In this document: positions 1 through 64,000 of the stretch, in pieces | Position numbering within the stretch: the stretch's first letter is position 1 | Layout: each line of letters begins with the position of its first letter | Source: an uncultured Candidatus Saccharibacteria bacterium | GTDB lineage: Bacteria; Patescibacteriota; Minisyncoccia; Phycocordibacterales; UBA918 | NCBI GenBank assembly: GCA_964601615.1 | Contig: CAZRNZ010000001.1 | Location: forward strand, 71,658 to 135,657 | Direction of reading: 5' to 3' | Length of the DNA: 64,000 nucleotides | The notes under the pieces: generated by a model | What the model was told of the DNA's origin: nothing | Seen by the model: the letters and a program-made list of their open reading frames with translations, nothing else | Databases searched by the model: none | Position numbers and translations under genes: made by a program

Positions 1-395
1 CTTTCGGCGATAGACATTTTAATGAAACTACTCGCCAACTCACCTATTTCTCTATCGCTTTTATTAGAAACTAAAACCAAACGGGATTTTAGTGTTGGTA
101 ACAAAAAAGAAATATTTGGAATTACTAAATAATAAACTGCACCAGCAGGCGGTTCTTCCAAAAGTTTTAACAAAGAGTTTTGGGCCTCGGTATTTATATT
201 TTGTGTAAATATAATAAAATTTCTTTTCCCATCCCATCCGCGACCAGAGCTTTGGGCGATGAGTTGTCTAGAATCATCAATACTAAATCTGTCTCGGATA
301 AAATGAACTGTATCGAGACTTTCTGTTTTTAATTCTTCAACTAATTCTGAATCTAAAATAGATTTTGCTATCAGCAATTGGGCGTGGGTTGTCAT
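1..395 (-). CDS. holB: DNA polymerase III delta' (clamp-loader) subunit-like, N-terminally short; 3' end runs off window
   Basis: Edge-partial, so absent from the ORF track. Minus-strand ATG at 395-393 lies in the same frame as the upstream ORF, directly after its TGA-TAA. Translation MTTHAQLLIAKSILDSELVEELK...IDDSRQLIAQSS...KRNFIIFTQNINTEAQNSLLKLLEEPP... carries the clamp-loader 'LLKxLEEPP' box and a Walker-B-like IIF. No P-loop segment is encoded upstream. Confidence 0.6.
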   Translation of the reverse strand, partial: MTTHAQLLIAKSILDSELVEELKTESLDTVHFIRDRFSIDDSRQLIAQSSGRGWDGKRNFIIFTQNINTEAQNSLLKLLEEPPAGAVYYLVIPNISFLLPTLKSRLVLVSNKSDREIGELASSFIKMSIAE

Positions 396-407
396 TCCCT
401 TATTTTA

Positions 408-2108
408 TCACGATAAAGGTAACATCCTTTGTCTGGTCAAAACTTGTTTAATTACTCTACGTAAGTAATGTTCAAAACTTTCACCTAACTCATGAATTAT
501 TCCTTGTTCATAGCGCCAACCATTCATGTAATCGGTCAAACTTTGTTTAATTTGAGGAGTAGCACCTTCAAATCTGCCAGCGATCACAGCTGCCATTGGC
601 ATAGTAGAAAGTTGTTTATAAAGTGGGTGCTCTATTCCCTTTGGACCCATCCCAAGAAAACCGCTTGATTTAAACAGTGTCCATTCTGATAGAAGCTTCT
701 CTAATCCAGACTGAACCTCTGGAGAATTTAAATCAGTGATTGGCTTTTTTGATTCTGCTTCTCTTTTGGCAACTTCCTCACGAAGCTTAGACATTTTTTC
801 TGGCAAAGTCGTGGAATCCTTGAGAGATTTTAGTGATGCCCTATCATCTGATTTTTCGTCTTGGTTTTGTGTACCGATATTCAAATGACGCACAGAAGAT
901 TCTGCTGTCGTCTGTGGAGTTGCGGGGGCATTCTCTGTCTCTTCGTCAGATTTTCTTTTTAGCAAGCTAGACAATACTGGTTTCGCTTTTTTATTTTCTG
1001 CTTGATCAAGTAAATCAATCTCATCAATTGGTTTATGATATAGACCAGAAGTAACTCTAGGTTTTGCAATTTCTGGTTTAACTTCTTCTCTAACCTGCTC
1101 TACCTCTTCAGGTATGGATGTAATTTCTGGTTCGTTAATTTCCTCTGGTTCAACTACTGGAGTCTTTACATCTTCAGACTCAAGTTCGTTAGAATTCTCC
1201 CAGGTTACATTTTCAATTTCTTTTGTTGTCTCTGGTTCAGCTATTATTTCTTGTCTTTCGGTAACTTCTTTCTTAGGGAGATTTTTTTTTGTTGATACTT
1301 GATCAACTATAGTCAATGCTGACTTATAAGCATTTTCCAAACGATTAAGAGCTTCGTTTTGACTACCACCGCTGTTTAGTATCTTCATTGCATCAAGAAG
1401 TGCAGACATGTACTCGCGACCAATTAGTTCGTTTGTGCTGATTAAGTTTATTGGATTACCAACACGACCATTTATGTCACGTTTTATTTCATCAATTCTT
1501 GTGCGTAAATCACCAGAAACAGATCTGGTTTCTTCTACTTTAATTTCTTCCTGTGGTAATTCTTGAGGAATCTCTATTTTGCTTTCTTCTTTTACTTCGA
1601 TAACCTCTTCTTCTGGTTTATCCACTACTAGCGGCTCTTTAATTTCTGTTTCAGGTTTAACAGTCGGTTTTTCTACTTCTGCAATCGCTAGTGGACTTTC
1701 TGGAAGAGAAATATTTTCTTCTGCTTTAGTTTCTATTTCAATTTTTTTTTCTGGTTCAGCAACAAATTCCTCTCTGAAAGTTGGGATATTAAAAGTAGGA
1801 ACTCTTCTAAAAGAACCAGTGTTTGAATTTGTTTGATTCGGAGCTTCTTCTAGTGTCTTAGATGAAACTTTTGACTCTTGGACTATATTCAGAGTCGGTA
1901 AAATGTCCTTATATTTAGCTAACTTCTCTAAAATATCCTCCTTAAGTTGTGATCGTCTTGTTTCATCTGTTTCACCAGCAAAATCTAAAAAAAGATCACG
2001 AAAGACTCCCTTCTCTGTAGTTGGGATTGTGGAATTTCGTATCGTTGCTAATGTTTTTAAGATACTAGCTTCCGATTCAAAAATATCAAGAAGAACAGAC
2101 TCATCCAT
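408..2108 (-). CDS. hypothetical Glu/Lys/Pro-rich low-complexity (probably disordered) protein with short ordered N- and C-terminal regions
   Basis: 566-aa ORF with a long acidic repeat core (EEIKEPLVVDKPEEEVIEVKEESKIE...). Co-oriented with and 2 nt upstream of the holB-like ORF. No recognisable domain. Confidence 0.5.
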   Translation of the reverse strand: MDESVLLDIFESEASILKTLATIRNSTIPTTEKGVFRDLFLDFAGETDETRRSQLKEDILEKLAKYKDILPTLNIVQESKVSSKTLEEAPNQTNSNTGSFRRVPTFNIPTFREEFVAEPEKKIEIETKAEENISLPESPLAIAEVEKPTVKPETEIKEPLVVDKPEEEVIEVKEESKIEIPQELPQEEIKVEETRSVSGDLRTRIDEIKRDINGRVGNPINLISTNELIGREYMSALLDAMKILNSGGSQNEALNRLENAYKSALTIVDQVSTKKNLPKKEVTERQEIIAEPETTKEIENVTWENSNELESEDVKTPVVEPEEINEPEITSIPEEVEQVREEVKPEIAKPRVTSGLYHKPIDEIDLLDQAENKKAKPVLSSLLKRKSDEETENAPATPQTTAESSVRHLNIGTQNQDEKSDDRASLKSLKDSTTLPEKMSKLREEVAKREAESKKPITDLNSPEVQSGLEKLLSEWTLFKSSGFLGMGPKGIEHPLYKQLSTMPMAAVIAGRFEGATPQIKQSLTDYMNGWRYEQGIIHELGESFEHYLRRVIKQVLTRQRMLPLS

Positions 2109-2164
2109 AATTTCTTCAATTGTAACACTGAGTAGTGTTGTGGAGATGGTCTAGTTATTCACAC

Positions 2165-3178
2165 TTATCGCTTAGCGATGATTGTACGCTTGTAGGTGTC
2201 TAGGTGTTCAAGAGCAATTCCTGTTCCCTTGGCAACACAGAATAGTGCTTGATCAGCCAACTTTGCAGAAACACCAGTTCTTCTGCGAATCAATTCTGGG
2301 AAGTTACGAAGTTGTGAAGTTCCTCCTGTCATGATAATTCCGCCATCCATAATATCTGAAGCAAGTTCTGGTGGTGTGTCTTGAAAAACATCTTTGATAG
2401 CTTTTACCATTTCACGAAGCTCTTTGCCGATTGCTTGAACAATTTCGTTAGTCTTCACTTCTGTAACTCTTGGCAGTCCTGTTATTACGTCTATACCTTT
2501 AACGTCAATCGTAAGTTCTTCTTGTAGCGGAAGAGCTGAACCAATCTGGATCTTTACTTCCTCAGCTGTTTTTTCACCGATAGAAAGATTTCTGGTTTTC
2601 TTGATGTAGTCAATAATTGCGGCATCAATACGATTTCCTGAACACTTCACTGAGTTTGATGCAACAATTCCTCCGAGACTAATTACAGCAACATCGATAG
2701 TACCTCCACCACAGTCAACAATCATGTGTCCTTGTGGTTCATAAATAGGAACTCCAGCACCAATAGCAGAAAGAATCGGCTCTTTCACAACATAAGCATT
2801 TTTTGCACCAGCTTTGATAGCGGCCTCTACTACAGCGCGTTTTTCGGTTGAGGTAACCCCTGCAGGAACAGAAATAAGAACATCTGGTCTGAAGAAATTC
2901 CATTTCCCTAAAGCTTGTCGAATAAAATGTCCAAGCATTATTTCTGTAACTCGGTAATCAGCAATTACGCCATCTCGGAGTGGACGATAAGCGCGAATTC
3001 CGTCTGGGGTGCGACCAATCATTTCCTTTGCAGCTTTTCCAACAGCCAAAACCTGATTGTTGTCTGATACAGCTACTACTGACGGTTCATTTAGTACAAC
3101 TCCTTGTCCTGGAATAAATACCAAGATACTGGTTGTTCCAAGGTCGATACCGATTTTAGGGCTAAGGCGAGAAAACAT
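2165..3178 (-). CDS. mreB: rod shape-determining protein MreB (actin-like ATPase)
   Basis: IGIDLGTTSILVF, DCGGGTIDVAVISLGG, and IIMTGGTSQLRNF motifs; 337 aa. Confidence 0.9.
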   Translation of the reverse strand: MFSRLSPKIGIDLGTTSILVFIPGQGVVLNEPSVVAVSDNNQVLAVGKAAKEMIGRTPDGIRAYRPLRDGVIADYRVTEIMLGHFIRQALGKWNFFRPDVLISVPAGVTSTEKRAVVEAAIKAGAKNAYVVKEPILSAIGAGVPIYEPQGHMIVDCGGGTIDVAVISLGGIVASNSVKCSGNRIDAAIIDYIKKTRNLSIGEKTAEEVKIQIGSALPLQEELTIDVKGIDVITGLPRVTEVKTNEIVQAIGKELREMVKAIKDVFQDTPPELASDIMDGGIIMTGGTSQLRNFPELIRRRTGVSAKLADQALFCVAKGTGIALEHLDTYKRTIIAKR

Positions 3179-3227
3179 AATTCAGAATATTTCGTATAGC
3201 ATAGCAAATTTATTAAACATATTCGAC

Positions 3228-3243
3228 ATAGCATATATGCTAT
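3228..3243. promoter_or_regulatory. 16-bp perfect palindrome ATAGCATATATGCTAT in the mreB/murA divergent promoter; candidate operator for the HTH-MurA product
   Basis: Self-complementary 16-mer 14 nt upstream of the murA ATG. A related half-site GTATAGCATAGCA lies at 3194-3206. Confidence 0.45.
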
Positions 3244-3256
3244 ACTTTAATGGTAT

Positions 3257-4765
3257 ATGGAAAATAATATCGGCAAAAAAATAGCAGACTTACGTGAAGC
3301 CTCTGGCTTAACTCAGTCTGAATTAGCAAAGAAATTAAAAACCACTCAAAGTGCTGTTGCTCGCATTGAAACTGGTGGACAAAATGTTAGTACTGAAACT
3401 TTAAAAAAGATATCTAAAGCTTTGGGTAAAAACATCGTTACGCTTTCACCTGGAAGTTTAAATATAGAAATTGAGGGTGGATATAATTTGAGTGGAACTA
3501 TTGAGACTAACACTTCTAAGAATGGTGCTGTTGGTCTTTTGTGTGCTTCCCTTCTTAATAAAGGTCGTACTACCTTGCGTAGGATGCCCCGTATTGAAGA
3601 GGTTCATCGCATTATAGAAGTCTTGGAATCGATCGGTGTTAGTGTCGTTTGGCAAGGAAATGATGTTGTAATTACTCCAGCTAAGCAACTAACATTAAGT
3701 AAGATTGATACTGAAGCTGCTGTACGTACTCGCAGTATCATCATGTTTATCGGTGCTCTAATGCATAGATTAGAAAAATTTAGCTTACCGCAGTCTGGTG
3801 GGTGTAAGCTCGGTTCTCGTACAGTGCGACCACATTTTTTTGCTTTGGAAGATTTGGGTGTTGATATTAAAACCACTGAAAAAACTTTTGATATTACTGT
3901 TTCCAAGACTAATAAAAAAGAAAGAGAAATTGTTCTTTATGAATCTGGTGACACAGTTACTGAGAATGCTCTGTTCGCTGCGGCAATGACTTCTGGAGTT
4001 ACAACTATAAAGTACGCTTCTGCTAACTACATGGTGCAAGAGGTTTGTGCCTTCCTACAGGTTTGTGGCGTGAAGATTGATGGAATCGGTACAACAACTT
4101 TGATTGTTCATGGAATTGAGGATATTAATTCTGATATTGAATATACACTTTCAGAAGATCCAACTGACTCCATGTTTTTCTTGGCTTCTGCCATTGTAAC
4201 TAACTCAGAGATTACGATTACCCGCTGCCCGATTGATTTTCTAGAACTGGAATTACTGGTGTTAGAAAAAATGGGATTTAAGTACACTAAGAGTAAGACT
4301 TATCTTTCTCACAATGGTGTGACAAAGTTGGTTGATATCAAAACCAAGAAATCTAAGTTGGTAGCGTCTCCGGAAAAGGTTCATTCCAGACCATATCCAG
4401 GACTTAATGCTGACAACCTACCTTTCTTTGCTGTAATTGCTACACAGGCCGAAGGACAGACTTTAATTCACGACTGGATGTATGAAAAGCGTGCTTTGTA
4501 TTTTACTGAGCTTGATAAACTTGGTGCCGACACAGTTTTGGCAGACCCACATCGAATTTATATCACTGGCAAAACAACCTTGAAGCCAGTGGAGCTAATT
4601 TGCCCACCAGCTTTGCGTCCCGCTACAATCCTTTTGATTGCTATGCTCGGAGCTTCAGGAAGATCAGTATTACGAAATATTTACTCTATCAATCGAGGTT
4701 ATGAAAAATTGGTTGAACGTCTAAATTCAATTGGTGCGAAGGTGAAATACTTGGAAGAGTTTTAG
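3257..4765 (+). CDS. murA: UDP-N-acetylglucosamine 1-carboxyvinyltransferase (MurA) with an N-terminal XRE-type helix-turn-helix domain fused in-frame
   Basis: Residues 5-60 (IADLREASGLTQSELAKKLKTTQSAVARIETGGQNVSTETLKKISKALG) form an XRE HTH. The rest has the MurA/EPSP-synthase fold with the catalytic-loop Cys (QSGGCKLGSRTVRPHFFALEDLGV). Single uninterrupted 502-codon ORF. Confidence 0.8.
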   Translation: MENNIGKKIADLREASGLTQSELAKKLKTTQSAVARIETGGQNVSTETLKKISKALGKNIVTLSPGSLNIEIEGGYNLSGTIETNTSKNGAVGLLCASLLNKGRTTLRRMPRIEEVHRIIEVLESIGVSVVWQGNDVVITPAKQLTLSKIDTEAAVRTRSIIMFIGALMHRLEKFSLPQSGGCKLGSRTVRPHFFALEDLGVDIKTTEKTFDITVSKTNKKEREIVLYESGDTVTENALFAAAMTSGVTTIKYASANYMVQEVCAFLQVCGVKIDGIGTTTLIVHGIEDINSDIEYTLSEDPTDSMFFLASAIVTNSEITITRCPIDFLELELLVLEKMGFKYTKSKTYLSHNGVTKLVDIKTKKSKLVASPEKVHSRPYPGLNADNLPFFAVIATQAEGQTLIHDWMYEKRALYFTELDKLGADTVLADPHRIYITGKTTLKPVELICPPALRPATILLIAMLGASGRSVLRNIYSINRGYEKLVERLNSIGAKVKYLEEF

Positions 4766-4906
4766 AATTTATCTAAAATAGCGATCTACTGCGTTGAACT
4801 GCAGAAAAATCCGCTCACTGTATGTCTATATACAGCTCGCGGATTTTTCTTTGTTCGCCTTGTATCTCATCAATTTTAAATAAATTCTTTCACTGTTAGA
4901 TAAAAT

Positions 4907-4940
4907 AAAAGACCTCGTGATATTTCACGAGGTCTTATTT
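4907..4940. terminator. intrinsic terminator hairpin (AGACCTCGTGA...TCACGAGGTCT) flanked by A/T runs; bidirectional between murA (+) and the NUDIX gene (-)
   Basis: 11-bp stem, A-run upstream and T-run downstream. Confidence 0.6.
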
Positions 4941-5419
4941 TATTTAATTTGCCTAACGGCATATCTTGCTATCCGAGCTACTTCTGTATTATCGATTATA
5001 TCGTTTTTGTTTCTCCAAGCATATTCCAATAATTCCTTATTAAGCGAAGGATTTTTATTTGGTATTTGTCCAGTGAAAATAATAACAGTGTCCCTCTTCC
5101 CTTCTGTGTCTGTATAGTAAGTTGCTAGGTCATGTAATTCTGTGATTAGAATATCTAGTTCTTCTCTAACTTCACGAATAGCAGCTTGCTTAGCAGATTC
5201 TTTTTTTGGATTATATCCACCACCAGGAAGATTCCATAGTGATTTGTTGCCATAACTATGTCGCACAATCAGTATCTCGTCATTATTTTCTGGATTAAAT
5301 ATTAAAACCTTTACACCGTAAGTTTTAGGTTTAAATATCTTCCAGTAAGTATGAATCAACAAGAGTAAGGTTTCTCTAAAAAACATTGTTCGTAAAGTAT
5401 ATAATAAATTAAAAGCCAC
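4940..5419 (-). CDS. NUDIX hydrolase
   Basis: Nudix box GGGYNPKKESAKQAAIREVREELD (G-x5-E-x7-REVxEE). Confidence 0.75.
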   Translation of the reverse strand: MAFNLLYTLRTMFFRETLLLLIHTYWKIFKPKTYGVKVLIFNPENNDEILIVRHSYGNKSLWNLPGGGYNPKKESAKQAAIREVREELDILITELHDLATYYTDTEGKRDTVIIFTGQIPNKNPSLNKELLEYAWRNKNDIIDNTEVARIARYAVRQIK

Positions 5420-5494
5420 ACATTAATATTATGTAGCTTATGTTTTGAGTTTTTTCTAAAAAACCGCTCGTGTAATCACGGGCGGTTTTAGTTT

Positions 5495-5755
5495 TTAGAA
5501 GTCGAATTCCTTAACTTCATCGGCTGCTGCTTGGGCTGAAAGAATTGAATAGACAGCAACAGCTGCAATAAGAGCACTGCTGGGTATAGAGTTGGAGTCA
5601 TACCTTTTTACAAATTTTCGAACCTCGTTATATAAAAGAGGATTTTCTCTCTTAAATACCTTTAAAGCAGTTTGGCTGAAAACAGATTTATTGTCTCTGA
5701 TACTTTCCAAGACAGAAGCGAGTGTCTCGGCAGTGACTACCGGCAATTTAGACAT
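5495..5755 (-). CDS. hypothetical small protein (86 aa)
   Basis: ORF followed by the hairpin AACCGCTCGTG..CACGGGCGGTT at 5461-5492. No domain recognised. Confidence 0.4.
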   Translation of the reverse strand: MSKLPVVTAETLASVLESIRDNKSVFSQTALKVFKRENPLLYNEVRKFVKRYDSNSIPSSALIAAVAVYSILSAQAAADEVKEFDF

Positions 5756-5832
5756 CTCAGTCCCCTTCGTAAACTTTTCTGGTTTGGATTATGTGGTTTT
5801 TTTAACAAAAAGTAAATGTTTATATTAACTTT

Positions 5833-5917
5833 CCTATTTTCTGTGCAACATATCTGAAGGAAGCCCCGCAGTATAGCGAGGACTGGCTTTCTGAAGATAT
5901 GTTGTACAGAAAATAGG
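5833..5917. repeat. 85-nt imperfect inverted repeat (29-nt arms, about 26/29 pairing, 27-nt loop)
   Basis: CCTATTTTCTGTGCAACATATCTGAAGGA ... TTCTGAAGATATGTTGTACAGAAAATAGG. The loop itself has AGCC/GGCT pairing. No T-run follows on either strand. Confidence 0.5.
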
Positions 5918-5925
5918 TGTGTTTA

Positions 5926-6177
5926 TTAAATCTTATCTACTGTGATTATCCGGTAGGTAAATGAGTTGATTGTAGCTCGGATTCCTTTTTCTTGGTTTGA
6001 TATGTAAAAATTTTTGCCAATTTTTATAATATTTCTTTCCGGAACTTCTTTTATTGTTTCAAAGACTAGTTTTTCTATTTCAGATTTATTTAAATCTAGT
6101 TTTAGTTTCTTATTGATTCTTTTATAAACTAGTTCCGTATAACAGAGATTTTTTAGAATTTGGCTCTTTGTGTACAT
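5926..6177 (-). CDS. hypothetical small basic protein (83 aa)
   Basis: ORF only. No confident family assignment. Confidence 0.4.
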   Translation of the reverse strand: MYTKSQILKNLCYTELVYKRINKKLKLDLNKSEIEKLVFETIKEVPERNIIKIGKNFYISNQEKGIRATINSFTYRIITVDKI

Positions 6178-6296
6178 CTTTTTATTTTATCAGATTGGTT
6201 TCTATTGGGTGGGCGGCGAAGCCGCCTACCTATTCCTAATTTTCCGTAAAATTCCAGCTTTTAGCGGTTCCTCACTGATTTTGTTAAACTATATAA

Positions 6297-8189
6297 ATGC
6301 ATGTGATTGAGGTGGCACCGTTAATGAAAGGAGTTGGGGTTGAAAGTTTGTCTTATTACAGCTCGATTGATTATCCTCCAGGGACTCTCCTGACTGTTCC
6401 GGTTCGAAATAAAGAAATCAGAGCAGTTGTATTAAATAGTACCGAATTATCGGCTGCTAAAACTGCTGTTAGAGCAGCAACTTTTTCTCTTAAGCGTTTG
6501 CCGGCTCAGGCAAATACTTATCGTCTGTCTTCTGTTTTGGTAAATACCGCCAAAGAACTTTCCAAAAGAACCCCCTCTTCTTTTGGTGTAATTTTATTTT
6601 CAATGCTTCCACTGGAGATGCGTGAAGGTGATTTTTCTCCTTCAGATTCTTCTGAGATAAAAGAAGCCCTTGGTGAATATTCTGTTTCAGTTCTTACTGG
6701 TAGTAAAGAAGAGAGATATCTCGCATATAAAAGAAGAATTCGAGAGGCTTTTGCACATCGAGGTTCGGTAATTTTTGTATCGCCTACTGCTGAAGGATTG
6801 GCGCAAGCTGCGGAAGAATTAATGTCAGGGATTGAAGATCGATCAGTGATTCTTTCTAACGCCTTGCCAAAACGTGCCTTGAAAAAGTCTTATCAAAATA
6901 TCAATGACCTTTCTACTGCAAAACTGATACTAGCAACTCCTTCAAGATCAATTATTGATAGACCTGACATTACCGATATCATTATCGATGAATCCAGTAG
7001 CTCTCATTACAAGATGAAGCAAAGACCTTATATTAACTTTAAGGACGCTCTTTTGATTGGTGCAAAAATTTGCGGGAGAAGAGCTTTATTGGGAGATTTG
7101 GTGCATCGATCTGAAGATGAGTCTTTGCGTCGTTCTGAAATATTTTTAACTGAAGAAGAAGAACCTCATAGAATAAATTTGCCAAGCCAGCTTAGGATTA
7201 TTGATCAAAGTGCAAAAGTTGTTCTTGATAATTCATTCAAACTATTTAGTGATGAACTGCTAGAGGAAATAAAAAATAATCTAAAAAATAAACAAAATGT
7301 TTTTCTTTATGCAGCTAGGCGCGGTCTTTCGCCCGTTGTAACTTGTGGAGATTGTGGTTTTGTATTTCGGTGTCCAGACTCAGGTTCACCATATTCTTTG
7401 TTTAGCACAATGAAAGATGGTGAAGAAAAACGCTGGTTTGTCTCCCCTACTTCTGGCAGAAGGGTGCGAGCGGCAGATACTTGCCCGCAGTGCAACTCTT
7501 GGCGTTTGCGTGAGCGAGGAATTGGAATTCAACATATTCATAATGAACTTAGAAAACTTTTCCCTGAAGATAGAATATTTATCTTTGATCATTTAACTGC
7601 TTCTACTAAAACAAAAGCCAGATCAATCATTGGTGATTTTTATGAAAAGAAGGGCGCTATTTTGTTAGGTACTTCAATGGCACTGCCTTTTATTGAGAAA
7701 CCAGTTGCCTTGTCCGCTATTGTTTCTTTAGACGCCGTACGCTCAGTTCCGACTTGGCGAGTTGATGAACTTTCCTTTTCTTTGTTGATGCGACTTAGAG
7801 AAATTTCTACTGATACCGTAATTGTGCAAAGTAGGACTGAATCAGATGAGCTTATGTCGTGGGCAGCAACCGGATCAACCGAAAAATTCTTTGATAGTGA
7901 ACTTGCTTTAAGAAAAGCATTGCACTATCCGCCATTTTACAAATTGATTCATCTAACAATCGCTGGTTCTTTGGAGTCTGTGAGAAATCTTGAAGCAGAA
8001 CTCCTGCCTTTACTTGAACCATTTGGTTTTGCTTTTTATAGTGCACCAGATTCGGTAGCAAAAAAGACTGTTAGATATGGTTTGAGTCGTGTCGCTTATA
8101 CTGATTGGCCAGACAAGAAACTCTTGGAGGTTTTACGCAATCTCCCACCTTCAGTTCGAATAGAAATTGATCCAGAAAGAATAGTTTGA
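6297..8189 (+). CDS. priA: primosomal protein N' (PriA) homolog with degenerate helicase motifs
   Basis: PriA-like N-terminus and a Cys4 zinc-binding insertion (CGDCGFVFRCPD...CPQCNS). The Walker A position reads VLTGSKEERY where PriA has GVTGSGKTEVY. The DEEH box reads IIIDESSSSHYK. Confidence 0.75.
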   Translation: MHVIEVAPLMKGVGVESLSYYSSIDYPPGTLLTVPVRNKEIRAVVLNSTELSAAKTAVRAATFSLKRLPAQANTYRLSSVLVNTAKELSKRTPSSFGVILFSMLPLEMREGDFSPSDSSEIKEALGEYSVSVLTGSKEERYLAYKRRIREAFAHRGSVIFVSPTAEGLAQAAEELMSGIEDRSVILSNALPKRALKKSYQNINDLSTAKLILATPSRSIIDRPDITDIIIDESSSSHYKMKQRPYINFKDALLIGAKICGRRALLGDLVHRSEDESLRRSEIFLTEEEEPHRINLPSQLRIIDQSAKVVLDNSFKLFSDELLEEIKNNLKNKQNVFLYAARRGLSPVVTCGDCGFVFRCPDSGSPYSLFSTMKDGEEKRWFVSPTSGRRVRAADTCPQCNSWRLRERGIGIQHIHNELRKLFPEDRIFIFDHLTASTKTKARSIIGDFYEKKGAILLGTSMALPFIEKPVALSAIVSLDAVRSVPTWRVDELSFSLLMRLREISTDTVIVQSRTESDELMSWAATGSTEKFFDSELALRKALHYPPFYKLIHLTIAGSLESVRNLEAELLPLLEPFGFAFYSAPDSVAKKTVRYGLSRVAYTDWPDKKLLEVLRNLPPSVRIEIDPERIV

Positions 8190-8222
8190 AAAAACTGCTT
8201 AATAGTTATAAAGTTAGCCATT

Positions 8223-8738
8223 ATGTCTAAATTAGTAGCTGAAAATCACATTGCCCTACACTCGATTGCTGAGGAAGTAACCGAAGAAGAGATTCAGGAC
8301 GGGACTCTGTCTAAGATTGTTAAAAAGATGAAGGAGGCTCTTCGTGCCTATAATGCTGAAGGTTATGTTGGTGTTGCTATTGCTGCGCCTCAGATTGGGG
8401 TTTCTAAGAGGATTTTCTTGATTGAGGATCAGAGTAAGGATCGCGAGGACGATGTGCCAGAGATAGTGGCAGTTAATCCTCGTATCGTTAAAACTTCAAA
8501 GAAGCGAGAAGTTTTAGGTGAAGGATGTTTGTCTGTACCTGATAGGTATGGTGCGGTGGTTCGCTATACTAATGTGACACTAGAAGCACTCGACGAAAAC
8601 GGTAAACCCTTCACTCGCGGTGCCGGTGGTTTGTTGGCGCAGATATTTCAGCATGAATGTGATCACTTAGATGGAACTTTGTTTGTCGATGTGGCAGACA
8701 AGGTTTGGTTTAAAGAGGATATGGACAAACATCAGTAA
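8223..8738 (+). CDS. def: peptide deformylase
   Basis: GVAIAAPQIGVSKRIF, EGCLSVPD, and HECDHLDG motifs. Confidence 0.9.
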   Translation: MSKLVAENHIALHSIAEEVTEEEIQDGTLSKIVKKMKEALRAYNAEGYVGVAIAAPQIGVSKRIFLIEDQSKDREDDVPEIVAVNPRIVKTSKKREVLGEGCLSVPDRYGAVVRYTNVTLEALDENGKPFTRGAGGLLAQIFQHECDHLDGTLFVDVADKVWFKEDMDKHQ

Positions 8739-8739
8739 T

Positions 8740-9555
8740 ATGAAATTTATTTTCTTTGGAACACCATATGTAGCAAGGGATACTCTGGAAGCACTTCTAG
8801 AGAATGGTTTTAAGCCTGAGTTGGTAGTAAGTAATCCGGATGCGCCGCGCGGGCGTGGTCGCGTGATGACTCCGAGTGAAACTAAGGTTTTGGCAGAACA
8901 ACACAATTTGCCTGTGTACACGCCTATGCGGCTAGATGCTGAAGCTGTAGCAGAAATTAAGAAATACAATTGCGATTTTGCTATTGTGGTTGCTTACGGG
9001 AAAATCTTGCCACAAAGTTTGCTCGATATATTTCCGAAAGGAGTTTTTAATATCCATTATTCTTTGCTGCCAAAATATCGTGGCGCCTCACCAGTGGAAA
9101 CTGCACTTTTAAATAATGATGCTGAAACTGGAGTAACTATCCAAAAGATGGTTTTAGCAATGGATGCTGGTGATATTTTGGCACAAGAAAAAGTTGATGT
9201 TTTAAATGATGACAACACTACTTCCTTGCGTAAAAGATTAATTGATTTAGGGAATGAAATGTTAATAAAGGTTTTACCGGATATTCAAAGTGGAAATCTA
9301 GATTTGGTTCCTCAGGATTCTGATACTGTTTCTTTTGCTTCCAAGATGAAAAAGGAAGATGGGCTTATTTCTTTTGAAGATTCTGATTTAGAAAATTGGA
9401 GCAAATACCGAGCCTATGTTGAATGGCCAGGAACTTATTTTTTTGAGAACGGTAAAAGAATCAAAATTACTAAAGCTCACTTTGACAATGGAAAGTTTAT
9501 GATAGACAGAGTTATTCCTGAAGGTAAAAAAGAGATGGATTATAGGAGAGATTAA
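8740..9555 (+). CDS. fmt: methionyl-tRNA formyltransferase
   Basis: MKFIFFGTPYVARDTLEALLENGFKPELVVSNPDAPRGRG... The ATG at 8740 sits 1 nt after the def stop. The track ORF begins further upstream in the same frame inside def. Confidence 0.85.
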   Translation: MKFIFFGTPYVARDTLEALLENGFKPELVVSNPDAPRGRGRVMTPSETKVLAEQHNLPVYTPMRLDAEAVAEIKKYNCDFAIVVAYGKILPQSLLDIFPKGVFNIHYSLLPKYRGASPVETALLNNDAETGVTIQKMVLAMDAGDILAQEKVDVLNDDNTTSLRKRLIDLGNEMLIKVLPDIQSGNLDLVPQDSDTVSFASKMKKEDGLISFEDSDLENWSKYRAYVEWPGTYFFENGKRIKITKAHFDNGKFMIDRVIPEGKKEMDYRRD

Positions 9556-9592
9556 ACAAAACAGGCGCGCCCGAAGGGCGCGCCTGTTTTAT
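9556..9592. terminator. bidirectional intrinsic terminator AAAACAGGCGCGCCC-GAA-GGGCGCGCCTGTTTT (GAA-triloop hairpin family)
   Basis: 11-bp GC arms, GAA loop, A4/T4 flanks. Lies between convergent fmt and hpf. Confidence 0.8.
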
Positions 9593-9594
9593 CT

Positions 9595-9960
9595 CTACCG
9601 ATTCCAAATCATCATTTCTTTTATCTTTCTTGCTCCCCTTTTAAACAAAGTCTCTCTCTTTCCTTGAACACTTTGTAGTTTGTTCCAAAGTTCTTCTTTA
9701 GCTTTATCTAAAGCTTTTTCAAATGTTTCATCGGTAGCTTCGGTTCTGTGTAGATCTCCGTTAATCTGAAGATTTATTTCTACACGATGAATATTACCTT
9801 GATTGTGATGATTAGTAATTTTTTCAAATTCTAAATCACAAATTGAATGTGCCTCGCCAATAAATTTGCTAAGAGTAGATAATTTATTTTCAGCAATTAT
9901 CTTTAGATTTTCATCTACCTCAGCGTTAGTAATTTTGAAATTGATATTTGGAAATGACAT
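9595..9960 (-). CDS. hpf: ribosome hibernation-promoting factor (HPF/RaiA family)
   Basis: 121 aa. ...RVEINLQINGDLHRTEATDETFEKALDKAKEELWNKLQ... is typical of YfiA/HPF. Confidence 0.75.
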   Translation of the reverse strand: MSFPNINFKITNAEVDENLKIIAENKLSTLSKFIGEAHSICDLEFEKITNHHNQGNIHRVEINLQINGDLHRTEATDETFEKALDKAKEELWNKLQSVQGKRETLFKRGARKIKEMMIWNR

Positions 9961-9978
9961 AAAAAACTCATTAAATTA

Positions 9979-10203
9979 TTAATCAGTCTCAACAGAAAAC
10001 ATTTTGCTTAAAGAACGATGTCCACTTATTATTTTAACCTTTCCTTTCTGTAAACCAAGCTCATCAGCTAAAAGTTGCCTTACTCGAGTATTTGCCATAT
10101 TCCTCTCGGCAGGTTCTTTTACTTGAATTTTATAAGAAATATCACTTTCTTTAATAACCCTTTCTTTTTTGGAGTCAGGCGTTACCTTCACTTTTATGTG
10201 CAT
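9979..10203 (-). CDS. DUF167 (YggU-like) protein
   Basis: 74 aa. VKVTPDSKKERV...QVKEPAERNMANTRVRQLLADELGLQKGKVKIISGHRSLSKM matches the YggU/UPF0235 pattern. Confidence 0.6.
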   Translation of the reverse strand: MHIKVKVTPDSKKERVIKESDISYKIQVKEPAERNMANTRVRQLLADELGLQKGKVKIISGHRSLSKMFSVETD

Positions 10204-10432
10204 AATTCTTTTGTAGATACTCGATTATGTCATCTGATTCGTACATTTCTGTACCAGTATCTTCATCAACTAAATAAGGAACTTGACGCTTGCCACCACG
10301 ATTAATCAATTCTTCAGCTAGGCCCGAGTCTGAATTTATGTCGAGTAAAGTAAGTTGAACTCCCATGCTTTCACAGGCAGATAATACTTTCTGACAATAT
10401 GGACAAGTTGGTTTGTAGTAAAGAGTAAGTAT
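10175..10432 (-). CDS. glutaredoxin (CPYC active site); start codon uncertain
   Basis: The track ORF starts at ATG 10366. The in-frame codons just upstream encode LTLYYKPTCPYCQKVLSACES, a glutaredoxin N-terminus with the CPYC motif. Between the upstream TAA (10441-10439) and CPYC there is no ATG, GTG or TTG; ATA (10432-10430) and CTT are the only options. Confidence 0.5.
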   Translation of the reverse strand: MLTLYYKPTCPYCQKVLSACESMGVQLTLLDINSDSGLAEELINRGGKRQVPYLVDEDTGTEMYESDDIIEYLQKNYAHKSEGNA

Positions 10433-10583
10433 GTTTAGTTATTTATTTCTGCGTTTGATGTTTCTTTTTCTTGCGCAGGTGCGTGTGCACGTTCTATTAA
10501 TAAATACGCTGCAATGAAAATTGCTAAAAATGTTAGACCGAGTAATGCATAGGCACTTCTCATACTTTTGTATTATACATAAA

Positions 10584-11447
10584 TTATTTCTGGCAACTAG
10601 GGCAAAAATGCGTACCTCGACCAGCAACTCGGGTTTTTTGAATAGCTTCGCCACATTTTAGGCAAGGTTTTCCTTGACGAGCAAAAACTTTCAGTTTTGC
10701 AGTGTAGTTTCCTTTGTTCCCTGTGGAATCCTTAAAAGACTGGAAGGTTGTACCACCGCTTAAAATAGCTTCTTCTAGGACTTTAGCAGCTTCTTTGGCT
10801 AGACTTTTGGCTTCAGCAAGAGATAACGAATTAGATTTTCGGTCAGGTAGGATGTGGGATCGAAATAGTGATTCATCAACATAAATATTACCTAAACCAG
10901 CTATGAAAGTTTGATCTAATAATTTGGCCTTGATACTTTGCCCACTTTTTTGTAGTCCTTGGTAAAAATAATCAAAGTCAAAAGATTTTGCGTGTGGTTC
11001 AGGACCGAAGCGGGCACGAGCAAAGCCCATGCTTTCTTTGTCGACAACCTCCAAATAACCAAATATTCTTTGGTCATTGAAATAAAGCGTTGTTCCGTTA
11101 CTAAAATTTATTATTACTCTAGTGTGTCTGTTGGGTAAGGTGTGGTCATGCGGTGTTTCGTGTCCACCTTGCGCTTTTACCTTTCCTTTATTATCTACAA
11201 CAAAAAGCTGTCCTGTCATACGAAGGTGAGAAAGTAGAAACAAATCCTCTTTTTCTTTAAATGAAAAAATTAGTAGTTTACCAACTCGGTCTATATCTTT
11301 GATAGTTAATCCAAGTAACTTTCTACTAAAACCAGCATCGTTTTTAACCGATTTTTTATTTAGAACTTCAATTTTCTCAATCGACTTATTTTTGAGTCTT
11401 TGCCAAAGTTGTACTCGGACTGTTTCTACTTCTGGTAATTCGGGCAT
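10584..11447 (-). CDS. mutM: formamidopyrimidine-DNA glycosylase
   Basis: N-terminal PELPEVE with catalytic Pro2, H2TH, and a C-terminal zinc finger CLKCGEAIQKTRVAGRGTHFCPSCQ. Confidence 0.85.
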   Translation of the reverse strand: MPELPEVETVRVQLWQRLKNKSIEKIEVLNKKSVKNDAGFSRKLLGLTIKDIDRVGKLLIFSFKEKEDLFLLSHLRMTGQLFVVDNKGKVKAQGGHETPHDHTLPNRHTRVIINFSNGTTLYFNDQRIFGYLEVVDKESMGFARARFGPEPHAKSFDFDYFYQGLQKSGQSIKAKLLDQTFIAGLGNIYVDESLFRSHILPDRKSNSLSLAEAKSLAKEAAKVLEEAILSGGTTFQSFKDSTGNKGNYTAKLKVFARQGKPCLKCGEAIQKTRVAGRGTHFCPSCQK

Positions 11448-11493
11448 GGTTATTAAGTTTTAGCACTTTTTTGGTGATTATAGCAAAAACTGC

Positions 11494-12795
11494 ATGTTAC
11501 GATATATAGTGAATATAAATAATATGAAAGAACCAGATTTTCCCGAATTCGATATAAATTCAATCGCTAGTGACATTGCCAGAAATACCGAAGATCGAAT
11601 TCCACAGTTTCGCTCGCTACCGCTCGCTACTCGCAGCATGGTTTTTAATATTCTCTCACCAAATCTGCGACAAGAGATTTTATCTGAACTTTCTTTTAAC
11701 GAGGCAGTAGAACTGCTTGATCACTTGGACTTACGTCGTGTACATCACATTCTTTCCAAGATGAAAGATAAGCGTAGAAAAGACAGATTAGTTCGTCGTA
11801 TTAAAAGCGACCGTTTTGAAAAAATAGAATACTTCCTTCAGTTTTATCCAGACGCAAGTATTTCTTTAGTGCATTTGAACTATGTTTATTTGCCGGAAGA
11901 TTCTACTATTGGCGACACTGCTGTTGTAATAGAAGATCATATAAAAAATACCGGGAAAATTCCGGTTATTTTGGTTTCTAGAAACGGAGAGCTTGTTGGT
12001 GAAATCGGTTTTAGTACTTTAGTAAAAGAAAGAAATACAGCAAAACTTCGAAATCATTTTCATGAAGTTAAAGCTGTGGCTTTTAATGAAGACAAGGAAA
12101 AGATTCTGTCCTTATTTACTTCATCATCTCACGAGAAGGTTGTGATAACTGATATTGATGGCAGTGTTATTGGCTTGGTGTATTCTGATGATGTCTTGGA
12201 TATGATGGAGTCTCAACCAGCAGTTTCTCTTTACAACTTCGCTAGCGTTGAGTCGAGCGAAAGACCATTTGATGGACCGTTAAATAAAGTAAAAGGACGT
12301 TATAAGTGGCTAATTATAAATTTGTTTACTTGTTTTCTAGCTGCTGGAGTTGTCTCAACTTTTGAGAATGCTATTGATAAGTTTGTAGTTTTAGCTGTAC
12401 TTATGCCGATTGTGAGTGGGATGGGTGGAAACGCAGCTACACAGACTCTAGCAGTAATGGTTCGAGGTATTGCTATTGGTGAAATAAATCTAAAGAATGC
12501 TCGTCCAGCAATTATCAATGAAGTTCTAGCAGGATTGATGAATGGACTTTTGACAGGACTTATTTTAATTCCAGTAGTTATGCTGATGGGGATGCACTGG
12601 TCCGTCGCTTTACTTGGTGCTGGTGCGGTAGTGTTTGGTTTGGTAATCGCTGGTTTCTTTGGAGCAATAATGCCTCTTATTCTTAAACACTTTGGTAAAG
12701 ACCCGGCTACATCAGCGGGAATACTTATATCTACAGCCAATGATGTTTTGGTCTATTTGTTCTTGCTTGGTTTGGCTACTATCTTTTTCTTATAA
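11494..12795 (+). CDS. mgtE: magnesium transporter MgtE
   Basis: MgtE N-domain, CBS pair, and C-terminal TM domain with PIVSGMGGNAATQTLAVMVRGIA. Confidence 0.85.
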   Translation: MLRYIVNINNMKEPDFPEFDINSIASDIARNTEDRIPQFRSLPLATRSMVFNILSPNLRQEILSELSFNEAVELLDHLDLRRVHHILSKMKDKRRKDRLVRRIKSDRFEKIEYFLQFYPDASISLVHLNYVYLPEDSTIGDTAVVIEDHIKNTGKIPVILVSRNGELVGEIGFSTLVKERNTAKLRNHFHEVKAVAFNEDKEKILSLFTSSSHEKVVITDIDGSVIGLVYSDDVLDMMESQPAVSLYNFASVESSERPFDGPLNKVKGRYKWLIINLFTCFLAAGVVSTFENAIDKFVVLAVLMPIVSGMGGNAATQTLAVMVRGIAIGEINLKNARPAIINEVLAGLMNGLLTGLILIPVVMLMGMHWSVALLGAGAVVFGLVIAGFFGAIMPLILKHFGKDPATSAGILISTANDVLVYLFLLGLATIFFL

Positions 12796-12796
12796 A

Positions 12797-12832
12797 AGAA
12801 AAAGCCTTCTCGTTAGAGAAGGCTTTTATTTT
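12797..12832. terminator. intrinsic terminator AAAGCCTTCTC-GTTA-GAGAAGGCTTTTATTTT
   Basis: 11-bp stem plus T-run after mgtE. Confidence 0.7.
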
Positions 12833-13127
12833 ATGCTGCCGTCGAAACCAGTTGCAGAGCCGGTTTTTGACTCTCGAAATTGTGAACGGCTTCAGTCAAA
12901 AAGCGAAAGGTCGGTTCGACGAAAGTGGGGTCACCACCAGTGCCGATATTGTCGAGTTTCGACTTCGTGACAGAAATCATATTGTCGATATATTCACTAC
13001 CGATAGAAACAGTGGCAGAAATATCTCTGACGTATTTAGCAGACTCCATACTCTCAGGTCCGCCGAAATCAATGGAAGTAATCTGGCGAGTGAGATATTC
13101 GTGGAAGGCTACAAGTTTCGATGACAT
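12831..13127 (-). CDS. hypothetical protein (98 aa)
   Basis: Minus-strand ORF preceded by AAAAGAGG about 10 nt upstream of the ATG. Two antisense ORFs on the + strand over the same region are probably spurious. Confidence 0.4.
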   Translation of the reverse strand: MSSKLVAFHEYLTRQITSIDFGGPESMESAKYVRDISATVSIGSEYIDNMISVTKSKLDNIGTGGDPTFVEPTFRFLTEAVHNFESQKPALQLVSTAA

Positions 13128-13244
13128 CTAAAAAGAACCTCTTTTTTCCTAGACTATTCTAGGCTGCAGATTTTTAACACGTTTTTAATAAAAAGTCAAA
13201 AGTCAGTTTTACTGTAGGTAAAACTGACTTTTTACAAAGATTCT

Positions 13245-13637
13245 CTATTCACTAGTTACACCGTCGAAGTGCTCATCATCACCTTCCGCATCTTCTTTGG
13301 TTTTGTGAATTATTCTATCTTTGTGGTCTGGCGGAGTATAAAGTGTGTAGAGTTTCATTACTGTATCACCAGTGTTTATAATATTATGTTTCATACCAGC
13401 TGGTACAATTATCGCGCTCCCATCTTCAATTTTATGGGCTTGGTCATTTAAAATTGTTTGCCCTTGCCCTTGTTCAACTCGAAGGAATTGATCAACATCA
13501 TGCACCTCTTCCCCGATATCTTCTCCTGGCAAAAGTGACATTATTACAAGCTGGCAGTTTTTTGAAGTGTACAAAACTTCTCGAAAATTATTATTTTCTA
13601 GAGAAAGTTTTTCAATATTTTCTATATATCCTTTCAT
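13245..13637 (-). CDS. cupin-domain protein
   Basis: Cupin motifs GEDIGEEVHDVDQFLRVEQG and PAGMKHNIINTG. The downstream hairpin AAAGTCAGTTTTAC..GTAAAACTGACTTT at about 13197-13236 is its terminator. Confidence 0.6.
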   Translation of the reverse strand: MKGYIENIEKLSLENNNFREVLYTSKNCQLVIMSLLPGEDIGEEVHDVDQFLRVEQGQGQTILNDQAHKIEDGSAIIVPAGMKHNIINTGDTVMKLYTLYTPPDHKDRIIHKTKEDAEGDDEHFDGVTSE

Positions 13638-13703
13638 GATTCATATTGTAACATCATGCAAAAAATAGCTTGCTACTTTTTAAATAAGTTTTAAAATCAG
13701 ATT

Positions 13704-14213
13704 ATGTCAAACTACATAAAAACTCCAGCTTTCATATTTTTTGTGTTGGTAGTTATTGGTGGTGCTTATATTTACTTTCTTGAGAACAACAAAAAATACC
13801 CCGTTGTACCATCTGAAGATATTGAAATAGAAAAAATAAATATTAACAAAAATGGATACTCTTTTAGTTATCCTAAAAATGTAGATGGTGATTATCTGCG
13901 TTTAATTTCTGACCCAGAAATTACAGTTTTAAGTAATGATTTTATTTGTTTGGAAAGTATGCAAATGACTTCTATTCTAGGAAATCAATATTGTACTTCC
14001 ACTACGGAAGAAGGTGCTGCTGGAAGTATATTCAGTACTTATACTTATGTTTTTGATTCTTCAGACAAAAAATTAAGCTTAACTTTTACTACCAGAAAAC
14101 CACAGTGTTTAAATTATGATTCACCACAGGCTGATGAATGTCAAAAAGAAATATCTGTCTTTGACGCAGATAAACTATTTATTGTAGTAAAAAATTCTCT
14201 TAAATTTGATTAA
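13704..14213 (+). CDS. hypothetical N-terminally membrane-anchored protein
   Basis: TM helix FIFFVLVVIGGAYIYF followed by a Cys-containing extracytoplasmic region. Confidence 0.45.
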   Translation: MSNYIKTPAFIFFVLVVIGGAYIYFLENNKKYPVVPSEDIEIEKININKNGYSFSYPKNVDGDYLRLISDPEITVLSNDFICLESMQMTSILGNQYCTSTTEEGAAGSIFSTYTYVFDSSDKKLSLTFTTRKPQCLNYDSPQADECQKEISVFDADKLFIVVKNSLKFD

Positions 14214-14719
14214 GAATTAGACAATAATTCCTGTGGAATTACGAGTAGAGTTTTTGTTACTTCTACAGAAGGTTGTTCTGACATTGGATCATTTTCTTTG
14301 CGGTCCTTGTATGTTATCTCAACTGCACCAGTACCTTCCAAAATATTTGTTTTTGTTGGAATTATCCTGTCACCAACAAAGAACGCATTGGTTGGTGAGT
14401 AATTATTTTTTCCGTCATTTATAGCTGCTACAACATAGTAAAAAGTTCCACTCCCACCTCCATCGTTGGTTATCCAAAAAACAACATCTTCTTTTCCATC
14501 GTTATTTAAATCCCCTATATCTTCGTTTCCAAAATAACGTACTGTACCACTATTAGTTATAGAAATTCCGTCAGTCAAAGTGATTTTTTTATCATCTAGA
14601 AAAAAGGTTGAATTTCTTGGTATAAATTCTTCTGTGTCAGACAAGAAGAAAAACTTAATCCCAAAGAAGGTTGCTATTATTAAAACTATAGCGACAACTA
14701 TTAAAATAATTTTTTTCAT
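14210..14719 (-). CDS. hypothetical secreted/anchored protein with an FG-GAP-like Ca-binding motif
   Basis: Signal/anchor MKKIILIVVAIVLIIATFF and a DLNNDGKEDVV motif. It converges on the previous gene with overlapping stop codons (TTAA at 14210-14213). Confidence 0.5.
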   Translation of the reverse strand: MKKIILIVVAIVLIIATFFGIKFFFLSDTEEFIPRNSTFFLDDKKITLTDGISITNSGTVRYFGNEDIGDLNNDGKEDVVFWITNDGGGSGTFYYVVAAINDGKNNYSPTNAFFVGDRIIPTKTNILEGTGAVEITYKDRKENDPMSEQPSVEVTKTLLVIPQELLSNS

Positions 14720-14849
14720 AATTTAGATATCTTACTTAATTATGATTATAACCAATAAAATTATTAAGATCATAAAGATATAAACAGTCATTGTTTTTCA
14801 TATAAATATTAAGTATTATCAAGGTATATTTACTAGTTAAAATTTATCT

Positions 14850-15737
14850 ATGGAAATAATTCTTTCAATTTTGTCCCCTTTTATCTTGGCAATATTAATT
14901 TGGCTGGTTGCAACTTCCATTTTTATTGTTCGTGGTAAAACAGCGGCTGTGCTTGAGACTTTTGGTAAGCCTCATAAGCATGCACGCCTTTCTGGTTTGC
15001 AATTTAAATACCCGTGGCCATTTACAATCGTGCGTGCCAGGGTAAATCTGCAACTGCAAGAAATTAGAGCTGATGTATCTATTAAGACCAAGGACAATGC
15101 TTTTATGGTTTTGCCAGTTAAAGCACAGTATCGGGCAAGTGATAATCCAGAAGGTGCAGTTAAAGCACATTATGAATTAGAGAATCCTGAAACACAGATT
15201 ACTTCATATGTATTAAATAATGTTCGACAGACTGCTTCTGGAATGGATATGGTGGAACTATACGCTAATCGTGATGCGATGGAGCGTGAGGTACAAGATT
15301 CTCTGAGCGAACGTTTTGCTCGTTATGGTTATGTAATTGAGAATGTTTTGGTTGATGAGCCGCAGCCAAGTGTTGAGGTTCGTGATGCTTTCAATCGTGT
15401 TATTGCCTCTCAAAGATTGAAGGAAGCAGCTGAAAATGAAGCTGCTGCAGAAAGAATCAAGTTAGTAGGAATTGCACAGGCTGAAGCAGAAAGTAAGCGT
15501 CTGCAAGGTGAAGGAATGGCTCAGATGCGTGAAGCTGTAGCAAAAGGTCTTGAACAAGCTATGGCAACAATGACTCGTTCTGGATTAAGTGCTGAGCAAG
15601 CGATAGATTTTCTAAATGAAACTAACCGTCTAGATACAATTACCAATGCTGCCTCAAACGGCAATATGATTGTGGTAGATACGGCTGGAAATAAAAATAT
15701 TATCGATACTATTGCAGCAATAAAAGCAGTTAAATAG
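14850..15737 (+). CDS. SPFH/band-7 (stomatin/prohibitin-like) membrane protein
   Basis: N-terminal TM helix, then an SPFH domain and an Ala/Glu-rich coiled-coil tail. Confidence 0.8.
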   Translation: MEIILSILSPFILAILIWLVATSIFIVRGKTAAVLETFGKPHKHARLSGLQFKYPWPFTIVRARVNLQLQEIRADVSIKTKDNAFMVLPVKAQYRASDNPEGAVKAHYELENPETQITSYVLNNVRQTASGMDMVELYANRDAMEREVQDSLSERFARYGYVIENVLVDEPQPSVEVRDAFNRVIASQRLKEAAENEAAAERIKLVGIAQAEAESKRLQGEGMAQMREAVAKGLEQAMATMTRSGLSAEQAIDFLNETNRLDTITNAASNGNMIVVDTAGNKNIIDTIAAIKAVK

Positions 15738-15744
15738 GATAAAC

Positions 15745-15777
15745 AAAAAACCGGACAATTTTATTGTCCGGTTTTTA
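15745..15777. terminator. bidirectional terminator AAAACCGGACAATTTTATTGTCCGGTTTT (copy 1 of a duplicated 29-nt element)
   Basis: Identical 29-mer recurs at 16149-16177. Confidence 0.75.
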
Positions 15778-15781
15778 TTAT

Positions 15782-16066
15782 TTAATTAAGCATTTCTGTC
15801 GGTGGTTTTTCCATCTCATTTTCTGAAAAAGTAGTTGGTACTATGGCAATGTTGTTAGTTTTGTTTTCTTTGCCTAATCTTCTAGCATCAACCCAGGCTT
15901 CTTCTGGGGATGAGAATGGTGGTCCGATTACGGTAACTTGAAGTGTTTCAATCTCCTCCTCTTCTTCTTCAGCAAGTTGATCAACTTCTTCCTGAAAGGA
16001 AGTTGTGTCGTCGCCAAAGATAAAGCAAATCCCCGACCAATTTTCAATTTTTACTGAATTTTTCAA
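15782..16066 (-). CDS. hypothetical acidic protein (94 aa)
   Basis: ORF bracketed by the two identical 29-nt hairpins; E-rich. Confidence 0.35.
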   Translation of the reverse strand: MKNSVKIENWSGICFIFGDDTTSFQEEVDQLAEEEEEEIETLQVTVIGPPFSSPEEAWVDARRLGKENKTNNIAIVPTTFSENEMEKPPTEMLN

Positions 16067-16148
16067 TCTCAGCTCCCTCTAAAAGAGAAACAGTTCTAAA
16101 TGCAAGATACCATTTATATTTATATAATTAAAGTTTTGTTTATATATT

Positions 16149-16177
16149 AAAACCGGACAATTTTATTGTCCGGTTTT
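16149..16177. terminator. bidirectional terminator, copy 2 of the 29-nt element
   Basis: Exact repeat of 15749-15777. Confidence 0.75.
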
Positions 16178-16194
16178 AATTTTTTATAAAGATT

Positions 16195-17604
16195 TTATTG
16201 CTTACTTAGTACGCTCTGTCTTGTTGCTGGACCAAATCTACCGTTTGCTGGCGATATACCATTGGCAATCTGATATTTTGCTACTGCTTGGCGTGTTTTT
16301 TCTGCAAAATAGTCAGTTTCAAGTCCAATAGAGCCAGCTCCACTCTCGCCTACAATAAATCCATTTTGATTTAGGAATTTTTGTAATGCTAATACATCAG
16401 GACCAGTATCTCCAACGTAGAGATCTCTATAAAATACTGGCTGTTTTGATTGTAGTTCTTTAATTTGTTTTTGTAATTCAACAATTAATTCAACAATTTT
16501 TTTGGTAAGTTCTTCTTTTTCAGAAGAAGAAAGATTTTCAATATTTTTTGCATCATTTAATATTTCCTGAATTTTCTTCCCTAGGTCTGTTTGTTCAAGC
16601 TCTGTTTGTTTTGCTGGATTTCTTGATCCTCCAGAACTACCACTGCTTTGAGGTTTTTTACTTATATCTATTGTATAAGTAAAAGTATTTTCTGGAGAAG
16701 TCTGGTTCATATCGCCCCAAATATAATTGTCTTCTACCTGACTATTCTTTAATGCTAAGTAAAATGTTATTCCATTATCAGCAAGTATTTTTGTTATGTT
16801 TTGTCCAAAATCAATATTCCATTTTCCGTTTTGGTAACTTGCAGTAATTCCTTCATTAAGAAATGAGTCTTTATGCCCGGGTGTGTTGCCATAAACACCA
16901 TCTCCATTCACTGCATAAAGATGAAATTCTGGCAGGGTTCCTTCTAGAGAGTGGTCAACTTCTAAGGAATATAAATCATAATTAGTAAAGTTACCAGCGT
17001 CTATACTCAACTTAAAACTCTCATTGTGCTTTAAGTTTATTATCCCTGAAGATGGGTATATTGAAGGATTATTTAATATTGGATTTGAAAGGTTGAAGAC
17101 AAAAGTATTAGTGCTTGGTGTAGTTTTTTCAAGTATTCCGTTTGAATCGTAACCTAATATTTTAGTGTATGTATCTGGATTTGGAATGTTATCTTCTAAA
17201 TTAGCTATAAGTAAGCCAGCAGAAATTTGTACATCCCCCGTTATTCCTCTTAGTTTATTTCCAAAACTGATGGTCCAACCATCAGTATCTGAATATGCCA
17301 CACTACCACCAGCATCAACAAAAGAATTGTATGTAGGACCCCCAACAGCAAGTGGTGTGATTTCATTTCCCCATGCCCAGAAATCTAAATCAGTATCAGC
17401 AACATTCTTTGGGTCAATATCTACTTCTAGGCCAATGATTTTACCTGGAGTAAGAGTTATTCCAGAAGGTTTAATATTAATTGTAAGGTTGTCATTAACA
17501 GTATTGCTAGAAGTTACCTCTATTGATTGAGCGCTTGCTATAAAAGCAAACATAAATGAAAAACTCGCCACGCCAATTAAGGTAATAAATCTTCTGTAAA
17601 ACAT
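16195..17604 (-). CDS. secreted protein with a C-terminal peptidoglycan-binding (PG_binding_1-like) domain
   Basis: Signal peptide MFYRRFITLIGVASFSFMFAFIASA. Central coiled coil. C-terminus DTGPDVLALQKFLNQNGF...FAEKTRQAVAKYQIANGISPANGRFGPATR is typical of PG-binding domain 1. Confidence 0.6.
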   Translation of the reverse strand: MFYRRFITLIGVASFSFMFAFIASAQSIEVTSSNTVNDNLTINIKPSGITLTPGKIIGLEVDIDPKNVADTDLDFWAWGNEITPLAVGGPTYNSFVDAGGSVAYSDTDGWTISFGNKLRGITGDVQISAGLLIANLEDNIPNPDTYTKILGYDSNGILEKTTPSTNTFVFNLSNPILNNPSIYPSSGIINLKHNESFKLSIDAGNFTNYDLYSLEVDHSLEGTLPEFHLYAVNGDGVYGNTPGHKDSFLNEGITASYQNGKWNIDFGQNITKILADNGITFYLALKNSQVEDNYIWGDMNQTSPENTFTYTIDISKKPQSSGSSGGSRNPAKQTELEQTDLGKKIQEILNDAKNIENLSSSEKEELTKKIVELIVELQKQIKELQSKQPVFYRDLYVGDTGPDVLALQKFLNQNGFIVGESGAGSIGLETDYFAEKTRQAVAKYQIANGISPANGRFGPATRQSVLSKQ

Positions 17605-17764
17605 AGTTCTGTATTTAAATATTAATCTTTTTTAGTTTAAAAGATTAAACAGGTATATCAACCTTAGTACTACACATATGGGCAGTAGTCTTAATTATCT
17701 TTCAGTTGTCAAGGAAAAGGGTGATGTTTTATAAAACACTCAATTTCTTGAGTGTTTTAAAATG

Positions 17765-17836
17765 CTCCCCGGGCAGGATTCGAACCTGCGACCAATCGAT
17801 TAACAGTCGACTGCTCTACCGCTGAGCTACCGAGGA
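17765..17836 (-). tRNA. tRNA-Asn (GTT)
   Basis: 72 nt. Acceptor TCCTCGG/CCGGGGA, D-loop AGCGGTA, anticodon arm GTCGA-CTGTTAA-TCGAT, T-arm GCAGG-TTCGAAT-CCTGC. CCA is not encoded. Confidence 0.8.
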
Positions 17837-17898
17837 ATTTACTTGTTTGACCAAGTGCACCTATTTTACAGAAAAATAAGATTGTTTCAATAGGGCTG

Positions 17899-17969
17899 TG
17901 GACCCACGGAGAATCGAACTCCGACCTCTTCCATGCCATGGAAGCGTTCTACCACTATACTATGGGCCC
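17899..17969 (-). tRNA. tRNA-Ala (GGC) with G3-U70
   Basis: 71 nt. Acceptor GGGCCCA/TGGGTCC gives the G3-U70 Ala identity pair. Anticodon arm CTTCC-ATGGCAT-GGAAG, T-arm CGGAG-TTCGATT-CTCCG. The D-stem has one mismatch. Confidence 0.7.
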
Positions 17970-18018
17970 AAATTGTGCCTTAGAATATAACAGAAAAGTT
18001 GTTTTTAGAGAAGAAAAT

Positions 18019-18045
18019 TGCCCGACAGCGAAGCTGTCGGGCAAT
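18019..18045. terminator. hairpin TTGCCCGACAGC-GAA-GCTGTCGGGCAA downstream of the EEP gene (GAA-triloop family)
   Basis: 12-bp arms with a GCGAAGC core. Confidence 0.65.
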
Positions 18046-18051
18046 TGATTG

Positions 18052-18894
18052 TTATTCACACTCGAGAATTAATGGGCGGTGATCAGAAATTTCAGGGCTA
18101 GCCAAAGCTTCAAAAGAAGAAACTTTTACATTCTGGGACACGATGACAAAATCAGCTTCTCGTTCCTGTTTTTCATAGTAGCTGGTACGAGTGTCTGTGA
18201 TGCCGACTTCGTGGTTTAAGATTCTTCCTTTGTGATCAAAAGCAACACTGGAAGCCAGTGTATTAAGCGCTATAGTTTTTGATGTGAGGTTAAAGTCACC
18301 ACCAAGAATTATTTTTGGCTGAGCTGCAAAAGCGTTTCTGCTCTTGATTATCATGTTTGCTAAAAACAAATCAGCCTGATGAGATTGTCTTTCTCTTTCT
18401 GGAGTGTCTTCTTTATGTCCTCCGGTCCAGATTCCATGAAAGTGAGATACGATATATGCACTATTCCCTTTTCTAAAAGTCACTCCCTGAATAGCGCGAG
18501 ATGCTGGTGATCCATCATTGGTCGTGTTGTACTGACCAAATACCATATCTGAACTAAAGAAGGCGGATATATCTCTAGAAACGAACATAGCTATACCATA
18601 ACGAATTGGTAAATTGTGGCGTTCTAGATCGTGCAATAAATATTCACCATGTGCAGTGTAATATCCAGCATGATCAGGAAGCAGATTACACAGAGCTTGC
18701 CACTGACTGGCAAAAATATCTTTTTTACGGCTACCAGGAAGTGTGGGAGTAATATATTTTACTTTCACCCCTGGAATGTCATGGACTTCGGAAAAACAAA
18801 AAATATCAACTTTTGATCTATTATCCAAAATAAATTGACGAAGATCTTCCCAGAGTTCTCCGCCCCAAGTGTTAAGGAACATTATTCGCAACAT
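18052..18894 (-). CDS. endonuclease/exonuclease/phosphatase (EEP) family protein
   Basis: IILGGDFNLTSK and C-terminal SDHRPLILECE motifs. Confidence 0.7.
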   Translation of the reverse strand: MLRIMFLNTWGGELWEDLRQFILDNRSKVDIFCFSEVHDIPGVKVKYITPTLPGSRKKDIFASQWQALCNLLPDHAGYYTAHGEYLLHDLERHNLPIRYGIAMFVSRDISAFFSSDMVFGQYNTTNDGSPASRAIQGVTFRKGNSAYIVSHFHGIWTGGHKEDTPERERQSHQADLFLANMIIKSRNAFAAQPKIILGGDFNLTSKTIALNTLASSVAFDHKGRILNHEVGITDTRTSYYEKQEREADFVIVSQNVKVSSFEALASPEISDHRPLILECE

Positions 18895-19010
18895 TTATTT
18901 TCTCCTTGAGTTGGAATCTGGCGGCAACTATACGTATTTTTCGATTGAGTGTAAAGGGCGGCGTCGAAGTCGTCACCCTGATTGATCGTATATGATAAAA
19001 TCACTTTGTT

Positions 19011-19673
19011 ATGGAAGTTTCTATTGAACAAAGTTGGAAGAAAAGTTTAGCTTCTGAGTTTGAAAAAGAATATTTTAAGAATCTCACTACAAAAGTAAAA
19101 GAAGCTTATTTGTCATCTAGGGTTTTTCCTCCACCAAAGTTTGTTTTTAATGCGTTCAATTTATGTCCGATAAATGAAGTGAAAGTGGTAATAATTGGAC
19201 AAGATCCTTACCATGGTTTTGGACAAGCTCATGGCCTGTGTTTTTCGGTACAAGACGGAGTACCAACACCTCCTTCACTAAAAAACATTTACAAAGAAAT
19301 TAATGCTGATTTAGGTAAAGATATTCCGGTAAGTGGAAACCTCGAACACTGGGCTAAGCAGGGTGTGTTGCTTTTGAATGCTACTTTAACTGTTTATGAA
19401 TCAAAAGCTGGCTCTCATCAAGGTTGGGGTTGGGAGGAATTTACAGATGCAGCTATTAAAAAAGTCTCTGATGAAAAAGAAAATGTAGTATTTTTGCTTT
19501 GGGGAAAATACGCTCAAAATAAGTCGTTTTTGATAGATGAATCAAAACATCTAATACTCAAGGCTCCTCATCCTTCCCCGCTCTCGGCCTATAATGGTTG
19601 GTTTGGCTCTAAGCATTTTAGTAAAACAAATGACTATTTAAAGAGTGTTGATAAAAGTGAGATTGATTGGTGA
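19011..19673 (+). CDS. ung: uracil-DNA glycosylase (family 1)
   Basis: GQDPYHGFGQAHGLCFSV, GVLLLNATLTV, and HPSPLSA motifs. Confidence 0.9.
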   Translation: MEVSIEQSWKKSLASEFEKEYFKNLTTKVKEAYLSSRVFPPPKFVFNAFNLCPINEVKVVIIGQDPYHGFGQAHGLCFSVQDGVPTPPSLKNIYKEINADLGKDIPVSGNLEHWAKQGVLLLNATLTVYESKAGSHQGWGWEEFTDAAIKKVSDEKENVVFLLWGKYAQNKSFLIDESKHLILKAPHPSPLSAYNGWFGSKHFSKTNDYLKSVDKSEIDW

Positions 19674-19680
19674 AGATAAA

Positions 19681-19712
19681 AAATAGCGCCGCTCGAAGGG
19701 CGGCGCTATTTT
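19681..19712. terminator. bidirectional terminator AATAGCGCCGCTC-GAA-GGGCGGCGCTATTTT
   Basis: GAA-triloop GC hairpin between convergent ung and the GH18 gene. Confidence 0.8.
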
Positions 19713-19738
19713 AATTTTTACAAGATTCAACCTTGTGA

Positions 19739-20905
19739 TTAGAAGAGTTTCCAAATATCTTGATCTTCTTCTCCATCGATCTTAAAGAAAACTATTCCCT
19801 TTAGATTATACTTTTCTGCCAAATTAATTTTATCTTCGGCAGATTTAGCATCTGAATACCAAACAACATTTACCTCAACTGGTACTTTTGCCAAGTTAGC
19901 AAATAGAAGTGCTTTAGCAGCTGCTTCAAAACCAGTTCTGGTATTATCTGGAGTTGGTAGTGCGTTTAAGATGCTGAAAATTGAATCTTTATGGAAGAAA
20001 CTATAGCTTGCTTCTCCAGCATTGTTGCGACCAATTTCTACATCATAATCATCTGCTAGTTCTAATACGTCAGGCAAGTTGATAGCGCTTACATTACGAT
20101 ATTCTTTGTACCACTCTGGTTCAACGGTGAGTTTCCACTGACGTCCATATGTTGGAATTCCAAGCATTATTTTTTCTGCAGGAATTTCCTTCAAGGTTTC
20201 TTTAATAACTTTTTCTACCCAGTCATTGTCTGCAACTGGAATATATGGCTCACCTTTTTTTAGGTCATTCAAAAGTAGGTCAGCACGTTGTTGGTCGTAG
20301 GCCATTATTTCTACAACGTCACAGTGTTTACCTATTTCTTTGTAGTCGTTTGCATACTCAATCACAGCAGGAACTGTTCTCCAACGACTTTCCGCAGGCA
20401 TTCTAGCTTCAACAGCACAGGTTAGTTTTTTACCATTTAGACGCGCTTTAAGTTCCTTTAAGAAAAGAGAGAAATGAACTTTTGTTGCAGCAAGCTTTGA
20501 TTCGTAGTCAATATTAATTCCATCAAATCCACCAGCCTCTACTGTTCTAGCAATAAGTTCGATATGCAAAGCTCTCCAAGTCGGGTTACTTAAAACTTGG
20601 TGGATTTCAGCTCCATTAGTCCATAAAATAGAAGGGATTACTTCTACATCATTTCTGTCGGCTTTTTTGATTAAATCTTGCCACTTTCCCTCAGTCAAAT
20701 CAGCTTTATCTACTGGAATTCCAGCAGAAGTGACTTCGTAAGCAAAAGGATAAATAATATCTAATTTATTAAGGTTTTTATCGGCACTTTCAGTACCCAT
20801 AGTGTCCTGCCACCAAGGAATCCAGCCACCTACTTCTAGAGCAGCGCTTGATGTGTTTGGTAATAGTAAGATAGTTAGCGCAAAAGCGACAAAAATATTT
20901 CTCAT
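19739..20905 (-). CDS. secreted glycoside hydrolase family 18-like (chitinase/peptidoglycan hydrolase-like) protein
   Basis: Signal peptide. GH18 catalytic block GFDGINIDYE, i.e. DxxDxDxE with the second Asp replaced by Asn and the catalytic Glu kept. Confidence 0.65.
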   Translation of the reverse strand: MRNIFVAFALTILLLPNTSSAALEVGGWIPWWQDTMGTESADKNLNKLDIIYPFAYEVTSAGIPVDKADLTEGKWQDLIKKADRNDVEVIPSILWTNGAEIHQVLSNPTWRALHIELIARTVEAGGFDGINIDYESKLAATKVHFSLFLKELKARLNGKKLTCAVEARMPAESRWRTVPAVIEYANDYKEIGKHCDVVEIMAYDQQRADLLLNDLKKGEPYIPVADNDWVEKVIKETLKEIPAEKIMLGIPTYGRQWKLTVEPEWYKEYRNVSAINLPDVLELADDYDVEIGRNNAGEASYSFFHKDSIFSILNALPTPDNTRTGFEAAAKALLFANLAKVPVEVNVVWYSDAKSAEDKINLAEKYNLKGIVFFKIDGEEDQDIWKLF

Positions 20906-20915
20906 ATATCATTTC

Positions 20916-20971
20916 TGACGCACAAAGGGGAGATTTCTTTCACTTGTGAAAGAAATCTCCCCTTTGTGCGT
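20916..20971. promoter_or_regulatory. 56-nt perfect palindrome (27-bp arms) 11 nt upstream of the GH18 start codon, between divergent GH18 and SLT genes
   Basis: GACGCACAAAGGGGAGATTTCTTTCAC-TT-GTGAAAGAAATCTCCCCTTTGTGCGTC; arms are exact reverse complements. Confidence 0.6.
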
Positions 20972-21031
20972 CTAAAGTCTGGGAGGCTCAAATTAGCCAT
21001 ATTTTGGCTCTAAATCAAACGGAGTAGCACA

Positions 21032-21397
21032 TTGAAGTTGAATAAAATATGCGTTCTATTGGGGTTGGTCGTATCTTTTTCGACCATCGCCACTACAACA
21101 CATGCCGGACCTGTTGAAAAAGAAGTGCGGCAATATTTCGCTGATGTTCCGATTATGGCCACAATTGCTGGCTGTGAATCTCGTTTTCGTCAGTTTGACG
21201 AAAACGGTCGGGTTTTGAAAAACCCAAATTCCAGCGCTAGTGGTGTGATGCAGATTATGTCGTCGATTCATAAGCGAGAAGCTGCTCGACTGGGGTATGA
21301 TATCTATACCCTCGAGGGCAATCTTGCCTATGCTCGTCATCTTTATCGGAACGAAGGAACGCGCCCTTGGAATGCTTCACGGCATTGCTGGGGGTGA
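21032..21397 (+). CDS. small secreted lytic transglycosylase (SLT-domain-like)
   Basis: TTG start with an AACGGAG RBS 7 nt upstream. Signal peptide. Catalytic region TIAGCESRFRQ...SSASGVMQIM resembles the SLT E-S...GLMQ motif. Confidence 0.55.
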   Translation: MKLNKICVLLGLVVSFSTIATTTHAGPVEKEVRQYFADVPIMATIAGCESRFRQFDENGRVLKNPNSSASGVMQIMSSIHKREAARLGYDIYTLEGNLAYARHLYRNEGTRPWNASRHCWG

Positions 21398-21403
21398 TTT
21401 TGT

Positions 21404-21433
21404 GCGGGGATACCAAAGGTATCCCCGCTTTTT
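21404..21433. terminator. intrinsic terminator GCGGGGATACC-AAA-GGTATCCCCGC plus T-run
   Basis: Follows the SLT gene. Confidence 0.75.
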
Positions 21434-21540
21434 CTTTTTCTAGGTTATAATCGATTTTATGTTAAAAAGTCTTTTGCCTTGGATTTTGGGATTTATTGTT
21501 TTACTGATAATAAATGCTTATCTCTCTGGAAGATAAACTT

Positions 21541-22353
21541 ATGCCTAAATACGTAGTTTTAGAAAAGAGGGTCGGTCAGACTCCTTTAAATGTTATTGAA
21601 GAATATAAGCTGGCTTATCCTGAATACAAAGATGTGCCAATGGCTTACGCTGGACGCCTTGATCCGATGGCTGATGGAAAGCTTTTGGTTTTGCTTGGTG
21701 AGGAGTGTAAGAATCAGAAGAATTATCACTCTTTGGATAAAGAATACATTTTTGAAGTATTGTTAGGTTCTTCCTCGGATACTGGAGATGTTCTTGGATT
21801 GATTGAATGGAGGGAAGCTACGAGTTTTGAGGTGGCGCGGCTTCGCCGCGCCACCTTACCTCTCATTGGTAAAATCTCTCTTCCCTATCCAAAGTTCTCA
21901 TCTCGCACAGTTAAAGGAAAGCCATTACATGTTTGGACTCTAGAAAATCGACTTTCAGAAATAGAAATACCAAGTGCTGAAACTGAAGTTTATAAATTAG
22001 ATTTAATAAATCTACGCACAGAGAGAAAAACTGATGTCTATAAAGATGCCATGGATAGAATTTCACTTATTCCAAAAGTTACTGAAGAAAGCAAAGCTCT
22101 GGGAAGGGACTTTCGAAGAGATGATGTGAGGGCGACCTGGAATAGTTGGCTGAGCCAAGAAAAAGATGGATTGGTACAAATTGCGACATTTAGATGTATT
22201 TGTTCTAGTGGTACTTATATGAGGTCATTGGCTGAAGAAATTGGTAAAAACCTTGGAACTACTGGTTTGGCTTATGGAATCCATCGGTCAAAAATAGGCT
22301 TATACAAAGCCATTACTTTCGGCTTTAGCTTTTGGAAAAAGAGATTTGATTGA
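21541..22353 (+). CDS. truB: tRNA pseudouridine(55) synthase TruB
   Basis: Catalytic-Asp motif AYAGRLDPMADGKLLVLLGEECK matches HxGxLDPxAxGxL. CSSGTYMRSLAEEIG matches CSKGTYIRT. Start is either ATG 21541 or 21514. Confidence 0.75.
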   Translation: MPKYVVLEKRVGQTPLNVIEEYKLAYPEYKDVPMAYAGRLDPMADGKLLVLLGEECKNQKNYHSLDKEYIFEVLLGSSSDTGDVLGLIEWREATSFEVARLRRATLPLIGKISLPYPKFSSRTVKGKPLHVWTLENRLSEIEIPSAETEVYKLDLINLRTERKTDVYKDAMDRISLIPKVTEESKALGRDFRRDDVRATWNSWLSQEKDGLVQIATFRCICSSGTYMRSLAEEIGKNLGTTGLAYGIHRSKIGLYKAITFGFSFWKKRFD

Positions 22354-22389
22354 CCAAAATGCTTATTTCTGGTATCTTTCTAGCCACAT

Positions 22390-22569
22390 ATGTCACAGGA
22401 TAGACTAATTAAGCTGGTTTCTAAGGGAGACAAGAATGGTGTTGGAAAAGGTCATACTTACTACACTACTTTTAATAATAAGAACAAGAAAGACCCTAGT
22501 AAGAAGCACTCTGAGCGTAAGTTCAATCCAGTTGCTAAGACGCATACTGAATACGTACAGAAGAAATAA
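22390..22569 (+). CDS. rpmG: 50S ribosomal protein L33
   Basis: 59 aa, below the track cutoff. MSQDRLIKLVSKGDKNGVGKGHTYYTTFNNKNKKDPSKKHSERKFNPVAKTHTEYVQKK matches L33 (GTGHFYTT...KKFDPV..KHV.YKE). Terminator AAAAGCCGCCATTGGCGGTTTTTT at 22571-22597. Confidence 0.8.
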   Translation: MSQDRLIKLVSKGDKNGVGKGHTYYTTFNNKNKKDPSKKHSERKFNPVAKTHTEYVQKK

Positions 22570-22624
22570 GAAAAGCCGCCATTGGCGGTTTTTTGTTTCT
22601 GGTATATATTTATATAGCTTTGAA

Positions 22625-22898
22625 GATGGTCTTCACTGCTTTTCTATCTCAAGGGATATTTGAGAAATGAAGAAGTTCTTTTCGCACGAAACGATTCGGC
22701 AAGCCGCTCTGGCATCCTTGGGCGACATCAACAATTCCTCTGTGACCTCGGCCGCTTCTGACCCCTGGGACCCGTGTGCTGACCTGGCATCCGACAATAT
22801 CGAAGGCTTCAGCGGCTAGCTTTCGGTGTCGAAAGCAGCTGAGGTTTGACCTGCCTAAAACGGTCAGCCCGATTCTCGTAAGAGAATCGGGCTTTTTA
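22625..22898 (+). other. GC-rich island: candidate structured ncRNA and/or 50-codon ORF (22667-22819) with foreign codon usage, ending in its own intrinsic terminator (22867-22898)
   Basis: The largest gap without a called gene in the window (about 400 bp), and locally much higher in GC. Hairpins GCTTTCG-GTGT-CGAAAGC (22819-22836) and TGACC..GGTCA. Terminator GCCCGATTCTC-GTAA-GAGAATCGGGC plus T5. The ORF MKKFFSHETIRQAALASLGDINNSSVTSAASDPWDPCADLASDNIEGFSG has 22 of 50 codons ending in C. Confidence 0.35.
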
Positions 22899-22920
22899 TT
22901 TTTTATATGTGGTAAATAAA

Positions 22921-22950
22921 ATAAGGGCGCAGCAAAGCTGCGCCCTTATT
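22921..22950. terminator. terminator AAGGGCGCAGC-AAA-GCTGCGCCCTT downstream of fba (minus strand)
   Basis: GC hairpin with an AAA triloop and a T-run. Confidence 0.75.
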
Positions 22951-22965
22951 TTATCTCTCTACAAT

Positions 22966-23979
22966 CTATAGACTACCTTGATCAGCTTTACAGTTTCTTT
23001 CTAATACTTCAATAAGTTTTTGTTGGGCTATTAAAACATTTTCTGGTTTCCCTGCCCATGCTTCTTGTACCGGTTGCTCTATTCCGCGAGAAAATGAAAA
23101 GGCTAAAGGCCAATTTAAATTACCGTTTTCTTTTTCCATTTTTCCAATAGCGTTGAAGTTGATAGTTACCTGTTCTGGAGTTTGCCCGCCTGAAAGGAAT
23201 ACAACACCAGCTATTTCGTTTGGTACGCTTGCTTCTAAAGTACGAAGTGTAGCAGAAGCAACTTCCCCTGGAGTACTTTGGATTGGATTTTTATTGCCAG
23301 CTAATACCATGCTAGTTTTAAGAATCACACCTTTCAAATCAACTCTGTATTGATTCATAATGACAAAAAGAGTTCGAAGTGTCAGTGTCGTTACTTCTTC
23401 TGCTTTTTCAATGTTATGAATTCCTTCATATAAAACTTCTGGCTCAACAATTGGCACAATTCCAGCTTCCTGACAAAGTCTGGCGTAACGAGCTAAAAGC
23501 AAACAGTTAAACTTGATACTTTCTATTGCTGGTAAACCATTTGCTTCGTCAATCTTAATTACTGCACGCCACTTGGCTGCTCTGGCACCCATTTTGTAGT
23601 ATTCATCAAGTCTTTCACGAAGTCCGTCTAAACCTTCTGTAATCACTTCACCTTCAAAACCATCGAAAGGCACAGTGCTTTTATCTACTTTGATGATAGG
23701 GATAATTCCTTTAGCAATTAAATAATCAACAAAAGCAGTGCCGTCATCGGTATGATTGCGGATTGTGGCATCATAAAGAATCACACCTGTGATGTATTTT
23801 TCGATATTTGGAGCGGTAAAAAGCAATTGGCGATAAAGACGTCTAGTTTCAGCTTCAGGAGTGGCGCCAATTGCTTCTAGTTGCTTATTCATGGTGGAGA
23901 CACTTTGGTCAGCTGCCAAAATCCCCTTTCCTTCTGTCATTAGAAGCGAAGCGGTTTTGTAGAGATTTTCGTTATTCAT
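22966..23979 (-). CDS. fba: fructose-bisphosphate aldolase, class I
   Basis: KGILAADQS (class I GILAADES motif) with the Schiff-base Lys region; 337 aa. Confidence 0.85.
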   Translation of the reverse strand: MNNENLYKTASLLMTEGKGILAADQSVSTMNKQLEAIGATPEAETRRLYRQLLFTAPNIEKYITGVILYDATIRNHTDDGTAFVDYLIAKGIIPIIKVDKSTVPFDGFEGEVITEGLDGLRERLDEYYKMGARAAKWRAVIKIDEANGLPAIESIKFNCLLLARYARLCQEAGIVPIVEPEVLYEGIHNIEKAEEVTTLTLRTLFVIMNQYRVDLKGVILKTSMVLAGNKNPIQSTPGEVASATLRTLEASVPNEIAGVVFLSGGQTPEQVTINFNAIGKMEKENGNLNWPLAFSFSRGIEQPVQEAWAGKPENVLIAQQKLIEVLERNCKADQGSL

Positions 23980-23992
23980 GAGATAAGTATAT

Positions 23993-24027
23993 CAACACAA
24001 AGGGCGCCTTCGGCGCCCTTTGTGTTG
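23993..24027. terminator. hairpin CAACACAAAGGGCGCC-TTC-GGCGCCCTTTGTGTTG
   Basis: 16-bp stem between fba and the ABC permease gene. Confidence 0.65.
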
Positions 24028-24036
24028 ATATAAATA

Positions 24037-24798
24037 TTAGTTACGAATTTTCCAACCAATCTTAAACAGTCTTGTTACAATAAGTCCTAACAAAATTACT
24101 AGTCCAAAAATAACTGCAAGACCAATTAATGAATTTGCTTCACTGTATCCAATCATGCTACTTCTGATTCCGTCAGCAAAATAAAAGAATGGATTCACTC
24201 GAGTTATCATTTGTGCCAAAGGTGGCAAGAAAGTGATGGAATAAAATATTCCGCCAAGATAAGTAAGTGGAGTAATTATAAAAGTATTGAGAACTTGTAG
24301 TTGCTCAAAACTTTCTGCCCAAAGTGCAACAATAATTCCGAGCATAGCAAAAATTGCTGAAATGGCTGAAACATAAATCACAAACATTAGAGGATTACTC
24401 AAACTTACCGCTCCAAATAAAACTCCGACTATTAATATTAAGAACGCTACCAAAATTGATCTAGCAACTGCACTACCAACCAATCCAAGCAACATTTCTA
24501 AGTAAGAGAATGGCGCAATTAAAATCTCTTCAATACTGCGAGAAAAACGCATAAAGTAGAGATTACTCGAAGCAGAAGAAAACGACGCGTTAATTATTGA
24601 AAGCATCAAAATACCAGGAAAAACAAAGGAAATATAAGGTACTCCAGCAAAATCATCTATTTTTGTACCCATAATTGCTCCAAAAATAAAAATATATAAA
24701 GTTGCTGAAATTGTAGGCGCGACTAGAGTCTGAGTAGCTACACGAAAAGTTCTTTTAATTTCTCGTTGCAACATTGTTTGTAAACCAATCCAGTTCAT
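24037..24798 (-). CDS. ABC-2 type transporter permease
   Basis: Six predicted TM helices. Immediately downstream of the ATPase gene with a 1-nt spacer. Confidence 0.75.
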   Translation of the reverse strand: MNWIGLQTMLQREIKRTFRVATQTLVAPTISATLYIFIFGAIMGTKIDDFAGVPYISFVFPGILMLSIINASFSSASSNLYFMRFSRSIEEILIAPFSYLEMLLGLVGSAVARSILVAFLILIVGVLFGAVSLSNPLMFVIYVSAISAIFAMLGIIVALWAESFEQLQVLNTFIITPLTYLGGIFYSITFLPPLAQMITRVNPFFYFADGIRSSMIGYSEANSLIGLAVIFGLVILLGLIVTRLFKIGWKIRN

Positions 24799-24799
24799 A

Positions 24800-25537
24800 T
24801 TAGTTTTTCTGATTCTTAATTACTTCCAAATAAGTTTGCTCGACCGATTTCCCTTCTTTCATAAAGTCTTCTTTTGTACCTTCGGCTACAATTTTTCCAT
24901 TGTTAATAATCGCAATGTCGTTGCAAAGATATTGAATCTCTTCTAAGTAGTGAGAAGTAAGAATAATTGTTTTGCCACGCTCATTCATTTCTTTTAGATA
25001 CTGCCAAAGATCATGACGCTGTTCCACGTCTACTCCTGCAGTGGGTTCATCGAGAATTAGCAAATCTGGCGTGTGTACTAAGGCGCGACCAAGCATTGTG
25101 CGGCGTTTTAATCCACCAGAAAGTTTTTGGAATTTAACTTTACGATGATTTTCTAAATCAAAACGTTTTATTAGTTCGTCTATTCTCGTTAGTCTTTCTT
25201 CTTTAGGAATCCCGTAATAACCGCCCATGTAATTCATTAGGTCTTCTGGGGTTGAGAAAATATCAACGTTGTATTCCTGTGGAGAAAGTCCAACCTTTCT
25301 TCTAGCAAGTTTGTATTCTTTTACTACGTCTGTTCCATCAATTAAGATTTGTCCTGAGGTCGGTTGAGTAATTCCAGTAATACAATTGATGGTTGTTGAT
25401 TTTCCGGCGCCATTAGGTCCAAGTAAACCAAAAAAACTCCCCTTCGGAATTTTGAGTGAGATGTCATTTACGGCAGTTTTTCCTTCGTAAACTTTGGTTA
25501 GATTTTTTATCTCTAAAGCTAGTGTTGTTTCTGACAT
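24800..25537 (-). CDS. ABC transporter ATP-binding protein
   Basis: Walker A GPNGAGKST, signature LSGGLKRR, Walker B LLILDEPTAGVD. Confidence 0.85.
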   Translation of the reverse strand: MSETTLALEIKNLTKVYEGKTAVNDISLKIPKGSFFGLLGPNGAGKSTTINCITGITQPTSGQILIDGTDVVKEYKLARRKVGLSPQEYNVDIFSTPEDLMNYMGGYYGIPKEERLTRIDELIKRFDLENHRKVKFQKLSGGLKRRTMLGRALVHTPDLLILDEPTAGVDVEQRHDLWQYLKEMNERGKTIILTSHYLEEIQYLCNDIAIINNGKIVAEGTKEDFMKEGKSVEQTYLEVIKNQKN

Positions 25538-25570
25538 TTGTTAATTATAGCAAATGTGTCAAATGAAAAT

Positions 25571-25602
25571 AAAAAGCGCAGAGGCGAAGCCTCTGCGCTT
25601 TT
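25571..25602. terminator. terminator AGCGCAGAGGC-GAA-GCCTCTGCGCTTTT
   Basis: GAA-triloop hairpin with a GCGAAGC core, downstream of the minus-strand gene ending at 25607. Confidence 0.75.
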
Positions 25603-25606
25603 AAAA

Positions 25607-25864
25607 TTAAAGAAACCGACTCAACTTAATTTGCAAATAAAGACCGGGATCTTTCTTCAAAAGTTGATTCATCATTTTCTGAACATCAAAACTGCGATAT
25701 TTTCTCGCTTTGAAAAAAAGCTTTGGTCCAAAAAATAGCACCTGCCAAAAAGGAAGAGAAAAAATAAAACCAAGGCGTCGCTTTTGTTTATTTTTGATTT
25801 TATTCATCTCTTCCTCAATAAACTGAATAGATTCTCCGTAAGAGCTGGTTGCTGCCAAAGTCAA
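25607..25864 (-). CDS. hypothetical small protein (85 aa from a TTG start with a strong SD)
   Basis: AAGGAG 7 nt upstream of TTG at 25864-25862. A hydrophobic segment suggests membrane association. Confidence 0.4.
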   Translation of the reverse strand: MTLAATSSYGESIQFIEEEMNKIKNKQKRRLGFIFSLPFWQVLFFGPKLFFKARKYRSFDVQKMMNQLLKKDPGLYLQIKLSRFL

Positions 25865-25919
25865 AATATTTCTCCTTGACTAAAACTGTTCTAAATTGCA
25901 TAGTATCACTTAATAGATT

Positions 25920-26666
25920 ATGAATCAAGAAGAGAGATGGTTGTTGGAGGAAAAATTCGGAGGCGCGGAAAGCGAAGCTTTCCGCGCTGATTTATCGCTT
26001 TTGCGCTCAGGCACTCCCCTTGCCTATTTAATCGGTTCTGTACCGTTTTTAAACTGCAAAATACGCCTCGATTCAAGACCACTTATTCCAAGAGTTGAAA
26101 CTGAATATTGGGTTGAGAAAGCAATTGAAGAAATAAAGAAAGTGGGCGAAGCTTCGCTTCGCCCACTTCGAATCCTCGACCTTTGTTCTGGTTCTGGCTG
26201 TATCGGAGTATCAGTGGCAAAAAACATTCCAAGTACTTTGGTAGATTTTGCTGAGGTTGATTCATCTCACCTAGCAACGATTCTAAAAAATATTAAAGAA
26301 AATAATATTGATATTAAACGAACAAATATTTTAATTGGAGATTTGTTTGAAAATGTGACAGAGAAATACGATTTTATTCTTAGTAATCCACCATATATTG
26401 ATCCAGAAATTGATAGAGCTGAAGAAAGTGTAAAAACCCATGAACCTCATATTGCACTTTATGGTGGTAATGAGGGAATGGAAATAATTACTAAAATTAT
26501 TTCTGAAGCAAAAAATTACTTAACAGAATTAGGACAGCTTTGGATTGAGCATGAACCAGAACAGTCTGGAGATATTGCGACCATTGCAACTGGCGCAGGC
26601 TTCGCCCGCGCCACCACCCTTCCCGACCAGTACGATATATCGCGCTTCACTATTATTGTGAGATAA
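25920..26666 (+). CDS. prmC: release factor glutamine N5-methyltransferase PrmC/HemK
   Basis: SAM-binding LDLCSGSGCIG and catalytic NPPY. Contains three embedded GC hairpins (see findings). Confidence 0.8.
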   Translation: MNQEERWLLEEKFGGAESEAFRADLSLLRSGTPLAYLIGSVPFLNCKIRLDSRPLIPRVETEYWVEKAIEEIKKVGEASLRPLRILDLCSGSGCIGVSVAKNIPSTLVDFAEVDSSHLATILKNIKENNIDIKRTNILIGDLFENVTEKYDFILSNPPYIDPEIDRAEESVKTHEPHIALYGGNEGMEIITKIISEAKNYLTELGQLWIEHEPEQSGDIATIATGAGFARATTLPDQYDISRFTIIVR

Positions 26667-26673
26667 TAAAATC

Positions 26674-26877
26674 ATGATCGAATTGTTACTAGTTTTTGCA
26701 GAACTTGTTTTCTACTTTTCACTATTGTTATCAGTAATTTTTGCTTTGGTACTTGGTTATCACTGGTATCAGTATGGTACTAAAAAACGCCATGCCGCTA
26801 CCGCAGTAATTACTTTCTCAGTTGGCGCAACTTTATTTTTAGCAGTAATGGCTTTCTCTTTGATTTATGTTGGTTGA
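26674..26877 (+). CDS. small integral membrane protein (67 aa, 2 TM)
   Basis: Hydrophobic ORF overlapping the next gene by 11 nt. Confidence 0.4.
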   Translation: MIELLLVFAELVFYFSLLLSVIFALVLGYHWYQYGTKKRHAATAVITFSVGATLFLAVMAFSLIYVG

Positions 26878-27397
26878 TAGAATTGATTTAGAATCAGGTG
26901 AGAAATTAGTTGCCACTTCTCGTCGTCATAAATTTACTTTAATACTTGAACTTATAGGTCTGTCCTTGGTTTCATTAATTCCAATAGTTTTGCTGTTTGT
27001 TGCTCTTGCCTATCAAGAACTCCTACCTTTTGTTGTTTTAGATTACTTCTCTTTCTTCACCTATTTTTATGCATTTTGGTTGCTGATGATTTGGACAATA
27101 GTATTTACAGTTTTGAGTGAATATTATTTGGATGTTCTTATTGTGACAAATAAGCGCTTAATAATCGCTAATCAAAAAGGCTTTTGGCGTCGTAGTTTGT
27201 CTAGCTTTAGATTAGAGAGATTGCAGGATGTGAATGTAGAAATAAACGGTATTCTTGCAACGTTGCTAGACTTTGGAACTTTGCGCGCCGAAACAGCTGG
27301 TCATGGTGCAGAAAATTTCCATATGGACAATTTGCCAAATCCTCGCGCCCTCAAAGATAAAATAATGAACGCTCTTGATTCTGATAAAAGAGATTAA
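26867..27397 (+). CDS. membrane protein with a bacterial PH domain (YdbS/YdbT-like, bPH_2)
   Basis: Two TM helices, then YLDVLIVTNKRLIIANQKGFWRRSLSSFRLERLQDVNVEINGILATLLDFGTLRAETAG. Confidence 0.55.
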   Translation: MLVDRIDLESGEKLVATSRRHKFTLILELIGLSLVSLIPIVLLFVALAYQELLPFVVLDYFSFFTYFYAFWLLMIWTIVFTVLSEYYLDVLIVTNKRLIIANQKGFWRRSLSSFRLERLQDVNVEINGILATLLDFGTLRAETAGHGAENFHMDNLPNPRALKDKIMNALDSDKRD

Positions 27398-27420
27398 TTT
27401 ATTCACTTACGTAAGATAAA

Positions 27421-27456
27421 ACAAAAACCAGCGCCCTTCGGGCGCTGGTTTTTGTT
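27421..27456. terminator. terminator AAAAACCAGCGCCC-TTC-GGGCGCTGGTTTTTG
   Basis: Bidirectional, between convergent genes. Confidence 0.8.
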
Positions 27457-27472
27457 TTAATTATTTACTTGC

Positions 27473-27892
27473 CTATCTATTTCTCCAACAAGAAACTGCA
27501 ATAATAATTAATGAGATGAAGAAAAATAATCCGTATGTAAAAAGTATCAAAAATGGCACGATACTTATGTTAGGACCAAAACCACTGCCACGACCCCCCA
27601 TGACTATGGCTATATAAGTCAAAAATACAGTCAGTGGAGTTGCCCAGAAGGCAAACTTTTTCCAAGATTCAAATACTTTTGAATCTAATGGGTATGTAAT
27701 GAGTGAGGTGATTAAAAAAAGTATCGAAGGCCAAAAAGTAATCTTACCGATGTTGCCAATTAGTGACCAATTATCCCTACACCAAAGGTCATCATTACGA
27801 CCGCATGTTTCCTGAATTATTACTGCACCCATTGGTATTACTAAGAATAATAAACTTAGTAAAAATATTTTTTTCTTGGATAAAAATTTCAT
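27473..27892 (-). CDS. integral membrane protein (4 TM), co-operonic with the large secreted protein
   Basis: 139 aa. 4-nt spacer after the upstream 1035-aa gene. Confidence 0.45.
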   Translation of the reverse strand: MKFLSKKKIFLLSLLFLVIPMGAVIIQETCGRNDDLWCRDNWSLIGNIGKITFWPSILFLITSLITYPLDSKVFESWKKFAFWATPLTVFLTYIAIVMGGRGSGFGPNISIVPFLILFTYGLFFFISLIIIAVSCWRNR

Positions 27893-27896
27893 AACA

Positions 27897-30800
27897 TTAT
27901 TTTATACCTTGCTGTGCCTGTAGTAGTGTTATCAGTGTGTTTAGTATTGTTTGTAATTGGATTTTAATATTACTGTGCTGTTCTTTTGATATTTGATTTT
28001 CTAGTGAAGATAGAAATACTGTAATGGTTTGAATTTTTATTACCATATCAGTTAATTCTTTTAAATTAAGAGAAGTTTCTAAATTGTAAGGCTGTTTTTT
28101 GAAGTAGCCACTAGAAAAAGTCTTTTTTATAGACGAATCTGCAACTATAATGTCTGGTACTAGCACTGTTTGTCCTAATATCGGTGTATAATTCAAATCA
28201 ACAATGAAGTCACCATTATAATCGACTTCTAATATCCCGGCATTTTCTAGTTCATTTGTATTGAATTCTATGCTGGCAATTGTTGAAGTGCTAGTAGGTA
28301 TTGCTGAAAATGTACTACTAGCTATTATTTCATCATCTTCAAATTCTTTCATCTCTAGTGTGAAAGATCCCTCAGATTCACCTTTTAAAACAACTGTAAA
28401 TTTTATTCCTTTAGGAATGCTCAGTGTCTGCACCTCGCCATAGCGGGTGTAGATTGCACCGGGGATTGAAGAAGATTCTTTCCCTGTGATGTTTCCATTT
28501 TCATCAATGGCGGAAAGAGAAAGAGGAGAATGTAGAGTAAAGTTTAGACGGTCTGCACCCTCTATCTTCGGCACGTTTTCTAAAATATTTTCTGGTAAAA
28601 AATCTGAATTCTTGGTTAAGAGGTTATTAAGAATGAACGTTCGTAGTTCGTTTATTTCTAGTATGTCAGCATGTTTTGTTCGAAGAAAATCTAAACCTGG
28701 TATAGATTTGATAATGGTATTGTTATAATCTTGTAAGTTTACCCACCACCTATTAACATCTGGGTCTGAGTCGCTCATTGCCAAAGCGCTTGGTACAACC
28801 ACAGTACCGTCACCATCTAATACTATATTTGGTTCGTATGACAATGTATCTTCATATGTTTTGCATACAAATAATATATGAGACTTACATTTCTTTATGG
28901 TTTTATAGGTTATTCCAGCTAATGTTTGTTCACCTATGCCTGCAATTTGGTGTATCTCAATTCCTTCTGGCGGTTGCCAAGTCGAATTGATGCCTTGCTG
29001 AAAATTTTGAGCCTCTGATAAAAGTCCACTGTTTGCGAGAGATAAGTTATTTAAATCTTCATAACTAGGAGTACTTCGCCCCTCTTCTCCTGTAAGAAAA
29101 TCAAACAGTTCTCCAGAGGTTATTGCATAACCGTAATTATCAATAAAATTTTGTGTAGCTGATCCGTCTTCAAAGGTTACGTATGGTATTCCTATGGTTG
29201 CACCTGCACTATTGTAATAATCAGAAAAAGGCATTAATTGATAAATCATCGGCATATTTATCGCCAAATCTCTGGCACGAGATTCGGTTAGAACAAGTGG
29301 AAGATCAGTAGGTTTGCCAGCCTCATACCCATGCAGTAATGCACCAATAGCTTGGGGTGTGCCGAGTTGTGGTACTGCCACCAAAATAACTTTATCTATT
29401 AGTATAGATGCTTCATCTCCTAGTTTATTTATCAGGGCTTTGGTCAATAAGCCGCCATTAGAGTGTGCAACTATAGTCACCTTGCCAGATTTAGAACTTG
29501 CAGCCAATTCACGTAGAGTTTTTTCAATATATGGCTTGTTAGTAGAATTTCCATATTTAATAGTGTCGTCATTTTGTTTTGTTCCAGTATTTAATATGTC
29601 TGCGATAGAGAGACGCCAATCATACGGTACTGCCTCATAGTCATTTATAGTATTCGATGATTTAAGTGCATTTAAATCATTGATTAGTTTTTCGTATGCG
29701 TAATGATTGTCGAGTACATCTTTTGTAACTATGTTTGAATTTATACTATTTCCAGTTTCATCTAAATACAGCTTTTCAAACTCGCTGTCTCTAGTTAGTA
29801 GATTTGGTTCCCATATTTGATTATCACCCTCGTAAAGTCTTGAAGCCATGATTCCTGGCAGGAACATAATGTTAGAGTGGCAATCTATCTCGCAAAATTC
29901 AATGAGCCAAGGAGTGTAATATACATTGTCAGTAATCATATCTCCTGCACCTTGTGGATTTGTTGTTTCATGCTGTGGGCCACTTCTGTCACCCCAAAAA
30001 TTGTTTGAAGCATATATTGGTCCCGAACTATAAGCTTGTGCACCAATACTGTTTCCGCTTATGTGACTGTTGTTGATATTTAGTTGTCCATAATTAGCAA
30101 GTCCAATAGAATTATTTAAAATTTTACTATCTAATATCCCCGCCCTGCTTGCATAGTTGGCTATTCCATATCCAGAATTGTCTGTTATATCTAGATTTTT
30201 TCCATTAAGTATAGACTCGTTATATGTTACTAAACCATCACCTTTAAAATTATTTATCTTTGTATTTTTTATATCCAGTTCTGATTCACTAACAATAATG
30301 CCTTCTCCATCTCCACTTGTTAGTTCAGAGTCTTTTATTTGTACTGTACTGCTACTATATATAGCGATACCTGAGGATCTTGAATTTTCTATTAGAATAT
30401 TTTTTATATCAAGAATGCTGCCACTCGATAATATTCCACTTTTAATTGCTTCAATATTTTCTAAAGATGCATTGCTATCTAGTATTAAGATAGGATTAGA
30501 TTCTTCTACTTTTGAATCTCTTATAGACAAAATACTTCTATCTATAATCAAGGAATTATTATTTCTATAAAAGTAAGAGTCAGATATTGATAAAAAGCCA
30601 TTAATAACCTGTAGCCCATCTCTAGAATAAGAAGTTATTGTATTTGATATATTATTGCCACTAGAATTTAAGATTACAACACTCCAGGGATGGATCTCAT
30701 TATCGTTTGCGTTAGAGGTAAGATGAATCTTACTCTCCTTTGTTCCATTAGCAGTTAATTTGCCTGTCACTGCCAACCAGGTATCTGATTCGAATTTAAT

Positions 30801-31004
30801 CGTAACACCAGGCTCTATTGTTAGGTCTGCCGGACTATCTTCAGTACCTACAACAATTTGTTGTGTAATTATGTAAGGACTACCAGCTAAAGACCAGGTG
30901 GTGTCACCTTCTATGTTTCCAGATATTTCGGTTGCTCCAAGGGCAATCTGGCCGGCACTTAGGAGTGCTACGAACATGGCAATAGATATTCGCCATTTAT
31001 TCAT
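27897..31004 (-). CDS. large secreted multidomain protein: N-terminal right-handed parallel beta-helix repeats, central alpha/beta-hydrolase (lipase/PGAP1-like), C-terminal coiled coil
   Basis: Signal peptide MNKWRISIAMFVALLSAGQIALGA. PbH1-like repeats (NSGYGIANYASRAGILDSKILNNSIGLANYGQLNINNSHISGNSIGAQAY). Lipase nucleophile-elbow-like motif VTIVAHSNGGLL (GHSxG-type) preceded by FLPGIMASRL. Confidence 0.7.
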   Translation of the reverse strand: MNKWRISIAMFVALLSAGQIALGATEISGNIEGDTTWSLAGSPYIITQQIVVGTEDSPADLTIEPGVTIKFESDTWLAVTGKLTANGTKESKIHLTSNANDNEIHPWSVVILNSSGNNISNTITSYSRDGLQVINGFLSISDSYFYRNNNSLIIDRSILSIRDSKVEESNPILILDSNASLENIEAIKSGILSSGSILDIKNILIENSRSSGIAIYSSSTVQIKDSELTSGDGEGIIVSESELDIKNTKINNFKGDGLVTYNESILNGKNLDITDNSGYGIANYASRAGILDSKILNNSIGLANYGQLNINNSHISGNSIGAQAYSSGPIYASNNFWGDRSGPQHETTNPQGAGDMITDNVYYTPWLIEFCEIDCHSNIMFLPGIMASRLYEGDNQIWEPNLLTRDSEFEKLYLDETGNSINSNIVTKDVLDNHYAYEKLINDLNALKSSNTINDYEAVPYDWRLSIADILNTGTKQNDDTIKYGNSTNKPYIEKTLRELAASSKSGKVTIVAHSNGGLLTKALINKLGDEASILIDKVILVAVPQLGTPQAIGALLHGYEAGKPTDLPLVLTESRARDLAINMPMIYQLMPFSDYYNSAGATIGIPYVTFEDGSATQNFIDNYGYAITSGELFDFLTGEEGRSTPSYEDLNNLSLANSGLLSEAQNFQQGINSTWQPPEGIEIHQIAGIGEQTLAGITYKTIKKCKSHILFVCKTYEDTLSYEPNIVLDGDGTVVVPSALAMSDSDPDVNRWWVNLQDYNNTIIKSIPGLDFLRTKHADILEINELRTFILNNLLTKNSDFLPENILENVPKIEGADRLNFTLHSPLSLSAIDENGNITGKESSSIPGAIYTRYGEVQTLSIPKGIKFTVVLKGESEGSFTLEMKEFEDDEIIASSTFSAIPTSTSTIASIEFNTNELENAGILEVDYNGDFIVDLNYTPILGQTVLVPDIIVADSSIKKTFSSGYFKKQPYNLETSLNLKELTDMVIKIQTITVFLSSLENQISKEQHSNIKIQLQTILNTLITLLQAQQGIK

Positions 31005-31080
31005 TAACCAGTTTTGATGAATTTATTATAACCTATAATAATTGTATTTTGTGTGCTTTTCCCATACAATCATTAGCATT

Positions 31081-32385
31081 ATGGCTGAAAAACTATCGAC
31101 AGAACCCTATAAAGGGGTAAGGGACTTTTATCCAGAGGATATGGCTATCCAACAGCATATTTTTGATGTTTGGAGCAAAACTGCGGAGTCTTTTGGTTTT
31201 CAGCGTTACGATGCTTCTGTGCTTGAACCTTCTGAACTATATAAGAGTAAGGGTGCCGAAAATGAAGAGTTGGTAAATGAACAAACATATACTTTTTTGG
31301 ATCGTGGAAATCGTGAGGTTACTTTGCGTCCAGAGATGACCCCTACTGTCGCTCGTATGATCGCGTCTCGCCACAAAGAGCTTTCCTTCCCTGCTCGATG
31401 GTATTCAATTCCAAACTTGTTTAGGTATGAAAGAGCACAGCGCGGACGTGTGCGTGAACACTGGCAGTTGAACTGTGATATGTTCGGTTCTAATGATATT
31501 TCTTCTGATGTTGAAATGATTAGTCTTGCTCACAGTATATTGATTAATTTTGGTGCAAATCCAGAGATGTTTACAATTAAAGTTAATCATAAAAGATTAG
31601 CTGCGGAAGTTATTGACTACAATGTTAAAAAGGCTGGTTATTCAATTACTGAAGATCAGATTAATAAGGTTATAAGACTTACTGATAAAATTGAAAAAAT
31701 AGCTCCTAAGGACTTTGAAAGAATGATGACTGAAATAGTTGGTGAGGGAGTATCTAGTTCTGTTATGGAAATTTATAGTGAGGATAGAGAAGGTTTTCTG
31801 GATAGTGTCCACAAGACTGACTCACTTGAGAGATTACTTGAAATAATGAGGTCTTTAAGAGAAATGGGTATAAAAATTGAATACGATCCAACATTGGTTA
31901 GAGGGTTTGATTACTATACAGGGCTTATTTTTGAGATTTTTGATAACAATCCAAATAATAATCGTTCAATGCTTGGCGGTGGTCGCTATGACAACCTCAC
32001 TTCCCTTTTTGGAGACGAAGCTATTGGTGGGATTGGTTTTGGTATGGGTGATGTCACCATGAGAGATTTCTTGGAAACTCACGACTTGTTGCCACGACTT
32101 TCTAATAGTGCTTCTGTAGTAGTAATTCCGACAGAAGCATCACTTAATCTCGAGGCAGAAAAAGTAGCTCGTTCACTCCGAAAAATTGACTTATCAGTCA
32201 TGGTGGATATTTCTACTCGTAAGCTTGGTAAGAAGATTGCTAGTGCTGATTCTTCTGGTGCTGGTTATGTTTTGATTGTGGGAGAAGATGAGGTTACTCG
32301 CAATGAATTTGTTTTAAAAAACTTAGCTGATGGCACTGAGACTTCTGGTACAATTGAGCGTCTGGCTGAACAGTTTGTTGGTTAG
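31081..32385 (+). CDS. hisS: histidine--tRNA ligase
   Basis: Class II motifs FRYERAQRGRVREHWQ and GGGRYD. ATG at 31081 gives MAEKLSTEPYKGVRDF; the track ORF starts 13 codons upstream. Confidence 0.9.
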   Translation: MAEKLSTEPYKGVRDFYPEDMAIQQHIFDVWSKTAESFGFQRYDASVLEPSELYKSKGAENEELVNEQTYTFLDRGNREVTLRPEMTPTVARMIASRHKELSFPARWYSIPNLFRYERAQRGRVREHWQLNCDMFGSNDISSDVEMISLAHSILINFGANPEMFTIKVNHKRLAAEVIDYNVKKAGYSITEDQINKVIRLTDKIEKIAPKDFERMMTEIVGEGVSSSVMEIYSEDREGFLDSVHKTDSLERLLEIMRSLREMGIKIEYDPTLVRGFDYYTGLIFEIFDNNPNNNRSMLGGGRYDNLTSLFGDEAIGGIGFGMGDVTMRDFLETHDLLPRLSNSASVVVIPTEASLNLEAEKVARSLRKIDLSVMVDISTRKLGKKIASADSSGAGYVLIVGEDEVTRNEFVLKNLADGTETSGTIERLAEQFVG

Positions 32386-32392
32386 ATAATTG

Positions 32393-32415
32393 GAGGGCGG
32401 CAAAGCCGCCTTCCA
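32393..32415. terminator. hairpin GGAGGGCGGC-AAA-GCCGCCTTCC, 8 nt after the hisS stop
   Basis: 10-bp stem with one G-U pair. No strong T-run. Overlaps the 5' end of the next track ORF. Confidence 0.45.
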
Positions 32416-32443
32416 TACTTTGAATAGTTTAAAATCTGAAATC

Positions 32444-33019
32444 GTGCGTTACATTGTATTCGACCTGGAAACCCAAAATACTTTTGCTGATGTTGGCAGT
32501 AATGATTCTGTTAGCCTAGATATTTCTGTGGCCTGTTTTTATGATAGCGAAACGGATCAATATACTACGGTAACTGTTGATGAACTTTCTACTGTTTGGC
32601 CACTTCTAGAAAAAGCTGATGCTTTGGTTGGATACAATAGTAATCATTTTGATATCCCGCTTTTGAATAAATATTATCCGGGAGATTTGACTACCATAAA
32701 GAGTATTGACCTGCTTGAATCTATTCGTGCATCACTCGGCCGTCGTTTGCGATTGGATAGTGTGGCTGAGGCTACTATCGGTGCTAAGAAATCAGCGGAC
32801 GGCCTGCAGGCCGTCCGCTGGTGGCGTGAAGGAAAAATTGATGAAATCAAAAAATATTGTCAGCAAGACGTTAAGGTAACTAAGAAAGTTTTTGATTACG
32901 CAATGACTAACGGACACGTGAAGTTTAAGGACGGCTCTCGCAAGCGCGAAATAGTTCTCGATACTTCAACTTGGACTGAAAAGGAGGATTCTTCGATGAC
33001 TCACGCTCTGCCTTTTTAG
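32444..33019 (+). CDS. DEDDy-type 3'-5' exonuclease (DnaQ/RNase D-like fold)
   Basis: Exo motifs FDLET, YNSNHFDIPLL, YCQQDV. The likely start is GTG at 32444 (M-RYIVFDLET), not the track's TTG at 32390, which sits inside the hisS terminator hairpin. Confidence 0.6.
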   Translation: MRYIVFDLETQNTFADVGSNDSVSLDISVACFYDSETDQYTTVTVDELSTVWPLLEKADALVGYNSNHFDIPLLNKYYPGDLTTIKSIDLLESIRASLGRRLRLDSVAEATIGAKKSADGLQAVRWWREGKIDEIKKYCQQDVKVTKKVFDYAMTNGHVKFKDGSRKREIVLDTSTWTEKEDSSMTHALPF

Positions 33020-33123
33020 GATTGCGGTTTAGGATTTTTGTTGTAATATTCGCCATGGAAACCACCTCATTGTGAGATGGTTATTTGGTCGGAAAGTCCG
33101 ACTCTTGAAAGAAGAGGTGTGCA

Positions 33124-33882
33124 ATGGGTAACATTGTGAGCCAAATATCACGAGGTCAGGGTCATGAGCTTTTGAATAAGCTAGAAAGCGCTGGCCTTAC
33201 TCCAGAACTTGCTCAAAGGATCGTTGATTCTAAAGGAAATACAGCGGCCAAGAAAATGGTTGAGAGTATCAAAGGAGGGTTTACTACCTATAAAAAAGCG
33301 CGCGGCATTATGGGTAGAAACTTTTTTGGTACTGAGGATATGCTTTTTTATTTCAAAGGCTATTCTTGTACCAAGGAAGATATTAACTTTTTTGCTGAAG
33401 TTCCTTGGAGTGAGGATGTTTTGGAATCATGTAAAGATACTCATGTTTTAGTAGCGGTTCCGTCTGTATCTATCCACTATATTCAACAGTTGACAAGTTT
33501 AGAAGATATTTTTCATACTTCTGTAAATAATAATAGTCTTTACAAAGATTTTGTTCACAATCGTTGCATGGCTAGTTGGCAGCTTATAAAAAAGATACCA
33601 GTAACATGGTCAGAAGATAAGAATTATAGTGACCAACTAAAGGTTCTTTATCCAGATGAAGAGGTGCCAAGTGTTCAAGTTGTTGTTTATGCAATGGTCG
33701 GTCACTTCTTGAAAACAAAAGAAAGACTGTTTCGTGAAATTTCAGTCCGGACGTCAACGGTTGACTCAATTGGTCAATCTGTTGCTGTAGGTCACTTTAA
33801 CTCAAATGGCATGATTATTGGGTCATATGGTGACGGTCAGGTTTCTAATTTGGCTCTGGCTTCAGCCAAGAAGTTGATGTAA
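33124..33882 (+). CDS. hypothetical protein (252 aa)
   Basis: ORF with no recognised domain. Its leader (33060-33123) contains two hairpins. Terminator AGCCCCGCAA..TTGCGGGGCT plus T-run at 33888-33924. Confidence 0.45.
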   Translation: MGNIVSQISRGQGHELLNKLESAGLTPELAQRIVDSKGNTAAKKMVESIKGGFTTYKKARGIMGRNFFGTEDMLFYFKGYSCTKEDINFFAEVPWSEDVLESCKDTHVLVAVPSVSIHYIQQLTSLEDIFHTSVNNNSLYKDFVHNRCMASWQLIKKIPVTWSEDKNYSDQLKVLYPDEEVPSVQVVVYAMVGHFLKTKERLFREISVRTSTVDSIGQSVAVGHFNSNGMIIGSYGDGQVSNLALASAKKLM

Positions 33883-33935
33883 ATATAAGCCCCGCAAAAT
33901 AAATCTTGCGGGGCTGTTTTTATTTTCTCACTATT

Positions 33936-34751
33936 TTATTGTGAAGCTATTACTAAAAGTATTACTATGCTAGCTAAAACAATACGGTACCAAATAAATG
34001 GCCAAAGGCTATATTTGCGGACGAATGAAAGCATAAAATGAATAGCGAATAATCCAGCCAAGAAAGCAATTGTGGCAGCAATTATCAAACTTCCCCAGTC
34101 AAAAGAATTATTTAGGGACATCAAATCAACTAGCTTTTTGGCACCACTTCCAGCAATGATTGGAATTGCTAACAAGAAAGAAAAGCGAGCTGCTTCAGAA
34201 CGAGTAAGCCCCATCATCATTCCTCCCACTATTGAAGCACCACTTCGCGACATGCCAGGCAAAAGTGCTAAACATTGAAAGAGACCAATCTTAAATCCTT
34301 TTTGAATTGTCATTTTTTCATCTCTTGGATTATTGGTGTAGTGCCATTCAGCAAACATGAATAAGATAGACCCAAGAATTAAAATTACTCCGACAAATAA
34401 TGGATTGCGAAAAATCGTTTCCATATATGACTCAAGGAATAGTCCCATTATGACAGCAGGAATTGTACCTATCATCAGTGCGTAAGCCAATGTGATTTCT
34501 TTTTGATTTACTGGTAGGCGGGACATTTTACGTAGAACAGCATTTGTCATTGTTAGTAAATCTTTATGAAAATAAATTATTACTGCCAAAACTGTCGCGA
34601 GTTGTAGTACGGCATCAAAGGCTAAATCATTCTCGCTAGCTCCCAAAAATGAGTGTAAAAGCACTAAATGGCCTGTAGATGATACTGGTAAAAATTCCGT
34701 AAAGCCTTGTAGTAGGCCAAAAAATATACTGTTTACAGCTTCCATTGCCAA
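33936..34751 (-). CDS. uppP: undecaprenyl-diphosphatase
   Basis: GFTEFLPVSSTGHLVL and PGMSRSGASI motifs; 8 TM helices. Confidence 0.85.
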   Translation of the reverse strand: MAMEAVNSIFFGLLQGFTEFLPVSSTGHLVLLHSFLGASENDLAFDAVLQLATVLAVIIYFHKDLLTMTNAVLRKMSRLPVNQKEITLAYALMIGTIPAVIMGLFLESYMETIFRNPLFVGVILILGSILFMFAEWHYTNNPRDEKMTIQKGFKIGLFQCLALLPGMSRSGASIVGGMMMGLTRSEAARFSFLLAIPIIAGSGAKKLVDLMSLNNSFDWGSLIIAATIAFLAGLFAIHFMLSFVRKYSLWPFIWYRIVLASIVILLVIASQ

Positions 34752-34780
34752 ATATTATATCATGGTAAAATATTGGTTAT

Positions 34781-35515
34781 ATGAATGATATAAACCAAAG
34801 TCAGACTTCTAGAAATAACAACGGTAGTTCTTTGGCTATTCCAATTGCTATTGTAGTTGGTTTTGGCCTAATTGCTTCTGCTATTTATTTTGGAGATTCT
34901 GGAAAAAAAGTTGTCGATATACAGAATAATCAAGGTCAGCAACAGCAAGCTAATTTAGAAGCAATTAATCCAATTACAGCCGAGGATCATATCAAGGGAA
35001 ATCCAAATGCTGAAATAGTAATTGTTGAATATTCTGATTTTGATTGTCCTTTCTGTCGTAATTTCCATACTACTTTGAATAAGGTTATGGATGAATATGG
35101 AGCAACTGGAAAAGTTGCTTGGGTTTATCGTCACTTCCCTCTAACTTCATTGCATCCAAGTGCAGCTCATATTGCTGAAGCTTCTGAGTGTGTGGCTGAG
35201 CTTGGTGGTACAGATGCTTTCTGGACTTTCTCTGATCTAGTATTTATGGAGAGAGGTACCAACGAGCCAACTAATATTGCTCGTTTGCCGGAGTTTGCTA
35301 CAACCGCTGGTGTTAATGCTGATGATTTTAAATCTTGTCTTGATAGTGGAAGAAATAAACCAAAGGTTGTGGAAGACTTCAATAACGCTGTTGCAATCGG
35401 TGGCACAGGTACTCCTCATTCGATAATTATTGCTGGTGATCAAAAGTTTGTTATCGAAGGTGGTGCACAGCCTTACGAGGTTGTTAAATCTTTGATTGAT
35501 GGTTTGTTGGAATAG
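34781..35515 (+). CDS. DsbA-like thiol:disulfide oxidoreductase (thioredoxin fold, CPFC)
   Basis: N-terminal TM anchor; EYSDFDCPFCRNFH. Confidence 0.75.
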   Translation: MNDINQSQTSRNNNGSSLAIPIAIVVGFGLIASAIYFGDSGKKVVDIQNNQGQQQQANLEAINPITAEDHIKGNPNAEIVIVEYSDFDCPFCRNFHTTLNKVMDEYGATGKVAWVYRHFPLTSLHPSAAHIAEASECVAELGGTDAFWTFSDLVFMERGTNEPTNIARLPEFATTAGVNADDFKSCLDSGRNKPKVVEDFNNAVAIGGTGTPHSIIIAGDQKFVIEGGAQPYEVVKSLIDGLLE

Positions 35516-35534
35516 TTTTTTTAATTAGAATAAA

Positions 35535-35568
35535 GAAAAAGAGCGCCGGCGAAGCCGGCGCTCTTTTT
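35535..35568. terminator. bidirectional terminator AAAAAGAGCGCCGGC-GAA-GCCGGCGCTCTTTTT
   Basis: GCGAAGC-core hairpin with A5/T5 flanks. Confidence 0.8.
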
Positions 35569-35581
35569 ACTTCCTTAACCT

Positions 35582-38524
35582 CTAAACTACAAATTTCTCC
35601 CCTGAAATTATCTCCTTAGAAACATGAATAATCACTTTCTTCAGTTCCTCAATTTCTTCATCTGTGACAATAAAAGAATGTTCTACTACTTCCCCGCTTC
35701 TTTCTTTTGGTTCGACGAAAGAAAGAGTAAAGTTTGGAGATTCTGACATTTCTGGATTTTGCAACTTAAGTAATAATGCATAAAAAACTAATTGTCGCTT
35801 ATATGCCCCACTACTACTTTTAGTTAAGCCTTCAATATCATTTCTGGATTTTGGTTTTCCAGTTTTGTAATCTACAACTTTTATTACCTGACCTTCTTTG
35901 TTGAAATCTAGTCGGTCAATTTTTCCTGTCAAAGGAATTTCTGGTAGATCAACATCTCCGGTTTCTAGTGTGACATGAACAGCTTGCTCGGTTCTAGATT
36001 GCTCATTAATGCCCTCAATTATGTAATTAATATAAGTAACTAGTGCAGGGAACGATTTTTCATGAAGAGAAACTTCATCGCTTTGGCTAAGAGGAAGTTT
36101 TTCTAGAGCATTATGTAGGTATTCAGAAATAACTTTTTCGTTAGGTTTAGTGTTTTCTCGGATATAAAGTCCAACTACTTTTTCCAAAACTTCGTGCACA
36201 GCCTCACCCTTTAGAAGCGACAAAGACCTTGGTTGAGGCTTACGTAAAAGATTCGCGAAGTAATACTTCATCGGATCTTCGATGTAGTTATTTAGATGAG
36301 TGACAGAAAGTCCGCGGGATAAAAATATACTTCTAATTAGTTCAGAATCAATTTTGATTGTTGGTAGTGGTTTTTTGAGAATATTGCTCGGGTCAAAATC
36401 ATTGCCTTCTTTCTCGGTAGAAATCACTTCCAACAAATCGGTTTCAATATCGTTTATAAAACGTGATGGTTCTTTTAGTTTTCCACTAGGATCATTTTCA
36501 CTACTAGATATATATAGACTCTTTTTGGCACGCGTCATTGCTACATAGAATAATCTACGATCGTCATCTTCTGGCCCAAAAGCTGAAATAGGTTCATGAC
36601 TCATTAGTGGCAACTTAAATAAGTCTCTTTTCGATGCTTTGCCAAAAGCATCATCACTGGCTCTCGGTATAAAGACAGTTTCAAATTCCAGTCCTTTTGA
36701 TTTGTGAGCTGTCATTACTTGTACTGCACTGCGGTCATTGTTGATAAATGGTGCGATCAAAGCCAGGTTGTGTAATCTGCGATACTGAAGTTCTCTAGCA
36801 ACATCAAGAGTGGTTGCTTTGCCGTTGGTGACAACCAAGTTTTCTACCTCATCATAAAGGCGACGTAGTATTCTAGTTCCTTCGATTGGCTCGTGAGTCA
36901 TTACATGGTCAAGTAAACCGCTCTTTTCAATTAAAAACTGTAGGACAAGGTGTGGCGAGGTTGCTGTGGTTTTTTTACGAGCCTCATTCAGTAGGTCACC
37001 AATTTGCAGAATTGAATCAATATCAGATACTCCGATTTCTTCTAGTTTCTCTCTGTTATTTATTAATCTAAAAATCGGCCAATATCTATTGCGGGCAGAT
37101 AAAACTAAAGCAATATCATTTCCGCTAGCCTTTAGCCAGCCACCAATCAATACCTCAAATAGACTTTCTTCAGTAAACGAACAGGTAGCAGAAAGTAAGC
37201 TCTCAACTGCTTTTGTAATTGGATGCTCAAGAATGTCACTATCCGCTGATGGGTTTACATCAATGTTATGACGACGAAGTAGACTAGCAATACCTTCCAC
37301 ATCAATATTTCTTCGTACGATTACTGCAATTTCATTAAGTGGAACTTTATTTTCAATTTGTTTATTTATTTCCACCACTAACCAGTCATTTTCAACTGCC
37401 TCGTGAGCAAAATAGCGAAATGAAGGTTTTATATTACTTTCTTCTCGAGCTGAGTTAAGTGGAATGCGCAGTCTAGAGATTTCTTCATCGTCAGATTTAA
37501 TCAAAGAATGAGCAGCGTCTAGTATCGCTTGTCCTGAGCGATAGTTTTCGGTTAAACCAACAACCTCTGTATCTTTGTAATGATCTTCAAAAAATAAGAA
37601 GTTATCCAAGGAAGCACCTTGGAAACGATAAATAGCCTGTTTTTCATCGCCTACCACAAATAGATTTGGTGAATCGTGATAAGAAGCTAGTGTCTCTAAA
37701 ATCTGATTTTGGGAAGAGTTTACATCTTGATGTTCGTCTGCCAAAATATATTGATAAGTTTCTTGTATATCACGAAGCATGTCTTCGTTATTTTGTAGAG
37801 CAGAAACTGTCTCAATAATCATGTCTTCAAAGTCAAAAAGTTTTTGTTCTCTGAGAACTGTTTGATACTGACGATAAACCTGACAAAGTTCTGTTAGTTT
37901 AGTGATACGCTTTTCCATATCAGCGTAAGCACCTCGCACCTTACCTTTATGGGCACCTTTTTCATGAAATTTTGGCTCATCATCAAGAATTTTTTGTAAT
38001 TCAGAAATACGCTCCGAAAAAATATCTGGAGTTATATATTCTTTCTTTAGCTCGTTAATAGCTGAAGGAATTTTTTTGACATAATAAAGTGGGTCACCAT
38101 GAGGTCGAAGACTAGGAAATTGTCCGCTGTCTATGATGTTTTGAATAATAGACAGCTTGTCTATGTCGTTACTTGGTCGTCCACCAATAATAGAAGGATA
38201 AGCATCTGGATATTGGCGAATGAGACTACCTGCAAAGCTGTGAAAAGTATTTACAGCAACTTTGTAACTAGCGTCGCCAATGTAGCGTCTAAGGCGCTCA
38301 CGCATGGCGTGAGCGCCTGCATCGGTAAAAGTAAGTGCCAAGATATTCTCTGGCTTTGTATCTGTCTTTAAGAGGATGTTTGCTATTCTAAGAGCCAGAA
38401 TTTCAGTCTTACCTGTTCCTGGCCCTGCTATTACCATTACAGGTCCTTCGGTCGTGTCCACTGCCTTTTTTTGCTGTTTATTGAGGTTTTTATAGGCCTT
38501 TTCAAAAGCTTCAGAGGTAATCAT
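35582..38524 (-). CDS. UvrD/PcrA-family helicase fused to a C-terminal PD-(D/E)xK (RecB-like) nuclease domain
   Basis: N-terminal Walker A AGPGTGKTE. UvrD motifs throughout. C-terminal GKIDRLDF...VVDYKTGKPK nuclease motif. 980 aa. Confidence 0.8.
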   Translation of the reverse strand: MITSEAFEKAYKNLNKQQKKAVDTTEGPVMVIAGPGTGKTEILALRIANILLKTDTKPENILALTFTDAGAHAMRERLRRYIGDASYKVAVNTFHSFAGSLIRQYPDAYPSIIGGRPSNDIDKLSIIQNIIDSGQFPSLRPHGDPLYYVKKIPSAINELKKEYITPDIFSERISELQKILDDEPKFHEKGAHKGKVRGAYADMEKRITKLTELCQVYRQYQTVLREQKLFDFEDMIIETVSALQNNEDMLRDIQETYQYILADEHQDVNSSQNQILETLASYHDSPNLFVVGDEKQAIYRFQGASLDNFLFFEDHYKDTEVVGLTENYRSGQAILDAAHSLIKSDDEEISRLRIPLNSAREESNIKPSFRYFAHEAVENDWLVVEINKQIENKVPLNEIAVIVRRNIDVEGIASLLRRHNIDVNPSADSDILEHPITKAVESLLSATCSFTEESLFEVLIGGWLKASGNDIALVLSARNRYWPIFRLINNREKLEEIGVSDIDSILQIGDLLNEARKKTTATSPHLVLQFLIEKSGLLDHVMTHEPIEGTRILRRLYDEVENLVVTNGKATTLDVARELQYRRLHNLALIAPFINNDRSAVQVMTAHKSKGLEFETVFIPRASDDAFGKASKRDLFKLPLMSHEPISAFGPEDDDRRLFYVAMTRAKKSLYISSSENDPSGKLKEPSRFINDIETDLLEVISTEKEGNDFDPSNILKKPLPTIKIDSELIRSIFLSRGLSVTHLNNYIEDPMKYYFANLLRKPQPRSLSLLKGEAVHEVLEKVVGLYIRENTKPNEKVISEYLHNALEKLPLSQSDEVSLHEKSFPALVTYINYIIEGINEQSRTEQAVHVTLETGDVDLPEIPLTGKIDRLDFNKEGQVIKVVDYKTGKPKSRNDIEGLTKSSSGAYKRQLVFYALLLKLQNPEMSESPNFTLSFVEPKERSGEVVEHSFIVTDEEIEELKKVIIHVSKEIISGEKFVV

Positions 38525-38622
38525 TGCTCAATTATATCACCCTATTTAGTACTAGATAAAACTTGCGATTTTTAACGAGAGGAGTACCATAACACCTTCG
38601 TTTTTAGTTAATTTAAAGAATT

Positions 38623-40719
38623 ATGTCCTCTATTCCATTGCTGTTGATGATTTTTCTCATGCTCAGCTTATCTTCATTGGCTGTTTTTTGGGCTAGACGT
38701 CTTGGTATCCCTCACACAGTATTATTGGTAGCCCTAGGTGTGGCTATTGGTTTTATCGCAACAATACCAGGATTTTCTTTTCTTAATGCTCTTCAGTTAA
38801 CTCCTGAGCTTTTGTTTTATGTATTTTTGCCTACCCTGATCTTTGAGTCAGCGTATAACATCAATTTACGTAAACTATATGAGGATAAAATGCCGGTAAT
38901 ACTACTTTCAGTTATCGGTCTTTTAATTTCTGCTGGTTTAATTGGATTGGCGCTTTACTTTATTTTTGGATTTTTAGGATTCCATGTGCCGCTTATTATT
39001 ACACTGCTTTTTGGGGCTTTGATTTCAGCTACTGATACAGCAGCGGTATTGGCTCTCTTTAAAGAGTATGGTGCACCTAGAAGATTGGCTTTAATTTTTG
39101 AAGGCGAAAGTCTATTTAATGATGCAACTGCAGTAGCTTTATTTTTGATTTTGTTACAAATTGCTGTGGTTGGTTTTTCTGGTTTTTCAACAGTTATGGA
39201 AGGTTTTATTGCCTTTACCCTCATGATGGTGAACGGAATTATTTTTGGTTTGATAGCTGGTGTGATTTTTTCAGAGTTGGTTGGTAGAACTCGTGATAAT
39301 GAAGCAGCAAGTATTACTCTCACAATTGTTTTGGCACACGTCACTTTCTTGTCAGCAGAGCTAATTTCTCATTATTGGGTTATTGGCGGACAACATATTT
39401 ATGTAGCCCCAATAATTGCTACCACAGTCGCATCTTTGGTGATGGGTAATTTTGGTCGTTCAAAAATTCATCCTAGAGCTGAGGAATTCGTTGAAAAACT
39501 CTGGAGTCAGATGGCATTTATTGTCAATTCAGTCATTTTCATTTTGATTGGTTTGTATTTTGTTTCTGTTCCTTTGGATCAGCCAGTTGTGTTAGTTTCA
39601 ATTATTATAGCTATTGTTGTTGTAGCTTTGGCTCGCACTCTTGCGGTTTACCTGCCGATTGGTGCTTTTAATTTCTTCGCTTCTCCAGAAAGAAAGGTTC
39701 CAAGAGAATGGCAGCATCTTTTGTCTTGGGGTAGTTTGCGAGGTGCCTTTGCGGTAGTTTTGGTTTTGATGGTGCCAGAAGATTTGACTGTTGCTGGTTG
39801 GAACTTCCCTATTAGTTTGCATGACTTTTTGCTGGCTTTGACACTTGGTTGTATTTTTGCCACAACCTTCATTAAGGCAACTTTGATGCAGAAAGTAATG
39901 AAGAAGCTAAAGCTCGATGTTCCAACTGATATTGAATCATTAGAATATCAAGAGGCTCGTGCTTTGATACACCGTACTGTAAATGAACGTTTAACTTATT
40001 ATAAAGATAGAGGTTATGTGAGTGAATTGGCTTTTGTTGAGCTAAGTCGTTCACATGCTAAAGAATATGATGAGGCGGTTTCGTTGGTAAAAAAACTGGA
40101 TAGTGGTTTGCTTGATGATTTAACTAAAAGAGTTATTCGCATATATGCTATTGGTATCGAAAAACGTCACTTGAAAGATTTATATCATTATGATGAAGTC
40201 AGTGAGTTTGTCTTCAAACGAATTATGCATAAACTCTCTCTTCAGCTTGAGTCTATCGAGCGTGGTGATATTGAATCCAGTGCGCGCATACACACAGATG
40301 GAGCTGGAGATATTATTGATAGCATTGTTATGCGTATTGCTGCATTCTTCTCGCCAAGGTCAAAGGAAGATAAATTCCTCGATTCTTATATGTACTATCG
40401 AGCCCAAGCAATAGTTTCACGAAAAGTTCTCAAAGAGTTGGGTGAGCTTAGTTCAGATGATGCTGAGAGCATCTTTACAAAAGAAGCTTATGAACATGCG
40501 ATTTATATTTACAATTCATTCCGTGATCAAACTAAGTCAAAGATTGATTTGATGAGTAATGAGTGTCCAGCTGTTGTAGAAAAAATTGAACGTGATCTAG
40601 CTGTTCGTGGAGTAGAAAAGGTAGAAGAAAAGACTCTTGACGAACTTTATGAGCGTGAACTTGTGACTCCAAAACTATACTTAAATCTGAAGAAAGAGTT
40701 AAATATTAGACATTCTTAA
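38623..40719 (+). CDS. Na+/H+ (cation:proton) antiporter, CPA1/NhaP-type, with a large C-terminal cytoplasmic domain
   Basis: 12-13 TM helices; conserved SATDTAAVLALF (NhaP ATDPVAV-like). Confidence 0.8.
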   Translation: MSSIPLLLMIFLMLSLSSLAVFWARRLGIPHTVLLVALGVAIGFIATIPGFSFLNALQLTPELLFYVFLPTLIFESAYNINLRKLYEDKMPVILLSVIGLLISAGLIGLALYFIFGFLGFHVPLIITLLFGALISATDTAAVLALFKEYGAPRRLALIFEGESLFNDATAVALFLILLQIAVVGFSGFSTVMEGFIAFTLMMVNGIIFGLIAGVIFSELVGRTRDNEAASITLTIVLAHVTFLSAELISHYWVIGGQHIYVAPIIATTVASLVMGNFGRSKIHPRAEEFVEKLWSQMAFIVNSVIFILIGLYFVSVPLDQPVVLVSIIIAIVVVALARTLAVYLPIGAFNFFASPERKVPREWQHLLSWGSLRGAFAVVLVLMVPEDLTVAGWNFPISLHDFLLALTLGCIFATTFIKATLMQKVMKKLKLDVPTDIESLEYQEARALIHRTVNERLTYYKDRGYVSELAFVELSRSHAKEYDEAVSLVKKLDSGLLDDLTKRVIRIYAIGIEKRHLKDLYHYDEVSEFVFKRIMHKLSLQLESIERGDIESSARIHTDGAGDIIDSIVMRIAAFFSPRSKEDKFLDSYMYYRAQAIVSRKVLKELGELSSDDAESIFTKEAYEHAIYIYNSFRDQTKSKIDLMSNECPAVVEKIERDLAVRGVEKVEEKTLDELYERELVTPKLYLNLKKELNIRHS

Positions 40720-40740
40720 GTTGGTTGAGGTTGTAAAATA

Positions 40741-40775
40741 AACAGCGCCGCCCAAAGGGCGGCGCTGTTTTATAA
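40741..40775. terminator. bidirectional terminator AAACAGCGCCGCCC-AAA-GGGCGGCGCTGTTTT
   Basis: 12-bp GC stem with A/T flanks. Confidence 0.8.
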
Positions 40776-40783
40776 AATCAATT

Positions 40784-42130
40784 TTAGTAACTCTTTAGTC
40801 GTCTAGCTTTTTCGTGCTGACGTATCTTCTCAAGAGCCTTAGCTTCAATTTGACGAATACGTTCACGAGTAACTCCAAATTCTGCACCAACTTCTTCAAG
40901 AGTGTGGTAAGTGCCATCAATCAATCCGTGACGCATCTCCAAAATCTTTCTTTCCTTTTCAGATAATGTGTCCAAGATTTCTAGAATTTGATCAGTTAAA
41001 ATACTGTGCGCAACTTCTTGATCTGGTGAAGTTATCTTGTCGTCGGCAATAAAGTCAGACAATCGTGAGCGATCATCATCATCACCAACTGGTAGCTCAA
41101 GAGAAATAGTGTCCTGACTGATTTTCTCAATCTGGTAAACCTTCTCAACTTCAACTCCCATCTCAGTAGCAATTTCCTCAGGCATTGGATCGCGACCTAA
41201 GTCTTGAGCTAGACGACGGCTAACTTGCTTGTACTTCGCCATAGTTTCCACCATGTGTACTGGAATACGAATAGTACGAGACTGGTCAGCTAGAGCACGA
41301 GTAATAGCTTGACGAATCCACCAAGTTGCGTAAGTAGAAAACTTAAATCCCTTAGTAAAGTCAAACTTATCTACAGCTTTGAATAGACCAAGGTTTCCTT
41401 CCTGAATAAGGTCAAGAAGAGTTAGGTCTGGTGAACGTCCAACATACTTCTTAGCAATAGAAACTACCAAGCGAAGGTTTGCTCGAGCTAGAAGGTTTCT
41501 AGCTTCGTCATCCCCATCGACAATTCTTTTAGCAAGCGTACGTTCTTCAAGTGCGCTAAGAAGTGGGTATTGTCCAATCTCGCGAAGGTACATTTGAATA
41601 GAATCGTAACCACTATCTTGACGACGATATGAATTTTTTTGAGCGATCATCTCATCGCTGTTGTCGCTAGAAAGAAGGCCACCATTTTGGAGAATATCCA
41701 CATTGGCAACACTAAATCTCTCGTATAAATCTTCTAGGAAATCAATATCCTTCTCAATCGTTGGGAAGAATTTTAAAATATCATCGTAAGTTACATAACC
41801 ACGATCTCTACCGATTTTTAGAATATCTTCAGCTTTATTGTTTCGGTCGATCTCAGCTTTCGTTAGCTTTTTAGGTTTTTTAGGAACCTCTTTTTTAACT
41901 GCTTTAGCCGGAGTTTTCTTAACTGCAGTTTTGCTAACTTTTTTGGTCGTGGTCTTTTGTGTAGCCTTCTTTGCTGTTTTCTTAACAACCTTCTTTGCTA
42001 CTTTTTTGGCAGGTGTTTTTTTTGATGCCGCAGTCTTCTTAGACGTTGTGGCCTTTTTTACTGCCTTCTTGGCGGTCTTTTTAACCGCTTTAGTTACCGT
42101 TTTTTTTGTCGCTTTTTTCTGCGCAACCAT
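40784..42130 (-). CDS. rpoD: RNA polymerase sigma-70 factor RpoD with a Lys/Ala-rich histone-H1-like N-terminal tail
   Basis: Region 2-4 motifs ([59 protein letters not shown]). The first 90 aa or so are [10 protein letters not shown]-type repeats. Confidence 0.9.
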
Positions 42131-42181
42131 AGGTGCGCCAACTATACATTATAGGAAACATTAGTCAATCATTGTCTGTGA

Positions 42182-43897
42182 TTAACTTATTTTGCTACGT
42201 AGCTCATTTAGGTAAGAAAGTAACTCCAACATCTTTGCTTCGTTGCCATTTCTCTCAGCTTCAATCAAATCATTCTTTGTGCTAATAATTGATTCTTTTA
42301 TTACTAGATCACTAAGTTGTTTTAATTTATCTCCCCACTCTTCTTTTACAAATTTTGGGTTTATTTCACTGAAGTGTTGCTCAACTTTAAAAGTAGCTTC
42401 ACTAAGTTTTTCTACCGGGATTTCTTTTTTAACTTCCTCAATATTTTTATTAAGTATCGTTGCAACTTCAGATTTTATAGTTTCGTATTCTGCGTCAGCT
42501 ACTACTCCATCACAAGCAATCAAAAAAGCTACTAAATCTTCCTTTCGTCCCGATGGTTGTTTTGGTTTTGATGGTTCCATTTGAGGTTTTGAATTTTCAG
42601 TTGTCGTTGTTTTTCTTTCTGGCTCAGTTTTATTTTCTATGCGAGATAACTCGAGTCTAATGGAATCCACTGTTGTATCTATTGCTTTAGCAACAATGCC
42701 AGCAAAATGATCGCGTTCAATACTACTTTCTATCTGCATTAAGTATGGCAATATTTCGTCACGAGCACGAATCTTGTACATACGTTCATCTTTAGCTTCT
42801 TCTTTTAAAACAGCTAGAAGAAATTCGATTACATGATTAGCTTCGCCGATATCTTTTTTTAGAAGTTTTGGGTCTTCTTTTACTAGGTCTGCTGGGTCTT
42901 TACCACCATGGAGTCTGGCTACTTTTAGATCAATTCCACGAGGAAGCATTACACCAGCAGCACGTTTAACCGCACTCACTCCTGCCCTGTCAGCATCAAG
43001 AGCTAGTACGAAGCGATTAGAAAGTCTTTGCAAGAGTGACACATGTCCTGGCGTAAGCGCAGTCCCAGATACCGCTACGGCATTTACGTATCCCGCCTGA
43101 TGAGATAAAACTACATCAAACTGACCTTCTACTATCAAAGAAAAATCTAATTTATGAATACCATGCTTAGCTTTATCGTAACCAAAAAGCGCCTCTGATT
43201 TATTGAAGAGTTCTGTTTCTGGGCTGTTTACATACTTTGGACTGTCGGTGTCTTTGGTTAAGATTCGACCAGAAAAGGCAATTACCTTTCCTGATGAATC
43301 CATAATTGGAAACATAATGCGGTCACGAAATACATCGTAAGGTTGCTTACCTTGGTCTGTTTGTTTGATTAGACCTGCAGCTAGTAAAATATCATCTTTG
43401 TAACCTTTGTGATTTAAGTATTCTTTTAGTTGTCGCCAGTCATTTGGGGCAAAACCAATACGCCATTTCTTAATGGTGTCATCTTGGACGCTACGGTCTT
43501 TTACATATTGATACGCAGCTTCATTTTTTGGTAGTTGTGTTTCAAAAAATAATGTTGCCTCTTCTAGTACTTGGAAAAGATTTTCTCGATGGCTACGTTT
43601 TTGTGGGTCTTCAGGTACAAGCTCTACGCCAGCTTTGTCTGCCAAAATTTTTAAAGCTCCTTTAAAATCGACCCCTTCCATCTTTGAGACAAAAGTAAAC
43701 ATGTCGCCTCCTTGAGATGATGAAAAACAAAAGTACATCCCGCGGTCGGGTGAGACATAAAATGATGGGGTACGTTCGTTGGTAAATGGAGACTTACCTT
43801 TGAAATTTTTGCCAGCTTTGTGTAGTTCAACGTATGGAGATATAACGTCTACGATGGAAAGTTTTTCTTTGATTTTCTGTACTGAATCGGAAGACAT
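42182..43897 (-). CDS. dnaG: DNA primase
   Basis: CHC2 zinc finger (...PFTNERTPSFYVSPDRGMYFCFSS...) and TOPRIM (IVEGQFDV). Confidence 0.9.
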   Translation of the reverse strand: MSSDSVQKIKEKLSIVDVISPYVELHKAGKNFKGKSPFTNERTPSFYVSPDRGMYFCFSSSQGGDMFTFVSKMEGVDFKGALKILADKAGVELVPEDPQKRSHRENLFQVLEEATLFFETQLPKNEAAYQYVKDRSVQDDTIKKWRIGFAPNDWRQLKEYLNHKGYKDDILLAAGLIKQTDQGKQPYDVFRDRIMFPIMDSSGKVIAFSGRILTKDTDSPKYVNSPETELFNKSEALFGYDKAKHGIHKLDFSLIVEGQFDVVLSHQAGYVNAVAVSGTALTPGHVSLLQRLSNRFVLALDADRAGVSAVKRAAGVMLPRGIDLKVARLHGGKDPADLVKEDPKLLKKDIGEANHVIEFLLAVLKEEAKDERMYKIRARDEILPYLMQIESSIERDHFAGIVAKAIDTTVDSIRLELSRIENKTEPERKTTTTENSKPQMEPSKPKQPSGRKEDLVAFLIACDGVVADAEYETIKSEVATILNKNIEEVKKEIPVEKLSEATFKVEQHFSEINPKFVKEEWGDKLKQLSDLVIKESIISTKNDLIEAERNGNEAKMLELLSYLNELRSKIS

Positions 43898-43994
43898 GTT
43901 GGTTATATTTTACACTATATTTTTTATGTTGACATATTTAGATTTTAGTGCAAAATATCGCGGTAACCAAGTTCTTTCCAGGGAGGTATGGAAA

Positions 43995-44195
43995 ATGAAA
44001 AAATCCTTTCTATACGCTGTTCTTAATTGTTTTATTCTAGGTATTTCAGCTGGTCTTACGTGTTTTAGTTACCTATATAGTGGGAATATCATACTTACTT
44101 CAGTTGGAGTTGGAGTTATTGTAGCTTTTAGTTTACTACTCATTATTTCTAATTTGTATGGAATTGTTAAAGTCATACACACTAAACCTGACTGA
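43995..44195 (+). CDS. small membrane protein (66 aa)
   Basis: GGGAGG RBS 8 nt upstream of ATG 43995; two hydrophobic helices. The track ORF is extended upstream into dnaG antisense. Confidence 0.4.
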   Translation: MKKSFLYAVLNCFILGISAGLTCFSYLYSGNIILTSVGVGVIVAFSLLLIISNLYGIVKVIHTKPD

Positions 44196-44248
44196 CATAA
44201 CTTCAAACCTAGACAATTCATTTGCCGGGGTTTTATTTTTTCTTGAGT

Positions 44249-44284
44249 TGGCGGCGGCGAAGCGAAGCTTCGCCGCCTTTTTCT
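44249..44284. terminator. terminator GGCGGCGAAGC-GAA-GCTTCGCCGCC plus T-run (two GCGAAGC cores)
   Basis: 11-bp arms with a GAA loop. Confidence 0.75.
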
Positions 44285-44352
44285 TTATCTTGCCAATTTG
44301 CCCTATTTTGTTATTGTTGCGACAGATTCGGCACATTAACTAGGAGGTGAAA

Positions 44353-44862
44353 ATGCTTAAAATCATCATCTCTTCCGAAGTTGTCGGGAAGGCTCTGATG
44401 TACGAGTATCTTGGTAAGAAAGGTGATCGTAAGTTTGTTCCTACTTATCAAGTGTATGTGTACGACGGTTCTCACTGTATTTTTAAATTTACTGTCACCA
44501 GACAATCTGCTAAAGAGGTTTTTCGTCAAGGTGAAGCTTTAGATTATGGAGAAAATGGAGAATGTCCGCCAGCTGATTTCTACCTAGGTAGAATCACTGA
44601 GTCAGGCAGACTTGGCTTCTCCATAATGCTTTATGAGAATTGGTGTCCAGCTAAAGAATCTTTGATTGGACGTTCGCATTTTATCCGAAAAGGCGTAAAG
44701 ATTCATAAAGGACCAGGTTCATCACTCGGCTGTATGATGGTTGCTGGTGGACAGCGTGGTTATAAAAGATTTGTCAAAGCTTTCACTCGTATCAATGAGA
44801 TTCATGGTCATATATTTCGTGTGGTTGTGGAAGATAGAGGTTTACTAAAAACCCCTGCTTAG
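44353..44862 (+). CDS. hypothetical protein with an H...S-x-G-C motif reminiscent of L,D-transpeptidase-like (YkuD/Tlde1, DUF2778-like) catalytic domains
   Basis: AGGAGG RBS 5 nt before ATG 44353; the track's GTG 44347 overlaps the RBS. No signal peptide. ...HFIRKGVKIHKGPGSSLGCMMVAGGQRGYKRF... Own promoter region and flanking terminators. Confidence 0.4.
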   Translation: MLKIIISSEVVGKALMYEYLGKKGDRKFVPTYQVYVYDGSHCIFKFTVTRQSAKEVFRQGEALDYGENGECPPADFYLGRITESGRLGFSIMLYENWCPAKESLIGRSHFIRKGVKIHKGPGSSLGCMMVAGGQRGYKRFVKAFTRINEIHGHIFRVVVEDRGLLKTPA

Positions 44863-44892
44863 GCTGGGGTTTATTTTTTAAGTAAACAAACA

Positions 44893-44926
44893 AAAAGAGG
44901 CGCGCCCTTTGGGCGCGCCTCTTTTT
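44893..44926. terminator. bidirectional terminator AAAAAGAGGCGCGCCC-TTT-GGGCGCGCCTCTTTTT
   Basis: Lies between the LDT-like gene and rpoC. Confidence 0.8.
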
Positions 44927-44934
44927 AATCAACT

Positions 44935-47900
44935 TTAGTTAGTCTCCTCAGAAACTGACTTAATCATGTCGTACTTTCTTGATCCCTTGAATCCAGAACC
45001 AGCTGGAATTAGGCGACCAATAATAACGTTTTCCATTAAGCCAGAAAGAGTATCCTTACTTCCCTTCACTGCAGCGTTAATCAAAACACGAGTTGTGTTC
45101 TGGAATGATGCGGCAGATAGGAATGACTTACGTGAAAGTGAAGTCTCGGTAATACCAAGGATAAGTTTATCAGCCTTAGCAGTTTCCTTTCCTTCATCCT
45201 TAAGTTTCATGTTTGCTTCTGCAAAGATCCACTCTTCTATTACTTCACCGATTGTAAAGTTAGAATCACCAGTTTCAGTAATCTTAACTCGACTCATCAT
45301 CTGCTTAACGATAAGTTCTATGTGCTTACGAGCGATGGTTACACCCTGAAGTTCATAAATCTTGTTAATTTCAGAAATGATGTAATCCTGAGTCATTTCA
45401 CGTCCACCGTACTTAAACAATTCTGGCAAGTGAGCAGAACCGTCAGTCATAAGTTGGCCTGGATAAATTGTGTCGCCAATAGAAACTGTCACAACACGAC
45501 GGTAGCTAACTTCGTACTCTAGATTATCAGAAGTCTTCTTAGCGTACTTAGCACCCTTTTCTGGAGTAACTACGATTACCTTCTCGCGTCCTTCACGACG
45601 AATGTCAGTAACAATACCGCCTGTCTTAGACACGATAGCCGGAATCTTTGGCTGACGTTTTTCAAATACTTCTTCTACACGAGGAAGACCCTGGGTTACG
45701 TCTCCACCAACTGACGCGGCACCTCCGGCATGCTTAGTGTTCATCGTAAGCTGAGTACCTGGCTCACCAATCGCTTGAGCAGCCACTGTACCTACAGCTT
45801 CTCCTATATCAACAACTTGATTAGTCGTAAGGTCGTGTCCATAACACTGCTGACAAACTCCACGCAAGGTTGCACAAGTCATTGGAGAGCGTACTACTAC
45901 AGATGCAGCAGTAGATCCTTCAAGAGCAATAGCGTCGCGACGTGATAGTAGATGTCCTTTCTTGAATAGAACGTTACCCTTTGTATCAACAGCATCTTCT
46001 GCTAGTACGCGGCCCTTAATTGCCTTTGAGAAAGCAATCTCGATACCAGAAGCAGAAATACGACTGATCTGAGTTCCGTTCTTAGTCTTACAATCAGCTT
46101 CAGTAACGATAGCGTCCTGTGCAACCACGAAGAGACGACGAGTCAAGTAACCAGCCTTTGCCGTCTGCAAAGCGGTGTCGGCTAGACCTTTACGAGAACC
46201 GTGAGTAGTAATGAAGTACTCAAGTGGTGTCATACCTTCCTTCATAGAAGATAGAACTGGGAACTCAAGTGTCTCACCACGAGTGTTTACAATAAGACCC
46301 TTCATACCAGCCATCTGACCGATTTGTCCAAGAGAACCACGAGCACCAGACTTCCACATTTCAAAAGCAGAACCGTTTTCGTCTAGAGTCTCAGGAAGGA
46401 TTCCTTCTAGCTCGCTCTTAGCTTGGTGCCAGATTTCTACAATCATACGACGACGTTCATCACGAGAGATAAGTCCTTCGTCAAAGTGAGCGAATACTTC
46501 TAGTTCGCGATTACGAGCCTTAGTAATGATTTCAGGCTTCTTCTCAGGAACAACCACTTCATTGATTCCCCAAGTTGTACCTGATTGAGTAGCATAAGTG
46601 AAACCAAACTTCTTCAAGCGGTCAACAATCGGAGGTACAGCGTCTGTTCCTCGGTCATCGATAATATCAATAATGATATTGAACAAAGTCTTTTGCACAA
46701 TAACATCGTTGATGAAATCATAATCACTTGGAAGTACACTGTTGAATAGTAGACGACCTACTGATGTTTCAAACAACTTCCCTTCGTATTGCTTGTATTT
46801 TGGTGTATCAGTAGCAAGAACTTTAATCTTGGCACGGAAATCAACTATACCGTAATCGTAAGCGTTGATGGCATCGTTTGGTGATGAGAAGAACTTTCCT
46901 TCACCTTTAGCACCTTCAATAGTCTTAGTCATCCAGTAAGCACCAAGAGCCATGTCTAGTAGCTTTTCAGAAACTACCGGCTCAGATGAACCTGGCTTTA
47001 GAATGTTCTTGTTAGCAGAAATAATTTCCTTTGCTTCAAGTTGAGCTTCTTCTGAAAGTGGTACGTGAACAGCCATCTGGTCACCGTCGAAGTCGGCGTT
47101 GAAAGCGCGACAAACTAGTGGGTGAACCTGAATAGCATTACCTTCAATAAGTACCGGACGGAAAGCCTGGATACCCTGACGGTGAAGAGTTGGAGCACGG
47201 TTTAGAAGTACGTGCTTGTTACGAATAACATCTTCTAGAATTGCCCAAACTTCTGGAACCCCGTCTTCGATAAGACGACCAGCTCCGCGAATGTTGTAAG
47301 CAAGTTCTTGCTTCAAGAGTTCAGATATGATGAATGGACGGAACAATTCCAGTGCCATGTGTTTTGGTAGACCACATTGATCAAGATCAAGGTCTGGACC
47401 AATAACAATCACTGAACGTCCAGAATAGTCCACACGCTTACCAAGAAGATTTTGACGGAAGTAACCCTGCTTGCTCTTTAGGTAGTCAGAAAGTGACTTC
47501 AAAGGACGACGTTGTGCCTGACTCATCATTGAGTAAGCACTATTGCCGTGACGGATTGAGTTATCAATCAAAGCATCCACAGCTTCTTGCAAGATACGCT
47601 TTTCGTTACGCAAGATAACGTCTGGCGCCATGATGTCGATAAGCTTCTTTAGGCGGTTGTTTCGGTTGATAACACGACGATAAAGATCGTTTAGATCTGA
47701 AGAAGCGTGACGTCCACCTTCAAGAGCAACCATCGGTCGAAGTGCTGGAGGGATAACTGGTAGACGATTTAGGAACATCCATTCAGGGCGAACACCTGAG
47801 TTAACCATTCCCCTTACTAGACCAAGACGCTTATCAAGCTTTGCTCGTTCAAGAGCACCAGCTTTTTCACGCTGTTCTTCTAGGCGGTTTTGTAGTTCCT

Positions 47901-48627
47901 TAAGATCAATTTGCTTGAATAGTTCAAACACGCTTTCAGCACCAATCTTGGCTTCAAAAAGAGTTCCGTACTTGATAGAAAACTTGTGATATTTGTTTTC
48001 ATCAAGAACTGTCCCCTGCTGCACAGAGTTAATTTCTTTCTTAACAGCATCCATTCTTTCCTTAAGTTCAGCCAAAGCATTTTCGTTTGAAAGCTCTTTT
48101 GACTTAACTTTGAATTCAGTACTCAGCTCAGCAAGTAAACGAGCTCTTTCTGATTCAGAAACTTTAGTAACGATATATCCAGCGAAGTAGATAACCTTTT
48201 CGATATCTGCTGCTGAGATTCCCAAAATAAGGGCGATACGTGAAGGAACTCCACGCAAGAACCAAATGTGAGATACTGGTACACAAAGCTCAATGTGTCC
48301 CATGCGTTCACGACGAACGATAGCGCGAGTAATTTCTACTCCACACTTCTCACAAGTAATTCCCTTGTAACGGATACCACGGTATTTCTTACAAGAACAT
48401 TCGTAGTCCTCAACTGGACCGAAGATTCTTTCGTCGAATAGGCCATGCTTTTCTGGACGTTGAGTTCGATAGTTGATGGTTTCTGGCTTAGTTACCTCAC
48501 CGAAAGACCAGTCAAGGATTTTATCTGGACTAGCTAGCTTCAAAGATATTTCAGAGAAAGCTTTTTGTGCTCCGCCTTTGCGTGGTGCAAATCCACGGTC
48601 ACGCTTTGTTTTGTTTTCTGTTTCCAT
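44935..48627 (-). CDS. rpoC: DNA-directed RNA polymerase subunit beta'
   Basis: 1230 aa; zinc-binding CxxC...[13 protein letters not shown] catalytic motif. Confidence 0.95.
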
Positions 48628-48648
48628 AATTAATTTGTGAGGTAACTA

Positions 48649-51600
48649 TTAATCTTCATCAGCATCATTTCTTGATAAATCGACATCAAGTGACAATCCA
48701 CGAAGCTGATTTACTAACACGTTGAAAGCGGCCGGTGTGTGTGGATGACTAATTCTTTCGCCACGAACAATCGCATCGAAAGCTGCTGAACGACCAACAA
48801 TGTCGTCAGACTTGATAGTTAACATTTCGCGTAGGGTGTAGGCAGCTCCATAACCAAGAAGTGCCCATACTTCCATCTCTCCAAATCTTTGACCTCCCAC
48901 CTGTGCTTTACCACCAAGTGGCTGTTGAGTAATAAGTGAGTAGGGTCCAATTGAACGCATATGAATCTTGTCTTCAACCATGTGATGAAGTTTCAAGATG
49001 TACATGTATCCAACTGCTGTTTTCTTAGCAAATTCTTCTCCTGTACGTCCATCACGAAGTTGGATCTTTCCATCTTCTGGAAGACCAGCAGCTACTAGTT
49101 CTGCCTTAACGTCGTCTTCAGTTGCGCCTGAGAATGGTGGAACAACAGCTTGGTAACCAAGTGTGTTTGCAGCCATACCAAGGTGAAGCTCAAGAATCTG
49201 ACCAAGGTTCATACGAGAAGGAACACCAAGTGGAGTCAAGATAACATCAACTGGGCGACCATCTTCTGTAAATGGCATATCTTCTTCTGGAAGAATGCGA
49301 GAGATAACTCCCTTGTTTCCGTGACGACCAGCAAGCTTGTCACCAACTGAAACGTTACGAACCTGAGCTACAGTAATGTGGATACGCTTGATAACTCCGC
49401 TCTCTAGATGATCACCTGCTTCGCGAGAGAATACCTTTACACCAATAACACGTCCACGCTTTCCTGCTTCAAGTCGAAGTGAAGTGTCCTTAACATCCTT
49501 AGCTTTTTCACCAAAGATAGAACGAAGCAAACGCTCTTCTGGAGAAAGTTGGGTTTCTCCCTTTGGAGTAACTTTACCGATAAGAATATCGCCAGGACGA
49601 ACTTCAGCACCAATACGGATGATACCGTTTTCATCTAGGTTACGTAGTTTAAGTTCAGATACGTTTGGAATATCTGGAGTTGTTACTTCAGGTCCAAGTT
49701 TTGTATCACGTACAGCTACATCAAACTCTTCAATATGAACTGTTGAGAACTTACTTTCTTTTACAAGACGTTCAGAAATAATAATCGCGTCTTCGTAGTT
49801 GGCACCAGACCAACTCATGAAAGCAACAAGGGCATTTTGACCTACAGCAATCTGACCATTATCTGTTGATGATGTGTCAGCCAACAAATCTCCGCGCTTT
49901 ACCTTGTCACCAACTGTAACAGCTGGGCGATGATTGAAAGCTGAGAAATCGTTTGTTCTCTGAAGTGGAGTAAGTGTGTATGAGCGATTCTTGCCCTCCT
50001 TGTTTTTAACAACGATGTGCTTTGAATCACACTCAACAACTTCACCAGCTTCATGAGCGATGATTACACGAGCAGTGTCGGCAGCTACCATCTTCTCTAT
50101 ACCTGTCGCTACCAAAGGAGCTTCAGGAATAAGACAAGGTGTTGCCTGCTTCTGCATGTTTGAACCCATCAGAGTACGGTTGGCATCGTCGTGGTTCAAG
50201 AAAGGAATCATTGAAGTTGCTACAGAGAAAGCCTGGTTGGTAGCAATGTCCATATAGTGAACTTCTTTTTTGTCGATAGTTAGAGGTTCACCGTGCTTAC
50301 GACAGTCAACATAATCAGATTTGATTTTACCGCTCGCATCAACTTCAATCGCTGCGTGTGCAATGTTGAAGTTTTCTTCTTCGTGAGCATTTAGGTAAAC
50401 AATCTCACCAGTCACAACTCCCTTTTCTACCTTAGCGTAAGGAGTTTCGATAATACCAAAACGGTTTACACGAGCGTACATTGATAGACGCAAGATAAGA
50501 CCGATGTTTGGTCCTTCTGGAGTATGGATTGGACAAAGACGTCCATAGTGAGATGTGTGAACGTCACGTACATCGAAACCAGCTCTTTCACGAGTAAGAC
50601 CGCCGGGTCCAAGTGCTGAAAGAGTACGAAGGCCTTCCAATTCTGCCAAGATGTTCTGCTGAGGCATGAACTGTGACAACTGGTTGGTAGTGAAGAACTC
50701 CTTAATAGCTGCTTGAAGTGGACGTGGGTTGATGATTTGCATCGGAAGTGATGTTTCGGCCTCGATAGTAGACATTCTGTCCTGAATGTTTCTCTTCATA
50801 CGAGTCATACCAACGCGAACGCGCTGAATCATCATTTCACCGAAGTAACGCACACGACGGAATCCAAGGTGGTCAATATCGTCTGGAAGTGCGTCTGGAG
50901 TGTGGTTTTGCTCAATTATGTGGGTAGTGATAATGCGCAAATCCTCAAGAGAAACAGTTCTCTCATCTGTTGCCTTCTTGTCCAAAGGACGATTGAAGCG
51001 CTCGTTAAAGTGATGACGACCAATTTCAGAAAGGTCGTAACGTTCTGGAGTGAAAATTGAATCAACGAACTCACGAGCATTGTCGATTGTTGCCAAGTCA
51101 CCGTCACGCAAACGTTTGTAGATTTCTAGGTAAGATTCATCGGTAGATTTTGCTGTATCTTTCGCAATAGTTGCTTTGATACATTCTTCTGCATTCTCTA
51201 CTCCCTTAACCAAAGCAAGCATTTGCTCTTCTGTCTCAGCACCAAGAACACGTAGAAGTGAAGAAAGTGGGAACTTTTTCTTACGATCAATTTTTACATA
51301 GATAACATTATCTGCTTCAGATTCGATTTCAATCCAAGCACCACGAGCAGGAATTATCTTTGCTCCAAAGTGAGTCTTCCCCTTGCTTTCAGAAGCGGTG
51401 AAGAAGATTCCGTATGAACGAGCAAGTTGAGGCACGATAACACGCTCCACACCGTTGATGATGAAGGTTCCGTGCTCAGTCATTACAGGAATATCGGTCA
51501 AGAAAATCTCTTGATCTTTTTCGCTATCGAAAGACTTATTCTTTAAAATAATGTTAGCTCTAAGTGGAGCTTCGTAAGTAAGTTTATTTTCCTTAGCGAA

Positions 51601-51861
51601 TTCCGGAGTTGTTTTTGGTTGTCCAACTTCGTAATTTTTGAAGACTAATTCAAACTTCTTTTCTGAATAGTCAGCAATTGGTGAAAATTCTTTAAAAACT
51701 TCTCCAATAGCTTTTTCTACAAACCACTTGTAAGACTCAAGTTGTGGTTCGATAAGGTTTGGTACTGGTACCAATGGCTCACGGAATTTAGAAAAAACCT
51801 TTGGCGGCAATGAGCCGATAGATTTTCCCTCGTGAACGGCGCTTTTTAGCTGTTTCTCCAT
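48649..51861 (-). CDS. rpoB: DNA-directed RNA polymerase subunit beta
   Basis: 1070 aa; conserved rpoB blocks. A 21-nt spacer separates it from rpoC. Confidence 0.95.
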   Translation of the reverse strand: MEKQLKSAVHEGKSIGSLPPKVFSKFREPLVPVPNLIEPQLESYKWFVEKAIGEVFKEFSPIADYSEKKFELVFKNYEVGQPKTTPEFAKENKLTYEAPLRANIILKNKSFDSEKDQEIFLTDIPVMTEHGTFIINGVERVIVPQLARSYGIFFTASESKGKTHFGAKIIPARGAWIEIESEADNVIYVKIDRKKKFPLSSLLRVLGAETEEQMLALVKGVENAEECIKATIAKDTAKSTDESYLEIYKRLRDGDLATIDNAREFVDSIFTPERYDLSEIGRHHFNERFNRPLDKKATDERTVSLEDLRIITTHIIEQNHTPDALPDDIDHLGFRRVRYFGEMMIQRVRVGMTRMKRNIQDRMSTIEAETSLPMQIINPRPLQAAIKEFFTTNQLSQFMPQQNILAELEGLRTLSALGPGGLTRERAGFDVRDVHTSHYGRLCPIHTPEGPNIGLILRLSMYARVNRFGIIETPYAKVEKGVVTGEIVYLNAHEEENFNIAHAAIEVDASGKIKSDYVDCRKHGEPLTIDKKEVHYMDIATNQAFSVATSMIPFLNHDDANRTLMGSNMQKQATPCLIPEAPLVATGIEKMVAADTARVIIAHEAGEVVECDSKHIVVKNKEGKNRSYTLTPLQRTNDFSAFNHRPAVTVGDKVKRGDLLADTSSTDNGQIAVGQNALVAFMSWSGANYEDAIIISERLVKESKFSTVHIEEFDVAVRDTKLGPEVTTPDIPNVSELKLRNLDENGIIRIGAEVRPGDILIGKVTPKGETQLSPEERLLRSIFGEKAKDVKDTSLRLEAGKRGRVIGVKVFSREAGDHLESGVIKRIHITVAQVRNVSVGDKLAGRHGNKGVISRILPEEDMPFTEDGRPVDVILTPLGVPSRMNLGQILELHLGMAANTLGYQAVVPPFSGATEDDVKAELVAAGLPEDGKIQLRDGRTGEEFAKKTAVGYMYILKLHHMVEDKIHMRSIGPYSLITQQPLGGKAQVGGQRFGEMEVWALLGYGAAYTLREMLTIKSDDIVGRSAAFDAIVRGERISHPHTPAAFNVLVNQLRGLSLDVDLSRNDADED

Positions 51862-52084
51862 TACGTTTACTTATTAATACCCACAAATACGAAAAAATCG
51901 ACGCAGAAGCGCCCTTTGTCATAATTTGCGGTTACACTATTAAAATTTGCATTACACTTTCGTGTTTACCCACCTAGAGATTTGGCTGGCTGACAACCGC
52001 AACACATTCACCACCAAATCACAAGTGCGCATAACTTACCATAAAAATGGTTATTTTGCAATATATCCCCGTGGATAAATTTTA

Positions 52085-52750
52085 TTATTCTCCACGTTGT
52101 TTTTCGATTTCTTTGTGGTTTCCACTGAGATAAACTTCTGGGACTTTATAAGTCTTTCCTTTGTGTTTAAAAGTTTCTGGGCGTGTGTACATTTCACCGC
52201 TTGAGACCCTCTGGTCTTCAAGAGATTCAAAGGTGCCGAGTACACCAGGTATTTCCCTACTCACTGCATCAATTATAGTGAGGGCCGGAAGTTCTCCACC
52301 AGTTAATACAAAATTTCCTACTGATATTTCTTCAGCCTCAAGGATTTCTTTGACGCGAGAATCGATCCCCTCGTACCTCCCAGAAATCAGTACCAAATTG
52401 TCGTATGTGGTAGCGAATTCTTTGGCAACAGATTGATCAAACATTCTGCCGCGTGGAGACATAATGATGGTTTTTACACCTTTTTTCTTTCTACCCACAG
52501 CTTTATTCCAAGCTTTCAAAACTGGCTCTGCTTTCATTACCATTCCCGGCCCTCCACCGTATGGGCGGTCGTCGACTTTTTTATGTTTGTCGTCTGAATA
52601 ATCTCGGGGATTAAAATATGAAACTGAGATTTTTTTGCCGCGTACTTTTGCTCCTTTACCCTTTTCGGTTTTTTGAGCACGACCAATCACACTGGCGTCT
52701 GTGTACGCTTGGCAGATTTCTGGGAAAAGTGTGATGACGTGGAAGTTCAT
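52085..52750 (-). CDS. trmD: tRNA (guanine37-N1)-methyltransferase
   Basis: NPRDYSDDKHKKVDDRPYGGGPGMVM and the SPOUT knot region. Confidence 0.9.
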   Translation of the reverse strand: MNFHVITLFPEICQAYTDASVIGRAQKTEKGKGAKVRGKKISVSYFNPRDYSDDKHKKVDDRPYGGGPGMVMKAEPVLKAWNKAVGRKKKGVKTIIMSPRGRMFDQSVAKEFATTYDNLVLISGRYEGIDSRVKEILEAEEISVGNFVLTGGELPALTIIDAVSREIPGVLGTFESLEDQRVSSGEMYTRPETFKHKGKTYKVPEVYLSGNHKEIEKQRGE

Positions 52751-52772
52751 AGGATTAGCTTATAGTGAAAGG

Positions 52773-52812
52773 TTGATATAAACAAGAGTGGGCGGAACCG
52801 AAGGTTCCGCCC
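52773..52812. terminator. hairpin AGAGTGGGCGGAACC-GAA-GGTTCCGCCCACTCTTTT
   Basis: 15-bp arms with a GAA loop, between the KH gene and trmD. Confidence 0.7.
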
Positions 52813-52830
52813 ACTCTTTTATTCGACAAT

Positions 52831-53175
52831 TTAGATTTTCAGGTCGTCGATAGCTTGGTCTAGAGATTTAGACTCATTAGAAGAATTTTCTTCTGTTAAA
52901 GATGAGGTTTGCTCATGATTTACTCGTCCACCTTCTGGTTCGTTAATTTTTAGGTTAACGCGAGCATCATGCTTCATTCCAACTACACGCAATAGAGTAC
53001 GGATAGCCTTGGCAGTATTGCCAGAGCGACCAATTATTTTACCCATATCGTCAGCGTGTACATCGAGTGTCAAAAGTACTCCCATTTCATCCACTGTGCG
53101 ATTAGTTCTTACCGCTTCAGGATGATCAACCAAGGCCTTCACTAGAGTCTCCAAAAATTGCTGGTCTTCTTGCAT
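52831..53175 (-). CDS. KH-domain RNA-binding protein (KhpA/YlqC-like)
   Basis: MGKIIGRSGNTAKAIRTLL matches the GxxG KH motif. Confidence 0.75.
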   Translation of the reverse strand: MQEDQQFLETLVKALVDHPEAVRTNRTVDEMGVLLTLDVHADDMGKIIGRSGNTAKAIRTLLRVVGMKHDARVNLKINEPEGGRVNHEQTSSLTEENSSNESKSLDQAIDDLKI

Positions 53176-53282
53176 ATTATAATTTTAGTTTCCGATTAAT
53201 TCCAAATGCAGCCGATTACAAATCGTTGCTATATAAATGATAGCAGTTGTCCTGTGTCACGCAATAAAGACGTGTGGGTTAC

Positions 53283-53708
53283 TTAAGCCGGAGTTTCCTC
53301 TGATGGAGTTTCTGTAGCAGGTGTTTCTTCTGCTGGAGTTTCAGCTGCAGCTTTTGCTGCTTCTTCAGCCTCTTTGGCAGCAGCTTCCGCAGCAGCCTTA
53401 GCTTCGGCTTCCGCCTTTAGCTTTGCTTCGTCAATGATAGGAGATTTCTTTGGAAGAACGTTTACCTTCTTTCCTTCAATAACCTTTCTTGAAACCAATA
53501 GGTTGTGAACAGTTGGTGAAGTTTGAACTCCCTTAGAAATCCAACTCTTTACCTTTTCAGAATCAACTTCAAAGCTATTCATCTTAGCGTTGTAAGAACC
53601 AATTTGGTCGATATGACGATTGCTTTTTGGGCCTGTACGAGAATCTGTAACAACCACGCGGTAAGACGGGTCGTTTTTACGTCCAATTCTCTGTAATCTC
53701 ATCTTTAA
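53283..53708 (-). CDS. rpsP: 30S ribosomal protein S16 with an Ala/Glu/Lys-rich C-terminal extension
   Basis: MLKMRLQRIGRKNDPSYRVVVTDSRTGPKSNRHIDQIGSYNAK... The start is most likely at the MLKMRL Met; the track ORF begins 13 codons upstream. Confidence 0.85.
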   Translation of the reverse strand, partial: LKMRLQRIGRKNDPSYRVVVTDSRTGPKSNRHIDQIGSYNAKMNSFEVDSEKVKSWISKGVQTSPTVHNLLVSRKVIEGKKVNVLPKKSPIIDEAKLKAEAEAKAAAEAAAKEAEEAAKAAAETPAEETPATETPSEETPA

Positions 53709-53807
53709 CATAATTGCGCACAAAGATAACAAATTAGCGGTATTTGTCAAATTATGTTACGGTACACGGTATCATTTATGTCAAATAAAACTTACGAAGG
53801 AGTGCTG

Positions 53808-55712
53808 ATGGTGCGTGGAAAAGGCACTGGATTTATCAAGTTTCCTGATTTTGAGGAAGATATAATCATCGCTCCAGAGAAACTAAATTTCGCTCTAGAT
53901 AGCGATGTTGTGGAGTTTGAGATTCTAGAAAAGAACAAAGATGGTCGTCATGAGGGACGTGTCGTGCGAGTTATTGAATCTGCTCGTGAAGAGTTCATCG
54001 GAACTGTGAAAGAAAAGTTTGGTCGTGGTGCTAAGGATTATTATTTCCAGCCTGACAATAAGCGTATTCATGTCCGTTTTTCTCTTAAGTCAGAAGATGC
54101 TGATAAGCTTGGTATGAAGGTTGTGGCTAAGATTGCGCGTTGGAGTGATTCTACTCGTGATCCTCTTGGAGTAATTACTGAAGTTATTGGAAAAGCTGGC
54201 GAACATGAGGTTGAGATGCAGGCGATTATTCGTAGCGGTGGTTTCTCCGAAAATTTTCCTGCTTCAGTTGCAGAAGCGGCTCAAAAACTTTATACAGATA
54301 AAGAGGTTATATTTGCTGAAGCTATAAAAGACCCTAAGCGTCGCGATATGCGAGATGTCACTACTTTTACTATTGACCCGAAGGATGCTAAGGACTTCGA
54401 CGACGCTCTTTCGTTTCAAGTTTTAGAAAATGGCAATATTGAAATCGGCGTTCATATTGCTGATGTGTCACATTATGTTCGTGAAGGAGATGATATTGAT
54501 AAAGAGGCGCAAGATCGGGCTACTTCTATTTATTTGGTAGATAGAGTAATTCCGATGTTGCCAGAGGTTTTGTCTAATGACCTTTGTTCTCTTCGTCCTA
54601 ACGAAGACAGACTTTCTTTTTCAGCTGTTTTTGAGATGACAAAAAATGCCGAAGTTGTAGGCGAATGGTATGGCCAGACTGTCATTCATTCAAACCGCCG
54701 TTTTACTTACGAAGATGCACAAGAAATTATTACAAATAATTCTGGTGATTATCTAGCAGAGTTAAATGAGATGATGAGACTCTCTCGTATTATTCGCAAA
54801 AATAGATTTGAAGAAGGAGCGATTGCTTTTGAGCAACCAGAAGTAAAGTTTGAGTTGGATGAGACTGGTAAACCAATTCGTGTTTATACCAAGGAGCGCA
54901 CTGAGACAATGATGATGATTGAGGACTTTATGCTTCTGGCTAACCAGAGTGTTGCTACCTATGTTCATAAAAAAACTAAAGCCAAAGGCAAAGATGCTGT
55001 TTATGTTTATCGTATTCACGATGTACCTGATCCAGAAAGAATCGAAGATCTTGCGGTATTTATTCGAGCACTTGGTTATGAATTTAAAACTGAGGGAGGA
55101 ATTGTTGATGCGCGCGATATAAATAAGATGTTAAAAAGTATCGAAGGTAAGCCTGAAGAGGCGCTGATTAAAACTGCCACAATTCGTTCAATGGCAAAGG
55201 CTATTTATTCCACCAAGAATATTGGACACTTTGGTTTGGCGTTTAAATTTTATGCGCACTTTACTTCCCCAATTCGTCGTTATCCTGATGTGATGGCACA
55301 CAGACTCCTACGTCGTCATCTAGATGACTCACATATTTCTGGACAGGAAATTGCCAAGTTTGAAAAAATGTCTGAACATTCTTCTCAGAGAGAAATGGAA
55401 GCTGTTCGTGCTGAAAGAGATAGTATTAAGTACAAACAAGTTGAATTCATGTTGCCAAAACTTGGTCAAGAATTTGATGGAACAATTTCTGGTGTAAGTG
55501 ATTGGGGTATTTATGTAGAAGAAAAAGAATCTCGTGCAGAAGGAATGGTGAGACTTTCTTCAATGAAAGATGACTTCTATGAACACTTGGCTGCCGCATA
55601 TTCTATTAAAGGTCAAAGAAACGGCAAGGTATTCCGACTTGGAGATAAGGTTCGATTTAAGATTGTTCGTGCTGACTTAGAAGAAAGACAGATGGATTAC
55701 GAGTTGATTTAA
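53808..55712 (+). CDS. rnr: ribonuclease R (RNase II family; CSD-RNB-S1)
   Basis: GAAGGAG RBS before ATG 53808 (MVRGKGTGFIKF). RNB motifs HFGLA...YAHFTSPIRRYPD. C-terminal S1. Confidence 0.85.
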   Translation: MVRGKGTGFIKFPDFEEDIIIAPEKLNFALDSDVVEFEILEKNKDGRHEGRVVRVIESAREEFIGTVKEKFGRGAKDYYFQPDNKRIHVRFSLKSEDADKLGMKVVAKIARWSDSTRDPLGVITEVIGKAGEHEVEMQAIIRSGGFSENFPASVAEAAQKLYTDKEVIFAEAIKDPKRRDMRDVTTFTIDPKDAKDFDDALSFQVLENGNIEIGVHIADVSHYVREGDDIDKEAQDRATSIYLVDRVIPMLPEVLSNDLCSLRPNEDRLSFSAVFEMTKNAEVVGEWYGQTVIHSNRRFTYEDAQEIITNNSGDYLAELNEMMRLSRIIRKNRFEEGAIAFEQPEVKFELDETGKPIRVYTKERTETMMMIEDFMLLANQSVATYVHKKTKAKGKDAVYVYRIHDVPDPERIEDLAVFIRALGYEFKTEGGIVDARDINKMLKSIEGKPEEALIKTATIRSMAKAIYSTKNIGHFGLAFKFYAHFTSPIRRYPDVMAHRLLRRHLDDSHISGQEIAKFEKMSEHSSQREMEAVRAERDSIKYKQVEFMLPKLGQEFDGTISGVSDWGIYVEEKESRAEGMVRLSSMKDDFYEHLAAAYSIKGQRNGKVFRLGDKVRFKIVRADLEERQMDYELI

Positions 55713-55740
55713 GTCTTGGATAGAGGGATTTAAATAACAA

Positions 55741-55772
55741 AAGTGCGGCGCCTTCGGCGCCGCACTTTTGTT
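55741..55772. terminator. bidirectional terminator AAAGTGCGGCGCC-TTC-GGCGCCGCACTTTT
   Basis: 12-bp GC stem between rnr and smc. Confidence 0.8.
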
Positions 55773-55782
55773 ATTTAGAATT

Positions 55783-58047
55783 CTATTTTGCACTCTCAAG
55801 TGCTTGGTCTAATTTTACTGATAGGAGTTTTGAAACTCCGTCGCCCATCATAGTTACTCCATAAAGTATGCCAGCTCGCGACATTGTCTCGCGGTTGTGT
55901 GTAATAAGTATTAGTTGTGATTTCTGGGAAAGTGCTTCAATCATATCCCCATAGCGACGACTATTAGCTTCATCTAGTGCTGCATCAGTTTCATCTAGAA
56001 TCACAAATAGTGGTGGATTTACTTGACTCATGGCAAAGATAAGAGCGATAGAAACTAAAGCTCTTTCTCCACCAGAGAGCATATCAAGACCTTTTACTCT
56101 TTTGTTTGGTAGTTTAACACCAATCTCAATTCCCTCTTCTTTTGATTCTTCTTCAATTTCATCGTTTTCTTCTCCAAGAGACAAGTCTTCTAGGGAAGTT
56201 TTTTTCTTATTCTTTATTTTCACTTTTTGTAATTCGGCCTCTCCACCACCAAACATAAGGCTAAAGAATCTATTAAACTCTGAATTTATTTTTTCAATAC
56301 CAACACTAAAGCGTTCATTAAGTTGGTCACTTAAGTCGGAAATAAGTTGCTCAAGTTTGTTTACTGATTCAGTTAAGTCGGTAATTTCACGTACAAGAAA
56401 ATCATCGCGTTCTTTAACGGTTTGGTATTCTTTAATAATATCGTCGTTTGCTCCACCAAGCTCTTCTAAGCGGATTTTCATTTTCTCTAAATCACGTCTA
56501 CGAGAGCGCTGTTTATCACGTGATTCTTTAACAATAGAATTTTTCTCTAAAGTCTTTCCGTCTTCAATTATTTCGTAAGTAAAATAATCTGAAGCTGCTC
56601 TACCGATTAGTGCCACAGCTTCTTGGAGTTCACGCTTAAATTCATCTCTATCTCTAAAGATGACTTCAAGTTCGTATTCAAAACGAGAAAGATTATTTTC
56701 GTTTTCGCGGCGCTCGTTTACGATACGGAATACCTCTCTCTCAGCTTCGCGACTTTCACCTTGATCATTTTCTATCGATAGGCGAACTTTATTGTATTCA
56801 GTCTCTGCCTTTTCTTCTGCTGTTGAAACAGCAGATAACTTTTTATCTAGTTCTGCCTTATCTTTTTCGAGTGAAGTTTTCTCTTTTTCTTCAGCTATAG
56901 TATCTGAAGAAGGATTTTCAATTGTCCTAGCTAAGAAGTGTTTTAGTGAACCAATTATATCTTGTAGTGAACGTCGAAGTAGTGGCACGTCCTCAAGTTT
57001 TATTGCTCTTTCTACTTCTTTTTCGGTATTAGAAACTAATTTCTCTATTTCCGAATAAGGGATTGAGATATTGGCATGACTCACAGTACTCTTTTGAGTC
57101 AAACGTCTATCAATAAAAGCAATTTGACCTTCGACAGCACCAATCTGTCTAAGTAGCTCCTGACGCTCATTTCTGGCTTCTCTGAGGTTCTTTTCAACCA
57201 AGATGAGGGCATCTCTTTGTTCGTCTTGTTTTTTGCTTTCCAGAACAGATTTAGCTTTTACCAAAAGCTCATCTAATTCTTCCAGCTTCTTCTTAATCGG
57301 ATTTATTTCTTTAGCTAGTCTATCTTGCTCGAAAGCCAAATAAACATCTTCTCTTTTTAAATACTCAGCGTAGGCACCGCGAAGGCTGTCACGCAGTTCG
57401 GTCGCTTTTTCTATTTTCTTTACCTGTTTTTCTAGGAAGCGTAAATGAGGGGCGACTTCGCGACGCAATCCTTCAACTTTATTTATATTTTCGCGCGTTT
57501 TATTAAGTTTCTTTTCTGCTTCGGTACGCTTAAATTGATACACCTTAAGACCAAGGGCATCCTCAATCATTTCTCTACGTTCTTTTGAAGAAGCAGAAAG
57601 GATTCTGTCTGCTTCACCTTGAGAAATAATATGGTGTCCAGAAGGGCCAATATTTGCCGCTGCCAGCAATTCCTGAACATCTTTTAGTCTTACTTGGCTG
57701 CCGTTTATTTGATATTCGTTAACTCCATCTCTATGAACAATTCTCTCTAAAATTATTTCATCAAAATCTAATGGAAAAACACGATTTTTGTTATTTAAAG
57801 AAATAGATACAGAAGCACGGTTTCCTCTAGATACTTGGTCAGAACCGCCCCAAATCAAATCCTCTCCACGCTTTCCACGCATTCTTGATGGAGATTGTTC
57901 GCCTAAAACAAAACGAAAAGACTCCGCAACGTTTGATTTTCCTGAACCATTCGGACCAACAATTGCTGTAATGGAAGAAGAAAATTCTAACTCGCTCTTT
58001 TTAGCGAAAGATTTAAATCCATTAATTGTCAGGTCTTTGAGATACAT
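55783..58047 (-). CDS. smc: SMC-family chromosome condensation ATPase, compact form (754 aa)
   Basis: Canonical SMC head N-terminus (MYLKDLTINGFKSFAKKSELEF...GPNGSGKSNVAESFRFVLGEQS). C-terminal signature LSGGERALVSIALIFAM...LFVILDETDAALD. About two-thirds the usual SMC length. Confidence 0.75.
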   Translation of the reverse strand: MYLKDLTINGFKSFAKKSELEFSSSITAIVGPNGSGKSNVAESFRFVLGEQSPSRMRGKRGEDLIWGGSDQVSRGNRASVSISLNNKNRVFPLDFDEIILERIVHRDGVNEYQINGSQVRLKDVQELLAAANIGPSGHHIISQGEADRILSASSKERREMIEDALGLKVYQFKRTEAEKKLNKTRENINKVEGLRREVAPHLRFLEKQVKKIEKATELRDSLRGAYAEYLKREDVYLAFEQDRLAKEINPIKKKLEELDELLVKAKSVLESKKQDEQRDALILVEKNLREARNERQELLRQIGAVEGQIAFIDRRLTQKSTVSHANISIPYSEIEKLVSNTEKEVERAIKLEDVPLLRRSLQDIIGSLKHFLARTIENPSSDTIAEEKEKTSLEKDKAELDKKLSAVSTAEEKAETEYNKVRLSIENDQGESREAEREVFRIVNERRENENNLSRFEYELEVIFRDRDEFKRELQEAVALIGRAASDYFTYEIIEDGKTLEKNSIVKESRDKQRSRRRDLEKMKIRLEELGGANDDIIKEYQTVKERDDFLVREITDLTESVNKLEQLISDLSDQLNERFSVGIEKINSEFNRFFSLMFGGGEAELQKVKIKNKKKTSLEDLSLGEENDEIEEESKEEGIEIGVKLPNKRVKGLDMLSGGERALVSIALIFAMSQVNPPLFVILDETDAALDEANSRRYGDMIEALSQKSQLILITHNRETMSRAGILYGVTMMGDGVSKLLSVKLDQALESAK

Positions 58048-58054
58048 TGTTTAT

Positions 58055-58432
58055 TTAGTCAGCACAGTTTCCTGCACTTATTGTTTCTTCCGTCATTTCT
58101 CTGGTACCAGTTAATCTAAAGCAGTTTCCTTCATTCTCATAGTTATAAACATACACTCCTGTGCTTGTAGGGTCAGTAGGAACCTCTCTAAAAAGTCCTG
58201 CTGTAACCAAATCATTCAATGAGCTTGGATATTGACCTTGTGATGCACCGTAAATAGCGACTGAGGCTGCAATTTCTTGAATATCAGACATACGTTTTGT
58301 GTCACGAGCTTTTTTTCTTGAGTCTTCAAAAGATGCAAAAACAATCATTGCTAAAATTCCCATGATCGCTATTGCAACTAATATTTCTACTAGAGTAAAA
58401 CCTCGCTTTGTATTTAATAGATATTTCATCAA
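58055..58432 (-). CDS. type IV pilin-like protein (prepilin N-terminal cleavage/methylation domain)
   Basis: MMKYLLNTKRG/FTLVEILVAIAIMGILAMIV class III signal. C-terminal Cys pair. Confidence 0.7.
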   Translation of the reverse strand: MMKYLLNTKRGFTLVEILVAIAIMGILAMIVFASFEDSRKKARDTKRMSDIQEIAASVAIYGASQGQYPSSLNDLVTAGLFREVPTDPTSTGVYVYNYENEGNCFRLTGTREMTEETISAGNCAD

Positions 58433-58506
58433 ACTAATTTTAACTTAAATTAGCAGGTTTGGTAGGGTTTGTTGTGTATGTAAACCTTATAAGGCGAAAT
58501 TTATAA

Positions 58507-58542
58507 AAAACGAGCGGTGCCTTCGGCGCCGCTCGTTTTATT
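58507..58542. terminator. terminator AAAAAACGAGCGGTGCC-TTC-GGCGCCGCTCGTTTTATTT
   Basis: GC hairpin with a T-run, between rnc and the pilin gene. Confidence 0.75.
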
Positions 58543-58555
58543 TACTCCACTCTAA

Positions 58556-59248
58556 TTACCATCCCTTTTCCTCAATCGCATTTTCAGCAGCATCTTGTTC
58601 CGCTTCTTGCTTTGATCTTCCTTTACCGTCAGCAATCTTTTCATTCTTAAGAAAAACGCCAATCGTAAAAACTCTGTCGTGATCAGGTCCTTCTTGAGAG
58701 ATTAATTCATAAGAAGGAGTAACTGAAACCTTGTCTTGAGCTAATTCCTGAAAACGGCTTTTTGGATCTTGCCAAAGTTTTTTCTCAACAATTTTTTCAG
58801 TTTTATTGAAAAGTTGATTTGCAATAAAACCTTTTGCTGCCTCATAACCTTGGTCAATATAAATGGCGCCAATACAAGCCTCAAAAGCGTTGGCAAGAAT
58901 GTATTGCCTTGCTCGTCCAGTATCCTTGGCTTCACCTTTGGACATCAACATAAAATCATTGAGTCCAATTTTGGTGGCAGCATCAGATAAAGAAACTGTA
59001 TTTACCAGCGCTGCTCTAATAGCAGTAAGTTCTCCTTCTGGTTTTTCTGGGTATTTACTAAACAAGAAATCAGTAGCAACTAACTCCAAAACAGCATCGC
59101 CCAAAAACTCCAATCTTTCATTGTGTTCTTGGGTAGCTTCTCTGTGTTCATTCAAATAAGAACGATGTGTTACTGCAGACAATAAATGATTCTGATCACC
59201 AAAAGTAACACCAAGGATTTTTTCTAATCTGGGTAGATTTGTATCCAT
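58556..59248 (-). CDS. rnc: ribonuclease III
   Basis: Signature ERLEFLGDAVLELV plus a C-terminal dsRBD. Confidence 0.9.
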   Translation of the reverse strand: MDTNLPRLEKILGVTFGDQNHLLSAVTHRSYLNEHREATQEHNERLEFLGDAVLELVATDFLFSKYPEKPEGELTAIRAALVNTVSLSDAATKIGLNDFMLMSKGEAKDTGRARQYILANAFEACIGAIYIDQGYEAAKGFIANQLFNKTEKIVEKKLWQDPKSRFQELAQDKVSVTPSYELISQEGPDHDRVFTIGVFLKNEKIADGKGRSKQEAEQDAAENAIEEKGW

Positions 59249-59329
59249 AAGTTTAAATTTAATAGGTCAAAATCCGAAATCATAAATAAAAATCGGTGCT
59301 TTTGATTTATGATCTTGGATTTTCTGATT

Positions 59330-60253
59330 TTAAGTATCTTTAGCTACGAGCATTGTAACTGCTTTTGTAACTATCGGCAGTATATCCTCATAGAAGTTCA
59401 GGTCAAGTATTTCGGTGATTTTGAACCACTTTGCATCATCTAAACCTCCCTTTTTTTCCATAGAAAGTTCAGAATAATCAGATTTTGCCAGGAAATAGTT
59501 GACCTGCTTGCGATGTTTGCCAATCTCTGGTTTGTTGGCTACATACTCATTCGAACCAAGTTCAGATTCAATTGTGATATCTAAACCAGTCTCTTCTCTG
59601 AGCGCTCTTTTTGCACCTTCTTCCAAAGTTTCTGTTTCTGCAACCTTACTTTTAGACAGAGTCCAGTGACCAAAAATATCATGCACCAAGGCTAAGTAAA
59701 TGGATCCTTCATGAATTGTGTAAACTACAGCACCAGACATGCGAACTATAGGCATTTTTTCAAATGGCAAATCCTTTCTTTTTTTGGTTATTTCTTCCTT
59801 TCCTGGTTCACCAATTTCTTTATAAACAGCACCTAATACACCGTTCACAAAACGACCAGAATTTTCGCCACCAAATTGCTTAGCGAGTTCAATTGCTTCA
59901 TTGATAGCTACTTTGGCTGGAACTTCTTTTCGATCTGAGAAAAGAAGTTCATAAAGTCCGAGTCGAAGAATATTTCTATCAACTGGAGAGATTCTATCGA
60001 TAGGCCACTCTGGAGCGGCTTTTTCGATTACTAGGTCAAGTTCTTTTTGTTTCTGCAGGACACCATCTAAAACCTTTTCCATAAAAGGCAGGTCGCTTTT
60101 GTTTTTTGCGAATTCTTCAACGTTACGAGAAAGAACCTCCAGGGACTCGTTTTTGTCGATTCCACTTTGATCCCATTCGAAAAGTGTTTGAAGAATTATT
60201 GATCTTGAAAGGTGCCTGTTTGCCATTTTTGAACTTATTATCCTAAACTTCAA
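59330..60253 (-). CDS. nusB: NusB (transcription antitermination) domain fused in-frame to a C-terminal NUDIX hydrolase domain
   Basis: N-terminal half ...LRLGLYELLFSDRKEVPAKVAINEAIELAKQFGGENSGRFVNGVL (KVAINEAIELAK identical to E. coli NusB). C-terminal half has the Nudix box AETETLEEGAKRALREETGL. Single 307-codon ORF. Confidence 0.75.
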   Translation of the reverse strand: MKFRIISSKMANRHLSRSIILQTLFEWDQSGIDKNESLEVLSRNVEEFAKNKSDLPFMEKVLDGVLQKQKELDLVIEKAAPEWPIDRISPVDRNILRLGLYELLFSDRKEVPAKVAINEAIELAKQFGGENSGRFVNGVLGAVYKEIGEPGKEEITKKRKDLPFEKMPIVRMSGAVVYTIHEGSIYLALVHDIFGHWTLSKSKVAETETLEEGAKRALREETGLDITIESELGSNEYVANKPEIGKHRKQVNYFLAKSDYSELSMEKKGGLDDAKWFKITEILDLNFYEDILPIVTKAVTMLVAKDT

Positions 60254-60306
60254 ATATCATAACATATTAAAATAAACAAAACTCCCCAATTGGGGAGTTT
60301 TGTTAA

Positions 60307-60597
60307 TTATTTGTTATCTTCTTGAACTTTTGATTCTGCTGGAGCTTCAGGTGTCATGTCTGTAACTGGAGCCTTAATAGCATCTTTCTTTTGGCGCATT
60401 CTCTCTGTACGAGCTTCTTTCTTTGCTGCCAAATCAATTACTTGACGACCTTTGTACCAACCACATTCTAGACACATATTGTGCGGACGACGGGTCGCGC
60501 CACAGTTACTACAAACAGCTAAAGCCGGCGCCTTAAGGGCGTGGTGACTTCTTCTGTTCGCGGTGTGAGCGCGTGTATGTCTCATTCGGACTACCAT
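60307..60597 (-). CDS. rpmF: 50S ribosomal protein L32 with a C-terminal extension
   Basis: [53 protein letters not shown]; Cys4 knuckle. The start is at the MVVRMRH Met; the track ORF begins 13 codons upstream. Confidence 0.8.
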
Positions 60598-60678
60598 AAT
60601 GGCGAGTACTATACCAGATTGGCTTTTAAATAGCAACTATTAAGATAAAAGGCCGACATAGAGTCAGCCTTCTTGGGT

Positions 60679-60906
60679 TTATTTTATAGAAACCAGCAAT
60701 TCGTGAAATTTAGAAACAGTCATGTCTCTACCAGCATCTGATTCTTCGATCAAACCCTCGTCTTCAAGTTTATCAAGAGCATCTAATACATCTAGGATGT
60801 CAGTATACTTCCCGGACATAAGAGAATCGACTGGTTTGTTAGAAAAATCATGTTTTGTCACCAAAACTGAGATTGATTTGGTGAATTCCTCTAGATTAAA
60901 GAACAA
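60679..60906 (-). CDS. hypothetical small acidic protein (75 aa)
   Basis: ORF between rnhB and rpmF. No Cys, so not YceD/DUF177-like. Confidence 0.35.
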   Translation of the reverse strand: MFFNLEEFTKSISVLVTKHDFSNKPVDSLMSGKYTDILDVLDALDKLEDEGLIEESDAGRDMTVSKFHELLVSIK

Positions 60907-60958
60907 TAGTAAAAACTCCTTTGTTTACTTCTCCTATCATATTAACATTAAAAATGAT

Positions 60959-61555
60959 TTATGTCAATTTTGTACAAAATGATCTTCGGTGAATATTACA
61001 AAACCCGTATTTCTTTATTGATTCTCGATGTGTTTTAGTTCCATAGCCTTTGTGTTTGGCAAAGTCATATTCTGGATATTTTACTGAAATTTTCTCCATA
61101 TAGCGGTCACGAGTAACTTTTGCCATGATTGAAGCTAGTCCAATACATAGTTCTTTAGCATCACCTTTGATGATAGTTTCTTGGTTTGGGAAGTTAGACG
61201 GCGCGCGAAGCGCGCCGTCTAGTTTTATTACAACCTCCTTCTCACCAAAGCTATTTCTTTTTTTTAAATTATTTAAACAGTTCAACATTGCTTTATTGAT
61301 AGATGGAACAATGCCAATTGTGTCAATGTCTTTAGCGCTCGTCATGGTTACATGAAAGTCTAAAGAGCCGTTTTTCTTCAAAATTTCTGCTTGTCCAAAA
61401 ACTGCTTCGCGGTTCTTTGGTGTTATCTTTTTACTGTCCCCTACCCCTAAAATCATTCCCCAATCAAAATCTTTCTTTACCAAAACCACTCCTACCGCAA
61501 CTGGTCCAGCTAGTGGTCCTCTGCCAGCTTCATCAATCCCCAACAAGTATTTCAT
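60959..61555 (-). CDS. rnhB: ribonuclease HII
   Basis: MKYLLGIDEAGRGPLAGPVAVGVVLV with the DEDD active-site start. Contains an embedded 25-nt GC hairpin at 61195-61219. Confidence 0.85.
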   Translation of the reverse strand: MKYLLGIDEAGRGPLAGPVAVGVVLVKKDFDWGMILGVGDSKKITPKNREAVFGQAEILKKNGSLDFHVTMTSAKDIDTIGIVPSINKAMLNCLNNLKKRNSFGEKEVVIKLDGALRAPSNFPNQETIIKGDAKELCIGLASIMAKVTRDRYMEKISVKYPEYDFAKHKGYGTKTHRESIKKYGFCNIHRRSFCTKLT

Positions 61556-61578
61556 AATTTGTTACAATGTTACCATCT

Positions 61579-64000
61579 ATGAGCGAAAAGAAGTTATCAT
61601 CCGATTTTATTCACCTACATGTCCACTCGCATTACTCACTTCTAAATGCTCTCCCTACCCCAAAAGAGTTGGCAGCTGCAGCTAAAAATGATGGTCAGCA
61701 AGCTCTGGCAATTACTGATAACGGCACGCTTTATGGAGCGATTGATTTTATTAAAGCTTGCGAAGCGCAAGATATAAAACCAATTATTGGAGTAGATGCT
61801 TTCTTGTCGCCTCGAACTCGTTTTGATAAAGATGCAGGAATTGATAAGCCCCGTAGCCGGGTAGTTTTGTTGGCAAAAAATGAAACTGGTTACAAAAACC
61901 TGATTGAGATGGTGACTCGTTCGTACATTGATGGTTTTTATTATCGCCCACGTATTGACCAGGAACTTTTAGAAAAACATCGTGAAGGCCTTATTGTTAT
62001 TGCTCCATCTTTTGCTGGTGAAATTGCTCAAGCTCTAAAAGAAGGAAATACTGAACGCGCTGGTGAGAGGTTAGATTGGTATAAGAGAGTTTTTTGTGAA
62101 GATTTTTATCTAGAAATTACTAATCATCCAGAAATCCTTGATCATAATGAGAATCAAGAAAAAATTAAGAAACTAGCCAAAAAAAATAATGTTCCACTTG
62201 TAGCGGCGCATGATGTTTATTATTTGAAACCAGGAGATGCTATCGCTCGTGAGACGATGATTAAAATTCAGAGTGGTGGAATTGTTGATACTAGTGGCGT
62301 AATGGATGGTGGCGAAGATTTTTCTTTCTTGACTCAAGAAGAAATCAAAAAACGTTTTGCTGATGTGCCAGAAGCTATTTCGAATACTGTAAAGATTGCT
62401 GAAGCTTGTAATGTTGAAATTGTGTTAGGGCAAGATGCTTGGAAGTTCCCTAACTATGTTATCGAAAGTGGTAAAGAGCCAGATGATGAATTACAGGACT
62501 TGGCATACAAGGGTGTTACTTGGCGTGGCATGTCTTTGGATGATAAGGAAACAAAAGAACGTCTAGATTACGAACTTGATGTTATTAGAATGAAAGGTTA
62601 CGCCAAGTATTTCTTGGTGGTAGGAGACTTGCTTCGAGAAGCGCGAGAAAGAGGAATTTTGACGACAATTCGAGGTTCGGTGGCAGGTTCCCTTACTACT
62701 TATGTGTTGGGTATTACTAACGTAGACCCTATTGAGTATAAGTTGCCATTTGAGCGTTTCTTAAACCCAGAACGTCCGTCTGCTCCCGATATCGATATGG
62801 ACTACGCCGATAATCGGCGTGATGAAATTATTGAATATACTAAACAAAAGTACGGTGAGGATAAGGTGGCACAGATTGGTACTTTTGGAACTATGATGGC
62901 GCGTGCTGCTGTGCGTGACGTGGCTCGCGCACTTGGCCATGCTTACACAGTAGGAGATAAAATCGCCAAGCTTATTCCGATGGGTAGTCAGGGATTTCCG
63001 ATGACTATTAAGAAAGCAATGGAGATTGAGCCTGAGCTTGCCAAGCTTTATAAAAGTGAGCCGGAATCTCGTGAAGTTATTGATCTTGCAATGATGATTG
63101 AGGGTCGCGTACGACACCTTGGAGTACATGCTGCTGGTGTAGTGATTTCACCAGAGCCACTTAATCAGTTTGTGCCAGTACAGCCCGACCCGAAGACTGG
63201 AAAACTTATTACGCAATATGAAATGCGTTCTGTTGGTGAAGACGGAGTTGGTCTTTTGAAGTTCGACTTTTTGGGAATTAAAAACCTAGCGATTTTGGCT
63301 GATGCTGTTAAGCGTGTAAAAAAGATTCGTAATATTGATGTGGATATTGAGAATATTCCACTTGACGATAAGAAGACTTTTGAAATGCTTGCTCGTGGTG
63401 AGACTATGGGTCTTTTCCAACTTAACGGTTCAGGAATGACTGCTTTTTTGAAACAGCTAAAACCTTCTACAATTCACGATATTAATGCGATGGTGGCTCT
63501 TTATCGCCCTGGACCGATGGAATCTATTCCGCAGTATATCGAGCGCAAACATAATCCAAGTTTGGTGTCTTATCTCGATCCACGTTTGGAGAATATTTTG
63601 GATCGTTCTTACGGAGTTATTACTTATCAGGACGACGTGATGATGACAGCAATTACGCTGGCTGGTTACTCTTGGCTTGATGCAGACAAGCTCCGTAAAG
63701 CGATGGGTAAAAAAATTCCCGAGGTGATGGAGGCCGAGAAAGATAAGTTGATGAAAGGATTTACAGAATTTGGAAATCTTCCTCCTAATAAGGCAGATCA
63801 ATTATGGAAATTGATCGAGCCTTTTGCAGCGTACGGATTTAACAAGGCTCATGCAGCAAGTTATGGACGTGTAGCATACCAAACTGCGTATATGAAGGCT
63901 AACTTCCCTGTTGAATACATGTCGGCTGTTTTGACTGCTGACTCAGGGGACACAGAAAAGATTTCTGAAATTATCAATGAGTCAAAACGAATGGGGATTG
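61579..64000 (+). CDS. dnaE: DNA polymerase III alpha subunit (5' portion; continues beyond window)
   Basis: Edge-partial, so absent from the ORF track. PHP domain N-terminus (HLHVHSHYSLLNALPTP), then the polymerase core (GVHAAGVVIS, FDFLGIKNL, RPGPME...YQDDVM...FAAYGFNKAHAASY). The antisense track ORFs 62761-63129 and 63457-63801 lie inside it. Confidence 0.9.
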   Translation, partial: MSEKKLSSDFIHLHVHSHYSLLNALPTPKELAAAAKNDGQQALAITDNGTLYGAIDFIKACEAQDIKPIIGVDAFLSPRTRFDKDAGIDKPRSRVVLLAKNETGYKNLIEMVTRSYIDGFYYRPRIDQELLEKHREGLIVIAPSFAGEIAQALKEGNTERAGERLDWYKRVFCEDFYLEITNHPEILDHNENQEKIKKLAKKNNVPLVAAHDVYYLKPGDAIARETMIKIQSGGIVDTSGVMDGGEDFSFLTQEEIKKRFADVPEAISNTVKIAEACNVEIVLGQDAWKFPNYVIESGKEPDDELQDLAYKGVTWRGMSLDDKETKERLDYELDVIRMKGYAKYFLVVGDLLREARERGILTTIRGSVAGSLTTYVLGITNVDPIEYKLPFERFLNPERPSAPDIDMDYADNRRDEIIEYTKQKYGEDKVAQIGTFGTMMARAAVRDVARALGHAYTVGDKIAKLIPMGSQGFPMTIKKAMEIEPELAKLYKSEPESREVIDLAMMIEGRVRHLGVHAAGVVISPEPLNQFVPVQPDPKTGKLITQYEMRSVGEDGVGLLKFDFLGIKNLAILADAVKRVKKIRNIDVDIENIPLDDKKTFEMLARGETMGLFQLNGSGMTAFLKQLKPSTIHDINAMVALYRPGPMESIPQYIERKHNPSLVSYLDPRLENILDRSYGVITYQDDVMMTAITLAGYSWLDADKLRKAMGKKIPEVMEAEKDKLMKGFTEFGNLPPNKADQLWKLIEPFAAYGFNKAHAASYGRVAYQTAYMKANFPVEYMSAVLTADSGDTEKISEIINESKRMGI

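Follow-up and report, generated by a model that had tools for sequence, protein, structure and literature searches.

An exported LCAT/LPLA2-type hydrolase and a small four-helix membrane partner are predicted from a conserved two-gene module of Patescibacteria

ORF analysis of the window, the whole stretch of 64,000 nucleotides that was analysed, revealed a pair of genes on the minus strand: a gene for a protein of 1035 aa, followed by a gene for a membrane protein of 139 aa. The junction between them reads TAA-tgtt-ATG, leaving a gap of 4 nt. A strong terminator lies 3' of the small gene, with a minus-strand T-run directly behind its stem, and convergent genes are found on either side. We interpret the pair as a bicistronic module predicted to encode an exported LCAT-type enzyme together with a small membrane subunit dedicated to it. 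The features of the locus are as follows.

27417..27459, no strand assigned: hairpin terminator with a 20-bp stem and a GC-rich core, ending the bicistronic operon
27473..27892, minus: gene for the 139-aa four-helix membrane partner (ATG ORF, AF2, synteny)
27897..31004, minus: gene for the 1035-aa predicted secreted, modular LCAT/LPLA2-like hydrolase (ATG ORF, Pfam matches, homologs)
27915..28064, minus: C-terminal helical hairpin, aa 981-1030 (AF2), specific to the present lineage
28170..28562, minus: conserved C-terminal beta-sandwich, aa ~815-945 (AF2 strands)
28605..29882, minus: LCAT/LPLA2-type alpha/beta-hydrolase domain, aa ~375-800 (Pfam, AF2, Foldseek)
28671..28673, minus: predicted catalytic His778 in KHADIL, invariant in 80 sequences
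28809..28811, minus: predicted catalytic Asp732 in DGDGTV, with G731 and D732 invariant
29460..29462, minus: predicted catalytic nucleophile Ser515 in VAHSNGG (codon verified)
29613..29624, minus: YDWR motif, aa 461-464, invariant in 24 and in 80 sequences
29853..29864, minus: FLPG segment, aa 381-384, presumed oxyanion-hole strand-turn
29895..30932, minus: right-handed parallel beta-helix, aa ~25-370 (Pfam PF13229)
30933..31004, minus: Sec-type signal peptide, aa 1 to ~24 (n/h/c pattern)

The large protein is ordered as a Sec signal peptide, a right-handed beta-helix, an LCAT/LPLA2-type alpha/beta-hydrolase, a beta-sandwich and a helical hairpin. Its N-terminus (MNKWRISIAMFVALLSAGQIALG/ATE) showed the n/h/c pattern of Sec signals, with a basic n-region, a hydrophobic h-region (KD peak at aa 6-24) and an A-x-G/A-type c-region, and this pattern was kept in aligned homologs. 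The signal peptide was read from the pattern and the homolog alignment, and the cleavage site is approximate. The signal peptide region lacks a lipobox Cys. As judged from its sequence, the large protein is Sec-exported. An extracytoplasmic location fits the signal peptide, the conserved Cys pairs assigned to the hydrolase domain (C371/C375 and C706/C714, exactly two in the protein), a DsbA-like gene near the module and the C-terminal TM anchors that form the tail of some relatives. Both ORFs, the 4-nt gap, the signal peptide, the beta-helix, the VAHSNGG and FLPGIMASRL motifs and the 4-TM partner were all found where a sequence-only reading of this DNA had placed them.

The beta-helix was recognized by Pfam Beta_helix (PF13229) at 70.5 bits against a cutoff of 25.9 (E 1.7e-19), in two stretches with the best at aa 157-300, and the module closes with a conserved N-x-WGD...GP...PWL cap. 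N-terminal modules were swapped between relatives, which carried beta-helix/NosD, MBG, Ig-like, CHB_HEX_C or PxKF modules. Because other family members have different modules at this position, the beta-helix is probably an accessory or targeting domain.

The domain mapping that the sequence-only reading had proposed bore out a beta-helix followed by an LCAT/PGAP1-like lipase, the lipase by fold search as well as by Pfam. The LCAT family (PF02450) matched aa 456-740 at 57.4 bits against a gathering cutoff of 21 (E 1.9e-15; profile positions 87-355 of 392), and homologs likewise matched PF02450. NCBIfam gave no match to the large protein. An AF2 model of the part of the large protein that follows the beta-helix reached a pLDDT of 90.3 and a pTM of 0.85. 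When this model was compared with the PDB by Foldseek, the best matches were to LPLA2 (4x97/4x90; E 1.7e-12, prob 1.0, TMt 0.65-0.68), followed by LCAT (5txf/4xwg); across LPLA2 and LCAT together prob was 1.0 and TMt 0.58-0.68. Bacterial lipases and Legionella PlaB came after these, with LipA (9g8u) distant. Identity of the hydrolase to LCAT and LPLA2 is remote, at 12-15% in the structural alignments. A PDB sequence search with the single large protein returned zero matches, and a search with the family profile returned a motif-level match to Tle4 only, with LPLA2 far below significance.

The predicted active site was examined in sets of 24 and 80 aligned sequences, the latter with 33-64% identity to the query. 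The Ser-Asp-His triad was complete as Ser515, Asp732 and His778, and all three residues were invariant in both sets. The nucleophile lies in an AHSNGG elbow, in which H514, S515, G517 and G518 were invariant in the 80 sequences and N516 was invariant in the 24 and nearly so in the 80. The family profile aligned the Asp732 stretch weakly with LPLA2 residues 323-347. F381, P383 and G384 of the FLPG segment, which opens FLPGIMASRL (aa 381-390), were invariant in both sets, and the segment aligned with FIPGIMG of Tle4 (PDB 4r1d). By analogy with the LCAT family, this segment is presumed to contribute the oxyanion hole, and YDWR probably corresponds to the motif of LCAT and LPLA2 sequences. Invariance of the triad, the GxSxG-type elbow and FLPG in 80 sequences at this level of divergence argues for selection for catalysis. 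Sequence and model together identify the core as a predicted catalytically intact Ser hydrolase of the LCAT/lysosomal-phospholipase-A2 fold.

In the AF2 model, insertions sit at both positions expected for the membrane-binding and cap domains. The region of about 350 aa that had been called uncharacterised proved to consist of the hydrolase up to His778, with a large cap-like insertion bearing a long beta-hairpin, then the beta-sandwich and a disordered linker. The beta-sandwich comprises ~125 aa (aa ~819-939; strands at model positions 455-575, pLDDT >90) and had no Pfam match. It carries an invariant LHSP motif and a D-x-N/D-G-D motif: H825, S826 and P827 were invariant in the 24 sequences, S826 also in all 80, and G856, F881 and D928 were invariant in both sets. 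The terminal segment had been read as a coiled coil. It is modelled instead as a helical hairpin preceded by the disordered linker (helices at model positions 617-636 and 643-666, pLDDT ~85), and it is not conserved in the family, in which at least five unrelated classes of tail occur. In view of this diversity the helical tail was rejected as a docking element for the partner.

The small protein has four predicted helices (AF2 pLDDT 83) and, by the positive-inside rule, an N-in/C-in topology that places the Cys30/Cys38 loop outside. The two outside loops, of about 20 and 12 aa, are both short and variable. Trp77 and Ser127 are invariant in the family, with Ser127 in TM4 and Trp77 at the interface, and the best-conserved segment (aa 67-86, including Phe74, Trp77 and Pro86) is predicted to lie at the cytoplasmic face. 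Used by itself as the query of a word-indexed protein search, the small protein matched only itself and one homolog; the family comprises ~1,490 representatives. Pfam searches with 36 family members gave just scattered sub-threshold matches to unrelated families, NCBIfam gave one match of 12 bits to the small protein, far below threshold, and Foldseek of the small-protein model against the PDB gave an unusable best E of 1.1. No homology to recognised immunity proteins was detected by Pfam, PADLOC or PDB fold. The small gene also occurs in tandem arrays and as orphan copies, and some members are fused, with two 4-TM modules in tandem. Longer members were considered as fusions to a soluble domain; this was rejected, as the extensions consist of additional TM helices or repeat the module once more. 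On two phage-like contigs, lipase-like genes are followed by 3-TM ORFs; homology of the small family to these was likewise rejected (hhalign probability 0.1%).

The large protein has more than 240 protein homologs, the best at 52% identity over the full length, and more than 550 relatives in the genomes of species, where almost every named record belongs to the Patescibacteria. The pairing with a membrane protein that the sequence-only reading had proposed was conserved: in a six-frame ORF analysis of the homologous loci, 67 of the 69 that could be evaluated had a small-family gene immediately downstream of the enzyme gene and on its strand. Gaps between the two genes were mostly -40 to +42 nt, and stop and start codons often overlapped. 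Nothing besides the small gene recurred in more than 12 of 80 loci as part of a wider conserved operon. At one locus a tandem duplication had copied the whole pair, and some MAGs held several paralogous pairs. Across the enzyme family the LCAT-like core and beta-sandwich were constant, the N-terminal modules and C-terminal tails were variable, and the beta-helix was dispensable in many members. A search of the literature on LCAT/PF02450 in Patescibacteria, on CPR phospholipases and on Parcubacteria lipase or beta-helix proteins found no description of such a module, which appears to be undescribed so far. It adds a new family of small membrane proteins whose sole known context is this LCAT-type enzyme.

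These patterns narrow the role of the partner. Given the Sec signal peptide of the enzyme, it is unlikely to be an exporter, and since it is retained where the enzyme itself ends in a C-terminal TM anchor, it is also unlikely to serve as an anchor only. The suggestion that it confers immunity or self-protection gained support from the tandem arrays of the small gene.

A large part of bacterial diversity belongs to the CPR bacteria, or Patescibacteria, which are unable to make fatty acids or phospholipids. Patescibacteria lack lipid synthesis, and their mechanisms of lipid uptake and breakdown are unidentified (PMC11665869). Lysolipids are enriched in CPR cell fractions, and field lipidomics point to neighbouring cells as the source (PMC7242380). 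For Vampirococcus, a lipid-supply role was proposed for a secreted phospholipase (PMC8080830).

Among the roles put forward for the large protein at the outset, an effector attacking the envelope or a host membrane is the best supported. In our formulation, to which we give roughly even chances, the pair would be a cell-surface phospholipase/acyltransferase aimed at foreign membranes together with a dedicated self-protection or docking subunit. The enzyme would act at or near the surface of the producer, where its variable modules could bind the envelope of a neighbouring or host cell and its LCAT-like domain could dock on the foreign membrane. Acyl chains of glycerolipids would then be cleaved or transferred by phospholipase A/transacylase chemistry through an acyl-Ser515 intermediate. 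Damage to the target membrane would release lysolipids and fatty acids, usable by a lipid-auxotrophic Patescibacterium. The 4-TM partner would be the cognate membrane subunit, made in step with the enzyme. Its most likely part would be in self-protection ('immunity-like'), in docking or in both, sparing the producer's own scavenged membrane from hydrolysis; less likely, it may be an acceptor or uptake site for products. The conserved segment on the cytoplasmic side and the short, variable outside loops argue against inhibition of an extracellular enzyme by binding. A further point against the proposed function is that the sequence likeness to LCAT and LPLA2 is remote, with no significant PDB sequence match to either. 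If correct, the pair is a candidate for how ultrasmall bacteria deficient in lipid synthesis attack or harvest the membrane lipids of other cells. As a widespread and self-contained two-gene unit, the module is a concrete candidate for lipid acquisition in CPR.

An interbacterial toxin-immunity pair is the alternative that fares best, and we consider it unlikely. The enzyme would be an antibacterial phospholipase, secreted or contact-dependent, serving competition and not feeding, and the 4-TM protein a classical cognate immunity protein, like those of T6SS Tle-Tli or bacteriocin-immunity pairs. The family profile matched a single PDB sequence, that of the T6SS phospholipase effector Tle4/TplE (4r1d), through FIPGIMG and HSMGG; this match, the tight linkage of the small downstream gene, its arrays and orphans, the polymorphism of the enzyme at both termini and the several paralogous pairs in some MAGs are all consistent with such a pair. 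However, the conserved neighbourhood holds no secretion-system or other toxin-delivery gene, neither protein matched a PADLOC defence-system component at E up to 0.1, and the partner has almost no extracytoplasmic mass, its best-conserved face being predicted cytoplasmic. This alternative overlaps heavily with the main explanation; the two differ in purpose only and are inseparable by sequence analysis.

Less probable still is remodelling of the producer's own envelope. Here the enzyme would be an acyltransferase on the producer's membrane, for instance restoring acyl chains to scavenged lysolipids or adding them to a surface polymer, and the partner would present or flip lipid. LCAT and LPLA2 act as transacylases besides being phospholipases (PMC6277198), and lysolipids are abundant in CPR membranes (PMC7242380). 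Some members of the enzyme family have their anchor in the membrane of the producer itself, the conserved residues of the partner lie within or at the membrane (Ser127 and Trp77), and the tandem 4-TM fusions suggest a dimeric membrane unit, as in small transporters. The variable N-terminal modules of carbohydrate-binding type are, however, a better fit to recognition of diverse foreign surfaces, the arrays and orphans of the partner would be odd for a housekeeping subunit, and the module has no linked lipid-metabolism gene.

More doubtful again is a bolder proposal, which sees in the pair the missing device by which Paceibacteria-type CPR acquire lipids: a surface LCAT-like transacylase would move host acyl chains or lysolipids to the symbiont membrane without ATP, and a dimeric 4-TM partner would be the acceptor, flipping or uptake site and a bilayer shield.

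An esterase acting on polysaccharide or cell wall is highly improbable. The beta-helix would bind or cleave glycan while the hydrolase strips acyl or acetyl esters, and beta-helix/NosD-type and CHB_HEX_C modules are indeed typical of glycan-active proteins; but the beta-helix is dispensable in many members and the LCAT-like core is constant, the best folds are interfacial lipid enzymes (LPLA2, LCAT, lipases, PlaB) and not carbohydrate esterases, and the obligate membrane partner would be left unexplained. The pure adhesin that had also been suggested, a non-catalytic adhesin or surface-layer protein merely keeping a hydrolase-like fold, would suit a large secreted protein with a beta-helix, a beta-sandwich and variable termini, but it is barely credible because Ser, Asp, His, the GxSxG-type elbow and FLPG are invariant across the 80 sequences.

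The preferred reading, a phospholipase/acyltransferase aimed at foreign membranes, shares its proposed role with Vamp_34_196 of the predatory CPR bacterium Vampirococcus lugosii, a secreted phospholipase suggested to disrupt the host membrane and supply lipids (PMC8080830). That protein belongs to another CPR lineage, Absconditabacteria, and the passage describing it names no protein family, LCAT-like domain or partner gene (PMC8080830). In gene order the module resembles LipA-LipB/Lif of Pseudomonas and Acinetobacter, in which the gene for a membrane-associated helper comes after that for the secreted lipase. A single N-terminal TM helix anchors Lif, and its large periplasmic helical domain embraces the lipase, whereas the present 139-aa partner has four TM helices with outside loops of ~12-20 residues. 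A Lif-type foldase was rejected as a model for the partner, which has no extracytoplasmic domain.

Tle4/TplE with Tli4/TplEi (PDB 4R1D) is likewise a GxSxG lipase with a small cognate gene adjacent, shares the motifs (F/I)PGI(M)G and HS(M/N)GGL and, like the present enzyme, plausibly acts on the membranes of other cells. The similarity is at the level of motifs only (E 1e-4). T6SS delivery is recognized by linkage to vgrG, PAAR or hcp and the lack of a Sec signal; the present enzyme does not fit this pattern, being predicted as Sec-exported with no T6SS genes among the conserved neighbours of 80 loci. Tli4 is soluble and periplasmic and binds to the cap domain (PMC5611513), in contrast to the 4-TM bundle here, for which no homology to any other kind of protein was detectable.

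The closest likeness is to human LPLA2 (PLA2G15) and LCAT. Their fold is defined by membrane-binding and cap (lid) sub-domains on an alpha/beta-hydrolase core (PMC6277198). The present enzyme resembles them in fold over the domain as a whole and shares the PF02450 match, the predicted Ser-Asp-His triad and the AHSxGG elbow, and it has insertions at the places where the two sub-domains would be expected. Like them it is predicted to be an extracellular or luminal disulfide-bonded enzyme working at a lipid interface. It differs in being bacterial (Patescibacteria; 12-15% identity, as above), in a much larger cap-region insertion with a long beta-hairpin, in the added N-terminal beta-helix, conserved C-terminal beta-sandwich and variable tail, and in its obligate 4-TM partner gene. 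The LCAT/LPLA2 fold, familiar chiefly from the biology of human lipoproteins and lysosomes, would thereby extend to a modular bacterial surface protein.

The window is low in GC (0.34-0.44), with densely packed housekeeping genes. The sequence-only reading, which had described a secreted beta-helix and lipase-like protein in an operon with a small membrane protein, was correct in both coordinates and description: the two ORFs, a TAA-tgtt-ATG junction between them and a downstream hairpin were found at the locus.

27897..31004, minus strand: large-protein ORF, 1035 aa (ORF listing)
27473..27892, minus strand: small-protein ORF, 139 aa (ORF listing)
27417-27459: hairpin with a GC core and a 20-bp stem, then a T-run, immediately downstream of the small gene; the genes on either side converge

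The flanking genes are housekeeping genes unrelated to the pair: hisS, an exonuclease, UppP and a DsbA-like thioredoxin on one side, and a bPH_2 membrane protein, a HemK-like methyltransferase, an ABC-2 transporter and a class I aldolase on the other. From the junction, the terminator hairpin and these unrelated neighbors, we conclude that the lipase gene and the small gene form a bicistronic operon. The sequence reads TATAAT about 20 nt before the start codon of the large gene, an observation from sequence alone. As listed, the hisS ORF (31042-32385, plus strand) starts with a TTG, which lies 37 nt from the ATG of the lipase gene; because an ATG at 31081 already yields the full-length HisRS Pfam match, the two divergent genes are probably separated by about 76 nt. 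Between uppP and the exonuclease-like gene lies an ORF of 252 aa (33124-33882, plus strand) with no match in Pfam at E up to 0.001. At 33936-35515, the undecaprenyl-diphosphatase gene (BacA/UppP) adjoins the DsbA-like thioredoxin gene, whose product bears an N-terminal hydrophobic segment. Extracytoplasmic disulfide formation would thus be available for the cysteine pairs of both module proteins.

The large protein matched the Pfam families Beta_helix (70.5 bits, cutoff 25.9) and LCAT (57.4 bits, cutoff 21, aa 456-740), with weaker matches to the related lipase families DUF7379, DUF900, DUF676 and Palm_thioest. NCBIfam and a single-sequence search of the PDB returned nothing for it. An alignment-based AlphaFold2 model of aa 365-1035 (pLDDT 90.3, pTM 0.85) showed an alpha/beta-hydrolase with large insertions, among them a long beta-hairpin at about aa 683-728, followed by a beta-sandwich (about aa 819-939), a disordered linker (aa 956-977) and a helical hairpin (aa 981-1030). 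Foldseek ranked human lysosomal phospholipase A2 (LPLA2; 4x97/4x90) first in the PDB (E 1.7e-12, probability 1.0, target-normalised TM 0.65-0.68), followed by LCAT (5txf/4xwg, E 2.6e-9) and, below it, the Bacillus lipase BlEst2 and the Legionella phospholipase PlaB.

Conservation was assessed in alignments of 24 and 80 homologs, 29-64% identical to the window protein. Ser515 (VAHSNGG), Asp732 (DGDGTV) and His778 (KHADIL) were invariant in both alignments, as were F381, P383 and G384 of the FLPG segment and YDWR (aa 461-464). The lipase claim therefore survives the objection that a catalytic triad might be missing, and the residues conserved make the enzyme look catalytically competent. The large protein has an N-terminal signal peptide and exactly four cysteines, in two pairs (C371/C375 and C706/C714) that 57-78% of family members retain, both features being consistent with a disulfide-bonded protein outside the cytoplasm.

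A protein search with the large protein yielded over 240 homologs, with identity reaching 52%; those with a given name came nearly all from Patescibacteria/CPR MAGs, including Kaiserbacteria, Paceibacterota, Lloydbacteria and Pacebacteria, and one MAG homolog was labelled Candidatus Methylomirabilis. The exact 1035-aa protein is present in a collection of 15 billion proteins (NCBI and Logan); the homology search gave no self match because a 50-aa fragment stands as the representative of its 90% cluster. Scanning one genome per GTDB species gave at least 550 confirmed relatives, and the best 80 of these loci were nearly all from Patescibacteria where named, with the labels "Saccharibacteria" and "Bdellovibrionales" on some co-assembly MAGs to be read with caution. 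The part conserved across the family is the hydrolase plus the beta-sandwich, in which the motifs LHSP (invariant) and D-x-N/D-G-D occur. Members differ in their N-terminal region (beta-helix/NosD, MBG, Ig-like, CHB_HEX_C, PxKF, or none), and their C-terminal tails are of at least five unrelated kinds:

helical hairpin, present in the window protein
aromatic amphipathic helix
beta-domain with a ...KGxVxIxY end
PxKF-type domain
genuine hydrophobic C-terminal TM helix, at least 6 loci

The enzyme is a hydrolase of the LCAT/LPLA2 fold, predicted to be exported, with an intact triad and variable ends. Keeping the catalytic core constant while exchanging the surface-binding ends, with self-anchoring in some members, is a pattern characteristic of cell-surface enzymes directed at variable external targets.

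When the 139-aa protein was used as query in a word-indexed search, it retrieved just itself and a single homolog. We surveyed pairing using six-frame ORFs from the best 80 loci, searched by phmmer and jackhmmer, which contained 82 lipase-family genes; 13 of these run into a contig end and were not evaluable. A small-family gene lay directly downstream on the same strand in 67 of the 69 evaluable cases (67 of 82 in total), bearing out the conserved pairing with a membrane protein. The gap was mostly -40 to +42 nt, often a 4-nt overlap. The partner was missing despite room in two cases: L063, a split gene, and L069, where rplJ and rplL follow. Clustering of all flanking ORFs revealed no other conserved neighbor in more than 12 of the 80 loci. 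The four-helix partner appears obligate, is predicted to be co-transcribed with the enzyme and is probably translationally coupled to it. In one MAG the whole pair is duplicated in tandem (L077:2321-9829); in other MAGs, two pairs sit on separate contigs (L004/L016 and L040/L041). Extra small-family genes lie beside a single lipase gene at seven loci: L052 (6503-12134), with four copies, L025, L031, L036, L041, L043 and L004 (14752-15162). The last is an orphan copy about 3 kb downstream, behind an inserted segment of two unannotated, insertion-like ORFs of about 360 aa.

A profile search of 1.84 billion representatives placed 1,487 proteins in the small family at E up to 0.001, 492 of them at E up to 1e-10. 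The family matched neither Pfam families nor PADLOC models, and the small-protein model matched no PDB fold (best E 1.1). The AF2 model (pLDDT 83) has four helices (6-32, 36-66, 71-99 and 112-138). Charge counts in 36 and 67 members were net-positive for the N-terminus, loop 2 and the C-terminus and net-negative for loops 1 and 3; this distribution predicts an N-in/C-in topology in which the outside loops comprise only about 20 and 12 residues. Cys30 and Cys38, both conserved, sit in loop 1, and Trp77 and Ser127 (TM4) are invariant. Conservation peaks at aa 67-86 (EEVFxAWxxFAxWxxP in most members), a stretch predicted to lie at the cytoplasmic interface. Longer members had only extra TM helices or a second module copy, never a fused soluble domain. 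P0294, P0296, P0312 and P0243-P0255 are tandem fusions of two 4-TM modules, or one module plus 2-4 extra helices. A second copy within members such as P0294 hints that the unit may work as a dimer.

The partner may have a docking, substrate-presenting or product-receiving role. The immunity role suggested by the sequence-only reading fared partly well: tight 1:1 linkage, arrays and orphan copies make the partner genes resemble immunity genes, and a producer membrane built of scavenged host-type lipids would need shielding from its own surface lipase. The small, variable outside loops and conservation strongest at the cytoplasmic face argue against a simple binding inhibitor. Of the other roles proposed there, a pure anchor is contradicted by self-anchored enzymes that still keep the partner, and an exporter is unnecessary given the enzyme's Sec signal peptide. 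A Lif-type foldase is excluded, as the partner has no extracytoplasmic domain.

LCAT and LPLA2 are interfacial phospholipase A/transacylases with membrane-binding and cap/lid sub-domains (PMC6277198). The overall interpretation made from sequence holds; beyond catalytic competence, we infer the functional steps from this family. The enzyme would dock on a lipid surface, form an acyl-Ser515 intermediate, and release lysolipid and fatty acid or transfer the acyl chain. Patescibacteria are described as being without lipid synthesis, with mechanisms of lipid uptake and breakdown unidentified (PMC11665869). Lysolipids are plentiful in CPR-enriched cell fractions and thought to be neighbor-derived, possibly via phospholipase A (PMC7242380), and a lipid-scavenging role has been proposed for a secreted phospholipase in Vampirococcus (PMC8080830). 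Given the family chemistry and this lipid context, a surface enzyme attacking or harvesting foreign membrane lipids appears the most likely function. For CPR lipid acquisition, a question recognized as open, the module is a specific candidate amenable to assay.

Two IMG/VR phage-like contigs carry lipase-like ORFs of 872-944 aa (L081:4815-8232 and L082:4998-8204), which show 28-29% identity to the window protein over its aa 377-620 and have the (F)IPGI(K)G start in common. These directly follow holin-like and endolysin-like ORFs, and each is immediately followed by a 190-195-aa 3-TM ORF. Since the 3-TM ORFs show no homology to the small family (hhalign probability 0.1%), the layout of a lipase with a small membrane protein may have arisen there independently. 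Compared with known systems, the module may work like an effector-immunity pair. It was rejected as a T6SS Tle-Tli pair: it uses Sec export without T6SS linkage, its enzyme resembles Tle4 (4r1d) at the motif level only, and Tli proteins are not relatives of its partner. Classification as a lipase-foldase pair was also rejected. Among open-access papers and bioRxiv we found none that describes, for Patescibacteria, an LCAT-like enzyme paired with a 4-TM protein. The enzyme itself is of a known kind, belonging to the LCAT/LPLA2 family (PF02450) by HMM, triad and overall fold; what is new is its modular build in bacteria, the conserved beta-sandwich and, most of all, its obligate association with a new 4-TM family.

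What the first reader, a model, noticed from the sequence alone, without database searches (positions are those of the whole stretch)
59330..60253. NusB antitermination factor fused to a NUDIX hydrolase
A single 307-codon ORF joins a highly conserved NusB domain (KVAINEAIELAK identical to E. coli) to a C-terminal Nudix domain with an intact Nudix box (ETLEEGAKRALREETGL). This would couple rRNA antitermination to nucleotide-derivative hydrolysis, for example (p)ppGpp, Ap4A or NAD-cap removal. The architecture is not described for canonical NusB. A second stand-alone NUDIX gene is at 4940-5419.
Basis: partly seen in the sequence, partly recalled or inferred. Interest (0 to 1): 0.55.

Follow-up and report, generated by a model that had tools for sequence, protein, structure and literature searches.

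The report
NusB fused to degenerate Nudix domain

Summary
The ORF is real and lies on the minus strand at 59330-60253. The likely CDS is 59330-60226 (298 aa). It joins a bona fide NusB domain (TIGR01951 above cutoff, BoxA-stacking Phe kept) to a Nudix-fold domain through a disordered Lys-rich linker.

It is not an assembly artefact. The same one-ORF fusion occurs in at least 80 species-representative Patescibacteria/Paceibacteria genomes, in conserved order rnhB-rpmF-[nusB-nudix]-rnc-smc.

The "intact Nudix box" claim fails. The box reads S-x5-E-x7-R-A-L-R-E-E-T-G-L, so the first Gly and the Glu of "RE" are replaced. RE->RA is the same change as the engineered E58A mutant of human Ap4A hydrolase.

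Only 33 of 81 species-level sequences keep all three REUxEE glutamates, and that Glu position is among the least conserved in the domain. The residues aligning with the P1-phosphate Lys and the adenine-binding residues of Ap4A hydrolases (K192, Y228, Y279, D281) are invariant. The domain is under purifying selection.

Best reading: a NusB with a tethered ApnA-hydrolase-derived nucleotide or RNA-5'-end binding module, weakly catalytic or inactive in this genome. I found no description of it in the searchable literature. It is a new variant of known kinds (NusB; non-catalytic Nudix effectors such as NrtR and CF Im25).

The parts
59330..60226 (-). nusB-nudix CDS (298 aa plus stop). The maximal ORF extends to a TTG at 60253.
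   Evidence: ORF. ATG start inferred from homologues that begin MANRHLSR. 100% identical to P0001.
59807..60226 (-). NusB domain (residues 1-140), all-helical
   Evidence: Pfam PF01029 E 6.6e-37. TIGR01951 132 bits against a cutoff of 88. Foldseek to Aquifex NusB in the NusB-NusE-BoxA complex 3R2C: TM 0.87-0.88, rmsd 1.9 A. F126 aligns with AaF122 (BoxA-U8 stacking), D83 with AaE81, F16 with EcY18/AaY16 (alignment; roles from PMC3177189).
59747..59806 (-). Lys-rich flexible linker (residues 141-160, PGKEEITKKRKDLPFEKMPI)
   Evidence: Translation. pLDDT below 50 for residues 143-149 and pTM 0.58 against mean pLDDT 91.6. Least conserved segment: identity to near homologues 0.67 against 0.86 (NusB) and 0.76 (Nudix); mean entropy 1.65.
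59333..59746 (-). Nudix-fold domain (residues 161-298), ApnA-hydrolase type
   Evidence: Pfam PF00293 E 3.2e-11. Foldseek: Aquifex Ap4A hydrolase 3I7U TM 0.88-0.90; also Rv2985/MutT1, Ndx1, CT771, NUDT2 and C. elegans Ap4A hydrolase. PDB sequence hits.
59582..59650 (-). Degenerate Nudix box SKVAETETLEEGAKRALREETGL (S193 replaces the signature Gly; A208 replaces the Glu of 'RE')
   Evidence: translation. (register against MutT and NUDT2). (state across the family).
60275..60304 (-). Terminator-like hairpin (13-bp stem plus U-run) between rpmF (L32) and nusB-nudix, suggesting nusB-nudix starts its own transcription unit
   Evidence: pattern scan. (MFE -24.4 kcal/mol, z -4.4).
58556..59248 (-). 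rnc (RNase III), the conserved downstream neighbour and probably co-transcribed
   Evidence: Pfam. Present downstream in 77 of 80 species. Median gap to nusB-nudix 26 nt, often overlapping.
60307..60636 (-). rpmF (ribosomal protein L32), the conserved upstream neighbour
   Evidence: Pfam. Upstream in 78 of 80 species.

Best explanation
The gene encodes a genuine NusB, the only one in this window. NusB is the BoxA-RNA/S10-binding subunit of the rRNA antitermination complex. Its C-terminus carries a Nudix-fold domain derived from a diadenosine-polyphosphate (ApnA/NUDT2-type) hydrolase, attached by a flexible Lys-rich tether of about 20 residues.

In this genome the Nudix domain has lost the metal-site Glu of 'RE' (A208) and the signature Gly (S193). 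It keeps the residues that hold the P1 phosphate and the adenine ring in Ap4A hydrolases.

The most likely mechanism is that the domain mainly binds an adenine-nucleotide-polyphosphate moiety rather than efficiently cleaving it. The ligand could be free ApnA/ATP-type nucleotides, or the (p)pp/Np4-type 5' end of the nascent rRNA leader that NusB holds through BoxA. The domain would then act as a sensor or anchor on the antitermination complex. In relatives that keep a canonical box (about 40% of species) the same domain probably still hydrolyses its ligand.

Shown: the architecture, its conservation, the folds, the degenerate box, purifying selection, and which residues are invariant. Inferred: the identity of the ligand, loss or weakness of catalysis, and any effect on antitermination.
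For: (1) Real and conserved. The 120 best homologues all carry both domains. 80 of 80 GTDB species loci carry both domains in one ORF, with synteny rnhB-rpmF-[nusB-nudix]-rnc-smc in 69-78 of 80.

(2) Genuine NusB. TIGR01951 is above its cutoff. The fold matches 3R2C at rmsd 1.9 A. The BoxA-stacking Phe is invariant (F126). No second NusB lies in the window or within 6 kb either side in 80 loci.

(3) Degenerate box. It reads S...RA. RE->RA equals the engineered E58A variant of human Ap4A hydrolase in 4ICK/4IJX and 1XSA-C.

(4) Family pattern. All three REUxEE Glu are kept in only 33 of 81 species. The E53-equivalent position holds E34/K16/V10/A8/I5/G4/S3/N1 and ranks 113th of 136 Nudix positions in conservation. 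E44-, R52- and E56-equivalents relax together with it. Among 50%-identity cluster representatives, 7 of 41 fused proteins are canonical against 16 of 19 short relatives of stand-alone length.

(5) Invariant positions K192, Y228, Y279 and D281 align with HsK42, Y82, F128 and E130. These are the P1-phosphate and adenine-binding residues of Ap4A hydrolases (PMC4734340).

(6) No decay. pN is 0.15-0.21 against saturated pS of 0.77-0.84 in the S/RA clade. Nudix identity outside the box is similar in degenerate (0.62) and canonical (0.65) groups.

(7) The domains fold confidently (pLDDT 91.6) with a disordered linker and pTM 0.58, which fits a tethered module.

(8) Precedents for non-catalytic Nudix effector domains: NrtR (PMC2330246), TRPM2 NUDT9-H (PMC4974056), and CF Im25, which binds but does not hydrolyse Ap4A inside an RNA-processing complex (PMC2425470).
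Against: - No biochemical data exist for any member.
- Three of the four box carboxylates remain (E199, E211, E212). E212 is invariant across the family, which is hard to explain if metal binding were entirely irrelevant.
- S193 and A208 always change together. That could be a compensatory remodelling of the metal site that preserves activity.
- About 40% of species keep a fully canonical box, so catalysis is evidently still selected in many lineages.
- The catalytic base varies among Nudix enzymes (PMC4974056 discussion).
- The role of E58A as 'inactive' rests on the PDB entry titles plus my recollection of the literature, not on a paper read here.
- Ligand identity is inferred only from homology to ApnA hydrolases at about 23-27% identity.
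- The NJ tree used for counting losses is poorly resolved.
Confidence: 0.55

Rival explanations
1. One reading: the Nudix domain is an active pyrophosphohydrolase (ApnA hydrolase, RNA 5' pyrophosphohydrolase or decapping enzyme) delivered to nascent rRNA by NusB. The S193/A208 pair is a tolerated or compensated variant of the metal site.
For: The closest folds are active ApnA hydrolases. NUDT2-type enzymes also act on pppRNA and caps (PMC9283932). E199, E211 and E212 are retained and E212 is invariant. 30-33 of 81 species keep a fully canonical box. S and A co-vary strictly, which is compatible with compensation. The neighbours are RNA-processing genes (rnc, rnhB, rnr).
Against: The missing Glu is the position mutated to Ala in the engineered human Ap4A hydrolase variant used for structures. 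In NrtR and TRPM2, perturbed signatures go with loss of activity (PMC2330246, PMC4974056). The replacements at this position across the family (K, V, I, A, G, S, N) are chemically unrelated and cannot all be compensatory. Other box residues relax together with it.
Confidence: 0.25
2. The Nudix fold is a ligand-independent structural or protein-interaction subunit of the rRNA antitermination complex. It would resemble the enzyme-fold protein SuhB, which E. coli needs to integrate NusB/E into the complex.
For: [quoted passage not shown] The catalytic residues of the fused Nudix domain are dispensable across the family. Purifying selection acts on the rest of the domain.
Against: The invariant residues are the ones that bind phosphate and adenine in Ap4A hydrolases, not an obviously new surface. 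No interdomain or partner interface could be predicted (pTM 0.58). Whether these genomes lack SuhB could not be tested, because only 64 kb was available.
Confidence: 0.12
3. Artefact or decaying remnant: either two genes joined by an assembly or frameshift error, or a Nudix pseudodomain drifting neutrally.
For: One relative (L084) shows NusB and Nudix as two called genes.
Against: The L084 'split' is a single in-frame TAA replacing the conserved Tyr135 codon. 80 of 80 species and 120 of 120 close homologues from independent assemblies are contiguous. pN is far below pS, and 19 positions of the Nudix half are invariant.
Confidence: 0.01

Closest known systems
NusB (transcription antitermination factor; TIGR01951 / PF01029), e.g. 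Aquifex aeolicus NusB in the NusB-NusE-BoxA complex (3R2C) and E. coli NusB
   Same: The N-terminal 140 residues score above the equivalog cutoff. The fold superposes at 1.9 A. KVAINEAIELAK is identical to E. coli. The BoxA-U8-stacking Phe (F126) is invariant.
   Different: It carries a C-terminal domain of about 140 residues on a flexible linker, whereas canonical NusB is a single domain of about 140 aa. It has N122 at the position of the E. coli nusB101 (D118N) substitution.
Nudix ApnA hydrolases (human NUDT2 3U53, Aquifex Ap4A hydrolase 3I7U, Thermus Ndx1, Chlamydia CT771, Mtb Rv2985/MutT1)
   Same: They are the best structural matches (TM up to 0.90). The W-T-x-x-K motif, the P1-phosphate Lys, the adenine-stacking Tyr and Tyr/Phe, and the acidic residue near adenine N6 are conserved as W188, K192, Y228, Y279 and D281.
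   Different: The signature Gly is Ser and the Glu of RE is Ala, the equivalent of the engineered NUDT2 E58A. The loop between the box and the stacking Tyr is 4 residues shorter. The domain is fused to NusB rather than stand-alone.
NrtR-family Nudix-related transcriptional regulators (and Bacteroides AraR)
   Same: The logic is the same: a Nudix-fold effector domain fused to a nucleic-acid-binding regulatory module, in a family that mixes intact and perturbed Nudix signatures. Perturbed NrtR members bind ligand without hydrolysing it (PMC2330246). The NrtR Nudix domain 3GZ8 is a Foldseek hit (E 4e-9).
   Different: The partner domain is an RNA-binding antitermination factor, not a winged-helix DNA binder. 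The Nudix half is of the ApnA-hydrolase type, not the ADP-ribose pyrophosphatase type. The domain order is reversed, with the Nudix domain C-terminal.
CF Im25 / NUDT21 (25-kDa subunit of mammalian cleavage factor Im)
   Same: It is a Nudix-fold protein lacking box glutamates that binds but does not hydrolyse Ap4A/ATP and works inside an RNA-processing complex (PMC2425470).
   Different: It is eukaryotic and acts in 3'-end processing. It lacks two Glu rather than one. Its adenine stacks on a Phe upstream of the box. No close sequence relationship was shown here.
SuhB in the E. coli rrn antitermination complex
   Same: It is an enzyme-fold protein acting as an accessory subunit next to NusB/E on the rRNA leader (PMC6614801).
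   Different: It has a different fold (inositol monophosphatase), is a separate polypeptide, and has no demonstrated nucleotide-sensing role. The analogy is only conceptual.

Membership tests
NusB (TIGR01951 / PF01029) | Profile match above the curated cutoff | tested here: met
   TIGR01951 scores 132.1 bits against a cutoff of 88.35. PF01029 scores 127 bits against 23.1. RsmB models are far below their cutoffs.
NusB (TIGR01951 / PF01029) | All-helical NusB fold | tested here: met
   The AF2 model has seven helices in residues 4-138. Foldseek to 3R2C/3R2D/4EYA gives TM 0.87-0.88 and rmsd 1.8-1.9 A.
NusB (TIGR01951 / PF01029) | BoxA-contact and NusE-interface residues (AaF122 stacking U8; AaE81; EcY18) | tested here: met
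   F126 aligns with AaF122 and is invariant. D83 aligns with AaE81 (conservative change). F16 aligns with EcY18/AaY16 (aromatic). Sources; roles from PMC3177189.
NusB (TIGR01951 / PF01029) | Heterodimer with S10 (NusE), BoxA RNA binding, antitermination activity | not testable with these tools
   Requires biochemistry or genetics. S10 and the rRNA leader are not in the window (one search found no rRNA).
NusB (TIGR01951 / PF01029) | Single-domain architecture of about 130-150 aa | tested here: not met
   298 aa with an extra C-terminal Nudix domain.
Nudix hydrolase superfamily (PF00293) | Nudix alpha/beta/alpha fold | tested here: met
   PF00293 scores 43.8 bits against a cutoff of 21.1. The model has pLDDT above 90 over the domain. 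More than 500 Foldseek hits have E <= 1e-3, led by Nudix enzymes.
Nudix hydrolase superfamily (PF00293) | Nudix box GX5EX7REUXEEXGU | tested here: not met
   The box is S193-x5-E199-x7-R207-A208-L209-R210-E211-E212-T213-G214-L215. Two of the nine signature positions deviate, including a metal-site Glu.
Nudix hydrolase superfamily (PF00293) | Mg2+/Mn2+-dependent pyrophosphohydrolase activity | not testable with these tools
   Needs an enzyme assay.
ApnA (NUDT2-type) hydrolase subfamily | Closest structural and sequence neighbours are ApnA hydrolases | tested here: met
   3I7U gives TM 0.88-0.90. Rv2985, MutT1, Ndx1, CT771, 1KTG and 3U53 are all in the top 40. CT771, Rv2985 and Ndx1 are the top phmmer hits.
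ApnA (NUDT2-type) hydrolase subfamily | P1-phosphate Lys, adenine-stacking Tyr after the box, and a second Tyr/Phe | tested here: met
   K192, Y228 and Y279 (plus D281) align with HsK42, Y82 and F128 (plus E130) and are invariant in 81 species. Roles are from PMC4734340 and PMC2425470.
ApnA (NUDT2-type) hydrolase subfamily | Glu of the 'RE' dipeptide (HsE58) | tested here: not met
   A208 aligns with HsE58. The engineered E58A is in 4ICK/4IJX and 1XSA-C.
NrtR-type non-catalytic Nudix regulators | Perturbed Nudix signature with a retained fold, fused to a nucleic-acid-binding module | tested here: met
   This is a test of 'works like', not of homology.
NrtR-type non-catalytic Nudix regulators | C-terminal winged-helix DNA-binding domain and an ADPR-pyrophosphatase-like Nudix domain | tested here: not met
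   No wHTH domain is present. The partner is NusB, and the best Nudix matches are ApnA hydrolases.

The most novel reading that the evidence does not exclude
A whole class of candidate-phyla bacteria has a nucleotide-gated Nus factor. The tethered pseudo-Nudix domain of NusB would bind Ap4A-type alarmones, or would capture the (p)pp/Np4-capped 5' end of the nascent rRNA leader. Either way, rRNA antitermination, and the RNase III processing encoded by the next gene, would be switched or scaffolded by a nucleotide signal. In canonical-box lineages the signal would be erased by hydrolysis. This would be the first protein receptor linking ApnA or 5'-cap chemistry directly to the antitermination machinery.
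Probability: 0.2. Interest if true: 0.8.

Novelty: new variant of a known kind. Interest (0 to 1): 0.5.

Why it matters
NusB is one of the most uniform small transcription factors in bacteria. Finding that an entire, very large, uncultivated lineage carries it permanently joined to a nucleotide-binding Nudix fold suggests a regulatory input into ribosomal RNA synthesis that model organisms lack.

The evolutionary pattern says what to test. Substrate-binding residues are frozen while catalytic residues were lost repeatedly. That points to binding of ApnA/ATP-like nucleotides or RNA 5' ends, and to its effect on BoxA/S10 binding and antitermination.

It could also give the long-debated alarmone Ap4A, or Np4 RNA caps, a concrete protein target.

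At a practical level, current annotation ('transcription antitermination factor NusB') hides the second domain. Anyone annotating it as an active Nudix hydrolase from the Pfam hit alone would probably be wrong for this genome.

Tried and rejected
- Assembly or frameshift artefact: rejected.
- A natural two-gene 'split' ancestor: the only apparent case (L084) is an in-frame TAA at the conserved Tyr135 codon.
- Stand-alone relatives as clues to function. P0243 sits among acyl-CoA and histidine genes in a non-CPR genome. P0150 sits in a phage or mobile-element context. Neither is informative.
- Taxon names through the listing of cluster members: almost no names were returned.
- The look-up of encoding contigs for the window protein or P0001: not on record. 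One look-up was not sent because the queue was full.
- afdb50 fold search for UniProt examples of the architecture: the library was unavailable.
- Counting independent losses on an NJ tree gave 21-22 changes among 76 taxa. The tree is poorly resolved, so I only claim 'several independent losses', based on the seven chemically different replacements.
- dN/dS: synonymous sites are saturated, so only pN far below pS can be stated.
- A conserved RNA hairpin between nusB-nudix and rnc: strong in the window (z -4.5) but not general (11 of 35 species with z < -2).
- rRNA or boxA in the window: none.
- The 'gene-poor' region at 61.6-64 kb is simply a DNA polymerase III alpha ORF running off the window end.
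- Literature searches for the fusion found nothing relevant.
Full report
**1. The observation**

The window holds a stop-free ORF at 59330..60253 on the minus strand, 307 codons from a TTG. Homologues start MANRHLSR, so the ATG at 60226 is the likely start (298 aa). That product is 100% identical to database protein P0001, from a 310-kb contig.

Pfam places NusB at residues 7-136 (E 6.6e-37) and NUDIX at 183-280 (E 3.2e-11). The NCBIfam equivalog model TIGR01951 'nusB' scores 132.1 bits against a cutoff of 88.35, while RsmB models fall far below theirs. The second Nudix gene at 4940-5419 exists. It has a canonical REVREE and shows no phmmer similarity to the fused Nudix half.

**2. It is not an artefact**

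All 120 best homologues (76-100% identity, from NCBI, JGI, ENA and Logan assemblies) carry both Pfam domains. Where they are named, the name is 'transcription antitermination factor NusB' of Paceibacterota, Parcubacteria or Kaiserbacteria.

It returned 80 full-length matches, all from Patescibacteria/Parcubacteria lineages: Kaiser-, Adler-, Nomura-, Taylor-, Lloydbacteria and others. In 80 of 80 loci both domains lie in one stop-free ORF.

Gene order is conserved as RNase HII - L32 - [NusB-Nudix] - RNase III - (pilins) - SMC. L32 is present in 78 of 80 loci, RNase III in 77, SMC in 70 and RNase HII in 69. No second NusB lies within 6 kb on either side, and none is elsewhere in the window.

The only apparent two-gene form (L084) is an in-frame TAA replacing the conserved Tyr135 codon.

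The median gap from the fusion gene to rnc is 26 nt and the genes often overlap. A strong terminator-like hairpin separates rpmF from nusB-nudix in the window. Together these suggest a nusB-nudix-rnc transcription unit.

**3. The NusB half looks functional**

The AlphaFold2 model (45-sequence alignment, mean pLDDT 91.6) gives the seven-helix NusB fold. It superposes on Aquifex NusB from the NusB-NusE-BoxA complex with TM 0.87-0.88 and rmsd 1.9 A.

I mapped residues through the HMMER alignment, taking the residue roles from PMC3177189:
- F126 aligns with AaF122, which stacks on BoxA-U8 and is essential in E. coli. F126 is invariant in the family.
- D83 aligns with AaE81.
- F16 aligns with EcY18, at the NusE interface.

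**4. The Nudix box is not intact**

With E. coli MutT and human NUDT2 as rulers, residues 193-215 read S-KVAET-E-TLEEGAK-R-A-L-R-E-E-T-G-L. The register agrees with the model's strand 192-194, loop, and helix 201-213. The signature Gly is therefore Ser (S193). The Glu of 'RE' (MutT E53, NUDT2 E58) is Ala (A208).

To test what this change means, I searched the PDB with the NUDT2 sequence. The wild type (3U53) reads ALRETQEEAGI. The 'E58A mutant' entries 4ICK/4IJX and the NMR entries 1XSA-C read ALRATQEEAGI. The window protein thus carries naturally the substitution that was engineered into the closest human homologue.

**5. The family pattern**

*Close homologues.* Among the 120 close homologues, about 82 have the S/RA pair and about 26 the canonical G/RE. 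The two changes are strictly coupled.

*Species level.* Among 80 species-level sequences plus the window, only 33 keep all three REUxEE glutamates. The E53-equivalent position holds E34, K16, V10, A8, I5, G4, S3 and N1. Seven chemically unrelated replacements imply several independent losses. A poorly resolved NJ tree gives about 21 changes.

*Conservation rank.* That position ranks 113th of 136 Nudix positions, and the E44-equivalent ranks 86th. In lineages that lost E53, the equivalents of E44, R52 and E56, plus E196 and K/H194, relax as well.

*Exhaustive search.* A search with the Nudix half alone found a compact family of 138 clusters at E <= 1e-10. Among the cluster representatives, 7 of 41 full-length fused proteins have a canonical box, against 16 of 19 short relatives of stand-alone length.

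*Invariant positions.* Nineteen positions of the Nudix half are invariant across the 81 sequences: G165, A179, D183, F185, W188, T189, L190, K192, E212, Y228, P233, G236, L246, G261, L262, W267, F268, Y279 and D281.

*No general decay.* Identity outside the box is 0.62 in the degenerate group and 0.65 in the canonical group. Within the S/RA clade pN is 0.15-0.21 against saturated pS of 0.77-0.84.

**6. What kind of Nudix domain it is**

The best solved folds are ApnA hydrolases. They are Aquifex Ap4A hydrolase 3I7U (TM 0.88-0.90), M. tuberculosis Rv2985 and M. smegmatis MutT1, Thermus Ndx1 (an Ap6A hydrolase), Chlamydia CT771, and C. elegans and human Ap4A hydrolases. The non-catalytic NrtR Nudix domain (3GZ8) also appears. 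Sequence searches agree.

Aligned to NUDT2, the correspondences are:

| Window residue | NUDT2 residue |
|---|---|
| W188 | W38 |
| K192 | K42 |
| E199 | E49 |
| R207 | R57 |
| A208 | E58 |
| E211 / E212 | E61 / E62 |
| Y228 | Y82 |
| Y244 | Y93 |
| W267 | W116 |
| Y279 | F128 |
| D281 | E130 |

According to PMC4734340, HsK42 and HsY82 hold the P1 phosphate. The adenine ring stacks between the conserved loop-5 Tyr (Y82) and a Tyr/Phe (F128). E130 contacts the adenine amino group. PMC2425470 notes that the stacking Tyr/Phe after the box is typical of Nudix Ap4A hydrolases.

So the family-invariant residues of the fused domain are the substrate-binding ones, while the catalytic ones are dispensable.

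**7. Mechanism**

*Shown:*
- A genuine NusB with a confidently folded Nudix domain on a disordered, Lys-rich linker (pLDDT below 50 at residues 143-149; pTM 0.58, so no fixed interface is predicted).
- A degenerate metal site in this genome.
- Frozen nucleotide-binding residues.
- Purifying selection.
- A conserved neighbourhood of rRNA and RNA-processing genes.

*Inferred:* the domain binds an adenine-nucleotide polyphosphate. This could be free ApnA or ATP, or the triphosphate or Np4-type 5' end of the nascent rRNA leader that NusB/S10 hold through BoxA. The domain would act as a sensor or anchor on the antitermination complex. Hydrolysis would be retained only where the box is canonical.

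Three sets of precedents make this plausible:
- NrtR regulators mix intact and perturbed signatures, and the perturbed ones bind ADP-ribose without hydrolysis (PMC2330246). The human TRPM2 NUDT9-H domain binds but does not cleave ADPR because of its Nudix box (PMC4974056). CF Im25 binds but does not hydrolyse Ap4A inside an RNA-processing complex (PMC2425470).
- NUDT2-type enzymes also recognise pppRNA and caps (PMC9283932). NpnN caps exist on bacterial RNA (abstracts of PMC7044304, PMC8833179 and PMC13010140).
- E. coli needs an enzyme-fold protein, SuhB, to integrate NusB/E into the rrn complex (PMC6614801).

I put 0.55 on the binding-module reading for this protein, 0.25 on a still-relevant hydrolase, 0.12 on a ligand-independent scaffold, and about 0.01 on artefact or decay.

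The main caveats are these. E212 is invariant and three carboxylates remain. The S193/A208 pair may be compensatory. About 40% of species keep a canonical box. No biochemistry exists for any member.

**8. Comparison with what is known, and novelty**

Membership in NusB is met on profile, fold and key residues. The protein departs only in architecture.

Membership in the Nudix superfamily is met for the fold but not for the defining box. Within the ApnA-hydrolase subfamily the binding features are met and the catalytic Glu is not.

It 'works like' NrtR or CF Im25, but it is not a member of either family.

Three full-text searches (NusB+Nudix; NusB+candidate phyla radiation; combinations with Parcubacteria/Patescibacteria) found no description of the fusion. 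Databases hold hundreds of copies named plainly 'NusB'.

I rate it a new variant of known kinds, with interest 0.5. The architecture and the pseudoenzyme-like evolutionary pattern would moderately surprise a transcription specialist, and they suggest clear experiments. The functional claim remains inference.

**9. Wider distribution**

More distant fused forms exist outside the conserved synteny:
- P0228 lies next to nadC- and nicotinamidase-like genes.
- P0217 has a 330-aa N-terminal extension and lies next to NB-ARC and HEPN genes.

The same Nudix subfamily also occurs fused to Sigma70_r4 + DnaA_C helix-turn-helix domains, with a degenerate RK box (P0209). This again points to use as an effector domain on nucleic-acid-binding proteins.

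Noticed in passing
window 59269-59323 (minus strand), between nusB-nudix and rnc: A long A/U-rich hairpin of about 22 pairs in the rnc leader (MFE -17.8 kcal/mol, z -4.5). This is about the size of an RNase III substrate, so it could be an autoregulatory site or a terminator. It is not general: only 11 of 35 species with a foldable gap have z < -2.
   Followed up: partly
window 60275-60304: A perfect 13-bp-stem palindrome AACAAAACTCCCCAATTGGGGAGTTTTGTT followed by a U-run, between rpmF and nusB-nudix. It looks like an intrinsic terminator.
   Followed up: partly
window 59861-59863 (residue N122 of the fusion protein): The NusB half has Asn at the position of E. coli D118. The nusB101 mutation D118N raises affinity for lambda BoxA, and Aquifex has Lys there contacting BoxA-G9.
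   Followed up: no
window 4940-5419 (minus): The stand-alone Nudix gene has canonical G-x5-E-x7-REVREE, but the final signature Gly is Asp (GGGYNPKKESAKQAAIREVREELDI). It has no specific NCBIfam assignment, and phmmer finds no similarity to the fused Nudix half. It could supply the genome's catalytic Nudix activity.
   Followed up: partly
window 61558-64000 (plus): This apparently ORF-poor region is one long ORF of at least 814 aa running off the window end. It starts with a PHP-type motif (HLHVHSHYSLL), so it is probably DNA polymerase III alpha, judged by the motif only. It is missing from ORF lists only because it is truncated.
   Followed up: yes
L083 3605-5338 (protein P0217, 577 aa): A variant with an unassigned N-terminal extension of about 315 aa, then NusB-like and NUDIX domains. 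It lies next to an NB-ARC ATPase, a DDE transposase and a HEPN_Swt1 gene, a defence-like context unrelated to the rpmF/rnc synteny.
   Followed up: partly
L086 5001-5948 (protein P0228, 315 aa): A distant NusB-Nudix fusion (about 29% identity in the Nudix half, box RA..KE). It lies next to QRPTase (nadC), an isochorismatase/nicotinamidase-like gene, PRA-CH and a large TPR protein. There is no rpmF/rnc synteny, and the genome appears to be non-CPR.
   Followed up: no
protein P0209 (379 aa): The same Nudix subfamily fused to Sigma70_r4 + Bac_DnaA_C helix-turn-helix domains, again with a degenerate box (LRKTREE). This is an NrtR-like DNA-binding architecture. P0156 shows an Endonuclease V fragment plus NUDIX.
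   Followed up: no
L084 941-943: An in-frame TAA replaces the conserved Tyr135 codon (GAV*KE). Gene callers therefore split NusB and Nudix into two genes in this 2.4-kb contig. It is either a nonsense mutation or a read error.
   Followed up: yes
window 60679-60906 (minus): A 75-aa ORF between rnhB and rpmF has no NCBIfam match. It was not examined further.
   Followed up: no
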